Positions 1-64,000 of a DNA stretch of 64,000 bases are shown here, one piece after another. This stretch comes from Perkinsus chesapeaki ATCC PRA-425. Its lineage: Eukaryota; Protista; Perkinsozoa. The notes beneath the pieces are model-generated. The model was not told where the DNA came from. It saw only the letters and a program-made list of their open reading frames with translations, and ran no database searches. The position numbers and the translations under genes are program-made. The DNA is taken from NCBI GenBank assembly GCA_013115145.1, contig JAAPAO010000111.1, positions 10,341 to 74,340 on the forward strand, in the 5' to 3' direction. How positions within the stretch are numbered: the stretch's first letter is position 1; each line of letters begins with the position of its first letter.

Positions 1-342
1 TACACAAGGCAGAAATCCACGCCTTGAAACTTTGTATGTCGAACACGAGTAATCGTGCACGCTTCTACAAAAGATACTCAAGTATCCTAACATTCAAGTT
101 GAAATCTGAAGCTTTTGACTAAGATACAAAAAGGTTGAAGCTTGCATATTGAATAACATCGGATGATAACGGATATATGTTTTTAAAACGTTCCTCCCAT
201 ACTAGAACAACACAACAAATAAAATATATTTCCCGTATACTTATATCTTCTGCTACAGGGAAACCAATATCGAGCCGGATAAAATAGCAGTCTATCAACT
301 GAAGGCGATACGAACCACCAACAGCCATACAAACTAACACAT

Positions 343-960
343 TTATCGGAACCTCTTGAGCTGGAGAGTCTGGCGTCTCTTCCAGTTGGCACGCTTTGAG
401 GGGCGTACCTTGGTACCGAAGTGAGAGCCACGCTTGTGGAGACCACGGCTCTTACGGCCAGCACTGGTGAGACCACGAAGCTCACGATGCTTCATAGTAG
501 AGTGGGCGATCCAGTTCATGCGAGGATCGTTACGGATGGCGTTATGGAAGGGATCGACCATGATGACCTCGAAGAACTTGAACTGAGCATCCTGACCAAC
601 CCAGTAAGAGTTGAGGACACGAAGGGAACCACAACGACGGCCAACACGCTCCTCAGCAATAGCGCGGAGAGATCTAGTGGACTTCTGCTTGTTGACACCT
701 TGGTGGACGGGCTTGCCATATACGATACCCTTAGAGACACGCTTCTTACGGTCACCCCTGCGGATACGAACACGGTAGATGACAACACCCTGCTTGGCCT
801 TATAACCAAGACGACGGGCCTTATCGGGGCGAGTGGCCTTGGAGGCGCGATGGACAGCAGGGAGCTGACGGAACTCCCAGTTCCTAACGCGGATCAAGAA
901 GCGCATCACATCAGACTGCTTCTTATTCCAGATCTCAGAGAGGTACTTGTAGGCTCCCAT
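343..960 (-). CDS. RPL15: 60S ribosomal protein L15 (eL15), intronless, 205 aa
   Basis: ORF reads [33 protein letters not shown]...[15 protein letters not shown]...[11 protein letters not shown]...[11 protein letters not shown], the canonical eL15 sequence. True start is the ATG at 960; stop TAA is at 343-345. Confidence 0.98.
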
Positions 961-1049
961 TATTGCAGATAGAAGATTGGGTGACTTACTCAAAGCTGGG
1001 GAACTAATCTAAACCACCAAATCGATCAAACGCAATAGCGAGTAATTTC

Positions 1050-4000
1050 GTGGCGAGTGACGCTAGTGCAGATCTTCGCAGCACTCAAACTCTTACTGAA
1101 GCTGCTGAGGTGCATTACCAACACACCGTTGTATCAAGCATCTCTTCCAGAATTAATAACTGAAAGTCCCGTGTACCTCTTTTCAATCAGTTTCTCTTAC
1201 GCAAGTCAACTCTGATCGTCACTAGTGTTTTTAGGTTTACCCATCTTAAACGGGGTCGATCTGAGACTCCAAAATGAACGCATCTCATTTCGTGTTCCTC
1301 AACTTAGTTTGCTGGACTTAGTGGACTTGTGTTGAGTTGTAAGAAAGCATTGATGATGGTGTCATATAGCAAGATTGGCCGGCCTCTTCGAACGTTATCC
1401 CTTAACGGGACTTCGCTTTTCAAGACAGCCAACTGGACTTTACGACTTCGGTGCGTGAAAATGCCCAACAGCATTGTTGATACGCTTCGAAAGCAGCATT
1501 GGTTCCAAGCAGTTCAAAATTCAACCTAGCAAAGGACTTAGAGGAGAAAACTTCGTGGAATCGATAATCTTAAAAATTGCTCATCATCGTCCTCCTGTCG
1601 GGTAGTAGTTCGATCTTTGAACCACTTTTAGTCATTGGCTTGGCAGCAGCGAGCCTTCCCAAATGACGTTACGTGAACAGATAAAACGGACTATAATAAG
1701 CCTGTGAGTGTTATAGAGTTAATAACTACAAGTGGCCCATACAGGTACAATGATAGGATCTATCCCGACTTTCAATCGGTAAAGAAGCGCCACGAGGAGC
1801 GATACAAGGCAGAACCGTTAACCTTAGATACTCTTATGTCGGGGAGTATCAATCGACTTTAATTTGGTACGCTTGTTGTTAGGCATCTCTGTAACCAGAA
1901 TAATCCTGATTTCTCCATCGAGAAGGCAGAGGAGCGACCAGTGCCAGGTTTCAGATTGTAAGACTTCGAGAGTAGCCGCTGATGTGAGGGGTTTCGCTGT
2001 AGGGCCCATCCTCCGAAGTCTTTCCGAGGCTTCGTGTCCCCAACGGTAATCGGTCGTAGCTTGCCTTCACAGTAGTTCATTAGGATCCCGTCGATTATTA
2101 TGGTCCTCAGCTCTGGGATGCCTTCGAGACCGAGATAAACTCATTAATGTTATACGAGCGTGAGTGGACTTCAAGTTAACCTATTTAGTATCTTGCTTGC
2201 TTTAGCGAGTTGCTACACTTTTCCTGGTGGGCGTTACGGCACTGCCAGAGCCCTTAAAGAGCGCAACCTAAGATTTCTCAATGGTTACAGTCTAGGAGAG
2301 CTCTGTCACATTGTAAGCCGTTGCATCGGGAACCTATCAATATCTACCAACGCGTTCTTGTTACACGTGTAAAATCTCCTATTGTATCACCGAACTGGTA
2401 ACATGTCGGGAAGATTGTGTTAGCCTCTCCCTCGGGGAGATGACCACTCTGAACTACGGGCGCAGGTTCAATTGGCAATCGACAAGGAGATCCTCGCATA
2501 CGGCAAAAGCGGGTCAGTGGTGCCCTTCAAAGTGAGCTCCAAGGCTGAAAAGGATGCCAATGCGAGTGATGCCGCCGCTGTTCCGTTATCATCCGTCGCG
2601 GCAACAATCGCCTTCTGTAGGGGATAAGAAACCTACCTTTGCTGGCCATCGTCGTCAAGTGGCTAAGGAAGGATCGGAGCAGAGCCGGAGAGACACTACT
2701 GTGAAGAAGCCGCCCATAAAGGCGTTAAAATAATAAGCTTATTAGGACTCCTCCGGTGGAGATCATTGTTCAAGCCATCATAGCGGCTCCTCCCACCTGT
2801 CACCACGTAGCGAGCCGGCCAAGGAGGATTTCATAGCAAGCTGGGGTCGACTTAGGGAGGTCCTCTTCACGCTGTTAACGTAATGAAACTTGGACCTACT
2901 TGTGGTGAAGTCATTAGTTGAAGCAGTACGACCGAGTGGAAGCATCGTATACTGCTATTGTCGAATTTGAAGAACGAGATAAGACGCCACTTCAGTGGAG
3001 TTGTGCTCAGTGAGACTGCCTTAGGGCATACAAAGCTGATAGATATGGTCAGTAGAGGGTGGGGGTATCAGAGAGTTAACTGAGTAGCAGCAGGTGCAAG
3101 ACCCAAACCTAGCAGATCTGGTGCGGGTGGATTGGCGACGTAATAATCCTGTATTGAAGCTGGAACCAGGAGCGACACTCAAAAGGGGGCCTACTGGAAT
3201 AAGCATTGATTCCCGTATGGAGTTATGTTCCTGGAAAGGGCCATTTTGTGCTGTCAGCCAAAGACGTAGCGTCGGTAGCGACGCCAGAGCGATGTGCTGA
3301 ATCACTTGTCGAGACGACAGGCCCGGACTCTTCGATCAATACGGTTTCCCCGCTCGATCGGGCCATCGAAATCGATGCCAAACGTCGGCAAGATCATCAT
3401 CATCATCCTCAGCATGGCCCGGTTATCTCCCTGAAGAATACATTTTTGCAGTAAGCCTTTGTATAGTAGTAGGAACATGAGAAAATCTGATGCAATCAGG
3501 TACGCGCATTCCGAAGAAGCCGAAGGACTCCAGAAGTCTCGTCGTGTGAAGACAGCCCCAGATGAGTACCTCCTTTCCACTGCCGATCGTGCCATCACCG
3601 GTCTTCATATTAACCAGTAGCGCCACCCCATTTTCACAGCGACCATCATCATCATAATAATCAGTTACCAAATAACTCCACTTGATTTCCCTTTCATACC
3701 ATCGGCAGCAACCGAGACGGATTATGATCTCACAAATGCCACCGATGGTGCTTCAATCGTGCCGCCGCCACCCGGCTTGGATGCGACAGTTGCGCCTCTA
3801 TCGCCTCTGCCGGCATTGGCCCACCCGAACAACGGTGTGTCCGACGCTTTAGCCACCTTTGGTTCGAGCACCGATCTCACCGATGCCCTGCCAGACCTGG
3901 AGCTCTTGCTGTCGCAAATCTCCAGTGATCCGCCGCTAACAGCTATCGGGGGGACGTAAGGTTGTTGCCTTCACCTCTTCCTCCACGACGACCATTCATT

Positions 4001-4440
4001 TCAGCACGCTTAACGCCAGCGCAGCAGAATTCGTGCCGATGCGGTCCCAAACTCCCCGTCCAAGCTCCGACGCATTTGCGCAATACATCTTCAAAGGTCT
4101 CCCGAGTAACAGCATGACCTCCAATCAGCTGCCTCCAACCCCAGCAGCAGCATCTCATGGTAGCCTACAGCGCCGGAGCGGAAGCCTCTAGGATTGCTTA
4201 TACGATGTAGGTATACAAATGCCCATCACTCCTGGGGGGATACTCCTGACACAAGCCATGACTGAAGTCGAGGCGCATGCGCCACCTTATCCCTGGATGA
4301 GTCGTACACCAGGCGGATACACAATTGGTACGCTGTTCGACGCTTGTGGATCTCCAACTGGAGCCATGGCTACTGAGAGCTGTGAAGAAGTCCTAAGGTC
4401 GCCCCTGAGAGTAAGAAGTATTCCTGTTGCGAGGTAAAGA
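1050..4440 (+). CDS. Multi-exon OHA (OST-HTH-associated) + OST-HTH/LOTUS domain protein; outer boundaries approximate
   Basis: Hand-spliced GT-AG exons give TIISLYNDRIYPDFQSVKKRHEE...AHPPKSFRGFVSPT|DPVDYYGPQLWDAFE...YTFPGGRYGTARALKERNLRFLNGYSLGELCHI|VQLAIDKEILAY (OHA-type signature). A later segment reads WGRLREVLFTLL...LLSNLKNEIRRHFSGVVLSETALGHTKLIDM|QDPNLADLV (OST-HTH-like). The C-terminus is Pro/Ser-rich. Confidence 0.75.
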
Positions 4441-4499
4441 TAGGAGCTCCTTCAGGTTACACCTCATCATCATGCTTGAATCACTTCTTGCCGAGTATT

Positions 4500-6500
4500 C
4501 TAATAATTCTTCGTATATAGCTAATTAGGAACCAATGTTACATAACAATAAGCAGCATGATAAATAATATTCAATATAGACTATCAAGCATCATCATCAT
4601 CATCACCGCATCAGTCGTGTCGGTGTGTTCGTTATTACCGTCTTCTGCTCTAATTGGCCTTCTTTCTATGGTAGTGTAATCGATTATTATCACTCCGTGC
4701 AGCAGCAGCACATCCCAGTGTAATCTCCTGATTGGGGATTATTCAATAAATCGAATTCATTCTTGGGGGCTTTCGATGACTTCGATGGCTTTTTGTTCTG
4801 TTATTGCATAATTACGTGCATTCGACTCACATCCGACTCGTTCGACGTCGTCGTCGGTCTTTGTGTCATCGACTTCATCATTCTATTATCATTTCATCTA
4901 TCAATTTCCAACTCAGTGCTCACAATCTTCCGGGCACTGACGGCATCCACGGTACACATTCCTGGTATTTTGCATATTTTAACAAGGGTTTGAGAGTCAC
5001 AGGTTTAGAACCCTGTAGTTGCCTGCCCTGTCGTGTCATTATCAAACATTAACAGTGGTACGCCACTCGGCGTGATGTGGAGACTCATCCACAATGATGA
5101 CATCTTCGCGTTCTCATCATCAATATCTTGGCCATCTTGTTATTAAATATTTTTATCGCTTGTCTGATAATCGTGCCAAAGCTGGTACTTAAAAGTGTGA
5201 AGTCTTATTATGCATTTTCGATTTTTCTGGACTGTTGTGTTGATGAGTTTCATGAAGTACCGAGGAGGTCATTGAAAAAAGGGAAAGCAGTAGTGTTAAG
5301 CCTTGGAAGAGTATCCAGCCAAGCTTGGACGTTCTCGGATAAATAGATGAATTGAACTGCCTAACAGAGTCCTTTCTAATTGGAAAGTCTGAGCTCTGCT
5401 AGATGGGTATTATGAGCTGAGGGGCACAATCCTGACACAGTAAGCCGGATGGATCGCAGTATACCTGATAGTAGCTCGGTTAGCCGTCCGCGTACTAGAA
5501 GCAGCTGTTGGACAAGTTTAACTTTGCACACAAGTACAGCTGTAGAAGTAATGGCTCATGCTTCAATAATGAGCGCATTCTGTCTTGATCGATACTCACC
5601 GGCATACTGGCTAGGTGAGGATGAGCACTGCCCCCCTTCTGGCATGCAACGTGCCTATACATATCTGATGGCACACAAAGCAGTCCTATATAGCACTGCC
5701 ACTGTGAGACAGAGAATTGGCGGGACTGTAAGATCGAGCAGAGGGTATGGTCCGCGAAGCGCGATATGCATTCACGCTTTCTTTTTGTTATCTAAACTCC
5801 GTCAGAGTGCACCTTTGTTCCCTATTTCGAGTAGTGCTATCCTCGTGTATAGTCAATCAATTTGGGGTGTTGGGTGCGGCCTGTGCTCCAAGGCTCAGCC
5901 TACAACGCTACTACAGGAACTAGTAGTATATCAGTAGGTTGAGTCGGACACCACAGAAACGTTGTTAAGTACGTACTGACAATCACCCCCAATCAACAAA
6001 CTCGACAAAACAACAAAAAAATATAACCGTGATGCGGCCAGGGTGGAATTGAACGCAAACTTGATTGGTAAACCCCTCCGATTTTCTGGTAGATTGTCTC
6101 CAGTACAATCTCTGTGTTTGCATGAGGGTCTGGGCCTTAGTAAGAGCGAGTTCAAGAGAGGATAGCAAGTGTCCCTCCTGTTGTACGCGCCTGGATTAAT
6201 GAAGTAGGCTCAAAAATGAGATTGGTTCAAGATTGCTGCCGCGAGACGTTAACCAAGAGCGATAGCTCCCGGGGCCCTCCCGACGGGAGCCATAAAACCC
6301 TACACCAATAGCTAAGACGAATGCACAGAGACGGATGGAGAACCGTGCTAGAGAATCGTGCTATGCATCCCACGGCCTTCCACATTGAAGCTTCAATCCG
6401 GAAGATACTCGGCTCGACCGAGTCAGTTGGAGGCTTGAGGAGGATTCTATGAGCAACGGTCTGCCTAGAGATTCTGGATGGACGCTCCAGGTGCTCTCGC
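4500..6500 (-). CDS. Probable multi-exon hypothetical gene, not reconstructed
   Basis: Several GT...AG introns of typical size on the minus strand at about 5400-5600 join in frame (QYA|AVLVCKVKLVQQLLL|VYCDPSGL). No family recognised. Confidence 0.3.
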
Positions 6501-6725
6501 GGATGCTCTGGCATCCCATAGATCGATTGAACTGGATAACACATCTCTGTGAATGGACAGATGAAAACGTGACCTAGAGGGACTTATCAAGTCCAAACCA
6601 TAATAAAGACTGAGTACGGCTTTAGATTGTTAGAATTGGAGCTGGCCTCCTGACTTGGGGTAACCCATAATGGCCGTTGCAATTCGTGAAGAGAACTGCG
6701 TGGATGCGACAAATGCTACAATTGA

Positions 6726-7157
6726 TCAATCATAACAGTCTCCAGGTCGTAGAACCCCAGCGCCGCCAAACATCACCGATAGGGTATTGGGGGCCCTATT
6801 GTAGGTCAGAGACTTCAGATCATCGTCAGCTATTTGAATAAGGGCACCACATTTCTGTCTCGCCACTCGAATGAAGTCATTGTACTTAACCATGGAGCCA
6901 CCGTCGACTGTGAAGGAATCGACACGAGGCTCATCAAGCACGATAGGCTCAGAGTCATGATAGTCCTGGCCGCAGTCGACGTGATACTGAACAGTCAAAA
7001 TCTCCGCGTTAAACCAGTAAACTCTGACACACACGAAATCCGGATCAGGGTGGATTCTAAGAGCATAGTAACCTTTAGGCGGACCCGGGAGATCGACGGC
7101 TTGAAGTTGGAGCGGGACCGTCAAACTGAGCAGAATAACAGAAGTGGAGAACACCAT
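6726..7157 (-). CDS. Intronless secreted protein (143 aa), Perkinsus-type family, paralog A
   Basis: Signal-peptide-like MVFSTSVILLSLTVPLQLQA. Shares P-x-GYY, C-x-x-VYWF, Y-x-x-x-CG, DSF-x-V, M-x-KY-x-x-F-x-R-x-A-x-x-x-C, DD-x-x-S-x-x-YNR-x-x-NTL and four Cys with the ORF at 15735-16181. Confidence 0.85.
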   Translation of the reverse strand: MVFSTSVILLSLTVPLQLQAVDLPGPPKGYYALRIHPDPDFVCVRVYWFNAEILTVQYHVDCGQDYHDSEPIVLDEPRVDSFTVDGGSMVKYNDFIRVARQKCGALIQIADDDLKSLTYNRAPNTLSVMFGGAGVLRPGDCYD

Positions 7158-9297
7158 GGCCGAAAGATACTGTGGGAGTTCAGCATGATCCACAGTCCGC
7201 ATATTGTTCGCACGCGTGCGCAGATGTCGCTCGTACGTCTCAGAAGATTAGAACAAAGAAAGGAGAGATGAAAACCAAACTGTTCATTGCAATTTGAAAT
7301 TGTGCGCCTGCGTATAAAGGCGCGCGCTATTCGCTGATAGAGGACTTCGCGCACGCCCGCATTTTAACTTGCTGAAAGTCACTACCTGACTTCCAACTTA
7401 ACTAAAACGCGTGGCTGTGCTCAATCAGTCCAGTAAAAGAAACTAACCATTTCAAACAGTGTGTTCGAAAACTGGTAGTAAACTTCAATGCTGTGATTGA
7501 ACTCTTGGCTGAGAGCACGTGACAGTCGGCTATTATTGTAGTCCGGATACCCCGCAGTATTAGGGCGATTCGCAGCTCCTCCCGCACACCTCGAGGTAAA
7601 CGCGCATTCTTTATCCTATAGACTTCATGGATCGGGCTGTTCTTTGTGCTGTTCCGTAGAACTGTAACAAGCTCAAACGCGCAAAGCAATAAACCGGTCT
7701 TTGAGGCCTGCGTTCTAATCACCGAGCAGAGTCGATAACCAGAACGGAGTACACGCAGTGAGGGGATCGATGAGACGAAACAATCACTGGGGGCAGCTCT
7801 TACGAGCGAAACCCTCAAAGTAAGTTCCAAATACTGAACAACTGCCTAAAACGAATATAACTCACATCTACGACTACATGCTAGTCATCACCAAATGTAG
7901 TTATTTAATAGTTATCTAGTACAATTAACAGCACGCATACAGTATGAGTAACTCATAGCGCGGTCGCAAGGCGAGCGAGATCCACAGATGGAGCCGCCGC
8001 ACAAACGGCACAAAAGGCAGATATACTGAAACCTACATGTCTCATCGTCGTAACTCGTCATGCCTAGTGGGCACACGACATCATTTGACAGAAGATCTCT
8101 TCCTCTCTTCACTTGATCGACGCCGCTCGGGCCTACTGCCCCTCGTGGCTGTAAATAACCTCTCCACTCTGTGACTGACAATATGTCACGGTGACCATTT
8201 TGGGATGTGTCCATCATGGACTGTCCATGATGGACAGTCCATGACAGTGTCTGTCGGCTGTGAAGACCTGTTGTAGGATTCTGTGCAGTCTATATGCATG
8301 CGTGCTATAATAATCTTCACTATAGATCCTATAACTAAGCGGCCGGCGCGGTCATCGCCTGCCCTTGGTGTGTTCTTGGTTATCACTACTATCTCTAGCG
8401 TAAGCTAAGTTAGCTTAGCTAACTATCCCTCAAGGTCCCTCCTGTTGTTTTTCGCATCTGAGCCTCTAGTTCTACATCAACTAACTAGTTAACCGAACCC
8501 GATAACAGACCCGCCGTCCGGGCAAGCTTCTGTGTGCCAGTATCGTTGGAAGGGGACGCACATACAATCTGCGTGGTTTCCCGGTGTTCCGTTCCACGGG
8601 ATAATTCCCGTAATTCCGCAATCGAGCTGTCGTTTTTCCGGAAATTCCACGGTAAAAAAACGGCCGCCGATTAGGACTTTCAGCATCGAGAACTACCACC
8701 TTGGCGACATTTTCAGTTCATACACAGCTATCCTCGATATCTCATGCGGCCAAGACAGTCGAATAATATATTGAATATTGTGTATTCATGTTCAACTAGT
8801 CAACTTGATCGCACAATACGGCGTTAGTGACGTCGCATTGCCTTCGAACAGGTGTCCTTTTAAGATATGCTATCTTCCCACGTTGCATAAAGCAACTTTC
8901 TCTTTGTGATCACGCGACGATGGTGAGTCGCTACATGGGTTTCGCGAGTTGAGTATCCGGCGCTTCACTGGGAGGCGTTGACGGAATGCTTCTAGCTTTG
9001 TATTTTTCTAGCTTTCTGCTTCTGTATGTACTCTCTACTATCTGTAGTGACTGCAAAACCCAACACGGACCTTTTAACTCTTGAACACTCTTATGCGAGC
9101 GGCATAGCCTTATGTCATGCATTCCGTTGAAGAAGGTGCGAGCTCTGAGAATGAACTATTCACCTCATCGGTATAGTAACCACTTCGTCTAGGGTCGCGT
9201 CCACAGGGGGCAGCTGTACAGCCACCCCGGATTCGAATGTCTTCGAAGATTTATTCGCACTTCCAGACGCGGGTGAAATGCCCGTATTCACGGGTGC

Positions 9298-12200
9298 CTA
9301 CATTAAAATATCTGGAGCCTGCCTAGACGCTGCTTCGACCTCCAGAAGACCATTTAGCCGTTGCAACGCATCGCCCCAACCATTCTGATTCACCGGGATC
9401 GTGACCCACTCACCTAAGGATGCCGAGATCGCTGGGGGTACCAGAAGCCAAGTTCACTGACTACTCGTACCTTCAAACTGAGGATCTAAAGTCCGTATTA
9501 TGTCACGTGGGAAAGTGTCTATAAATCCGGCCCTTTGCGACACTTTGTATATTTCCTCCCGCTCACAACTGAGCAGATTCGAGACGCATCCACATACGTC
9601 ATCAACATCGAGGCTTACAATCCCGATAACTCTACACCGGTGCCATTGTGTCCCCACCAGCTTGTCAGGTGGAATCTGTTCTCGGGTGTGGTGTGGCCAG
9701 AGCGTCCTAGGGGTGATAGTTAGTCTTGTGGGGACCGACATCATCATACCAGCGGAGCAGGCCCACACAGTCGCGGCGTCTAACTTCTCGACAATGCCTG
9801 AGAGCTCTTGAGTCAGTTCCTCTGGCGTGCTACAGTTACTCCCCGGACAGAAGAGTGCCAAGTGGTCGTAGAAGCCGTTGAGCAAGATGAAGACTCTCGT
9901 GCCTAAAAAAGAGATGAAAATCCAAATTCGGCTTCCGCAGGAGAGGGCATTCCGCGCCTTGACGAAGATATACATTTATTGTTAGGGTCGGATGGTGACA
10001 TGAAAGATCAACAATGGACGTGACATACCTTTTATGGAGAGAAGTAAAGAGTTGTCAGACTGTAGTGCCTCCAAGTAGGTAGGCGGTGACACGCTGGCAA
10101 GGTTGGCAGGATCCTCGCAAACCACTATGGCATAGTCCGGGAGGCTCTCTCTTAAGCTAGCTAGTAACCGATTTGAATGTAACAAGGAGCAAGTTGAGTT
10201 GAATGGTCGGGAAGGGAAGTTCCTTCTAACACAAACCGACCTAAAGAAGAATCTTCATCGTAGAACGGCCGCGGCCCTCACCAACGATTGAATTTCGCCA
10301 GGATTCTCGAAGGATCTTTGAAGGCTTTCATGAATGGTGAGGGACACTCCGTGGGGCAATTCGAGAAAAAGTACCTGAGGATTGGAAGGGTCTTGGAACC
10401 TTGACTGGCTATGAAAATAAAATCTTCATAAACAACCGCCGCCTGTCTTACATATCAGGTGTGGCGAAACGCTCAGCTATCTCAGAAGAAGGGACACTCT
10501 GTTGTAGAATAGGGTGGCTGAAGGACGCTCTATAGGGCTCCACAAATCTTCTAGTTACAGTATCTAAGCAGTGCACAGTCAAGTACAATCAACGATAAAA
10601 TAACACTGAGTCGAGATTTAAGGGAGATTTACCAAGCCGAGCGGGAAACAACGCCAGCTGATACTGTCAGCCTGACAGGCGGCTCACCGAGTGCTTCCCA
10701 CATAGCTTTCAGACTCTGCTCGATGGGTCTTGTACCGGCTCTAACCGTGAGATGTACTTCCAGAGGATCCAGGTGCCATGGTACTGGGACGTTGCTGGGT
10801 TGGGTGACAACACAAACTTCCACACCACTCTCTTGGCATATCTTTTCAACTTGATTGATAATATCCTCTCTTGTAGAACCCTAGAAGAAGTAACAATCCC
10901 TGGTTTACAGATAAAAATACTCCCAGACGATACGGGTTGCCTTGGACGGCTAACCTCTCCATCCTGGGTTCCAGGTAGATGGATATACATAATTTTGGGG
11001 ACCTTTACTGAGGATGTCTTCAGCTTCTGATTTCACACTTCTACGTTGAAGAAGTATTGCTCGAAGACAGAACTTAGCAATTCGGGGATTTAAATCAAGC
11101 CAACGCTACTGAAGGTCCGTAAGGTGCCTGCTGATCCTCATACTCTTTTGTGACTGGAACGACCGATGGTAATGGAGGTAATCGGAGCCTGATCAGAGTC
11201 TGAGATAGCCCGACTCCTACAGGGGAGGTTAGTCTACCTGCAGCTGAACTGAGTAGCACATCCAGCGAGCATGGGATCTCTCGTAGCAAGGGCATGCGCC
11301 AGTATGTGTTTCGGTCCAAGGAAGGCGAAAGGGTATCCTCTAGATTCCCATTTGGTTGGGGCCACCTGCGGTACTGCCAATAGACTTCGTGGACGGCTTT
11401 TTAAGACAGCATGTGAGAGTGTGATAAGGTGATTGTTATGCCTTGAATTCGCCGTGAACTGCAAATCCCAAGGAGATGACAGAGAGTAATTTATTCTCTA
11501 AAGGGGAGATCAAGCGCTCCGTGTTGAAGTGAAAACCAGAAGTGTCATAGAGTCGTGCCCTTACGATGTCTAGTGCAGCAGCTACTGCCTTGCAGACTGC
11601 AGTGGCTGCGTCTCCCGAAGAGTCGGATAATACTGGAGGGTGTAAGATAGAACGGAGGAGCATGTCGTCGCGCAGAGATCTGCCAATCGGTACTCATCTG
11701 CTGGACAGCAGAATTTCGTCACCCTTCTTTTGCAGTATATGCAATCGAAGTGATATCTGCCTGCTGGTCAATGCGACTGCCAAATGGCTGCGAATTCCCA
11801 GGGATCTCCGGCCTGGTAGACCTAGCATGGCGACAGGCCACAGCCAGGCTCACAAAGTTTCTGGGATGGAGTCTTCAAAGCCAAGCCCTTGGAGAGCACG
11901 GATAGCTATTTGGCCCCCAGTCCCAAATTCCTTCCCAACAGCCATGTTACGGAAACTATCAATCCAGAATGCTCTCACGACCTGTTTCAAATAGAAACGC
12001 CTCGGTACCATGTTCACACTGGGAATGCCTACCTGTGAGGCACAGTCAGGAAGAACTGGAAGTTTGATTGATTCAATGGTCTCTGGAGAAGCGATGACAC
12101 AGCCTGCTTCCAACCAAAGGGGCACCTGATAAAAATTACATAGCCCTTGCTGAGATTCACATGCATACATTTAAGACTTCTGCCAGGATATCTTGTAGAT

Positions 12201-15142
12201 AGGTATAGTCACTTGTATTCCCAAGGGACAAGTACGGTATAGAATCTGAGACAGCATCGCCTACCCGATCTGTGAGGTTCATTCCAACCCACCGTCTCCC
12301 CGTGGGCAGGTCCTTGTGCATTTCCTCAAAACCTTCTCAGTTTCAAGGCTCATTTCCTTCAACATATCATTAAACTGAGCGGTATGTCGAAGCGTTCGAG
12401 GCCCGGAGCTCTACGACTCCAGGCCGCTGCCCACCTTATCCTCGTTTGTAGAAGAACTGCGACATCTAATCATATCCCTGAGGACCTGGGATGAGATTAT
12501 ATTGTCCTGAATAGACTACAGACGATTCAGGCCAGACAGAAATGAAGCACTCCAGCTATCGTGAATATTTCTCGCATTTGTCTCTAATACGTTAGCAGTC
12601 CAGTAGAAGGGCATTTCAATCGCCTGGAGAAACTCCTCTCGTGTGGTCAATTCGGTAAAACATTTCACGCCAGTGATTCTCTATTTCTTCTCACATCTGG
12701 AAGATGAATCGTCCTCAGCACTTTCTCCTCTTCTTCGACAAAGTGGCTTGCGCAGCCTATAATAGCCATTAATTGCCCTGCCTCATTGCAGTTGAACCTT
12801 TGATGAGGTTAGGGATTGAGGTTGGACAACCAGCTGCTACAAATCCCGCAAGATATAGCAGAATGGGTTCAATCGGAATACCACAAATGCAGGGGTCGCT
12901 CTCACCTATGACGATCGGTCCAAAGCACAAGGCAACCATCTGGACCAAACTTCCCCTCAACACCGTATATGGAACATACGCTGTCCAGAGGGGACACACC
13001 ACTCAAATCTCCTTTTGCGTCCTCCGCTCCTTGGCTCATTGAACCTATCCGAGCCGAGTAGAGGACGGACGGCCGGGAATACGTGGCGGGCCGCACTGAA
13101 ATTTGGCATTTTAGCGCATGGCGTCTGAGGACTGTGACTCCCAATACGAGCTATATTGAAGCCGAATAGGGAGGAGTGTTCGGCTCCCTTACGCGTGACT
13201 TCACGTATATCATATAACGTGAGCCGAGCAGTGAAGCCATTGCCACCGTTTTCCGGGAACTGGGTTAGATAACCGAAGGCATCGTCGTGGACGAAGTCGA
13301 GCTGCAGAGTACCGAGAACGTGATATAGTTGCTGGTACAGTTGATCTGCAAATAGGTAATAATATCCAAGTCGACGCAGACGAGCTATTTAGGCCAGTGG
13401 TATTCGGCACCCTGGACTGGTTACAGCTCTCAAGACTCTGATAGCGCGGATACAGGAGCGCCACCTCATCTTTCAGTTGCTAATATCTTACCAAGTAGCT
13501 GTGGATCGCAAGTGTCAGCAAGAACTGTCAACTTAAGATGTTCTTCTGTCGCAACCGTAGCTGTTATAGTTGTTCCAGGTAGCCTCCATCTTTGACCGTC
13601 ATTCGATTCGAAGCCGGCGGAGCGGAGCTTCGTAGCAATCTTCTTCCGTGTCGCCAGGGAGGCATCAACGCCCAACGCCCCTCGGTCCACCGAGCGACAC
13701 ACAGACATTTGGAGCTTGCCTAAGTACTGCCGAGGTACCACCGCGGCGATGGTAGCCAACTCATGCTGGATTGACCGAGACGCAGCAAGTACTGTTAACG
13801 GCTCATGATTGTACCTGAATTATTTCAGAGGATGCTATTTACTGCTAGAAAAGGATGCTTGGTTCCTCACAGCTCCTCCATACACTCCTTCAGAACATCT
13901 CCAAATTTATCGTAGCATTCAGTATCTCTAGCGATAAAGCCCAGTGCCTGTAATGCTGAGCATGATCGGCGGCCAAACCAGTCGTGACGCTGAGCAGACG
14001 TGTTTCGACCACATCGGTTTAGTCGGACTTAGCGATTTGTCTGGCCAACGATCTAGATTGCTAGGAAGTTACGATCCACTAGAGGAAGATAGACGATGAG
14101 TGACGTACATCCATGAGTCTCTCACCGAGCTCGATATCTTCATGACATAGATCCTATCGGCCTCCTCGAATGAATACTTCGGGACTACGGGAACTGTGAT
14201 GCAGTCGTCAACCGTAACTGTAGAGCGAGTGCCCATGGCAGCACAGACTTCCGCTGATGCCGTACATCGTAGCCCAGTTTGGATCCGACTGAGTTGTTGA
14301 TATCGTACAGAATCAAGGTCAAGAACTCTACTTATGATATTATCTCGAGAAGGGTCTAGCCAGCGTTTAGACTGAGGGCAACTGTCAAGTGCCCCAGGTG
14401 AGCATCGCTCCGAGCACCTAGGTCCCTACGCTTGGAGAGATTCGGCATGTGGCGCTACCAACGATGATGGCGAGACACATTGGGCATGCCCTGCCTTGAA
14501 GCACTGAGGTTACTGTAGGTTCAATATGACAGTAGTATACAGTTTCACGCGTCGACACTACGACCCAGCTATATAGCCTACCTTGCTAGTGGCTTCTTCG
14601 AGCGGCTCTACACTATTTGCCTGCCTCCCTGAAATCAGGATCACACTGCGAGAGTGTTCGCTGAGTCATCTGTCTCTCGAATATGCATACCATGAAGGAG
14701 CGCAAGATCGATTAGACACCGGCACATTGCCTTACCGTCTATAGTGTTTTTCCTTTTTAGCTTGTCCGTTATGCCTAATACAACCTATTTGATAATGGTG
14801 AGTAGCTGTACAGTATACCTTTTATCTTTATACCACCGGCAACCAAGTCTTTCTCTGACGTTCTTCGTGCTAGGTAATGTATAAGAGCCACGTTAACATT
14901 CTCAGGGCGCGTGACAAGTGCATGGTTGAGCAAATCACCGAGGAGGTTATCTAGCCCGTGCTCGTGGATGAACCTGATCCACGCTTCAGTGTCCACACGA
15001 AGACTATGCGGCCCTACTTCGTGCAGTCCTCTTGAGCTGGAGTACATGCAGGACGCTCACTGTGGGACGCAGTGCGCCCATTATTATCGGCAGACCCGAA
15101 CTGGCCTGTCTTTGGGCCCTCCAAGTTACCCGGTGGCACCAT
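9298..15142 (-). CDS. Multi-exon protein: RIIa/Dpy-30-like N-terminal module plus at least 3 tandem divergent ATP:guanido phosphotransferase (arginine/creatine kinase-like) domains
   Basis: In-frame splicing checked at introns 13346-13491, 9903-10028, 9707-9749, 9569-9618 and 9432-9470; stop TAG at 9298-9300. Domain 1: ECYDKFGDVLKECMEEL, QMSVCRSVDRG, TVATEEHLKL, DFVHDDAFGYLTQFPENGGNG. Middle domain: ANSRHNNHLITL, ATQFSCRLRLPPL. Last domain: SVCVRRNFPSRPFNSTCS, VFILLNGFYDHLAL, FHLTSWWGHNGTGVELSG, DALQRLNGLLEVE. The start codon (15142) is tentative. Confidence 0.75.
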
Positions 15143-15734
15143 GTTTTGGGGTCCGCCAACTCAAAAGTCTTTTGATGACTCTGCTATCCTCCTTGGACCC
15201 TCGAATATCAATTTACCCATTGAACAACGCAGAACAATGGGGATATATATAGTACACTTCTACTTATGGAATTGGGTATTCCGATATGCACATTGCTGAG
15301 ATTCATATGCAGGAGAGCGTCGTATCGAGCGTCAAATCCGCGCGATTTCTCGGGTTGCGATGTTATTGAATCTCACAGGTCAGGCAAAAAGATGGAGGAC
15401 CCTTCACCTTAGCGACAAGACGCAAGGCAACCGATGAACTAAGCTGTCCAAGTCGCCGACATATACTTGGGAAATGTTGTTCGTGGACAATCAAAGGCTG
15501 ATGACAGCATGGTCCCGATTCATCAATCTGCGCAAGCCTGGCATTGCCTCTAGCCTTACAAGCCTTCTTATGTGGAGGAAAATGCGTCGAAGACGTTCAA
15601 AGGGTGGCGTGTTTTAGGCGAAATGCAGTATGTTAAACTTACAGCAAACAAACTACACTAGTTTACGACTTCAACTCGACCCGTAAACGCTCGTAGCTAT
15701 ACAACAAACACATCAAGGGGGCCAGCACGAATCA

Positions 15735-16181
15735 CTAACATACTTTCTCAGCCTTCGTCGATGGTAGAACTCTTCCACCTTCGAGCTTCAGCAACAAGGT
15801 GTTCGATGTTCTATTATACGATACAGAACTCATGTCGTCGGGAGAGATTCGGACGGCTTCTCGGCACCCTTTCTTAGCAGCTCGCCGAAAGTTCATGTAC
15901 TTCTGCATATTATCTTTGTCAGGGTTCACTAAAAATGAGTCGGGCGAGCTTGGGATAAGGGTAATGGCCAAGGATTCGTAGGATTTATCACCGCACTGTA
16001 TATAATATTTGATGCGAGGCAGCTGAGTGAAGGCTCTGAACCAATAAACGGAAATGCACAAATCATTAGGTTTAGTCATCATGTAGAGAGAGTAGTAACC
16101 ATCCGGGGTTTCACGGATCCTCAGACATTGACGAAGGCCTACTAGCAATGCCAGGCAACTCAGAAGATTTCCAACGGTCAT
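15735..16181 (-). CDS. Intronless secreted protein (148 aa), Perkinsus-type family, paralog B
   Basis: Signal-peptide-like MTVGNLLSCLALLVGLRQC; colinear with 6726-7157 by eye alignment, with shared Cys and motifs. Confidence 0.85.
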   Translation of the reverse strand: MTVGNLLSCLALLVGLRQCLRIRETPDGYYSLYMMTKPNDLCISVYWFRAFTQLPRIKYYIQCGDKSYESLAITLIPSSPDSFLVNPDKDNMQKYMNFRRAAKKGCREAVRISPDDMSSVSYNRTSNTLLLKLEGGRVLPSTKAEKVC

Positions 16182-17416
16182 TTATATAGGGTTCTATATA
16201 TATATGAACGGGCTGAATGAAATTATTGTACACCTTCCAAAGATGACCGGTTACCAAAGTGATGATTATCTGATGTCTCGCTAGATCAACTGCGCGAAAA
16301 GACCTATTTCCCAGACGAGCGAAGTATTCGAAGGATATCGCGCACGCGCACTCGAGTGAAGCATGTACGGTCGTAGAGAAAAGAATCCACCAACTCTATC
16401 AATGCTCTTAAGATGATAAGACTTATATTACAAGGAATCGGCGACAACCTGGCTGGGAGAAGCAGGATCTTTAGACTATGCTCGTCAGTGACTTCTTACG
16501 CCATTCGTTACTTCCCTTGAGATATCTCTAGAATAGAATTCGCAGTTGCCTGTCTCCTTCCGGTTGGCTACTTCAAATATCACATCTCTGCTATGGTGGC
16601 TTTTGTAAGCAAGGATGTTAGAGACGCTATCGTTGCTGGTGTAAATGCCGCGCTAGCGTACGCATTCTCAGCAAGCAATGATGCAAGCAAGCAAATGGTT
16701 AATAGAATATTGACTAGCATATGGGCTCTGCGGCAGCCATTATGTGGACCACCGGATATCATCATGCGTCATACATTGTTTAGGAAGCCGCTGTCCACAC
16801 TGTGGCCTGAAGCCAACCATCAGATAGTTTGTAAACCAATGAACCGTTATATTTACGGAACCAGGAGGGTATCCTCTGGCGTGAGGGGTTCTCAGGAAGT
16901 AGAATCCTCTCGGGGTACCGTGGAGCTGGAACGGCAATCAGTGAGACGCGTACGGGTAACTCCAACGAGGATTGCGACCAAACCAAAGGTCACCAAATGA
17001 AAGAGAAAGGGTCGCAATGAACACACAGTGGTTACGCGGTATGCTACATATGGGAAATGGCTTTGCCGCTTGCAACACTCGATAGCTCCTAAGTGATATT
17101 GATCCCACCGTGGGGTGGCATGAAGGCGGATGATAACTACCCGAGAAGGGATATTTCCAGGACGAGCTAGATTGCTCATGATGGCACGCGAATCGTCTTA
17201 GGTCAGAGCGAGCATCTCCGGACATGTCAACTCCGGCAAACGTTGTGTATGTAACGGAGTCAATCGTAATGGACATGAATATCTCGTACGCAGACCTGTG
17301 ACATGTACGTCACGACGTGCTCCGATATGTAAGTTCTACACAATCTAAACCTGACACTGTTGATGACAACGCAAAAGACTCCAACACACGGAAACAAACA
17401 AATCGACATGAGAGGT

Positions 17417-18342
17417 TTATTCCTTCTTAGGGGGAGGATGAACTGCTTCAGGAAATGGCGGCCTGTAGTAAATCTTGAGGCCGGCTTCTGGTGGGGACCA
17501 GTTCCAGCAGCCAGATGACTTGCCACGCGCGGCAATATTAGACCTACGCTGCACAATGAGCATTACATAGCATGAGAATTCTACCTGATTTGTGTGCCGT
17601 TCCAGAATTCGTCGCCACGTATTTTACCTTCGAATGGCATTGTCCTGAAAGCGACCAACAACTCTACAGATGCTTCCAATGGGAGCAATTCCCGTTTACG
17701 CGTGAATCAGAACCTTTGTCGTAAGAGCCGGGCGCTTTTATACGGTCTCACCTAATGTATGCCGGTGCTCGCGGAACAAACGATAGCCCACTTGGGCCAG
17801 GGCATGGCCCCTTATCTCTGGCCCGCCAGAAGGTGCAATTAAGGCCGAAGAACGGCACGGTCGCTGCAGTTTCTATAAGCGTTCGTTCCCTGGGGAAAGG
17901 AACACAAGTCGAGTCGATCCCAGGCCAATGCAGCAGACTCACTCGTGTGGACGATCAGCGAATTCGGAGAAAAACTGGACGTCACAGTTGTGGTAAAGAG
18001 GCCACCGCTTTCGGTAGACCTCTTGGTACGCTCTCTTCGTACTTGGAAGCTTTGTCCTGATAAAGGAAGGCAATCAACCACAAAAGCTCGCCACAACGGT
18101 GAGTGGGCCTGGGATGCCCCCGGTCAGGAGGAGCTTACGGAATTTGTGAAATGTTATGTGATCGATTAGGCTGCCCGATCCTCGAATAAAGAACCGGCTT
18201 CTTATCTTCACCTCGCACAACCCATCGACGACCGTATCTGACAACAATAGAAGGATTACTCCTGGTCACGGCGGAAGCCTCCTTACCGCATATCGGTCTC
18301 CATAGGCTTTATCATCCCGCGGACGGCCTTACCATCACCCAT
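17417..18342 (-). CDS. Five-exon basic protein of unknown function, about 197 aa
   Basis: Four GT-AG introns join in frame: MGDGKAVRGMIKPMETDMR|YGRRWVVRGEDKKPVLYSRIGQPNRSHNISQIP|TKLPSTKRAYQEVYRKRWPLYHNCDVQFFSEFADRPHE|ERTLIETAATVPFFGLNCTFWRARDKG...YIR|TMPFEGKIRGDEFWNGTQIR|SNIAARGKSSGCWNWSPPEAGLKIYYRPPFPEAVHPPPKKE*. Confidence 0.8.
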
Positions 18343-18477
18343 CACATGCCGTCTACTTAAAGCCATTTAAAAAGCTATTTGCCCAGCCCTGACAGGACAG
18401 GCAAGTTACAAACAACTCGACAAGAAGCGAGGATAGGAAATACACACAACATCTTCATTTTACAAATAGTCAGTGAG

Positions 18478-20473
18478 TCAATCATTTGGGGACATCTCCG
18501 TCGTCATGGTACCGGCCAACTCTATTTTTGGTTCGGACCCCTCGGCGGCTTCTAGCTTCGTCTCTCTACTGCCCAAGACAGCGTTCATAATGGCCTAGCA
18601 CCATAACTCTACCTCACCGCCGTAATTCCTACCTGTCTGGCCGACAGCGCCATTGCCGCCTCAGCAACAGCTTCTTCTACTTCCTCAGGCCGCTTAGTCT
18701 CCTTAATGCTCCATAGCTGCAAAAGGTGCGGCCCACCTCTGGAAGGAACCAAATGCCACTAGAGCTCCCCAAAGTGACTTACCGTCTTCCCAGACTTAGC
18801 AAAGACCCCTCGAACTCCGCCCACGCCCCCGCGGGGACCTGGGCCACTTGCTCCTCTTGAGGACTTCCATCGAATAGTAATATAAGATCGACAACGTCTG
18901 GACGGTATGCCTGTTGCGGTGGAAACATCCTGAGTAGAGTCGGGCCGTGCGAAAATCTGTCAGCACTTTTCCGCCTACTTGATCATGGCAAAGCTCTTAC
19001 TCTTGAAGAGCCAAAGGTCGATGCCTTCTCTGATCCTCACCACTCTCCCTGTCCATTTAACAGTATTATGCATGTATTTCTCGTTGAACGATTTTATACT
19101 GTGTAATGGGTTGCCAAGATACGCTCTAAACATAAGACGAATTGGAGATGGGACGACGCTAAAGCACATGTCCAGGCCGTACCATTTCTACACCTTTCCG
19201 AACTCTACTACGCGGATGAGGAAAATTCCGAAGATGCGCCAATAGGGTCGACAAGTCCGCCTGGTGACTCTAGAAATGAGTTTTACGGATACATGCACCG
19301 TTTTGATGGAGGGCCCAGTCCTTCTACGGTGATATGAGAATCACATCTTAAAAGATAAGCCAGTGCCATTCAAGTGGGAATCTTGTGTAGGCTGACAAAC
19401 CATGGTTGTGGAGTTACTTATCCCCACAATCCTCCAAAAACTCTCTCCACGTGACGTCTATGTCCGGGCCTCGAGGTATAGCAGCCGGTTGCATAAAACC
19501 ATACGATCTGGCTGTGTAAAACAGGCCTATCACACCGACAAGCGCTAGAAGGATCACCACGTACCTGCCAAGCAAAGAGGAGCGCTGTCTCGACGGGGGA
19601 GATGCTACTTTCTGGCGAGCACCACTGCACAGTGACCTATCCGAAAGGTGAGAACATCGTTCTTGAAATTGGTCGGGAGAGATATCTTCGAACGAGAGCC
19701 GACCTTATTGAGACAGTTGGGGCAGCGATGTACCGTATCCTTCAGCAGTGGCCAAATGACTGACATACAGGCAGCTGCTGCGACCTGAAGCCATGTAGCT
19801 GCTCACCCGGTATCACACACACTGAAAGCCATTGGAGGACTAATGCCAGGACCATTGCCAAGAGGTAAGATACAACTGACGCCTCATGAGTGATGAACGT
19901 GGTGATGTCGGCTTTACAGAAGGGACATCGACAGTTCACCGGTCTAAATAGACATGCCCATCAAACCAACACCAGTAGGGGATATGCGTCGACCTTCGTC
20001 ATCCATACACAATCACAGTGCGGCTCAATAAAGGTATCCCTGCTACTTTCCAACTTTAACATCGATACACATTTTCTTCCCTCGTCGACCGATGAGCCCA
20101 TAGATCCCCACACTAGCCCTCCTCAGCTGCTATGCTCTACAATTCCCTTGTCGAATGAAGACCTCTGTGGCCACTGTGGTGGTGGTGGAGCGCAAACGCT
20201 GGAATTTTAGTGGAATCTCTCAAGATCCTATCTTCATACTAGAACACACCGGGGACTATATAAACCAGCAATGCCAGATATTAATGACTATTACGTCATG
20301 TCAAAGACTGGTTGGTCGTCCCTATGGGAATCGTTTTCATCATCTAGACGTGACTCTGATAAGTGGTGGTGGTCCCTCATCTCTTTAGGAGCCTGTCCCT
20401 CCTCAGTCAGTGTAGGGACATTGCGATATGCATGCCCATCCTTTCGCCGGTGGCCGAATGCAGCAGGTGTCAT
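18478..20473 (-). CDS. LITAF-like zinc-ribbon membrane protein with extended C-terminal domain
   Basis: Spliced: MTPAAFGHRRKDG...T|PVNCRCPFCKADITTFITHEASVVSYLLAMVLALVLQWLSVCVIP...DTVHRCPNCLNKV (LITAF CxxC...HxCxxC with a hydrophobic spacer). Then the TM segment YVVILLALVGVIGLFY and a domain NPLHSIKSFNEKYMHNTVKWTGRVVRIREGIDLWLFKSKS. Stop TGA at 18478. Confidence 0.85.
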
Positions 20474-20720
20474 TCTGCCGTAAAAACTGATACAGTTGGT
20501 AAATACTGGTACTGTATGAGGGACATTCAGTCTCTTGGAACAGTAAACCAAGAATCTTCCCAGCGCGGGAATGCAAATGTGCTGTGTCTGAGACCGTTTC
20601 AGATATCCCTGTTTATCCCCGTCCTCCTTCCACTATACACAACAGCGAGCCAATAGATACTCATTCGATGTACAGCAACGGCGGCAGTATAAGCAGCAGC
20701 AGGTCCTACTGAATGACCCA

Positions 20721-21100
20721 TCAACAACAGAATTGTGTGTTCCCCTCAGCCAGGGCATCGTAATCGCGCCGATCCTCCGCTGGCAGCATGCGCCAAACCT
20801 CGCCTACATTACGCCCGAAGTGATCCTCCTCGTCATCACCGTTCAAAAGGCATCTAGCGCACTTGCATGCCAAGCGGGATCGGAACTCCTCCGCTAGAAG
20901 TCCCTCGCCACCTGGAATGCACGGCGAGGCACCTGATACCAATGGTAAAATATTCCACTGTTACTCTACTTACATCCCTCCGAGGGTCCACGGGAACTGC
21001 TGCTGCTGCTGCCATGACCGTAGTTGGGGCGCACAAAGGTGAAGTGCTTGACGCTGTGGCCCGCTGCTGCCAATCTTAGCTTCACCAGAGCGACAGTGAC
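20721..21100 (-). CDS. Small protein with an HMG-box-like C-terminal helix pair; start not located
   Basis: An in-frame intron joins ...GHSVKHFTFVRPNYGHGSSSSSSRGPSEG to C|ASPCIP...FGRNVGEVWRMLPAEDRRDYDALAE, which resembles HMG-box helices 2-3 (K-x-LGE-x-W-x-x-L-x-x-E-E-K-x-x-Y-x-x-LAE). Confidence 0.5.
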
Positions 21101-21249
21101 GTCGATCGAGTCGGGACCGGAGTATTGGACACTCATTTCCTAAGTTGAACAGAGAAGGGGAAGCGACGGTGAAGATGAATACTATGAATCAGCCTGATAA
21201 ACTGAATACTAAAACGATATGGTGAATCGTGAAATATATTCGAATGAAG

Positions 21250-24200
21250 AAAAGATACAAGAACTACAGCATGGCTTCTTCCCGACGGTAATGTTTCCGA
21301 CACACGCACTGTTATTTCCGAGGTACCGCAAGCAGATATCCGGGGCCTCACTAATGTAGCGCCAAACGCAGTTATATCGCCTTTACTGCCACATACGACA
21401 CCGAGGCACACCGGGCCCTCCTGTTAGGAGGGCACCAATGAGATCGAATAATACGGTATAGGAGTCACAGAAATGTGGTCATCGGGCGACAGCAAGTCTT
21501 ACTAATGCCGATATTTCGTTCGGAAATTGCTTCTAGACCAGAAAGTGACTTGACGTGCGTTCCCCCTGGAATGCTCCTACTTCCAGACTGGCAGCACCGG
21601 AGATGCCCTTAGCCACAGCTATAAGACTCTCCTCATCCCCAACATTAATATGGATCTTACTAATATTAACCAGCTGCCCCAATACCTAGGACAAAGCATG
21701 ATATAGATGATAGGCACTAGAAAGGACCTGTTGGATGATGAATGGTGAAGCCACCGAAGGGCTACCAATGCCAGATACCTCCTCAATGGCTGGGCACCCT
21801 CTGAGCTGGTCCAGCAAACGGCTACATGAAGAGACTCCAATCCACTATAAGGGTCCTAATGATGACCTACTCCGTCCACGGACTGATCTCCAAGCACTTG
21901 AGCCTCGGCAGCGAGCATGACCCTAAGAGCTCCGCTAGAGCATCGACACCCTCTGCTGTGGTGATATTATGCACCTTTACCTCCTCCAAGAGGGGCCCTA
22001 CTCATTAAAGCAGCCTAATACCCTCATGCTGCTTGCCCATCCTACCTGTGCTAGGCTTCACCAACGCCTTCACCAACTCCAGCGCTGCACCCTCAGGTCT
22101 GAGACCAAGCTCAATGTGAGTGAGCTTCGGCGCATCGACGACTCCTCCGAGAGGCAACAAGGAGCATCCTCGGACGACGGTTACCTGCGACAATTCTTTA
22201 TAGTGCGTAAGATAGAAGATATCAGTGGTGGCCCGAAAGTGATGTAGTTGGGCAATCCACAACATTGACCACTATAATAGACCACCGAGCAGTACCGAGG
22301 TAGCTTTCTATCAGATTCGAAATAAGTTGCATAATAACCAGCTCACCCTATTGAGCGTCAATCGCTTCAAGTTGTCCAGCCTCATCGGCAGCCGTACTGC
22401 CCTCTGTGGGTCAAGTATAAGCCCGTCGACTTCAAGCTTCCGTACTGCCGTCATTGCCTACCACAACGCCTGCTCCTCCCCCCTACCTCCCTCCTTACCT
22501 TCGTATTCTCCATGGCCAGCGCTATCGGGAGTGGATCCTGGCAAACATCCGCACACTTTGCGAACCGTATAGTGCCGATATCTTCCCCCAGGCCCTCCGC
22601 TATAGCGCCTATCCGAGCCATCACCTTCTTAGCCCTGCACCAACAACTCCCCGCAGAGCACCGAGTGGCCATACCGTGAATCATGGTGACCGCTACGGAT
22701 GAGAGCGGTAAAATCAATATCGAGGGTGGACAGGCGCCCTTTGATCCATCTTTCGAGTAGATACCCAGACCCATACTTAGGCGGATTGTGCCTCAATAAG
22801 TGTTGCACTGCCCTCAGCGACGCACGCGGTAGATCTGGGCTCACGCGCAACTATCAGCAGCATTCGCAATGGCCGACCATGGGCAACCTACCCCTCCTGT
22901 AGCGTACTGGTGGCGGACTGCATTACGATGGAACTTGCTGGTTTGACCAAAGCTGGCCGCATCCAGCGGGTCCATAAACCGCACAACTCGAATAAGGGGC
23001 CCGATAGGCAGGATGGCATCTTTGTCATCCAGTTGGCCTTCCCGATAGGATACTAAATGACATTCCAAGCTTTCCTACCTGAAGCGAGCTCTGATAGTGG
23101 CACGCCTCCCTCCTTAGCTGCATCAATAACGAAGTGAGGGTCTAATTGCCCTTTGGCGAGAAGCACCTCCAACGAGGCTAATATGGACGATCGTACCTGG
23201 CGGAGGGTGGTAAGGCGCAGGTTCGATCCCTGGGTCAGGCATTATTACTGTTCCTATACTAAGGAGCTGTACAATAAGCTTGTCCAAATAGCGGCTGAGG
23301 ACATCCCCAGCGAACCTACGTATACCTGATCGAGCTCTATATCATACACTCGCCGCTGGTATCACTATCGACACCATCGATCGGGCGTGCGCTCTCTACA
23401 CTAAAAGCTCTTCCCTTCCTGCTGTAGTTGGTCCGAAAGCAACCCTAGGCTAGATTATCCTCCCAACAATGTGCTCAAGGAGCGCACGCAATACAGCTAG
23501 ATTAGTAGGGGCCCTATCACCACAGTAAGGAGCGATTTCAGACGATGAAATGGCCCTCCCTCCTCCTGGTACCACTTATGGCTACGCTAATAGTAGGCCT
23601 TTCATTTCAGCAACGTAACGACTGATGGCACGAGGAATGATAAAATTTCGCCAGACAGGCACCATCACACTACTGCAACGTGAGTTATGATATCCTCAAT
23701 TACGAATGTTCTATCACAGAGGTAGGGTAGATCTCATAACAACACCACTTGCAGAGAACTGAGCTCATATCAATCGATACGGGAACAGCAACCTCTGCTG
23801 ACTCGCATACTAAAACCTTAGGGTTCATAATGTCTGCCGCCCTGCAGCAAAATAAGAGTTGGTAGAATAACTACCAAGTGTATATAGACCAAGCAGGAGA
23901 TATCCCTCAACAGCTTGGCCCCTACAGGAAGAGGAGGAACACCTTTGTGGGAAATACACTGTAATTTCCTTGTATACAATTATTCCACTATTAACCTTGC
24001 CCCCCTCCCCCCTCCCCCCTCCCCTGCCTATTACCTTCCTTATTACCATCCCCTCCTCCTCCACCTTCATTGTCACCAGAGGATAGTCCTGATGTAGAGG
24101 CAGCCGAACCGAAACCTCCAGCGGTAGCGTTATGACAAGAGCAGCACGTTTCCATGTCACCACCAATATCACATAGAGCCTACCAAAAAAGTCACGCGCC
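21250..24200 (-). CDS. Probable F-box/LRR-like multi-exon hypothetical gene (possibly two genes)
   Basis: Exonic segments LPIGPLIRVVRFMDPLDAASFGQTSKFHRNAV (F-box-like), VRKLEVDGLILDPQRAVRLPMRLDNLKRLTLNR and VDAPKLTHIELGLRP (LRR-like) are bounded by GT/AG sites. Full splicing was not resolved. Confidence 0.45.
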
Positions 24201-24336
24201 ACAAAATCCCTCCTAATTAAATTGACTAGAAGCCTTAGTGACTAGAAACGCACTATGAACTGGTCCGTCACAATATTAAGTTTGTTACATATAGTAGCAG
24301 TGTGAATAGCTATAATTCTCATACCGCTCCTTCCTC

Positions 24337-26250
24337 TCATCGTGGCCTGTGCGCCGGTGATGATGATGCTCCATGCCCTGCATTGGCGTCTCGGAGCCTA
24401 TTTATGAATGATCTCTTTCCCGCGCTGTTTTGCCTCCTGCTGTGATGGCCTCCACTTGCTGCCGAGTTGCTCGATCCACTGTCTTTAACCATCGGTGTGG
24501 ATTCTGTGGTCGCCACTGAATTCTCGCGCTGGTAACGAAGCTGTTCGCTGTAGCCCTGAAGAGAACATTTCGCTATCGAACGACCCGGGTTCAAACCACG
24601 CCATAGCCCAACAACAAAACTTCACGAAGTTCCAGACCATCCCTGTCCGTCGAGGAGGCCCCTCCGTACAGAGGACCATCCGTCGCAGAGACTCCCGAGC
24701 CTTAACCAGTCTTCAACTCCTCTCACCTCTGGTGAGATCATAGCACCTCACCTGCTTATAACTCTCCTCATAGCTCGGCACCGATGGCTTCCTGTACTGC
24801 TTCTTTCCCTCAGCTCCTCGAGATCTGTTTCTCCTTGCCGGTGACCTGCGTCTGACGCTTGTCACTGTTGCTGGAGGGGATGCTGCCGTGCGATCTAACG
24901 TAGCTATCCATATCACCACCCTTCCCCCTTTATTACCACTAGTCACCCTGGCCCCCGCGGCGGCATAAATAGGCAGTCTAGGTTGAACACCAGCCACCGC
25001 CGTCTGCTGCTGCTGCTGAGGTGATGCCGTCTCGAGGCGCTCTTCCGCCCACTCCTCAGTGAGATAGCGCCACAGTGAGAGCCCTCTGGCCTCCCCTGCC
25101 ATATCCACTGCCATCTCCCACCCGAGTATCCTTTCATCTGGCCCGTAGTCTCCTTCAGAATCTGACTTCGGTGCCGCCGAGGCTACCTCTACATCGGGCG
25201 TGGCACCAGAATGATAGTTAGCAGAGCAACCGTCGATCAACCTCAACAGCTGCCAGAAGGTCAATCCAGTTGTTTCGTTCAGCTTCATCGAGTGCTTAAT
25301 AGAAAGCTGCATGTCCCTTAAGGACGAATTCACTTTCACCGCTAAATTGTTAATGCACAATCGGGACCTATTGGCCTCCTCTTCGACGCGGCCATAGGCT
25401 CTGGCCAAAGAGCAGCCAGCAGAGACGCATACCACACCGTCCACGAAGACCTGTATGGTCACTACAATACCATTGAGGATGCTAGATTGGGCTGATATAT
25501 AGTGACTTGATAGTAGTGCCAATACTGTGGTGAAGAGAGCAATAATGAGGCAGGCTAAAAGGGGCGTCCATGCCTCCACAACAACACTGTGGAAGACTCT
25601 TCCCAAGGAGGCTTCGTGGATGTATTGAAGATCGTAAATGAAGCGGCAAAAGGTGATGAGAGAGAGCAAGCTCAATAGTATGCCGGCTTGAGGTAGGCCA
25701 ATGAAGCCTATTATCGCGTACAGGAGGACAAGACCGGTGCAAGAAAGCTGAAATACAACCTCCGGTGATTTGAAGGACCACTCACGGAGGACTATACTAG
25801 TGGCCCTATGCATTGTCTGGCTTTGGAGCTTGCGAAGCTGTACACCTCTATAACGTAGACACCAAAGTAGATGGTATCTGAGATAGTGTAAAGGGAGGAG
25901 GGGGAAAGGGACTTACAATGGTCCGAGGATGAGCAAGAGAGCAGGACCAACCCATCGCTCGGTGGTACCAGGATAACAGACTAAAAGCTGGACTACAAGA
26001 TATGCCAGGGTTAAGGTCGAATTCAGGATGCCAAGCAGTGTACTGTACTCCATAGCTAGGCCTTCTCTCACCAATCCGACCTGATATGAATCTTTATTGA
26101 ATTCAAGGTAGAGTATCTTACAGCTATACTGTCCTTATCTATTGATGAGGTGCTCTTATCAGATACAGTGGCCTCCCCTACAGAGCCCCCTTCATGCTGC
26201 CTCATAGAGCGAAGGTGATCCCCTCCAGCTAAAGTCACGTAGCCAGACAT
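24337..26250 (-). CDS. Multi-pass membrane protein of unknown function
   Basis: A 366-aa exon (24713-25813) has about 4 hydrophobic segments followed by a charged/low-complexity tail. Upstream exons MSGYVTLAGGD... and LLVCYPGTTERWVGPALLLILGPL have GTAAG donors; a downstream exon ends at 24337. Confidence 0.7.
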
Positions 26251-26621
26251 ATCTATATCCAACACTAATATCCATCCTCAAAGTTTTTAAACCCTCCTTC
26301 AACCTAAGATACTCATGAGGGGGCCATTAGCCTAGGCTGATGATGCCTTCATAGGGCGGCTTTATAGCTCATCTCTATTATCCCACATCAACTTTGACAA
26401 AGCTCAATCCCCCGACGGATGCCCTTTATTAAACAGCTGAGCCCTGTTAAGTAGGGCCCAACCCCGAGGACCCCCATCAGTTTATATTGAGTAGATATTT
26501 CAATTTAATAATTTAATACCCACCATTAGCCCAACGACAGTGCCCTCCGTGATAGTTTCGTGGCGCGTGACTGTATTTTTTGTTTTTGCGCCGTTGTTGT
26601 TGGTTGTTGTTTTTATTATCA

Positions 26622-28462
26622 ATGGCACCCTATTGGCTTTCAGAAGGGGTTAATTCCCTATCCTCTACAACTGGCTTAAATGAAGTCCAATCCTATTGGA
26701 CCATTATAATAGCGAGCGCGTTACTGTTGGCCGGGCTGTTATTTGGTAATAGGGGAATCTTTTGAGGACGTTGCAAACCTTCGTGAACATCTTGGAACCT
26801 TTCTAACTCCACACATATCATTCTTGGGGCGAGGTAGGATATCACCGATAATAATGGCTCGGAAATCCTAAGGATGTCACCAGTGTGCGGATAGGGCTCT
26901 TCCGCAGGGTGTCCTTTACAGCCTCCATCAGCCCACTGTATCGGACATTCGGACAGCAGTCTCTCTGTTTCACTGAAGCCTATCTTCAAAGGTCAGTGGC
27001 CCAATCATTGGCTCCTGGCATTTCGGTGAATATGGTCAAAGTGCTTGTAGCCGAGCTCCTATGCATACTTGTCACCAAATAAGCTTATACATAATGAAAG
27101 TTTGCCCATTTTATATCTCCAGTCTTTAGATCATATAATAGAAAATAATGCTTATGAATAGTACACAAATTGAGCTCTGATCGTGTCCATGTAGCCCAGT
27201 GCCTCTTTCTTCTTCCCTCCACTCAGCAAGCCTATATCTCCTTGGTTTCTGGTCGGCAAATGAAGGTGTTGGCTCCGGTAAGAGAGGAAAGCTAGTGATG
27301 CTAGCAGGCCCTTGTGGCGGTGGAAAAACTGCTATCTTTTCCTGGTGGAAGGTAACCCCCGCGCTCCGAGCTCAACCACTGACCTGCTTTAGTCCCGCAA
27401 GCACCCGGAAACAGTGTCATCGATGAGACCTAACAGGGAGGTCCTGACCTTACCCACAGGGAAGTGTTTAGAGGTCTGTCGGCATTAAGGGAAGTCGTTG
27501 AAGCAGCTTTTTCAAGGTAGTGGACTTCCCCGGCCATAGGAGGCTGAAATTCGAGGGCTATGAGCTGCTGAGGAACACCGCGTGCATATGCTATGTTATG
27601 GACTCCACTGACCGAACGATGGTCAAGGAGGCGGCAGAGTAGAGCCAGATTTAACTGGGAGAGCTCCTTTACTAATGCTTACTTCAGGAGCTTATATGAT
27701 CTATTTACGAACCAGTTGTTCTTGAAGTATCTTCCTCCAGTACTGCTGGTAGGCCTGGAGGAGGGGATGGTGGCTTCATAGTGGAGCTGCTGCGCAGGTG
27801 CTTAATAAACAGGATTTGCCTACTAGGCGAACCACAAGACGAATTATTGGCGACCTAAATAAGGAAATGTAATGTTGTGATATGGAAGTGCCTGAATCAG
27901 TGTCCTTAGTGAGCAATTGCGGACATCTCGAGGACAAGTTTTGGAGGGAGAAAATGAAGCTGATAATTCACTTGGAGTCGAGGGGGAGGCATTTGAGTAC
28001 TAGGGATGGGATGTCTGGGTTCATGGGCTATCGCTGGAGTTCTGAAGACCGCTTTGGTCCGATATTCCTACCCGGTCGACTATTTTTAATGCTGTGAGGT
28101 GCAGCGCCTGAAGCCTTTCGGGGCTTCCTCGGGACTAGACCGGTGTGACTGGGTGAATCACATCGTTAATCCAGTTACATTTCATATTTAACATTCCAGC
28201 TTTACCCGGTGAAATGATACTTTCGAGCCCTAAACTAAAAGCCAACTTTAAGGGATATATTATTTTTAACTCGATTCCCATCCCGAGTGTGTCTACTTGT
28301 AACACTCCCTTCTATTATAACTGCCCTTTCAGTATCGAGAAGCATGCCCCTGTACCAGTTCAAGTGGCAGAGTATAGCGCTTTAACAGTGGGCAAGGGTG
28401 CCGCAGAGGACAGTGATGTTGTTGATGTAGTGGCAGATTGGGTCACGGCAGTTACTCAGTGA
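26622..28462 (+). CDS. SRPRB: Signal recognition particle receptor beta subunit
   Basis: N-terminal TM (WTIIIASALLLAGLLF|ASLYLL), P-loop GPCGGGKT, DFPGHRRL, DSTDRTMVKEAAESLYDLFTN, DLNKEIEHLRTSRG and GEAFD|IEKHAPVPVQ; stop TGA at 28460-28462. Confidence 0.92.
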
Positions 28463-28825
28463 ATGCTGCAGCTCTTATACACCTCGTTAAGTTTCATACC
28501 ACACTTTGTTGCATTTAGCAAGGGAAATCTGGCTGTATTGTTTTGTTGGGCAGCGATACAGCATGTATAGTATTTCTAAAGTTCTGTGAGTTATTTGGTA
28601 AATCCTGTGCCCCTTGAGATACGTATTAATAATAATAGTACAACACTTAAGGAGCACACTTTCGGAGCTAACCGATCCTATTGCTTCAAGTGTTCGCATT
28701 TGGTACAAGTGCTACTGCTAGTAGTAGCAGTACCAGTGTATTATCCTGTCCTCCTCTATGCTAGGATGATCTAGCCGTCTCTGTCTGGAGAGACTAGTAA
28801 TTTTGTTGTTAGTAGTTTTTCTGCA

Positions 28826-31740
28826 ATGATACCGGGCATCCCTCCCCCTCTACCACCTAAGGCACCAGCAGCAGGTTGTATCTGCACACAGGGCCCCGGT
28901 AGCAATACCCTAATTTTTCAGGCACATTTATTGGCGGTGCGGTTCTGCCTCCTCCGGCGCCCCCGATTCCGATGCCACCGCCGCTGACAGGTAGTAGACA
29001 GCATTAGCGGTTGCCTAGGGAACGAAAATTTAACAACATACTGGTATCGGTTTCCGACCACCGAGGAGCGCCCTCCTTATCTGGTTGAGGTAGGGGGAGA
29101 GATGTAAATTATCAGGCACACCGGGAGCGTTGCTGATGCCTCCTGCGCCAATGGGAGTGGCACCACCAATTCCGACAGGACTCGGAGCTCCTATAGCAGC
29201 TCAACAGCAGCCTTTGGTGACACCAGCGCAAATGGGGTGGTGTGAGGTAGTAGGGAAGTGGCTACGTTGAGATAGAGGAAGGTTACTGGAGTTTACGGGA
29301 AGATTTCCCGGGGAAATTATGGAGGAACAGGGGAAATTGTGGACATTTATCGGAATTTACGGAAATTTAGAGGAATTTACAGAAATTCCCAGAAATTTAC
29401 GGGAAATTATTGAAATTTACTAGAAATTATAAAAAAAAATAGGGAAGTTTACGGGAAATTCATGGTACATGGAAATTAATGGGAATACTTTCTTGTAGCG
29501 TTGCGAGAATCAAAAGTCCCCGGCGGGCTCTGAGATGAAACGGTTGATCGATTTTATTGCAAAACTTGGTAGCACCCTGCCGTAATGGAACCCTCAACGA
29601 TCGGTGTGGAAGTTAATTCCGTTGAGTTGTGGAGGGATGGGTAGGGAGTATCTTCAGGTTCAAACGTCAGATGGGAGAGTTTACTACTTCCATCCCACCA
29701 CAAAGGAGTCCACTTGGGACAAGCCTAGGGAGCTGCAGAGTGAGCTGGAAAAGGCGAACAACACTGAATGGAAAGTAGTAGTGTTGACGCATGCCTGAGG
29801 GGGAAACTGGTGGGCAGGAGTATCACATATGGGACGGTCGGTCATACTTCTACAATACGAAGATGCACGTATCGTGCTGGGAAGTGCCACCGGAGGTCCG
29901 CAAGGCTCGGGGGCATCTTCAAGGTAGAACGGTCTTCTGGTTCGGTGTGTTGGGAGGAATTGTTAGGGGGAGACTATGGATCAGATGCCAGTATGACGGA
30001 TGCTGGCAGCACAGTGGAGGAAATTGGAGGAGAGAAAGAAGGGCAGCAAAAGGCTAATAAAACGGGAAGCGAAAAGCGGGCCGATTTTCGCGAGATGTTA
30101 TCGGACAACGGAGTGGACAGTTCATGGAAATGGAGCCAAGTGGCTGATCTATCCAAGAGAGATATGCGGTAAGGTCATCGTCAGGGGTGGAGCTTAGGGT
30201 TATTATTGTGCTTGTTCTACTTGGAATCGTCTACATGTGGAGAGCAGATTTTGTTTGACTCTATTAGCGTCCTCCTTTGGGTGGTCAGTACGGTTGTGGT
30301 GTTTATAACGGTTGAACGTCCTGTGAAGTTCAGCTCTGACAGAAGCAGTCGCGGGCGACCAATTTGTGAGGTTGAGTGTGCCTAAAGGACTGAGTGGACT
30401 ACAAACCCTCTTCGATAGGGAATTTCGGAATCTACTCAAATTTCTGTTTTTTTAAATTAAAGTCAAGTGAGGTTCATTTTAAGGTATCATGCATTACCAA
30501 CGATGGGGGAGAAGAAACAGGTGTTTGCTGAATACATACTGCACGGTCAGAGGATGGTGGAACAAAGGAAGGTGAGAGTACAATATGGGATAGCTGAGGG
30601 AATCTTTGGGGATGATCATTAATATCGAACAGAGAAAAATGTTCACAAGGCCCCTCCAGATGTTGGCATTTCTCGGCAGGATTACTGTTCTCGATTTAAT
30701 ATGAATTTTGGCTCTATGTAGTGTGGTGTTGGACGGTTCATACTTGAGCATCGTTGACGGAGGAGGGTCACATACTCTTCCAAGCTGAGTGTCCTAGGGT
30801 TTGATGTCATTCCTTATTACTTCAGCGGGACGATAAACGGTCGATGATGTACGATATGGTTAAGGCATTGCAGGGATGGAATGGCATGTCAGAAGATACC
30901 AAGTAGGACGGGGCATAGCATCGGTAGTGATGGGTCATACAGGTACGATCAGTTGGCTGCGGATAGTTCTATGAGCGGACAGGAGTGGTGGGGGAAACTA
31001 ACAGAGAGGGAAAGGATGACCTTATTTGAGGCGTTTGCGGATGACTACTGTATGGACTAAGCTATAGTGTGGTTTGGAGGGAATGGTCAGGTGATATACA
31101 AAAGAAGAATAGACAGGCAAGAGATGAGAGGAATATGCAGCAACTTAAAAAGGCGCTGAAGGAAAGCTCGGCAGTTAGTTACGATATGAGGTGGGACAGC
31201 TAGAGGTGTCAGAAAACATGCTATGGCTGGTCTTAGTATGGCCGACCTTGCGGCGTTGAAGCAGATCTCTTGTCTGGAATGTTGGCAGCAATTGCAACCT
31301 AATCAGCGAATTACTGTGTGGCGGACATGTATAGCTGCGGAGACGAGGCGATTGAAGAATATGATCGAAACTGGTAGGCATCACATACTTGCCACGACGA
31401 ACTATTGAGGGAACTTTCTGGTCAAAAATAAGTGTACAGTCTGAAGAGTTTAGCATGGCCTTGAAATGGGCTGTTTGTCGAAGTGGAAGAACTGGATGAA
31501 TCGTCTTTACCGAGTGGTGTCCTGCCTCCTTGAGAATAGCTTTCCATTTGTCCAAGCTTTCCCATTTCACTCGTTATACCTTACTGATCAGGTAATACTA
31601 CCTATTCACATAAAGATCGCAAGATGAGGAAGGAGCGAGAGGCAGCAAGTTACATTACGGGCCCGGCGGCACCAGCAGCAGCAGCAGAGCCGAAGGTGAA
31701 GGAAGCCACTCGGAGAGTTGGCGAGAAGGCTAAACGATGA
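28826..31740 (+). CDS. PRPF40A: PRP40-like splicing factor (Pro-rich, two WW domains, FF domains); 3' end tentative
   Basis: Pro-rich N-terminus. WW1 QTSDGRVYYFHPTTKESTWDKP, WW2 WDGRSYFYNTKMHVSCWEVPP. FF repeats KRADFREMLSDNGVDSSWKWSQV and WWGKLTERERMTLFEAF. Confidence 0.88.
29285..29485. repeat. Degenerate GGAAATTTAC-type low-complexity repeat in a PRP40 intron
   Basis: Recurring ggaaattt(a/c)c(g/a)g units, e.g. ggaatttacggaaatttagaggaatttacagaaattcccagaaatttacgggaaatt. Confidence 0.7.
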
Positions 31741-32009
31741 CTCAGATTGTACACTTGCCGCCGTCATACGTTTCAAAATACGCCACAAGGGGCTTGCGTT
31801 ACCCAGTATGGGAAAACATAACCTAACCGTAACCGAGCTCACCGGAAGGATCTCATAGAGGGAAGAAGTTGTGATTGTACAGAGGTGCACGGGAAAATGT
31901 GCAAACCCGAATGTTGAAACGTGAACCAGTTTGTGAATAGATGAAGATGGCATGGATATAGAGCAGGAATGCCGAATTGAGGACACTTGTGAAAGCTGCT
32001 GTTGACTTG

Positions 32010-35000
32010 ATGGCTGGGCTGCCCGTTGGAATAGCCTCCTCCACAGTCTACCGTGAACCGGAATGGTCAGGCCCAGCCAAGTTGCCAATCTATCTCGAGC
32101 TCATAGTCAACGGCCAGGTAGCGGTGGCGTGTAGGTGATGTTTAATGTTGGATATGCTTAGGTGATACGAGAAATAGACATTCGAGATGACAGGAAGACC
32201 TATTTCCTTTTTGGCCGAGACCCTGCAGTATGTGATATACCTCTGCACAAGTACGAGCCGCGGAGCTCTCGGCATCATGCAGTCCTCCAATTCAAGAAGG
32301 CAGTCATCGCTGGATCTGCTCGCTCGTTTCATTATTGGTATCTTCAGGATTCCAAGTGTTTTTACCTTTACGATTTGAACTCGACGCATGGGACTGTGGT
32401 GGATGGCAAACGGATACCGCCAGCGGAGGTGGGCTATCCTAACGTGTCAGACTGAAAGTGAACGAATAACCGGACGAGCTATCCGAGACGGTTATTCCGA
32501 ACGCTTAGGGACTCTTTCGCGGAAGGCATTGTACTCTAACATCTTACACTATATCCCTCATCGGCCCTGTCATATACTATCATCATTGTACATATCAGGA
32601 CATTTCCACCGCCGCGTTAGGCTTCCTCGGTCTAAAGCTACCGCCTTTCCGTATAATTCATTGGTCTTCCTCTTTAGTACGTGGAGGTCCATGTTGGTGA
32701 TCAAGTCCAATTCAGCAGTGTGTCGCCGAAGCTAACTCTGGTCATTCAGGGGCCAGAAGAGCTCCAGCCTGAAGAAACAGAGGCAGGCATTCGACTTGGA
32801 ACGATAATCTTACATCACCTTTGCAGGTCGATCTCACCGCCTTCCGACAAGAGGCCCAAGCGGAACGAGAAGTCGAGAAGCAGCGGCATGAACGAGACCG
32901 GGATCGGCGGAGGGTAGGTTAAGAATTATCATGGACTTAAGCACCTATTTAGGCCATGCGAAGACAAGAGAGAGATGACCGCCGCGCTGAGAAGGTGCAG
33001 CAGCAGTTCTTGCGTGATGTTTTTTCAACGGATTAGTTTCCAGATTGCCGCAGTTGTTGGAGCATCATCCAGTACAGCATCCCGAGCTGGTCGGGTGTCC
33101 ACTGAAGGGGTATTTCGTGGCGTGCGGGAAGATGACGGACTGGAGGAAGCTATGGTAGGGTTTCTCAATGTTGATGCTTTATTATTAATTCTTAGATGGA
33201 GGCGGAGGCACAGGACGAGCTGAGTCGAGGTAAGATACGCGGGCGCGGCATGAAGCGGCACTAGAACTTCGTCAGAGCTCGACGTTTTCGATGAGACTGG
33301 TCTACAGTTAGACACTCGGAAGCTGGAGCAGCTGGACCTCACCGATAAGCAGCGGCAGCTGTTACTGAAGATCGCTGATGTGAGCATTCGCTGCCATCAG
33401 GAGGATCTAACCCCTCTCAGAAACGGCGCAAGCTCGAGCACAGCCGAGAGCTGCTCGAGACTGCGCAAGTGGAGGCTGGTGGAGGGCCAGGTGAGGGCTA
33501 CCGACAATAGGCAGCCGATTCAGCGCTCATTTTGCCCGAGGGGAAATTATGTGATCGGGGAAAGCCTATCTATTTTGAATGAACGAAGATATGGATGATT
33601 CGCTCGCTTCACCATTAAGAGCTTCTATCAGCTAGTACATCTTAGCCATCTTCACTGGTGTCATCAGGCATCCCGTCCTGGAGGAACACAGGAGCGTTCG
33701 AGGATGAAGTGGAGAGGATAAAGTCCACACATCAAAGGAAATTCCAAGGAGTGAGGGGAGAGCTGGTTAAAGGGAGGAATGGTGCCGGTAGGATGCCAAC
33801 AAGCTGAATAACAAAGTGAACCGAATGGAAACTGAACTGCAAACTATGACGGACAACCTCCTTTTATCACTGGGGATAAAGAACCCGATGAAAGACAGAA
33901 TGAAACGGGTAAGCCAGAGACCTCAACTTGGCTGGAGGACATGGGAAGCTTGCTCCAGGAAGAGCTGACGAAGATGTATGATACCGACGTGCTGGGTCTG
34001 GATGAGGATGACGACTACTACGATCAGGCTACAGCTGAGATGGAAAAGCGCGAGAAGGCGGGGGCTGCTCGACCTGGCGGTAAGTTGCTCTGGGTTGCCG
34101 AGGCTGCTAATGTGGATGTGATAGCCGCCGAGGAAGGGGAATTCGACGACTTGCCTGATGTTAGCAATGAGGCTGAAACAGCGAAGACTTTAACCGACAA
34201 GAAACAGGTGGGAGCGCCCGCTACGTGCTACTGGCTGTGAGAAAGCACTATCACTAACAGGTGCTCGTGTCCTTGTTGAGAGAGACTGTGTCGGTTGTTA
34301 AACAGAAGGAGGCACAAATTGTTATGAAGAAGGCCTCGGCTGCTCGGGTGGGTCATTCAGTTCAGCCTCGTTCATGTCTGAGAGAAATACGGCACGGTTT
34401 CTTGGAGGGTAAATTCATCAGCTGGGGGTCGAACCTCTGCTTGAATGAAAGCGCATGTCGGTCGGTGCAAGCTGGCGAGCGCCAAGTTGACCCTTGTGCG
34501 AGTGGCGTTGGGTGACCCAATGGGTGCTTCATTGAGGCAATTCTACGGTTACGATAATAACCTTGTGGCTGCTGATGAGCCATGAAGGCATCGCTGCGGT
34601 ATATTTTCTACCCTTGATGTTGGGGGACTAGAGGTGAGCTACCTTGACTGTGTGGCTAGCGCTCGGACAGCTTGCTCACACTAGTCAGACTCACCCTCTG
34701 GTCTGTATTGCCCATCTCGGCCCTCGGGCTTCGGGCCGCGGGTTCGAGATTGGTCGATACCTCTCCCATCCCCAGCGTCTATGGGATTTCTCTCATTGGT
34801 CTTTAGGCTGATTCTCTCGATGCGTACATGGTCGAAAATGAGGTCAAGTTGCTTGAAACAGACAAGGAGGCACTTGAGGAACGAGGACTGGCTATAAAGG
34901 AGCGGCTCGAACGTAGGAATTGGAATACTGGTAGGCTCGGACAAAAGGGTTCTGCCAAGGTGTAACGAAGCTCCTGAAGCTGGCTATGGCGGGCAGCGTT

Positions 35001-35642
35001 GCTGTTGACGAAGTAGAGCAAGCGAAAAAAGAACAGCATGAGTTGGAGGTGAAGAGAGCTGCGCGGGCAGAGGCACTTGCAGCGGCAAAGGCAGCGAGGA
35101 AGGAAGAGGAGGAACAGAACGCCCGAAAGAAGGCCAGAACCGAGGTACCCTCTCGGCGAGACGATGATGCATGATGGCTGCCAATTTACACAGGCTTCAT
35201 CGACGTCCATATTCGGGTCTGATCTGGAAGCTGATGACTTAACGAAGGCGGCCATTGAGAAGAGGTCTGCTCTATTGCGTCAACAACAAAAGGTGGGCCG
35301 GGGGCTCGGAGCTGTCTTTCCCCTCAGTGCTTCTGTGGCGGTTAGAATTCGTCACCTCGGGCCACATCACAGCCGACGGAGCTAGACCTCACCATGGGTG
35401 GGCTGCAGGGAGAGTATGCGAGGCGTCATGTACCACAAGAACAAGCAGCGGAGGAAGAAATCAAAGTGAGGTGTGAAAATGGATTGATGTTGATCTTGTT
35501 TTGATAGGAAGATGAGCCCGAGGATCTCGCATGGCCAGAGGTTCCGATGGGGCAATACGAGGAAGTCGAGGAGAGCAGTTGGGTTCCACCAGATGATAAC
35601 GACGAGAAACAAGAAGCACTGCGGAAAAAATTGGGATATTAA
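32010..35642 (+). CDS. SLC4A1AP: Kanadaptin-like FHA-domain nuclear protein
   Basis: YREPEWSG, then the FHA domain YFLFGRDPAVCDIPL...SSRHHAVLQF...LYDLNSTHGTVVDGKRIPP. Also DEDDDYYDQ, DSLDAYM and the typical terminus SSWVPPDDNDEKQEALRKKLGY*. Confidence 0.8.
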
Positions 35643-35699
35643 CGCCCTCATCGATACTGTTGAGTTCAATTGCTTAATCAGCCGAGCAAGCGCAGATAT

Positions 35700-36420
35700 C
35701 ACATTAGGATCATATGGGAGATCAATCAGCTCTATTCCCGCCTATTAACGACCAAGTGCGAGTTTCGTGGGAAAACTGCCTTTCGACGCGCCCTGCGAAG
35801 GTTCCGAGTCCAATAGCTATCCCTTCGCTGGACTACTGCTTTACCACTCTTCTCGAATATAGGATCCAGACTACATCACGCAGTAGCACTTCAAGATACA
35901 GTCTTCGAGGCAGTCGCTGCAAGTGAGAATATTTACTATACTGAGCTATTTAAGGTGTATGCTACTTCCAGAAAGTGGAATCTATTCAGGCACATAGCTA
36001 ATTGTAGTTGGATCGCTTCAATCGAGTAATTCTAGTGATCCTTGGAGGGCCTTGCGAGCTTCCCAAAAGCAAGCTAAGAGACGGACATCATCCTTAGGGG
36101 ACTCGGCCAGAGCTACGGCTTGGACGAGTAACAATGCAGGGCTGTAACAGATCAACCACAATGGGTCTGCCGAGCCAGCGGCGTCACAAATAACAGCGTT
36201 CTTAGAACACACATGTCAAGAAGCTGAACCGTGAGGGAGAGCACGAATAAAGAGCGCCAAGGCTTTGACCAGGTGCGGGTGGCCGGAAGGCACCCTGGCC
36301 GTGCATAGGAAGGCACGCTGCTGGACAGGCATGCCTGGAAACTCTTGAGATACACTCCGTCAGCTGAGGTCCGGCGCACGCGTACGGACAAAACTACTCG
36401 CTACGTGATGGTGCACCGCG
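35700..36420 (-). CDS. Possible small hypothetical gene
   Basis: Protein-like segments LLVQAVALAESPKDDVRLLACFWEARKALQ and LQRLPRRLYLEVLLRDVVWILY; structure unresolved. Confidence 0.25.
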
Positions 36421-37005
36421 CAAGAGTAGGGTAATCATTCTCAGTTCCCCACACTTACTGGAGTCCCAATATGACTGCATACTCATGCTATGATAGCACC
36501 GGCAAAGTCAAACGGAAGTACACAAGAGAATATTGTCTAGCAAATGCATGATGCCTCAACACGATATTCAGTGCCCTTATCCTGTACGAAGTGCTGCTTT
36601 CTAGTCACCCCAAAATGAACTAACAGGAAATCCTTATGAAACAAGGCTTAGTAGTAAATAGTCCTGGCATTCGTGCGAAGTGGGGATAAATTCTTGAATG
36701 CACATTCTGCCTAGGAGAGCAAAATGCTGCACACTTCCTCACGTGCGTGCAGGCTTCATCGGATTTCGGTGGGTGCTACCAAAGTTTGCTTTGCAAACTA
36801 CACAGGCATAAACTTGGCCCACGCGCAATATCAGTCCTTGTTGACGACGTGGCCGTGCATGATCGGAGAATTATTGGAAGTTGATTAGTTAATCCAGGAA
36901 GCCTAGGTAGGATTCGGCCTTGCACTACGTACAACTGCGTACCACTTCATCCCACAGCTAAATCTTGCATAGCTGCGGCGTTGATCTTTAGTTAACTCAA
37001 GCCAG

Positions 37006-37389
37006 GTGAACATGAAGATTTTCGTCTTGGCTTCGCTACTGGTTACCAGCACTGCTGCTGATGGTAAATGCACCGAAGCGGAGCAGAAGAAGATATCTAC
37101 TGCTGCCTTCTCTGAGTATCTCTACTACTGTGGTGAAAAAGCACTCATTGATCCCTCTAAGATCCCACCTTGCATCACGCAAGGATGTAATTTCACACAG
37201 GACTGTGCGAACTGCTTCGGTGACTCGGGGAGTTGTGTCCTGAAACATTGTACTCTCGATTGTGTGACTCCAGCGAGTGACAAGTGTGTGGAGTGCATGA
37301 AGGCGCATTGCGATGACAGTTTGCTCGAATGTACGGGTATCTCAAAACCACCGCCTGCTCCTACTAAGACATCAGAGCAATGTTCTTGA
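37006..37389 (+). CDS. Intronless secreted cysteine-rich protein (127 aa, 14 Cys)
   Basis: Signal peptide MKIFVLASLLVTSTAA; regular Cys spacing (CxxC pairs CANC and CVEC) and a Pro-rich tail. Confidence 0.88.
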   Translation: MNMKIFVLASLLVTSTAADGKCTEAEQKKISTAAFSEYLYYCGEKALIDPSKIPPCITQGCNFTQDCANCFGDSGSCVLKHCTLDCVTPASDKCVECMKAHCDDSLLECTGISKPPPAPTKTSEQCS

Positions 37390-38500
37390 AGCTCCCCTGG
37401 TATACAGGCTTGGTGCCATATATTTCTGTGAGAGCAAACTTCTCAGTAGCCTCTTCGGCGACGTTCACATTTTTCACTTGATTCATCTCGTGTATGCTGA
37501 ACGCTCTGCCATTCGATATAGCCTCTTTCTTTGTTGGGGGAGTTATCTTTTCACAAATCAGTGAGCTTTGCTGCAGTCAATCCACGGGCTGGTCCTGATC
37601 GCGAATCGTCCCTTGCCATCGCCAAACTCGAACACGGGGTGCCCATCGAAGGGAATGACATCATGGAAGCTATATTGCCTACGCTAGGAGTCTGTAGTTA
37701 GTATTTCTGACTGCCCTCATATTATGAGGATTATACCTCTGTCGGAGCTCGCATCTTAGCTCATAATAATGCGCGAGCTCCGACAAAGCATATCAGCGGT
37801 TGGTCGCCAACCGCTGGTGTGTGCATTGTTCGGTTGGTCTGGGGACAATCTAATGTCAAATCCGTCCATGGCGTATCATACCGTCAGAGTCCATCGTCGT
37901 ACATGGGACTGAAAGCCGCTAGACGTGAGAGACGTTGCGGCCCGAGGTATTACACATGGACAGCAAGAGGTAAATACTCATAATCATCGGTTTCATTGGC
38001 TCCATACAATTGACAGTAGTGCTGAACTCGCGACTACACTACTCTGCAGCTACCCATCCAACCCTTGCTCACAACTTCTTGGTTGTGTGAGCGGATTCTA
38101 TTCGTACAAGAGTAAGGGTCGCTCTACAGTGGTGGCACTTTCATTCGATGAGCTATACAGGGGCATAAGATACTATACAGAACTCTACTATAAGACTATA
38201 CATAAGCCGGACATAAGATCGATAGTACTAGCCGTATTAGGCGTTGGACCCTGGGCTTACGCACGCGCAGCTGGAGGAACTCCTAAGGAATTTAAGGACC
38301 CCTACATTACGGAGGGTAGGATGTTATGAAGGTTCTGTACTGTCCAACTCTACATGCGTGACTTTTGAACAACTAACACCACTTGAAAAGTCAGTCCACT
38401 TATCGTAACAACTCAGTCACTAACCTGCTTTGGAAAAGTTTTCTCGCTAGTGTGCTACACTGTCAGTTTTGCAAGTTCGGCGGGCGTCATGTTCCAGTAA

Positions 38501-38860
38501 CAACTGCGTATACAATGAGCCGCTCATATAATGAGATAGGTAGACAACTGCGTATACAATGAGCCGCTCATATNNNNNNNNNNNNNNNNNNNNNNNNNNN
38601 NNNNNNNNNNNNNNNNNNNNNNNNNNNNNNNNNNNNNNNNNNNNNNNNNNNNNNNNNNNNNNNNNNNNNNTTCTGCGTATACAATGAGCCGCTCATATAA
38701 TGAGATAGGTAGACAACTGCGTATACAATGAGCCGCTCATATAATGAGATAGGTAGACAACTGCGTATACAATGAGCCGCTCATATAATGAGATAGGTAG
38801 ACAACTGCGTATACAATGAGTCGCTTTAGATAGGTAGACAACTGGGTATACAATGAGCTG
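38501..38860. repeat. 44-bp tandem minisatellite interrupted by an assembly gap
   Basis: Unit caactgcgtatacaatgagccgctcatataatgagataggtaga starts at 38501 and 38545 and continues after the N-run; the last copies are degenerate. Confidence 0.95.
38574..38670. other. Assembly gap (N run)
   Basis: Run of N inside the 44-bp array; true array length unknown. Confidence 1.
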
Positions 38861-39049
38861 TTTACACAATGAGATGGTTCATCCAGGTAGCGTAGCCTGA
38901 GTCTCGCACGGCGGGCATAGAGGCTGCAACGAGAACGAAAAGCTATACAATATACACCATATCCCTGAAGCAATTCGCCTGGGATACCTCGATGAATAAA
39001 GGCAAAAGAATGATGGACAGAATATGCAGCTTTATATTGGGTAGTGATA

Positions 39050-39835
39050 TCATGCTATCCTGCTTAACGGCAAAGATGCGCTTGCAACTTTCACATACAC
39101 GGTATTCGGAGTACCGGCTCCAACATCCAGAAGATCACCGGGATGTGGTCCTCCGATATTCGCACATTTCGCGTGGATATCATCGTAGATCTTCATGACC
39201 TCACCGTCGGGGTATGAGACCGTAGACGGATCACCGTTACGACCAGCTTTCAACGGGAAGGGCCCAAAGGGGATCACGTTGTGAGTTTGCCCATCACGGA
39301 GACATTCAACCCTAAAGTCGACGGAGAGGGAGCTAGAGCTACTCGTGGTGGCCACGGTGATGTTCGCGGTAATGGCGAAGCCATCGGCCCTATCGCGGTG
39401 CTCATAAACACCTGCGTAAAGTTTGTCGTAAGACATTTTCAGCGTCTTCATCTTCATGAAAAAAGATATAAAAATGACATTAGTCGGGTACAAGGTGATG
39501 AAGTTGAGACCAGTAGGTATTGCGAGCTTATATCTGGGGCAGTTCTCCTCTATCTCTGCGTACCACGACTGAGGCTCCCCTTTCAGGCCAACAACTTGGA
39601 AATAGTCCATACCAATACGAGTAAGGTTCCTGGTAATTGGGTCCTTCAAGGCAAGATGGCCGTCACAGAAGATGTAGATTGAGACCTGACTTCGCTCGTT
39701 GATGGAATAACCGATTTGTAGGTTTTCTTTCTCTCTTCCATCGTAGAAGAATAGGCCAGGGCGAAGGCCATGAAACACACCACACACCAAGGTGATCCCG
39801 GTCAGAAGGAGTGAGATAATCGGGCGGTGAGCCAT
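39050..39835 (-). CDS. Intronless secreted protein (261 aa) with two internally repeated domains, Perkinsus-type family
   Basis: Signal peptide MAHRPIISLLLTGITLVCG. Two units each begin with L-x-x-G-x-(F/Y) and carry two Cys. Unit 2 ends KCANIGGPHPGDLLDVGAGTPNTVYV, similar to paralog A's KCGALIQIADDDLKSLTYNRAPNTLSV. Confidence 0.85.
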   Translation of the reverse strand: MAHRPIISLLLTGITLVCGVFHGLRPGLFFYDGREKENLQIGYSINERSQVSIYIFCDGHLALKDPITRNLTRIGMDYFQVVGLKGEPQSWYAEIEENCPRYKLAIPTGLNFITLYPTNVIFISFFMKMKTLKMSYDKLYAGVYEHRDRADGFAITANITVATTSSSSSLSVDFRVECLRDGQTHNVIPFGPFPLKAGRNGDPSTVSYPDGEVMKIYDDIHAKCANIGGPHPGDLLDVGAGTPNTVYVKVASASLPLSRIA

Positions 39836-40885
39836 AACGCTTGCGGTCAGTAACCTTAATAGATTGGACTAGTATAGCTGCGCCCTGAGGACTCCTGAGG
39901 GCTCCCGGCCGCAGCTTACCGAGCTAAGGAAATAACTCACATACATCGCGTGAACTGTGATCACCACTGCGAGTCGGCCGTGCTGTGACCATTTAAGTAG
40001 TGGCGTTTTTAGGTTTGTAACATGAAGCAAATAGATCATAACAGGTGGATATTTAATCGCGACCACTTCTAACTTGCTGGGTATCACGAGGAGCAAGCTT
40101 GTGCGTGTGACGCATTTTCCGATGAAGTATCGCACATTCAGGGGCCACTGTAGAACTCTTCCCGTCCTCAGTCGATCAGCATGATGAAAATAACTTTGCA
40201 AACGAGACCCTCAGGTCCGGTGTCACCGGACCGGTGAAGTTGTTTTCCAATCGAAAATGATCACTAATGTCTCTATCGTGTCATGTATCTATTCGGAAGT
40301 GAGTTGTGCGTTTTAGCGGCGGATTGTGACCAACGGCTTCATTTGTGGGCCATCCTCCAAATGCGGCTCCCACTGTGCGGAGAACGAGCGCATCGATCCA
40401 CCAATTGATAGTATCAACATGATGCTACCGTATGAGGCTGCAGGCTAAGATAGAATTGTTCCGGTGGATTCACACCTCTGAGTGAGTCACCAATTGTGAA
40501 TAGTGGAAAAGACAACCGTCCGGATTCAATGCTTTGTTCGTCGCTCTAATGCTATCTTTTTCTTCCATCGAAATGCTCTACGCCTTCGGAGTTTCTACGC
40601 GATATTCTTGGGAAGGATTACTTCTACACAGGTATGTTGCACACGTGATGTATTCAAAACAAAGAACCTGCCTTCGAACTGTAACCCTGAGAACTTGGCT
40701 AGGAGGAGTCTCTTAGGCAAGTATCTTCAGACATAAAAGAACGTTCTCAGGTGACTACTGCACGGCTGGTCATTCTTGCTATTTTGCCGTGTTCGAAGCC
40801 GCGGTACGGTTACGATCAATGACTCTATAGACTTGGCGATTTGGAACCATTTAACAAACGTAGAGCTAGGCATGAATGAAACGTT

Positions 40886-43800
40886 CTATATCCGCAAAGA
40901 TTCATCACGATTCAATGCACGTTGGTCCATCACTGCTAGGCTTGGGGTGGATGATGAGACCTAAGAAGGACAGCTTAAACCGATATTCCCAATGTGGCAA
41001 CTCACTCGAAAGGCCTTGGGCCCACCTCCTCGAGAAGGGAACCGTTGCATAACTTCGGCGTCACTACGTTGGCGGAGTAGAGCCAGGAGAGGATCCATCA
41101 AAGAGGTCTCCCTACTCGACTGTCGTTCAGATATTTGCTCCTGTCAGAATTGACGTTACGAGATGGCCAAATATCTTAGACTTACCCAAACTCGGCAGAT
41201 GCAGTCCGCGACATCATTGTCTTCGCCAAGAGGGGATGCCTTAAGCACTTCTACCCATTCGAGTTGGTGTCGAAGGAACCAGTCCGAAATCAAAGACCTA
41301 ACGCATTTGATAAAGCCAGGGATGTACCACAAAAGCTAACGTACACTGCGGGGGTGTAGTAGGGCAGCCTCATCAAAGTGACCGCAGCTATCAACAGCAG
41401 CTCCTCGGGAGAGTGATGCCCCTCTTCTAGGAGCTGCCGCAAACCGTTGTACTCGATGAACGTCCGTGCAAGCGCTGCCGATCGTTGAACGATAAGACTA
41501 AGGGTTGAGAGTGCTAACGGTGACCTCGAGGCGAGCAAAGCCTGAGAATAAAAGATCCAGGGGCGGCACGAAGGTCGCGACTAACTTACAGATTGAATAG
41601 ACGGCCAGTCAGCCTCCATGGAATCCTCGATTTTCCTGTCACTGGGGGGAGCCAAACGTAGTACAAGGGATAGGAGACCAAGGCAGAGATAACTTAAACC
41701 TGATTCAACATCTAAAGACGGGATCGGAGGGAAAGGCCGTCACCCTTCGTGGCGGTGCTCTTGCTGAGGACTTCGCGGAATACGTAAAGGAGAGGTCCAT
41801 CCAGAACAGTATCGATGAGATCCTCGCATGAAGTGGAGGTCAACCGGAGCAGCAAAATCAAACATATAGTCAACCTAGAAAAAACAAAGTAACACTCTAA
41901 GCACTAATGCGCTTGTCTATACGCATGCTCAATGACACTATCAGGCAGCTCCCGGAGCTTGGATGGAGAGCATGCTTTAAGGAAGCCTCTCAACCATTCG
42001 GCTGCAACAACACCTGAGCCCAGCAGAGTGACTGAAGGCTGCGAAGTCGCCGCGGAGCTCTACCTGATGAAGATGTTGTTTGTCTGGCTATGTGCCCGTC
42101 TGATCCAAGGGCCGAGACGCTACTGGCGACGGTGGAGCGTGCGTACAAGAGAGACATAAGCCTCGACACTATCTGAGAAACGGTGAGTTTAAAGAAGGCC
42201 GGAATGGTATGATCCTACGGGGAAAATGTATGGCGACCGATTAGGTCCCCCCTCGCCGACCAGGGATAGCGATGCTTCAGCCAAAACATGCAGTGTTGGC
42301 TCCGATGAGGGAAGATAGACCACCGCCGTGTTAAGGAACTAAAGGTGAGACCAACTTGTGAAACGCGAAATGCCGAATGAGAGCGTTGTTACCCGTATAA
42401 CGGAGTTCTGTAGGAGGTCGGCACCAAGGAGCACTGACTGCCGTGTGTTTTGCGCGGATAAGAGGGCCAAAGCTGGTCGATAGACTTCTTTAGTCGAGAG
42501 TGTCTGAAGGTGTTGAGGAACTGCAGTCAGTTTGCGAATCTTAACGTTACCTTGACACCCCTGAGGAGCGGCGGATCCACCTCCTCACCAGTCCGCGGAA
42601 CGTCGATCTTGAAGTCTCTAATAACGTTGACAAGATATCTCTCAGGGTCACACATTCCACCAGGGAGCCGATCGGCTTCGATGGCGGAGCGCAGAGACCC
42701 CACAAGGATTGTTCGGAACTGCTCAGGTACATCCGGCGGCTGAAAAATGAAATGTGAGATTTCCTTCGCGTGGAGGCGTCATACGTCGAAGTCATCGGCT
42801 TTGCGGAGAAGTCGGCCTATCAGCGAAAGCATCAGTGGCTGCTTGTCCTTCCTGCTGAGGCCGTTGAGGAAGGTCGCCGCGACGTCTCGGAGATCCTCAA
42901 CGTTGGAGTTTCCTATACAGTAGGACAGCTCGGCTGCCAGCACTTCGAGCAGCCTCCCGGCGAAGATCGGGTCGTCTCCCTCCAGAGCTATTCGCAGGGT
43001 ATCGTAACGACTCGGCCACGCAAAGGAGACATAACGCAAGATGGCCGCCTTGAGGATGTCCTTGCCCGATGCCAGAAAGCCGCAGACACATTCCACAGCG
43101 AAGCTGTAGAGAGCTGCGGCCCCTGTAGCGGAGGCAGGTGGCGGGTTGTCCAGCAAGAAGAAGAGGGCGTCGAGACCGGAAAGCTCGCCAGATGAAGTAT
43201 CTCCAATATGGTCCTCCCCGCCGGTCAGGAAGAGAAGGGTGAGATCGGCATCACAACGGTTAAGAGTGCTCAATGCCAGCCAGCGAGAGGCATCATTACT
43301 AATCCTGCCGAACTTCTGCAGTTTGCTAGGGCTCCACGTAACGCATCTGTCTACGTAACGTACTAGACCTTCACCATTGGGAACAACCGGGCGTTGGTCC
43401 ACTTGTCGAGCGACTTCTCGAAGGAGGAGCAGCCTCGAGAGATCATTGCGGGCGTCATAGCGGCAAAGACTTGTCACGCTGCATACCGGCAATAACGAAT
43501 CGTACCGCAGGATCTCGCCAGCTGAGTCGTACACAGAGCCGGAGCCAGAGGAAAGGAGAATACGGCCGAGGGCCAAGGATGCTTGCCTAGGCATAGAGGG
43601 ATGAAGGGCAAAGGTAGCTCTAATGGCCTGGGGGGCTCGAGCGCACATCGCCGAGATAATGGTGAGACCAGCTCTCGTACTAGCATGGCGGCTTTGAAGT
43701 AGATGGGCAACAAGGGGAACTCCATCAGGTGTCTTGCCGAGCTCAACTTGCTTATGTGCTACCACGCAATCAGGAACGTTACGAGGGTCGCGCTCGAGGC

Positions 43801-46800
43801 AAGCAGCGAGTAGTTCGACCGCAGTCTCTGACAAGGCCTCGTCCTTAGAGGTAATGGCCGCAGCAACTCTAGAGAACACCGGTGACTCCAGGGTTAAGAG
43901 ACACTTTGTGGCGTAGATGAAGGCGTCCATATCCTGGGAAGGGGCAAGAATCATCCGAAGGAGCCATCTGATAGATAGAAGCTGAACAGAGTCCGACGTC
44001 CTCCCACCGTGGAGTAGGAGACGGTTAACCTAAGGTCCGAAGATATCTCACAAGGCAAGGTGAAGGATACTTACCACATGGTTGGTGACCCGCATCCAAG
44101 CATCTGCCTGACCGGGGGCCCACCTTTGAGATTCCGGCAAGCGATGGAAGAGCGATATCATCAGTCTTAGTAGGGCCGCCGATACACCAGATGGCGAGAT
44201 CTGAAAAGTGGACGATGACGCTTCCCACATTTACAGCAGTTCTCCTCCCTACTCCATTCTCGTGGGGCGGAACTGAAGTGAGCAGAGTCGTCTTCTGCAT
44301 GATGGCCTGGAGCACAGCTCTAGCGTGGGCAGCACTATCGACTCCTCGTGGTCGAGCGTATGCCAGGCCCGTCAAACACGCAATGGTAACTCTGAGCAAC
44401 ATTGACGATAAGGCCAACCGGCGGCAGCAGTTGCTGGCTCACTCATTTCGCGCTAAGACGGAGTAAGGCGGAGCACCAGTAAGAACTTCGACAAGAGTAG
44501 TGCCGCCTTGCCATGATCCCACCGAGCTCTGACAATAACAAGCATACCGAGCATCGCACAGCTACTGGAGGGCTTACCTCCCCCACATCCGCGCAGGCCG
44601 ATAGGATCCTCACCAGCGCCGGGGCAACCAGCAAGACACCTTCCGAGGCCTCATCGTCGTCTGCTTGCAATGAACCAGATATGGCACTTTGCCGCACCTG
44701 AGGGGGAGCTCACTCGGGCCGCAGACGCGAAGGTCTTCAGCTTACAGCTTTGAGAATCTTGCGTAAATGGTCATGCATGTTGGCAACGTTGAACCATGGA
44801 TTATGGTGGTGCTCCAGCTTGTGGACAAACTGAACGATATGATGCTAGATGGTGATGATGCCAAGCGCGCAAAAAGTTACCTGTTTCACTGCAGGCTCCC
44901 CTTGGGGTAGTCTGGTGACCATACAAGTGCACATGTCTAGGATGGCCGCATATTCCAGAGAAAGGAACAATGTCACCACATGTGGCTGGCCGCCATTGGG
45001 ACCATAACCAGGAGGGAAATCATAAGGGCCGCCACCTGATGATGAGGAGAAGAAGGTCGACGACTAAGCAGTGGAGGGATGACTCATCACCTCTACCGTA
45101 CTGACCGGGTGCTGCTACCGCTGCTGCTGCAGCAGCTTCTGTGATGGTCGCTGTCGGATGAAAGTTCTCCGTCTTATTCAGAACAACATCCTTGTACTTG
45201 AGGCACATACTCTCACTCTGACCTTTATCAGATACCTGCACTAGGAGTTTCCCAACTGCTGCTGCTGCTGCCGACACTTCTGTTGATAAGGCCGACTTAC
45301 CAGACACAGCCTAGTGATTATCTTAATGACCATGATTTGCAGGTAGTTACGTGCGGGACGATAGGGCAGGTTAGCAGCTTGAGGAGGCGGTAAAAGATTG
45401 TACTTAGTCCTGGCCAAGAAGCATCGAACCAGGCGCCAAGATGACAACAGACGTACGCGTGAGTTTCTAGTCTCTTTAGGCTGGTCCATCGGTGCAGAGG
45501 TAGCACTAGTGCTGACATTATAGAATCTAATATACGTGAAAGGACCAGACCAGGACTGGTAGAGGGGCTGGCTGCGGCCGATAAAACACAGGGTGTGACT
45601 TCATCTTGAATCTGAAGGCGGGAGCAGCATCATCATCGAGAAGCAGCAGCATCAGCAGCAGCAGGACACAGGAGCCTACGTAGCCAAGGATGTCCCAGTA
45701 GACCAGGGCCGTCCTCTCGATCTTGCTACTTTCCTCTTCCTTCCCGCCACAGCCGTACATGCCCTGATGAAGCCACCATTCACTGCAGACTGCAGCGATA
45801 CGAGGATACTTACAGTGCAGGCGAAGGCAAGGAGGCGACCAGTGTCGTAGTCAGATGACCAATACTCGCTACCGAACTTGTTAGTTACGCTGCTGGCAGG
45901 CTGTCGAGCTTCCTTGGCGGGTGCGGTGGACGACGGATCTGAACAGTTCTTCAAGTGGCATGCCGGTGGCATGCTCTTGCCTGTGTGTGCCATCGTGTCC
46001 ACTGTGAGCTGGGACTGTAACTTCTGCATTCTATTTTTACTAGGAGCTAATGCAGCCATCACAGCCAGTGCCATGTACAATGTCAACCGCTGCGATAGCC
46101 GCACCGGGCCAGTGGAACTGAGATAGAAGGAAAGACTGTAGGTGAACGGATAGAGGATGCCGTGCCCATTCTAGAGGGAGACTAATTATTTTATCACCGC
46201 ATTAAGAGCGCCGCCTTCTGCCTAGATAGAGCCCGTATCGCAATACATGGTCACCGACGACACATGGTGACGATGGAGGAAAACTGCGAGGGAATTGTTC
46301 AAAATCTGGGTACATATTTTACTGCCCGGCGTTCAACGTAAGCTGGTATGACTAAAGTCATTTACATACTCTGCTTGCAAAACTGGCAACACACCATGTG
46401 CAGCGAAAGCGAAATATTCCAGGAGTGAGCGATAAAGAATAGTGTTATCCCGTAGAGGGCTTATTGTAATGTAGCCTCGGCTGGGAAGTTTCCAAGCCCC
46501 CCTGCAGCGAACTATGCGTCGCTCGTGTCACCAGCTGGGCGTACAACATTCGAGGTAGGCTATCAGAATGCCACTACCTTACCTGATCTCCCCGGTTGCG
46601 TCCTCTTCTGTATGATCGGTGACAGTCATTCCCGGTGCCAGCAGTTCTAGATCCCCCAGTACGAAGGGTACAGGAGCAGACAGCGACACTGTGGAAGCAA
46701 CCGTCTGAGGAAATGAGGGAAAGGCAACAATGCTGATGAGCAGCACGATGTACTTGTGGAATGAGAGCCAAGGCGGCCTCGATCTCATCAGTGCCAGTGA

Positions 46801-47500
46801 CCTCAATAAGAGCGAAGGCCAGAACACAGCAATCGACCAAAGTAGTCGTGATGGGTCGCACTAGGTAACTGGTAACAGGGAGTCGTGGTGTTACTAAAGG
46901 TGGATGCTGCCTACTCTGAGACTTTCTGTGGCACGCCCATCTGCCCTTGTAGCTGCTGTGTTCCCTCCAACGAGGCCAATACCGATCCTATGCCGGTGCA
47001 CAGAGACTTAGCCAGACCCAGGCGCCCTGGAAATGAGTACCGATTATAGCGCGTGCGCAGGGACAGTCTACCTAGCTCCCTGACTATCATTCGCGCCTCA
47101 TACTGGCCACGATCTGCAGTGGACAAGATGTCCTTTAGACACAGGCAGAGATGATACCACTCTCGCAAGAACAATCGGACCTGTTGAGAACTGAATGGGG
47201 CCAGAGACACCAGGACTGGCGGCACTCACCGCTAGGTCAGTGACCTCCTTTGTATTCTCCCTACTATCATCCTCAGATGCCTTAGCTATCCTCATAACAC
47301 TGTCTCCCATCACCAGACTAATAGCTTTACCCACCAATCCGCACACCTAATTCGTTGGATGCCCTAACAGGTTCAAGCCACCGGTGCTGCCTTACAGCAT
47401 GCTGGTGCAGCTTGGTTAGCTTGGACACAGTGTCGACCACTTGAATGCTGCTCTCAGACATCAGCAGGCTCCACTCGTACCTGTCACCAGAGATGGCCTC
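40886..47500 (-). CDS. Large multi-exon ARM/HEAT-like helical-repeat protein; boundaries approximate
   Basis: Long Leu/Ala-rich helical exons (42779-43954: SETAVELLAACLERDP; LLVAPALVRILSAC; LIVQRSAALARTFIEYNGLRQLL; MDPLLALLRQRSDAEV) are linked by GT-AG introns, including about 46140-46573. Confidence 0.6.
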
Positions 47501-47556
47501 CGTAGTGCATGGTAGGCAGAGTCCTTTACTTTTCTTTCTCAAGTGTCAACAATGAT

Positions 47557-49800
47557 TTAGCTGCCCCGGTGTTGCCTTGTTTTTCGCCCTTCTGGATCTC
47601 CTGCTCCACCGCGGCGGACTTCTGCTGAATCCAGGAGGCCAACTAACAGACAAATAATCAGTCCGTGTCTCCCACCGAATGCAAACCTACCTGCTGCGGC
47701 TGCATTGTCTCCTCTCTTGGCATCAACAGAGGTAGGAAAGGATTGGCCAGCTGAGGTGCCCAGGCCAGGACCCCGGCCCGGACCTCTGCCGGGCACTCTG
47801 AAACCAAACTGCTATGTGATGACAAGGACCGCTCGGGGGTACCTCCCGATTTTGCTTGCACCAGCCGGCCTATTATGTCGCGGTGAAGCGTCTCGAATGG
47901 CTCATCCTTAAGCTGTAATTCAGGGGAGGCGCTCCCTGTGGACGCGGTCCCTGCTGAGCCAAAAAGGGCCATACAGGAGGAAGGGATCACCACAACAACA
48001 AACTGATAGAAAAAGCGTAAAATAATAACTGCTACTGAAAACTCGAGCAATATAATTTGGTGATAATTTGAAATGGATTTGTGAATCATGTTGTTGACAA
48101 TATTATTGCTGCTACTACAATCACACCTTTGACCTGTTGCATAATCTACCGGGCCGAACTTAACCTGATAAAATACAATCATCAAGCACGCCTTGAGGCT
48201 TGGACGCTTACACAGAACCACCGTCATCGAGGAGGGTAGAGTTGGGGTAGATACTTGTAAGAGGATCGAACATCCCCCAGGCTCCACCAGGGGCTGCCAA
48301 TAACACTATACTGCTGGATTCGTATTCAAGCCTACGATGCTCGGCGAGGAAGCTACGCTGGATGGACGCAGGAGACAGGCCTCTGCTGGAATGAGACTCC
48401 CGACGCTGTTCGCCTATGTACCACTCGGCGCGATCTCGGTTAGTCTCCGAATGTCGTCGGTCACGACCGTCTCCACTATGCTGACTTACCGAGTAAGTTG
48501 GCTCAGCTGTCTGTCCAGCAGATTCATTCGATGACCTTATAACAGTACGTGCGCCACAGCAGGAATACCTCACCGGAACGATCGCTTCCTCAAACCCGGA
48601 TCAGTTATCATCGAGGGAGGAGTCACCACACTTCCTTCTTCCCCTCCCTCATCACCAACATCGATGGCAGGCGACGGGCAACTGCTCCGATTTACCAACA
48701 CGCTCAAGGCACTTCTACCGACCTCATACGTATCTTTGGGCCTCGACCAGCAGATGACAGCCTTGCCCTCTTCTCGATGAGCCTCTCCGACGCCTGTCGC
48801 TGCAATTTAACATACCTGCCGCATTCGAACCATTTCCATCAGAGGCGCTGCCGCCGCCTACTGCTGAGCCAGCTTCCTGTTCTCGACCTCCTTCTGCCGA
48901 TCTCGCCCTCGGTACTGATGAGCCGTTCTCTCCCAGTCGCTGGCAGGAGCAGCGGTGCTTGCCTCCGATCGCTGCGATGAATGCTGGCACCTACTCTCGT
49001 TCCTGCATCGCTCCGCTAAGTCTGTGCCGGAATTCCTTTTCCGATTTCCTCAGTCGAGCCTCCGCCTCCTTAACTTGGTTCGATGCAGCCTCAAGCTTAT
49101 CCGTCAACCGTTTCACCTTCCCTGTCAGCATTTTATTATCCGACTGAATGCGGGCCAACTTTTCCTGAATCCAAGCGTCAGCAATGGAAGAAATAAGTAT
49201 TCTGGCGTGGGCCCTATTTGCATATAGCATTCGCATATAGCTTCCACACCTCAGCAGTGAGGACTACGGAGGCTTTCCTACAAGTACGAATATATATCGA
49301 CACTTCGGTGGGAAGCAGTACAACAGTAAGCTCTGCAGCAAACCTTAACCCAGTGTTCAAGGCGCCTATAGGTTAAAGCTCAACGTATGGTCGAAGCCTG
49401 AAGTCTACCGCAGCTCCCTATCCAACCGACACGCTTCTATAGCCTCGAGCCCTTACTTCACTTTCCCTTCGCCTTCTGTATTCCTGCTCTCTCATCCTTA
49501 ACAAAGAGTCTATTGCCCTCATAATGCTGCCGGTATCATCAAGACTCATCTGTGGCAGGCCGAGCTGATAGCACAACCATCTACCACTCCGACCATCGCC
49601 GCTGCCACTCACTCCCAGCAACATGTGGTTCATACCAGCCATTCGCTCGGTTTCCGTCAGAGCAAGGCCACCCTGAGCCGATGAGGCCTGGCGGCTGCCG
49701 CCCTCATTCCCGTCATCGCCGAATAGCTCATCCAAGGAGCCAAAGCTGAGGTCGATTGATGGTGGCGAATCTGGGCGTCGTTGAAGAGACATACAGTGAA
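47557..49800 (-). CDS. Coiled-coil protein resembling the SSX2IP/ADIP (Msd1) centrosomal family
   Basis: WLCYQLGLPQMSLDDTGSIMRAIDSLLRMREQEYRRRRESE followed by a heptad coiled coil (LARIQSDNKMLTGKVKRLTDKLEAASNQVKEAE), then a low-complexity tail ending at 47557. Confidence 0.5.
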
Positions 49801-49817
49801 CTGCCGTGATGGTAGAA

Positions 49818-51150
49818 TTAGGGTATATATTGAAATACAACCTGCCCCCACATGGCATTAACAACCACATCTGGATCAATTGCGAGTTTCCGCTGATGAC
49901 TCTGAATCAGTATAAAGCATGTCGTGTACACTTTATCTTCGAGCTCCTCCAGTTTCCTCGGGCTACCCAAATCGAGCCTTTGTCGAACTGTCTGGAAGGA
50001 AATATACGCCACGCGAATGCCACTACTTCCTTCGACTATCTCTTCAACGCCTCCCTATGTCCTCACCAATGCTACGATGGAACTCGAGAGCGGCGGTATG
50101 AGAACAGAAACTCAAACAACAACTGCATGCTGCATAAGACTAACGAAGCCGGTTGTTTCGGGTGTAGTGGTAGCACTGAAATATCTTTTGTTGCCGCCAG
50201 CTGGGATGCTTCTTGAACTGCTTACCTGATAGCGCGACGCTGACTTGTACGAAAACTACTTATCTACCAAGTACCAGAGATATAGGGCAGGAGGTACTCG
50301 GGGAACTGTAGTGACCGGGGTGGCGGCTTCGTCAATTTCTGATAGAAAAACCGTAAATTCCCTCGAAACCCTCGAATGATACAGACCTGTTTGTGTGTCG
50401 GATTTGCCGTGCAATCAACTGCCAAAATAGGAGTAGCATGACGGTAGACTCGGTACCTAGGATTCACCTACAACCCCTTCGAAAGGGATTCTCCTACCGG
50501 CATTGATCACATCGCAGTTGCAGGGCTCCTCGGTCTCTTTTGTATCGTACCTATTTACTACTAGCAACAGCTTTAAGAGGCGACTTACTCCCATGAGCGG
50601 TGCCATCAGACCGGTGGCCCCGGATATAGCTCTACCAACATCTTTCGATCGGTGCAATAGTACAAGTGACATGGCAGAAACTTACTGAGACAGAAGGTCC
50701 GCAGAGGAGGGGAGCAACGCTGCGGCGGAAAAGGTAACCAGAAACACTCTTATTGATGAGAACATGAAAGGTATCCCAAGCTAGGCGGGCACCTTCAACA
50801 CTTGGCTGGGAGGAGGACGCCTGTACCTAAGACACACGGTGGATGATACACTGCACTGTCAATAATAGCAATAACAAAGAGAATCTTTAATGAAGAAGAG
50901 ACACCTCACAGCGCAAGATGAAGCCTAACATATTTTTCATGTGGAAAAATAGGCAGCAAATCAAACTTTTATCCGCCTCCACGGCAGCGATATGAGTTCG
51001 GAGCCCTAATAAATCACAAACGCCATTCCCTATCAAGATGACTCATAAATCCTAATACGAAATATGCTCCCAGCGAGAACTAGGATTTACGGTCACGAGA
51101 TGTCCCTTTATGAACACCCTGATCCTGAGTGTCATTGCTACGACGACTAT
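49818..51150 (-). CDS. Multi-exon hypothetical protein
   Basis: Consecutive short GT-AG-bounded exons (YDTKETEEPCNCDVINA; YRVYRHATPILAVDCTANPTHKQ; KLTKPPPRSLQFPEYLLPYIS|GKQFKKHPSWRQQKIFQCYHY) and a terminal exon ...MWGQVVFQYIP*. Confidence 0.55.
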
Positions 51151-51330
51151 TCTAGTAACTTCCAGTCTATTGCACGGATACGAAGTGAAGTTACCATATT
51201 GAAAGATGCAACTAAGAAGCATATATTTTTGACACACCAGATGACTGTACTGCCCGTCAATTCACAACAAGGCGTTGGTGAGTCAGAATGCGTCGCGCTA
51301 TGGGGGGACTAAATTGTATACGACGATGGC

Positions 51331-54300
51331 CTACGATAGAGCATCATCAAACGCACTACCTGACAAAAACACTACACAGAAAAGGTTGAACCTTTTGGCA
51401 ACAACTAGACTGTTACGTGTGCGCTCATACCCCCTTTGGCTTACATTCGCCAAAGCCGAGAGATACTCCGTCCCTCTCACAGCGACCTTTAATAGTAACC
51501 TTATCACCATCTTCGAGGAATACACCTGAATATACGACACTGCCCTTGCCAAAATGGTAGGAATACTATGGCTTACGTTCCCCACTTTTGCCAACTTTGA
51601 TCTTCTTCTGGCCAGCCCAGGAGAGCTCAAGCATGGAGCCGAACGAATCGGGACTAGGGCCTAGAGACCGAACACTCGGCCGAGCTATAGCCAGGGATGT
51701 GAAATGCCCCGTCCAAAACAGAGAAAAAGTATAAGTTCGGGAGCCTGCTGCTGCCAGTGTTTTCGACACAACTTTCGAAGTGCATTTTCTTAGTTTCTAT
51801 TACTGGAGCCCTTCATTAGCATAAAGGCCCCCTTGGCTTTCACCATTATACTACTATAGGTAGTCGCTAGTAGCGAGTCACTACTATAACAATTGTGTAC
51901 ATGAAGCTTTGGTAAATCACAGGTTGTGGTTCTTGAAAAAGTGGCCTGTTTTTACCGTTATTAAGAAAGGAACCGAAGAGCGGCCATCTACTACGCAAGC
52001 GAAAGGGAGACCGGGAATGTAGCGATCTAATGCTCACCACTGATCGTGCCAGAGCCCATGAGATCTCCAGGTCTAACGTTGCAGCCATTAACAGTATGGT
52101 GGACTAGCTGCTGTTCCATCGACCAATACCTTATGGTACAAAGATCATTAAGTTTACAAAGGAACGGTATGGCTACATGTGCTTTAAATTTGACTTGCAT
52201 ATGCGCTCACCATTCAAATCCACAGTAAGATCAATATCGATCTGTGGCTTGGAATCTTCCGAGTGCGCAAGATACCTAATTACCATCTCATCACATAACA
52301 CTAGCGTGTCTACGGTAATGGCTGAGGGACTTGTGCCTTCGTCAAAGGCACCCTAAAGGGCTCCAATGCCTCCCATGTTACAATCCATGGGCTTATAGTC
52401 GTACCTAAAAACATGCCCATGTGTATAGCACTAATAATATATAAAATATGTAGGTATCAAAGTAATTACGATATTAATGACTATATAGTAACCTTAGACA
52501 TAACATTAGTTCAACGACTTGCCACGATTCCACTTCTGCATTCAATACCGCTCCATCTTCACCCCATTCCCTTACATCATGCCTATTGTACTTTCATTTA
52601 GCTATCGTATTTTTCCTACCTATCAAGATTTTCTACATAATTTTTATTTCCTGCTTACGAAAGTTTATAGTTCATGTGAGAAGTCAAACACTCAATGTCG
52701 CCACCCACCATCACCTCACCAAAGTTCTTGCCGAGGAATGGCCCCAATGGAACGTACTCCCATTGTTGTATATCTCTCGATGACCAATCGTTCATCAGTA
52801 CAACCCCGAATATATGCCTGACCACCAACGACCCTACACCGTGAGCAACCTAACCTCACGCTTCCTTACTCGCTGGCCTTGGACAAAGGAATAGACTCTC
52901 CCAGCTGAGTAGCTGAAAAAAGGCGCGCGATACCGGTCTCCTGGGGGTCCGAAAGCGAATGACAGGAATAGCGCATGAAAGAGCCTTACGAAAGCTACAC
53001 TATCCTATCATTTAATGATAAAAAAGTGACACAAAAGAAATTCCAAAAAAGGCTTTTTTGAAATTTCTAGGAAAAATTTTTCCTACAGGCAAAGAGAAGA
53101 AACATAACATAAATTCCCACAGGCAACTTCCAATATTCTTCTATGAGCTCCTGGCATGTAGGCTACATTCACTATCCGCCAGCTGGTGCCAGCAATGAGT
53201 TAATGTCTTCGAGAATTAGGCAATTACCCTTTCCTCCGACAAAAAAGGCCATCTCTAGTTCGATGTCCATTCGAGTACTTGGTCCGAAGGTAGGTGCTGG
53301 GTCATTAGGGCCCTTCCTTTGACCACACGGACGGGTTATAGGAGTACCTGAGAGCCAACTGCGGCAAGAGGGCCTTCTGGAAGACTCAGGATAAAACGTC
53401 CTCATGAAATAGCGCCGCGAACCGGATAACGAGTTAGTCTATATCAACTAACACCACTGGCTGGATGATATATTAACAACCAATACGCCCAGCAATGGTT
53501 ATTATCCAACCTACTTAGTGATGCCCAAAGTATCTTACCACTAACAACAACACTGCTAGCTCTTCCATGATACCCAACAGGAAGATGCTTCCAGTTAGGC
53601 AGTAGAGGCTCCTGACTAGGTCGAAACATCTTACCAACATTAGTAGCATGCTCCTCTGAGGAGTAAAAATCGGTATAGTCGCCGATGTCACCTGATGAGC
53701 AATGAAAGCACGTGTTATCTATCGACAAGTACACCGGCCAAGGAGGCCAGAACTCTCCTGTCAGTATCCCTCACACCCACTGTCACCCCGATACAGTCCC
53801 CATCAAGTACCTAGCGGTCCTAGCCTCCAGCCGAGCCCTACAGTCTATCCATCAGATTTAAACAAAGGCGTTTTCACAGCAGCCAAACGAGAGCTGGAAT
53901 GCCATGAATTTGTGACGATAGCTATTGATTTCCTATTCCGTCTAATGCTTCCTCAATTGCCTCTACTCATCATACAAAGGCAACAACCGGCAGCAAACTC
54001 GCCGCAATCACTTCACTTCCACTCGGTAGTGTAACAACAGCCGAGCTCTACTACTCAATCAGCAACCGACCGCCGCCTTACATGGTAGCAACATCTCCAC
54101 ATTAGACATATCCGTCAGAGCTTCTCCCAAAAGGCCTTCAGTATCGTACTTCAAAGATTCCGGATGATCATCCGAAAGATACCTCTGTATCGTGGCTCTC
54201 ACCTGGACGACCACATCACCACATTCGACAGCGGAGGCAGCATCAGCTTCACTTACCTTGCTCCAGTCCGACTTATCCATTCCCATAAACTCATTCAAAG

Positions 54301-54728
54301 TTGTGTTTCCAAAGCACTCAGGGAGCTTCTTCTTACTTGCCAAGACCTACCCTCCGTAACCATGACCATGACCAACACCCGCCCAAAGGAGCTCCTCAAA
54401 GGCCGCAGGCCGGAGATATAATATCAAGTTTGAGAACATGTTAAAGAAGAAATAACAAACACATCCCCCCTTCGTCAAAATTTTATGCTTTCCACGACTC
54501 CCTGACACCCCCTTTATTACCGATAGATCCAGTATCTTATCTCCAATAGCAGTTCCTAACCGCAAGCCTCCAATACCACACCAGCCCTCCCACCTTACCG
54601 ATCCTAGGCCTTCCTCCCGAAGAGCCTCGAAAAACTCCATAAGGCAAATTGTGTATGGTGAAGTCCGTCGCGAAGACTTCAGGGAAAATGAACTTCGGTA
54701 AGGGCCGCAGTCCCGCAGGTGCTGTCAT
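51331..54728 (-). CDS. FAH: Fumarylacetoacetase; last few codons ambiguous
   Basis: [148 protein letters not shown]...GFGEC. Confidence 0.97.
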
Positions 54729-54839
54729 TATGAAGTACTGGCCCAAGCGTTTATTATACAGACTTAACGCAATACAGCATCAGTAGTATATCGACAATAC
54801 GACAGTGTCATGTAATTAATAACGCCAAGTGGCCGCGCT

Positions 54840-56375
54840 CTACTCATAGTAGCATCCGAATACCATCGCAGTTGCCAATAGGAACCTCTGAAAGGGAGGA
54901 CGAAGTAAAGTGCCATGGCCGGGAATTCGTATGGTCGAAGGAGCCCTGGAGGGGTCAATGAGTGATAAGCCAATGACAGGTTCGCGAGATTCCTGTCGAA
55001 ATTAGGTCCGTGCAAGGATTTCTCTCACTATAAAGATTCGCATACAGTTGTCATCTCAGGAGGGTGCAGTAACAGAGTCAACCAACAAAGATCTGCTCTT
55101 CAAGGCTAACCAGGTGCTCCTAGTTTCAAAATAATGCGAGAAATCCCCGTTGGGAATAAAAGAATGATTCCCTTCACTTCTTTAGGACTAAAATGACCGC
55201 CATACAGTGCGATGAGGGGCATCCTAGTTCCCCTAACCGTTACTCCTATTACGCTCTGGAACGTATACGATGCCCAATTGTCCGTGGAGTCATCCCACAG
55301 GCCTTTACTGCACACTCGAATCCCCTGCCCTTCGTTCTTCGCTATCAGTACTTGTACCTTGAAGAATAAGAGAATTGCCGTAACCAGGAATTGAACCCGC
55401 GTCCCACCATGATCTTATGCCTTGGTATATTACACTCTTCCTTTACTGCATCCTTTATCTCAGCACATAGCTCCAATACCCACTGTTTAGTCTCCTCCTC
55501 ACTCACATACTCACCTAAGATACGCCATAGCAACAACAGCAGCAACGCTACTCGGCAGTGCCACCTTCAAGTGGAACAACTGCTCAAAACTTAGGACACA
55601 CATTCCTAACTTCAGTTTTTTTTCAGAGATATTATCGGACCTCAGGAAACCCCCGAACCGTTTTTTCTGCGAGATTCTGTTATTATTTTCTACTTGGTCG
55701 AATAACCACCCGGCCCCTTCCATAGTGGGATGCAATAACACCATATGATGTACTCCATCACACCGCGGCCCCGCACCCTCAGCCACTCCAAAAGATTACT
55801 ATTGTTCAGATAATAATGACAAAATAAATCACTAAAGTTTCGCATAGCTAACCGTCAAAGTTTGCGTAAAGCTAAGTTGGACGACGACCAATGAACTGCA
55901 TAGATTATTTTTATTTTCATAATACTACTAGTAGTATTATGTCAATACTACGTATTAGTTATATAATAGTATTTATGTTCATAATACTACATAGTACTTA
56001 TTATTTCTCAAGGCATTGTAATTCCTATTTGCCTACTGCCATAACGGACTGTGTATACCCTACCGCATTATTAGCTGAGTACCCCTCATTAGTCTGTATT
56101 AATAAATATCATATGCATTGTGAATAGATTAGATTGTCTATATTAGTAATAGCATAACTCCTCATCCCTGCCTTCTCCCACTTACGGTCCTCTAACTTAG
56201 CCTTCATCGCCCGCTCGCAAACACCTCGAATCGTATTAGGTATAAATCTAACAACAGTCTAATGATGTCAGAAAGGTGCTGCTACTAGGTCATACCGTTG
56301 ATCCTCCTTTGGTTCCATAATATAGCTGTTCTCCCACTCATAAGTCTGTCTCATACCCGCCGGAAGGGCGTCCAT
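54840..56375 (-). CDS. TCTEX1D2: Tctex-1 family dynein light chain (TCTEX1D2-like)
   Basis: Spliced: MDALPAGMRQTYEWENSYIMEPKEDQR|FIPNTIRGVCERAMKAKLEDR|EYVSEEETKQWVLELCAEIKDAVKEECNIPRHKIMV...SKGLWDDSTDNWASYTFQS...ATAMVFGCYYE*. Confidence 0.88.
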
Positions 56376-56469
56376 TATCGTAATAGACTACTGAGAACAA
56401 CAGACATCCCTCAACGACAACAACAATAAGACAACTCAAATTTAACAGGCCAACCTCCACTATTCGACT

Positions 56470-59400
56470 TCACCGGATAATCGCGATCATTTGATGAAGC
56501 CATATATCTGATGGCTCCAGAGAGGCATTAATCGTACAAGTGGTGACAGCCGACACAACCGACACTCCAGTTTGTCCTTTACGATGTGTGCAAGCTACGA
56601 GTGTTATCCTGGATTCCATCATTATACAAAAGACAGGACACGAATTATAGTTCATCCGAAAAGAACCCGAAATCTGGGCTTCGCTCCGCTGCAAAAACTC
56701 AACCCAATTTTAAATTGAAACTAATCAAGTGTTACATATTCGTTTTAGTATACAATACCTTTACGTAGTGTCGCCAGCAGCAGGGATCTCCGTGCAATAC
56801 CTAATGCACTCATCAACCTAAGATACCACTATGCAACTGTACGCATTCCGTAGTGTCTGTTTGCAGCACTTATATCCCCACTTGCCAGAGGCGAGGTCGA
56901 ACCAGCTTCCCCACACGCTACTGTGATTCAGTTCAAGATCGTCCTCTAAGTACTTGGATTTCCGAAGGGCCCTCTCCACGCCTAAGTTGTGGGAAATATG
57001 GTATTATTATTTTCCAAACTCCTACCCTTGGTAACAGAGCCATCAACAGGATCATATTCGACATAAGTCTCTTGCTCAGCATTTAGCACCTAAACCCATG
57101 TACACACATAAAGTCGATTTATGGGCAATCGAGTATGGAGAATCCAATAGGAAAGGAACCCAGCTCGAAATTGGTGTTGCTCGTCGATATTCCTGCCCGT
57201 CCAGACCGCGCATTCCCGAATGTGGCGTACTGTATCCTCAGACAGCAAACTGTCCAACGACATCCCCATGCTACTATTCAGTACTAATAATATACCGTGG
57301 TGTTCTCGGTAACAAAAACAATACGACGATCTTATTACCGCCCTAGGGTACACACGGAGTCACCTAGCCTCTCACAAAAGAGCTCCTCGGGGATAAAAAG
57401 GTGTTCCCATCGCTTATAAGATAGGATGCAAATTTCAGTGGAAAATATGTTCTGCCTAGACTGCTGCCAAAAGGAAGCATCCCATGCATTCCTCCTGGAC
57501 CTAGCATCTCATGTTCCACTATGACTCCCTGCCAAGGGTACATAGCCCATTGGGCTGAGCTCAGCACATCGTAAGGAGTTCTAAGGCACTGTAGAGCTTC
57601 CTAGGGGCGCCTCAGGAAGCCTTAGCAGCTAACAGAATCTTCACCTTCAATAGCACGGAAATCTAGACTCGGTCAGCGTCCTTACATTTTCCGGTATATG
57701 AAGATGCTCCTCGCCGCCGTATTTTTCAATAACCTTTTTCTTCTCGTCACTCTGTACATCCTTCGACCGACTCTTAAACCTAATCCAACCTCATTAGTAT
57801 CTTTCAGTAATTAACCTAGATATTACTCTTTATACATATGCTCCGTCAAGGTAGGATTCGCCACATCATGAATGCTCATTCCTTCCTTATATGCTTCCCT
57901 ACAAAAAGACGAGGAACGTCACAGATCCACCCTCGCAGAAGTCTCTCCTTAGTGCGAAGATAAAACAGAAATTTCAACACTGAATATCTTTCTAGTGCGA
58001 AGATAAAACAGAAACTTCAACACTGAATATCTTTCTAGTGCGAAGATAAAACAGAAACTTCAACACTGAATATCTTTCTAGTGCGAAGATAAAACAGAAA
58101 CTTCAACACTGAATATCTTTCTAGTGCGAAGATAAAACAGAAACTTCAACACTGAATATCTTTCTAGTGCGAAGATAAAACAGAAACTTCAACACTGAAT
58201 ATCTTTCTAGTGCGAAGAGTNNNNNNNNNNNNNNNNNNNNNNNNNNNNNNNNNNNNNNNNNNNNNNNNNNNNNNNNNNNNNNNNNNNNNNNNNNNNNNNN
58301 NNNNNNNNNNNNNNNNCTTCAACACTGAATATCTTTCTAGTGCGAAGATTAAACAGAAACTTCAACACTGAATATCTTTCTAGTGCGAAGCTACAACAGA
58401 AACTTCAACACTGAATATCTTTCTAGTGCGAAGATAAAACAGAAACTTCAACATTGAATATCTTTCTAGTGCGAAGCTACAACAGAAACTTCAACATTGA
58501 ATATCTTTCTAGTGCGAAGCTACAACAGAAACTTCAACATTGAATATCTTTCTAGTGCGAAGCTACAACAGAAACTCCAACATTGAATATCTTTCTAGTG
58601 CGAAGCTACAACAGAAACTTCAACATTGAATATCTTTCTAGTGCGAAGCTACAACAGAAACTTCAACATTGAATATCTTTCTAGTGCGAAGATACAATAG
58701 AAGATATGCTACAAATGAATTAAGCAACAACCCACCATGCAAAAGCTCGCTGCTGTATCATATCCCCGGCCTGCCCCGTTTCCCTCACAAAGTTGTCTCC
58801 AGCGAAGAGAGAGTCACCCGTCTCGCCTAAAACCACCGCACCAAATTGCACCATGCAGTCCTTCAGTCACTTACCCTTGGCGAATGGGTCTTCCCTCATA
58901 CTCCTCGATTTAGGATCATAATACGCTGAGTTTGGATCGAGATTGAGTAGATACCTGCCCCACCACAGACGACATGAATTCATACCGAACTTCCCCCATA
59001 TACCCACGAGGTAATCCTCCCAACTCCTAGCCTCTCTCTTGGCAGCAAACATTATCGAGCCAAGAGTCACTCCCGCAAAATTAGGTCGAACGACTTCCGA
59101 CACAATTTGTTACATTTCTTCACGCGGGAACCTTCGTTTGGAGGCGACTCGTCCAGCTCACAGTGTTGGGACTTCAATAAAATATATATTGAAAGTATCA
59201 CAGTTCTACAGGTAACCGAAATCACTGGAAAGTGGTTTAATCTAAACCACTAAGAAGAAAAAACCTTACTCTGCTACGGGCCAGTTCCTTACTTAGCAGT
59301 ATCTTCTCTAATTCGCAAGTTTCGACTTGTCGTTCTTGTGTTAGTGTCTTTAGCATCAGTCACCGCACCATGTACATCAAAGTCCTTAACTTTAACACCC

Positions 59401-62035
59401 TCTTCCCCAGCCGACTCATCTGATGGAAAAACTGTATAATGATGATGTTCATAACGAATAATAACGTATTATTGAATCCAGAACCTTCACATAGTAATAA
59501 ACTTATCCCCACTTCATTACCCTCTCCCTCCGACTCCGAATCCGTGTCCAACGCCGATTCCGTGTCACTTCCAACTGATACCGCATTTCCATCCTAAACT
59601 CCACATATCCCCCCACCACCACCTCCACAATATCACCTGTCCCGCAGCAGCGAGCTTGGCCTTCTTAGCGCGTTTCTGCTCTATTGCCTCCCGACGCCTC
59701 TGCCTAGCAGCCCTCTTCTCTGCAAGCCGCTGAGCGACTTCTGCTTCAGCCTGATACAACGGTTAAATGTATCGACTACATTTCCCCATTGATAAGATTT
59801 CTGCCCTCACCGAACAGAGTATCGTCAAGTTACTAGGGTATTTCAATCCGAAAATCGAAGCCATATCTCAGCATCAGTCATCTTCTCTCCCAAACGATTG
59901 GCTTCGAAAAAATATTTTTTATGATAGAAAGTACACTGCCTACAGCTGCCAGTTACGGTTCACCCATTTAAACATGTACATTATAAACTAACACGATCAC
60001 TCATTCCTCGTATCGTTGTGTAGGTATGAAATAATAATATGATATGAATTGGATCCAAATGTCATGCGTAAGAATCTTAACAATAATATTACACAGTACT
60101 GCCAGGAGGATACGTTACTAGGGAGTATGATAATATATAGTAATTCGGAGTCCGCGTATTATATAGATAATATATTATCCGAATTATATACAGTAATACC
60201 TGCGTTACACATAGTGTAGGTCCGGCACTAAGCCATCAGAGGCAACAATGCTCGTTTGCTCCCAAAAATGCGAACCCCTGTGCTCCAGCGATTTTTACCT
60301 TCTTCTTCCGAGCCTCTTCAACCTCATCAGCATTCTTAATCACTTCCATATACTCACTAGGGTCATAACTGTCAACAGTAGCTATCAACCTCTAGAATAC
60401 AGTTCCCTATTACCCTCGCCAACGGTCGTGCTTGGCATCATAGTCCATATCAAGGTTCTCTACCTAACACACCAACAACAATAACCTCTGAAACCTAACG
60501 GAAGCTCACATGGAAGTTAACCACACTGGGTGAAAAGTGACTTGTTAATCACTTTTTATTAAAGAAAGTAAATGTCAAATGCGAAAACAAGAAAAACAGG
60601 GAACACTTGGATTCTCTCTTACTGAGGCATTTTCAAAAGAACTGTAACTTATCTATACGCTAACGAGGCACGACCGACGAGATAGGATCAAGTCCCCGCA
60701 ATAAATCCTGGAAGGGGTATGAACCCATAAACAACGCGGAGAGCTTACAAAGTCATCAGATGCCAAATTCCGACCAGTCCACTTGGCGCCTTTCTTCCTT
60801 GGACGCTCAAAACAATCCTTCTTAGTATGAGTAGTAGATCCGCAGTTCTCGCCTAAATCATACCACACTTCCCTCAGATCACGAAGGATGCATGCCCTAC
60901 ATGCCCCCTTTGCAAACTTAGTTTTAATATCTCCTTTGGTTCCTCGAGTGTATCTAAGGTTGGCATCTAACCGGAAAAGGCTTCACCAAAGAAGTTGGTT
61001 TCATGATGTAAAGCATCGACTTATAAAATAAACCTTCAAAATATAATGTCTATACTCATCATAGAGCTATCAATGACTCTGGGTGGCATTGGACTATTGC
61101 GCCGATCATATACACGGAAAAGCACTTCAAAAATCCAAGCAGCATGTCCTTATGAAGAACCTGGCAATCTAGTTACACGATTAATTTCAATGCCCCCTGA
61201 ATACCAATTTTCCGTCAGATATCCAGGAGCCCATACAGTGATGAAGCGAGAGCCAGCCAGAGGTACTACGTGTCCTTTGAATCATGCTGCTTAAGATTCC
61301 AAGCATGTTGATGAGCTAATGAAGGCCCTTGATTCTGCTCTAGGTACCTTAAAGATACTCTCCATTTCTACACTACAGGATGGAGCCTCACCATGGGGCT
61401 TTGGTAATGAACTGAGGGTTGTGCGGATTTATCATTTTCCCTGTATTAACATCCACTTCTGCATCTGCCGTACCTACAAGCAACGCAGCTTCAAACGATG
61501 GTTATAGGATCTTAAGCTGATGCACTTCCCTTATCAAATGTCCCAGGCAACTTGTCCCAGGCAAGTACTAAGAATATACATTTGGATCCTCCATGTAACC
61601 CTTAAGACGCTAAAAAATTCAACCCGCCAAATCAAATTCACTCGGAGAGGAGAATGCAACCGAACACTCACCCACATGTGGTGAGGGAAAATTTCGAGAA
61701 AAATCTTGCCGCGTTTGATAACCGTTATCAAACGCAGCCAGAGCTTTACGTTATTAAATAACGTCTGCTCCTCAGCCGTGTGTAAATTCATAAAGGGAAT
61801 ATTATCGGTGAACAGAGAGAAGTTGAAAACATCATTTGCCCAGTATGCGTGATATTTATATTAGTATGCACCTTTAGATACTGTATACACTGATAAAGCG
61901 TCTACTACCGGCCATCCTTGCTTCCTGTAGCTGCTTTTCCCTTCTAAAATCGTCCATTCCTTTAAATCCCTCAATAGACGGTGTAGCATTGGCCCCAGTG
62001 GCTGGAGGCCCTCCGTCTCCTTTGGGTGAAGACAT
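56470..62035 (-). CDS. SLU7: Pre-mRNA splicing factor SLU7; 3' end approximate
   Basis: MSSPKGDGG...[13 protein letters not shown]|...[15 protein letters not shown]|YLEQ, zinc knuckle C|[35 protein letters not shown]|[36 protein letters not shown] and [22 protein letters not shown]. Confidence 0.96.
57951..58692. repeat. 43-bp tandem minisatellite inside a SLU7 intron, interrupted by an assembly gap
   Basis: Unit agtgcgaagataaaacagaaacttcaacactgaatatctttct (starts at 57951, 57994, ...). It lies between exon ...QRAFAW (donor about 58735) and exon EAYKEG (acceptor about 57902). Confidence 0.95.
58221..58316. other. Assembly gap (N run)
   Basis: Run of N inside the 43-bp array. Confidence 1.
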
Positions 62036-62099
62036 TATTGAGAGCAACTATAGTAAGATGAGACAGGTGATTCATTGAGTTCGAAAGATATTTTTGCAA

Positions 62100-63093
62100 G
62101 GTCTTGCAAGATTCTCTCGAGGTTGGTTTCCTGCCCACTGGTAATTGACGTATAATCTCAGCGTGTAGATGTTCAATAAATTAATCCAACCCTTCCTAGA
62201 AGTTATATTCAGCTCCATAGGACCATTCCAACACAGCTTGACCCACAGTCAACCACTCGACCGGATCTCATTCAACGAAGACAGTTACACGGCATCTCCA
62301 AAACCGACAACGATCCCAGAATCCTGGCCTTTGCTCAAAGACTTCTCTTACAGGTTAAACAAACTCCGAAAATGATTATCCGAATACAGCAGAGGGATCC
62401 TGAGCTTCACAATCGGCTCACTTTAGGCAACCTCTATCACACACAGGGCGAGACTCCACATTAGACGAGCGATACGTGGGACAAAATGATAAAGATATAA
62501 AAACTGGAAATGGCTCGTTGAGAGGAGTAGTACCCAGGTTTGGGAATGGTTTTAGAAAGTTCAGAAGCTTCCTATAATGAATGCTACCCGAAAGCGACAG
62601 TGAAACTCACTAACAAGCCAACGTGATCGAATCCTGGCGTGCGCGATTTACGTGGAAGTGCGCAAGATCATCATCACCATTTGGCATCACAGCTGCTGTC
62701 TACTATTGAATGTCCGAGGTAATAGCGTCTATCATGTAGTAGTGTATCCCCGATAAGGTAAAAGAATCAAAAACTAAGTCGTTCGAGGAAGCTCTCGAGA
62801 AATTTGAGGAGTTCAAAGAGAGACGGCAATCCCTCGATTCTGGTGGACAACGCAGCCCCCCTATCGAACAGCATATCTTCATTTAGACGGCAATGAGCCG
62901 ACGATGTATAAAAGGCAAGAGGGCCGCAGTATGACCATATCCGTGGAGCAAGGCCTACCACCGCGCACAACAGCCAAGCGTAAATAAGAATAATAATATA
63001 AAGCAAATACAATGCAAAGACTATCAGGTCAAGAACGCCGATGTCAAACACTGCCGGATGTATGTGGTCACCGTAGGGGGGATGCTGAGGCAT
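62100..63093 (-). CDS. Possible hypothetical gene upstream of SLU7
   Basis: Protein-like ORF segments (LPSLFELLKFLESFLERLSF; FIEHLHAEIIRQLPVGRKP); splicing unresolved. Confidence 0.25.
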
Positions 63094-63262
63094 CTGATGA
63101 GATACTGCGTATCATACAGGAGAAGCAGGAGGATGTAGCTATATAGTGATTAAGGTTGATAGTGACTGCTTGTATGGCAGCTTAAAAGACGTATAAGACG
63201 AGGGTCACTCTTTTTTGGGACTATAACGGAAGAGCACTATAAAGCATTCTGGCACCATCGCT

Positions 63263-63860
63263 GTGTTGTACGCATTGAGCCTGGTGCTTGGTGTCTCTAG
63301 GACAGTTGGTCAGGTACATGTCCATGGTAAGTTGCATAAATCTGATATACCCTTCAAAGAGAGGGAAGTGTTCCACGTTGGCTCTATGTCCTTGGATGAT
63401 GTTGCTAACACTATGGGTAAGCATTACCTCGCTGAGCAACAAGGAGGAACAATTTCCAGGTTTGTCGTTCTCGTGCATAAAAGGATTCAAGGGCGAGGGA
63501 GATAACATACCCAATCAGGACAACTTCTCTGTTACTAGATTGGAAAACGGTTGGGACATTATTTGCGTAACCACAAGGTTGTGGGTTCGATCCCCGGTGA
63601 AGACACTTGTTGTTTAGGTGATGGATGGTCATGGACCCAATGGACATCTAGCAAGCTATCGTGCAGTAAAGTCCTTGCCCTACTATATTGCCCACAGTGA
63701 TATCCTTGAGCCTCGTCTCATGGACAAGTATACAAGAGGCTACGACCTTAGGCTGATCCGTAGCCATACCTCCTCCATTAGGTGTTTGCACCAGGCATTC
63801 CAGCTCACTCATCAGGATATGCTCGGACATGCTTTGGCGAATGATTACGAGGTAGGGTGG
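63263..63860 (+). CDS. PP2C/PPM-family protein phosphatase, partial (continues past the window end; start uncertain)
   Basis: Spliced: ...DDVANTM|GLSFSCIKGFKGEGDNIPNQDNFSVTRLENGWDIIC|VMDGHGPNGHLASYRAVKSLP...MDK|CLHQAFQLTHQDML, giving PP2C motifs 1-2 (NQD, DGHG). Confidence 0.9.
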
Positions 63861-63894
63861 TAACCATCTTAAATCTTAGTTATACTATTATTAT

Positions 63895-64000
63895 ATACGG
63901 TATTAACGATATATTAATAATGTACAGTAATAATGTTATATTAATAATGTCCAGTAATAATGTTATATTAATAATGTACAGTAATAATGTTATATTAATA
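63895..64000. repeat. 27-bp AT-rich tandem repeat in a PP2C intron
   Basis: Unit attaataatgtacagtaataatgttat repeated about 3.5 times to the window end. Confidence 0.85.

Follow-up and report, generated by a model that had tools for sequence, protein, structure and literature searches.

Background

Phosphagen kinases are textbook energy-buffering enzymes. Arginine and creatine kinases, such as Limulus arginine kinase (PDB 1BG0/1M15), combine the PF02807 and PF00217 domains. In contiguous multi-domain phosphagen kinases, of which the flagellar creatine kinase trimer is an example, the units are closely similar to one another and catalytically competent. The protein-arginine kinase McsB (PDB 8GQD) lacks the N-terminal alpha-helical domain of phosphagen kinases and has a C-terminal domain of its own. 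We know of no pseudoenzyme branch of this family, and a full-text literature search combining "phosphagen kinase" with "pseudokinase" found no paper. Monomeric creatine kinases of Perkinsus marinus, the subject of a paper by Fraga, Ellington and Suzuki (2022, Comp Biochem Physiol B 262:110758; cited in PMC9678886), are described as active and show that phosphagen kinases are native to Perkinsus.

The locus studied here encodes the hypothetical protein FOL47_000616 of Perkinsus chesapeaki, an oyster-parasite relative (contig JAAPAO010000111.1), a product of 1156 aa hereafter called P0001. It lies in a 64-kb stretch of DNA that is referred to as the window. P0001 comes from the same genus as the P. 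marinus creatine kinases and belongs to the same enzyme superfamily; however, the number of detectable sequence words common to P0001 and any other database protein was zero. Like the contiguous multi-domain phosphagen kinases, it is one polypeptide with a length suited to three units of about 290-350 aa and with a possible anchoring element at its N-terminus. Unlike them, its units are mutually unrecognisable, and the only demonstrable one has lost catalytic residues. On balance, FOL47_000616 appears to be a real intron-rich nuclear gene, with a product from the ATP:guanidino phosphotransferase family that would no longer be able to work as a phosphagen kinase. The ~640 residues that follow the demonstrable module (unit 1) probably represent two modules that share this origin but are now too divergent for profiles to detect, which would make P0001 a decayed relative of the contiguous multi-domain enzymes.

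Gene structure and integrity of the locus

The annotated gene occupies 9160..15142 on the minus strand, with 29 exons and 28 GT-AG introns. Its coding sequence of 1156 codons could be rebuilt exactly from the window and contains 0 in-frame stops, in agreement with the intact frame claimed by a sequence-only reading of this DNA. All peptides quoted in that reading were found where it had located them, on the minus strand and within this single gene. The range it proposed, 9298-13920, was too short: the gene runs from 15142 to 9160, and the kinase-like part begins at 14371. Its claim of canonical introns was borne out (GT-AG in 28/28), whereas the range of 39-146 nt was not, as the introns measure 41-229 nt, ten of them 108-229 nt. 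A purine occupies position +3 in 28/28 and G position +5 in 24/28. GC1 exceeds GC2 at the codon positions, like in other ORFs of the window, and a crude gene-model score reached 59.6, while the opposite strand scored 29.0 and shuffles 17-36. The splice consensus and gene-model score speak for a real gene rather than for a dead relic, but they are no evidence of selection.

Several exons have probably been overlooked, or read in the wrong frame, by the annotated model. Family-like pieces occur outside its frames or exons at 12169-12324, 11366-11497 and 9192-9287, and these could be frameshift relics. The second piece is an exon that the model omits; it encodes NSRHNNHLITL (11417-11449, minus strand), a peptide that had been assigned to a middle domain. 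The peptide is thus present, although only an alternative model of 1231 aa with 27 introns includes it. The reading frame of that model is open, and its additional exon requires a poor GAG acceptor.

These observations bear on the possibility that the locus is a decaying pseudogene, a defunct multi-domain creatine kinase gene in which an ab initio predictor invented introns to thread an open frame. That acceptor, together with the ten introns of 108-229 nt, some of which hide family-like pieces in other frames, would suit such an origin. So would the isolation of P0001, for which no orthologue or paralogue was found among 1.84 billion cluster representatives / 5.8 billion sequences, and the failure to find any RNA run containing the locus. 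However, neutral decay deep enough to reduce unit 1 to ~23 bits and to render the units mutually unrecognisable would have filled all frames with stops (~1 per 21 codons) and with indels. Instead, exons of up to 107 codons are still open, the splice sites fit GTRNG...YAG, and the strand-specific gene-model score is on par with other gene-bearing stretches of the window. A pseudogene is therefore considered unlikely. No variants were seen at the locus in DNA contigs.

A diverged phosphagen-kinase module

Profile and alignment comparison showed residues 138-482 of P0001 (unit 1) to be a true but highly divergent module of the phosphagen-kinase type, in which a probable alpha-helical N-domain precedes an alpha/beta catalytic-type domain. 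The N-domain (residues 138-243; 13871..14371, minus strand) holds GLRFTVDDCI and LGFIARDTECYDKFGDVLKECMEEL. It scored 20.5 bits with PF02807 (ATP-gua_PtransN; E 6.9e-4), below the cut-off of 25.7, and hhalign placed it on the family N-domain, on the segment iGiYagdaesYkvFaelldpiiee. The catalytic-type domain (residues 244-482; 12695..13814, minus strand) was recognised by Pfam, hhalign and PDB matches. PF00217 (ATP-gua_Ptrans) gave 23.1 bits (E 5.4e-5; cut-off 22.4) for residues 244-450 alone and 19.8 bits on the whole-protein scan. The two profiles follow each other in the correct family order, as in arginine and creatine kinases.

Alignment of unit 1 by hhalign with 56 bacterial arginine kinases gave a probability of 95% (E 4.7e-8, z 16-24), a score matched by 0/120 shuffles in local and global modes. 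All 10 PDB phmmer matches with E up to 10 were arginine, taurocyamine or protein-arginine kinases. The protein-language-model features of the Atlas (score 0.94, 216/256 shared) placed 100/100 neighbours in the phosphagen-kinase family. Moreover, when an arginine-kinase HMM was run against 3098 stop-free segments of the window, the top three all belonged to FOL47_000616 on the minus strand.

Unit 1 shares with arginine and creatine kinases the counterparts of the GFTLDD, GIYAGDxxSYxxF, NEEDHLR, GYLTxCPxNLGT and DISNxxRLG segments. ATEEHLK takes the NEEDHLR position (VATEEHLKL at 13529-13555, minus strand), and the Cys-loop corresponds to FGYLTQFPENGGNG (13236-13277, minus strand), with Phe in place of Cys. 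The peptide AKGDLSGVSPL..CLVLWTD (12905-13018) had been proposed as a possible fourth kinase copy. This extra copy was rejected, and the stretch belongs to unit 1, whose C-terminal end it forms, since hhalign puts CLVLWTDRHRFNCNE on the VFDISNRxRLGxxE motif, the DISNxxRLG position.

The differences from arginine and creatine kinases are extensive. Identity is ~17%, and the module sits in a protein of >1100 aa. According to the residue map against Limulus arginine kinase, Cys271 is replaced by Phe (Phe380), Glu224 by Thr, Asp226 by Glu, Arg229 by Lys and Arg280 by Thr, whereas the Glu225 equivalent is kept. Arg309 to Tyr and Glu314 to Lys were also read in a part where the hhalign alignment is of low confidence. 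Between the first catalytic-domain helix and the NEED strand, ~40 residues are absent, a stretch that we take to include substrate-closing loop elements. The sequence-only reading held that every copy had lost both the Cys and the acidic cluster. The loss of Cys is confirmed for unit 1 and is also seen in the putative loops of the two further units; the acidic cluster of unit 1 is altered and, with the Glu225 equivalent kept, not wholly gone. With its reactive Cys and several of its phosphate-binding Arg gone, P0001 looks like a pseudoenzyme, not an active arginine or creatine kinase, and no phosphagen kinase activity is expected from such a sequence.

An enzyme with altered chemistry was also considered, in which unit 1 phosphorylates another substrate or merely hydrolyses or binds ATP. 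The retained Glu225 equivalent and the conservative change of Arg229 to Lys are compatible with it. In addition, McsB is among the best PDB matches over the core of unit 1 from NEED to the Cys-loop, and the connection ahead of the NEED strand is short, like in McsB. Yet other residues stand in place of Cys271, Arg280 and, probably, Arg309 and Glu314, and the deletion ahead of the NEED strand is large. Unlike McsB, unit 1 shows an N-domain signal, albeit sub-cut-off, and Pfam found no match to McsB_C in P0001. Altered chemistry is consequently judged very improbable.

Putative units 2 and 3

What remains of the length of P0001 corresponds to another two units, each of about 290-350 aa. Putative unit 2 (residues 483-834; 10688..12506, minus strand) was placed tentatively by motif tests and Atlas neighbours. 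A candidate N-domain exon with KDLPTGRRWVGMNLTDRVGDAVSD and LSLGNTSDYTYLQDILAEVLN lies at 12169-12324 on the minus strand, in a frame left unused by the annotation. The unit further carries GRSLRDDMLLRSILHPP, NSRHNNHLITL, ATRDPMLAG (11261-11287, minus strand) and EVHLTVRAGTRPIEQSLKAMWEAL; ATRDPMLAG is its putative Cys-loop and has no Cys at that place. An ordered-motif test gave p about 0.03, and a two-motif test aimed at the motifs of the sequence-only reading gave p about 0.1. The Atlas neighbours (score 0.82) were 100/100 phosphagen kinases, led by N-domain families.

Putative unit 3 (residues 835-1123; 9302..10563, minus strand) was likewise placed tentatively, by a two-motif test, Atlas neighbours and the order of elements in an AF2 model. 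It carries CPTECPSPFMKAFKDPSRILAKFN, SVCVRRNFPSRPFN, LLNGFYDHLAL (9853-9885, minus strand), LTSWWGHNGTG (9636-9668, minus strand) and a C-terminal helix, GDALQRLNGLLEVE. LTSWWGHNGTG is its putative Cys-loop, again with no Cys at that place. The best two-motif placement fell exactly on LLNGFYDHLAL/LTSWWGHNGTG with family-like spacing and 7.2 bits, a score equalled by 1/400 shuffles and 2/286 natural proteins (p about 0.005, again for the motifs of the sequence-only reading). The Atlas neighbours were 100/100 phosphagen kinases at a score of only 0.56. In the AF2 model (pLDDT 35), the order strand-strand-helix-strand-strand fits the family core.

Neither unit gave a signal in Pfam, HMMER, hhalign (local or global) or PDB phmmer, and pairwise comparison with unit 1 detected no similarity. 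A spacing-bounded motif chain was non-significant for both. Single-sequence AlphaFold models, built with no homologues, reached pLDDT 38 and 35 and were unusable, and their Foldseek matches were meaningless. The sequence-only reading had proposed at least three kinase folds, to be counted by HMMER/Pfam and by AlphaFold/Foldseek. The profile count matched unit 1, which stands beyond chance, and returned no match for units 2 and 3, where support is weak and partly post hoc; the structural count gave no usable fold match.

It could accordingly be argued that P0001 contains a single degenerate module (138-482) followed by about 670 unrelated or largely disordered residues, the other motifs being chance resemblances picked by eye. 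The silence of residues 483-1156 in profile, pairwise and PDB searches and the non-significant chain test are consistent with this. A similar-looking GWLYSCP in an unused frame at 9192-9287 indicates that such motifs arise easily, and the WWGHNGTG stretch of unit 3 matches a nanobody framework equally well in PDB phmmer. On the other side stand the rarity of the unit 3 motif score at exactly the predicted pair, the uniform Atlas neighbours of both units, the suitable leftover length and the secondary-structure order predicted for unit 3. A single module is thus regarded as possible but doubtful.

N-terminal helix pair and possible role

Upstream of unit 1, the helix pair FIHEHGLDNLLGDLLNHALVTRPENVNVALIHYLARR (14862..14972, minus strand) resembles, weakly, an RIIa-type dimerisation/docking element. 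PDB phmmer matched it to the docking domains of PKA RI-alpha and RI-beta at E of only 0.6-1.0, and Pfam found no RIIa match in the N-terminus at E up to 10. AF2 predicted helices at residues 36-46, 49-63 and 70-78.

Given the presumed decayed modules and this RIIa-like element, P0001 may be a scaffold without catalytic function, or a subunit that binds nucleotides or guanidino ligands. Its anchoring would resemble that of flagellar or AKAP-bound energy-shuttle enzymes, and it perhaps pairs with the organism's own active creatine kinases. In its fullest form, this view would make P0001 the first pseudo-phosphagen kinase, descended from a three-domain creatine/arginine kinase and kept by selection in a catalytically dead state; docked by its RIIa-like element, e.g. 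at the zoospore flagellum, it would be a scaffold or a nucleotide- or phosphagen-sensing regulatory partner of the active Perkinsus creatine kinases. We put this forward as a tentative proposal that is rather unlikely to hold in all its parts. If true, the catalogue of pseudoenzymes would gain a new class from this conserved dead paralogue of an early-branching myzozoan, which would also suggest that phosphocreatine shuttles in protist flagella are regulated or anchored. What can safely be concluded is more modest, namely the assignment of hypothetical protein FOL47_000616 to the phosphagen-kinase family.

At the opposite end of the protein, the last annotated exon (9160..9259, minus strand), as given by the gene reconstruction, encodes a tail without a recognisable domain and the stop codon.

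A degenerate phosphagen-kinase module in FOL47_000616

The hypothetical protein FOL47_000616 of Perkinsus chesapeaki (P0001, 1156 aa; contig JAAPAO010000111.1, assembly GCA_013115145.1) was matched at 100% identity by HMMER with a single exon as query, and it bears this name in the protein collection. Its gene lies on the minus strand at window 15142-9160 and has 29 exons, from which the coding sequence was rebuilt exactly. All 28 introns (41-229 nt) are GT-AG, with a purine at +3 in every case and G at +5 in 24 of the 28. A sequence-only reading had placed at least three tandem non-catalytic arginine/creatine-kinase folds at 9298-13920. Each peptide quoted in that reading was found where it had been placed, and the range is inside the gene. 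The gene extends beyond it, and the kinase-like part starts at 14371.

In single exons the Pfam signal is faint at best. The whole spliced protein gives 19.8 bits for ATP-gua_Ptrans, and residues 244-450 alone give 23.1 bits (E 5.4e-5, cut-off 22.4). ATP-gua_PtransN aligns to residues 138-250 at E 6.9e-4, below its cut-off, and precedes ATP-gua_Ptrans, which is the correct order. As a reference set, bacterial arginine kinase genes were retrieved by a degenerate W-[VI]-NEEDHLR DNA pattern, and 56 full-length arginine kinases were built into an HMM and an HH profile. Unit 1, the phosphagen-kinase-like module at residues 138-482, scores 27-28 bits against the HMM and reaches an hhalign probability of 95% (E 4.7e-8) against the HH profile. 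Its hhalign score was equalled by none of 120 shuffles, either locally (z 16) or globally (z 24). In a phmmer search of the PDB at E up to 10, all 10 matches are arginine, taurocyamine or protein-arginine kinases. Additionally, the protein-language-model neighbours of unit 1 in Atlas (score 0.94) belong to the phosphagen-kinase family in 100 of 100 cases. When the arginine-kinase HMM was run over the window's 3098 stop-free segments, the top three all fell in this gene, on the minus strand. From these sequence comparisons, the presence of one degenerate phosphagen-kinase module, unit 1, can be regarded as established.

Catalytic residues of unit 1

The alignment with Limulus arginine kinase, whose numbering is used here, displays replacements at most of the positions of interest. 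E224 is replaced by T332, D226 by E334, R229 by K337, T273 by E and R280 by T389. R309 is probably replaced by Tyr and E314 by Lys, both in a lower-confidence stretch of the hhalign alignment. The catalytic domain lacks about 40 residues in the stretch from its first helix to the NEED strand, the family segment with VNEEDHLRI. Loss of the reactive Cys, proposed earlier, is borne out by F380 in place of C271. Loss of the acidic cluster is true only in part, as two of its residues have changed but E225 is kept as E333. In this family such positions are established as phosphate- and guanidinium-binding, as in the transition-state structure 1BG0. Judged by its residues, unit 1 is catalytically crippled.

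A possible fourth copy had been suggested at 12900-13050. This stretch proved to be the C-terminal segment of unit 1, where SIYGVEG..CLVLWTDRHRFNCNEAGQLM aligns to the family sequence LQIRGxxGE..VFDISNRxRLGxxE in the global hhalign alignment. Separately, a GWLYSCP match at window 9192-9287 (minus strand) is the second best of the arginine-kinase HMM in the whole window, at 7.0 bits. It sets ..HSNPGWLYSCP.. on ..kklGyLtsCP, in a frame unused by the annotation that overlaps the last intron and exon. As a fourth unit it was rejected, not being significant once corrected for 3098 segments; it could be a chance match or the relic of a further truncated unit.

The number of modules

The remainder of the protein can, by eye, be fitted to the family twice more. 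Putative unit 2 (residues 483-834) carries, in the same by-eye reading, GSLRDDMLLRSILHPP, NSRHNNHLITL, ATRDPMLAG, FSCRLRLPPL and EVHLTVRAGTRPIEQ. Putative unit 3 (residues 835-1123) carries SPFMKAFKDPSRILAKFN, SVCVRRNFPSRPFN, LLNGFYDHLAL, LTSWWGHNGTG and GDALQRLNGLLEVE. No similarity between the units was found by pairwise phmmer or blastp. Pfam gave no match for units 2 and 3, whether as protein parts, unspliced exons or alternative exons, and their HMMER scores against the arginine-kinase HMM are at the level of shuffles. With hhalign and 120 shuffles, the z values of units 2 and 3 are 0.2 and -0.3 (local) and 1.2 and -0.8 (global). Phosphagen kinases are absent from their PDB phmmer matches, and a spacing-bounded motif chain was not significant. 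The unbounded ordered-motif chain gave z 2.1 for unit 2, equalled by 10 of 300 shuffles, and z 1.1 for unit 3.

A two-motif test aimed at the claim of the sequence-only reading combined a NEED-strand block with a block for the Cys-loop (the segment of the reactive Cys), with a spacing of 18-45 residues. For unit 3 the best placement is precisely the pair named in that reading; its 7.2 bits were reached once in 400 shuffles and twice among 286 natural bacterial proteins. For unit 2, p is about 0.1. In Atlas, residues 449-770 (score 0.82) have only phosphagen kinases as neighbours, led by N-domain families, and so do residues 771-1156 (score 0.56); by the tool's calibration such scores are leads only, and the context of unit 1 may leak into them. 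The proposed structural check was uninformative: AlphaFold2 without an alignment gave pLDDT 38 for the whole protein and 35 for unit 3, and a Foldseek search of the PDB returned only noise. The secondary structure in the low-confidence model of unit 3 starts with strands FILL and HLALFC, followed by a helix, a strand, strand RFHLTSWW, another strand, a helix and a final helix; this predicted order matches the family core.

Of the three or more tandem folds claimed, the first stands by Pfam, hhalign and PDB phmmer. Units 2 and 3 are without profile signal, and the positive evidence for them is thin. We lean, by a modest degree, towards a protein of three units.

Gene model and alternative exons

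The annotated model is probably wrong in unit 2. A candidate N-domain exon of 52 codons lies in another frame at 12169-12324 (minus strand, ..KDLPTGRRWVGMNLTDRVGDAVSD..LSLGNTSDYTYLQDILAEVLN) and resembles the family N-domain pattern GFTLDD..GIYAxD..Y..F; it is the alternative to an exon at 12293-12374. The exon with NSRHNNHLITL (11366-11497, minus strand, 44 codons) is skipped by the annotation; it is gained when donor 11565 is paired with a closer, better acceptor (cccctttag). A curated model with both exons and read-through of 13148-13192 is open, with 1231 aa and 27 GT-AG introns. One of its new acceptors, near 12324, is a weak GAG, and there may be an old frameshift relic near 12320. More widely, family-like sequence at window 12169-12374 and 11366-11497 (minus strand) seems skipped or misframed in annotated FOL47_000616.

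At the N-terminus, the FIHEHGLDNLLGDLLNHALVTRPENVNVALIHYL segment (window 14862-14972, minus strand) has a weak likeness to the RI/RIIa helix pair with which PKA regulatory subunits dimerise and dock. PDB phmmer matches it to PKA RI docking domains (E 0.6-1.0), and a Pfam match is absent.

A living gene or a relic

When exon 13493-13792 was searched with HMMER against 1.84 billion cluster representatives, the only matches were the protein itself and two spurious repeat proteins. Word-indexed searches with the whole protein, unit 1 alone and unit 1 as a region returned nothing else, and a metagenome scan found no relatives; thus no orthologue or paralogue appeared in these three kinds of search. 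The locus is absent from two small RNA runs of Perkinsus chesapeaki. DNA contigs from two data sets are the same as the window at this locus, with zero variants. At window 11923-11978 the assembly of DNA run X4 breaks into a 56-nt unitig (depth 136 vs about 60 in the flanking contigs). A short repeat may be the cause, or a heterozygous bubble that was left unresolved; a single contig of DNA run X3 spans the site.

The coding sequence has GC1 0.56 above GC2 0.45, like other ORFs in the window, and the splice-site consensus is uniform across its introns. A crude exon-intron dynamic programme scored 59.6 on the coding strand and 29.0 on the opposite strand, compared to 17-36 for ten shuffles and 49-129 for other gene-bearing stretches. 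Because the divergence is so deep, neutral decay would have ruined every frame. This indirect evidence favours a living gene over a relic. A triple module is plausible, and so is a selected non-catalytic role; the hypothetical protein FOL47_000616 gains an improved annotation. Creatine kinases are known in Perkinsus marinus, as the title of a paper by Fraga, Ellington and Suzuki (2022; cited in PMC9678886) indicates, and sea-urchin sperm tails have a contiguous creatine kinase trimer (PMC3080659).

Other loci

A single-exon ORF for ribosomal protein L15e (Pfam E 3e-88) lies at window 343-993 (minus strand; locus L121, 24183-25983). It is annotated inside a 690-aa product that also bears amino-acid permease domains, probably two genes fused by the gene caller. 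At loci including L005, L048 and L069, the arginine-kinase signature W-[VI]-NEEDHLR was seen in its exact form. It is frequent in Desulfobacterales genomes, and MAGs labelled Saccharibacteria, Kaiserbacteria and Rickettsia typhi have it too, perhaps through contamination or transfers.
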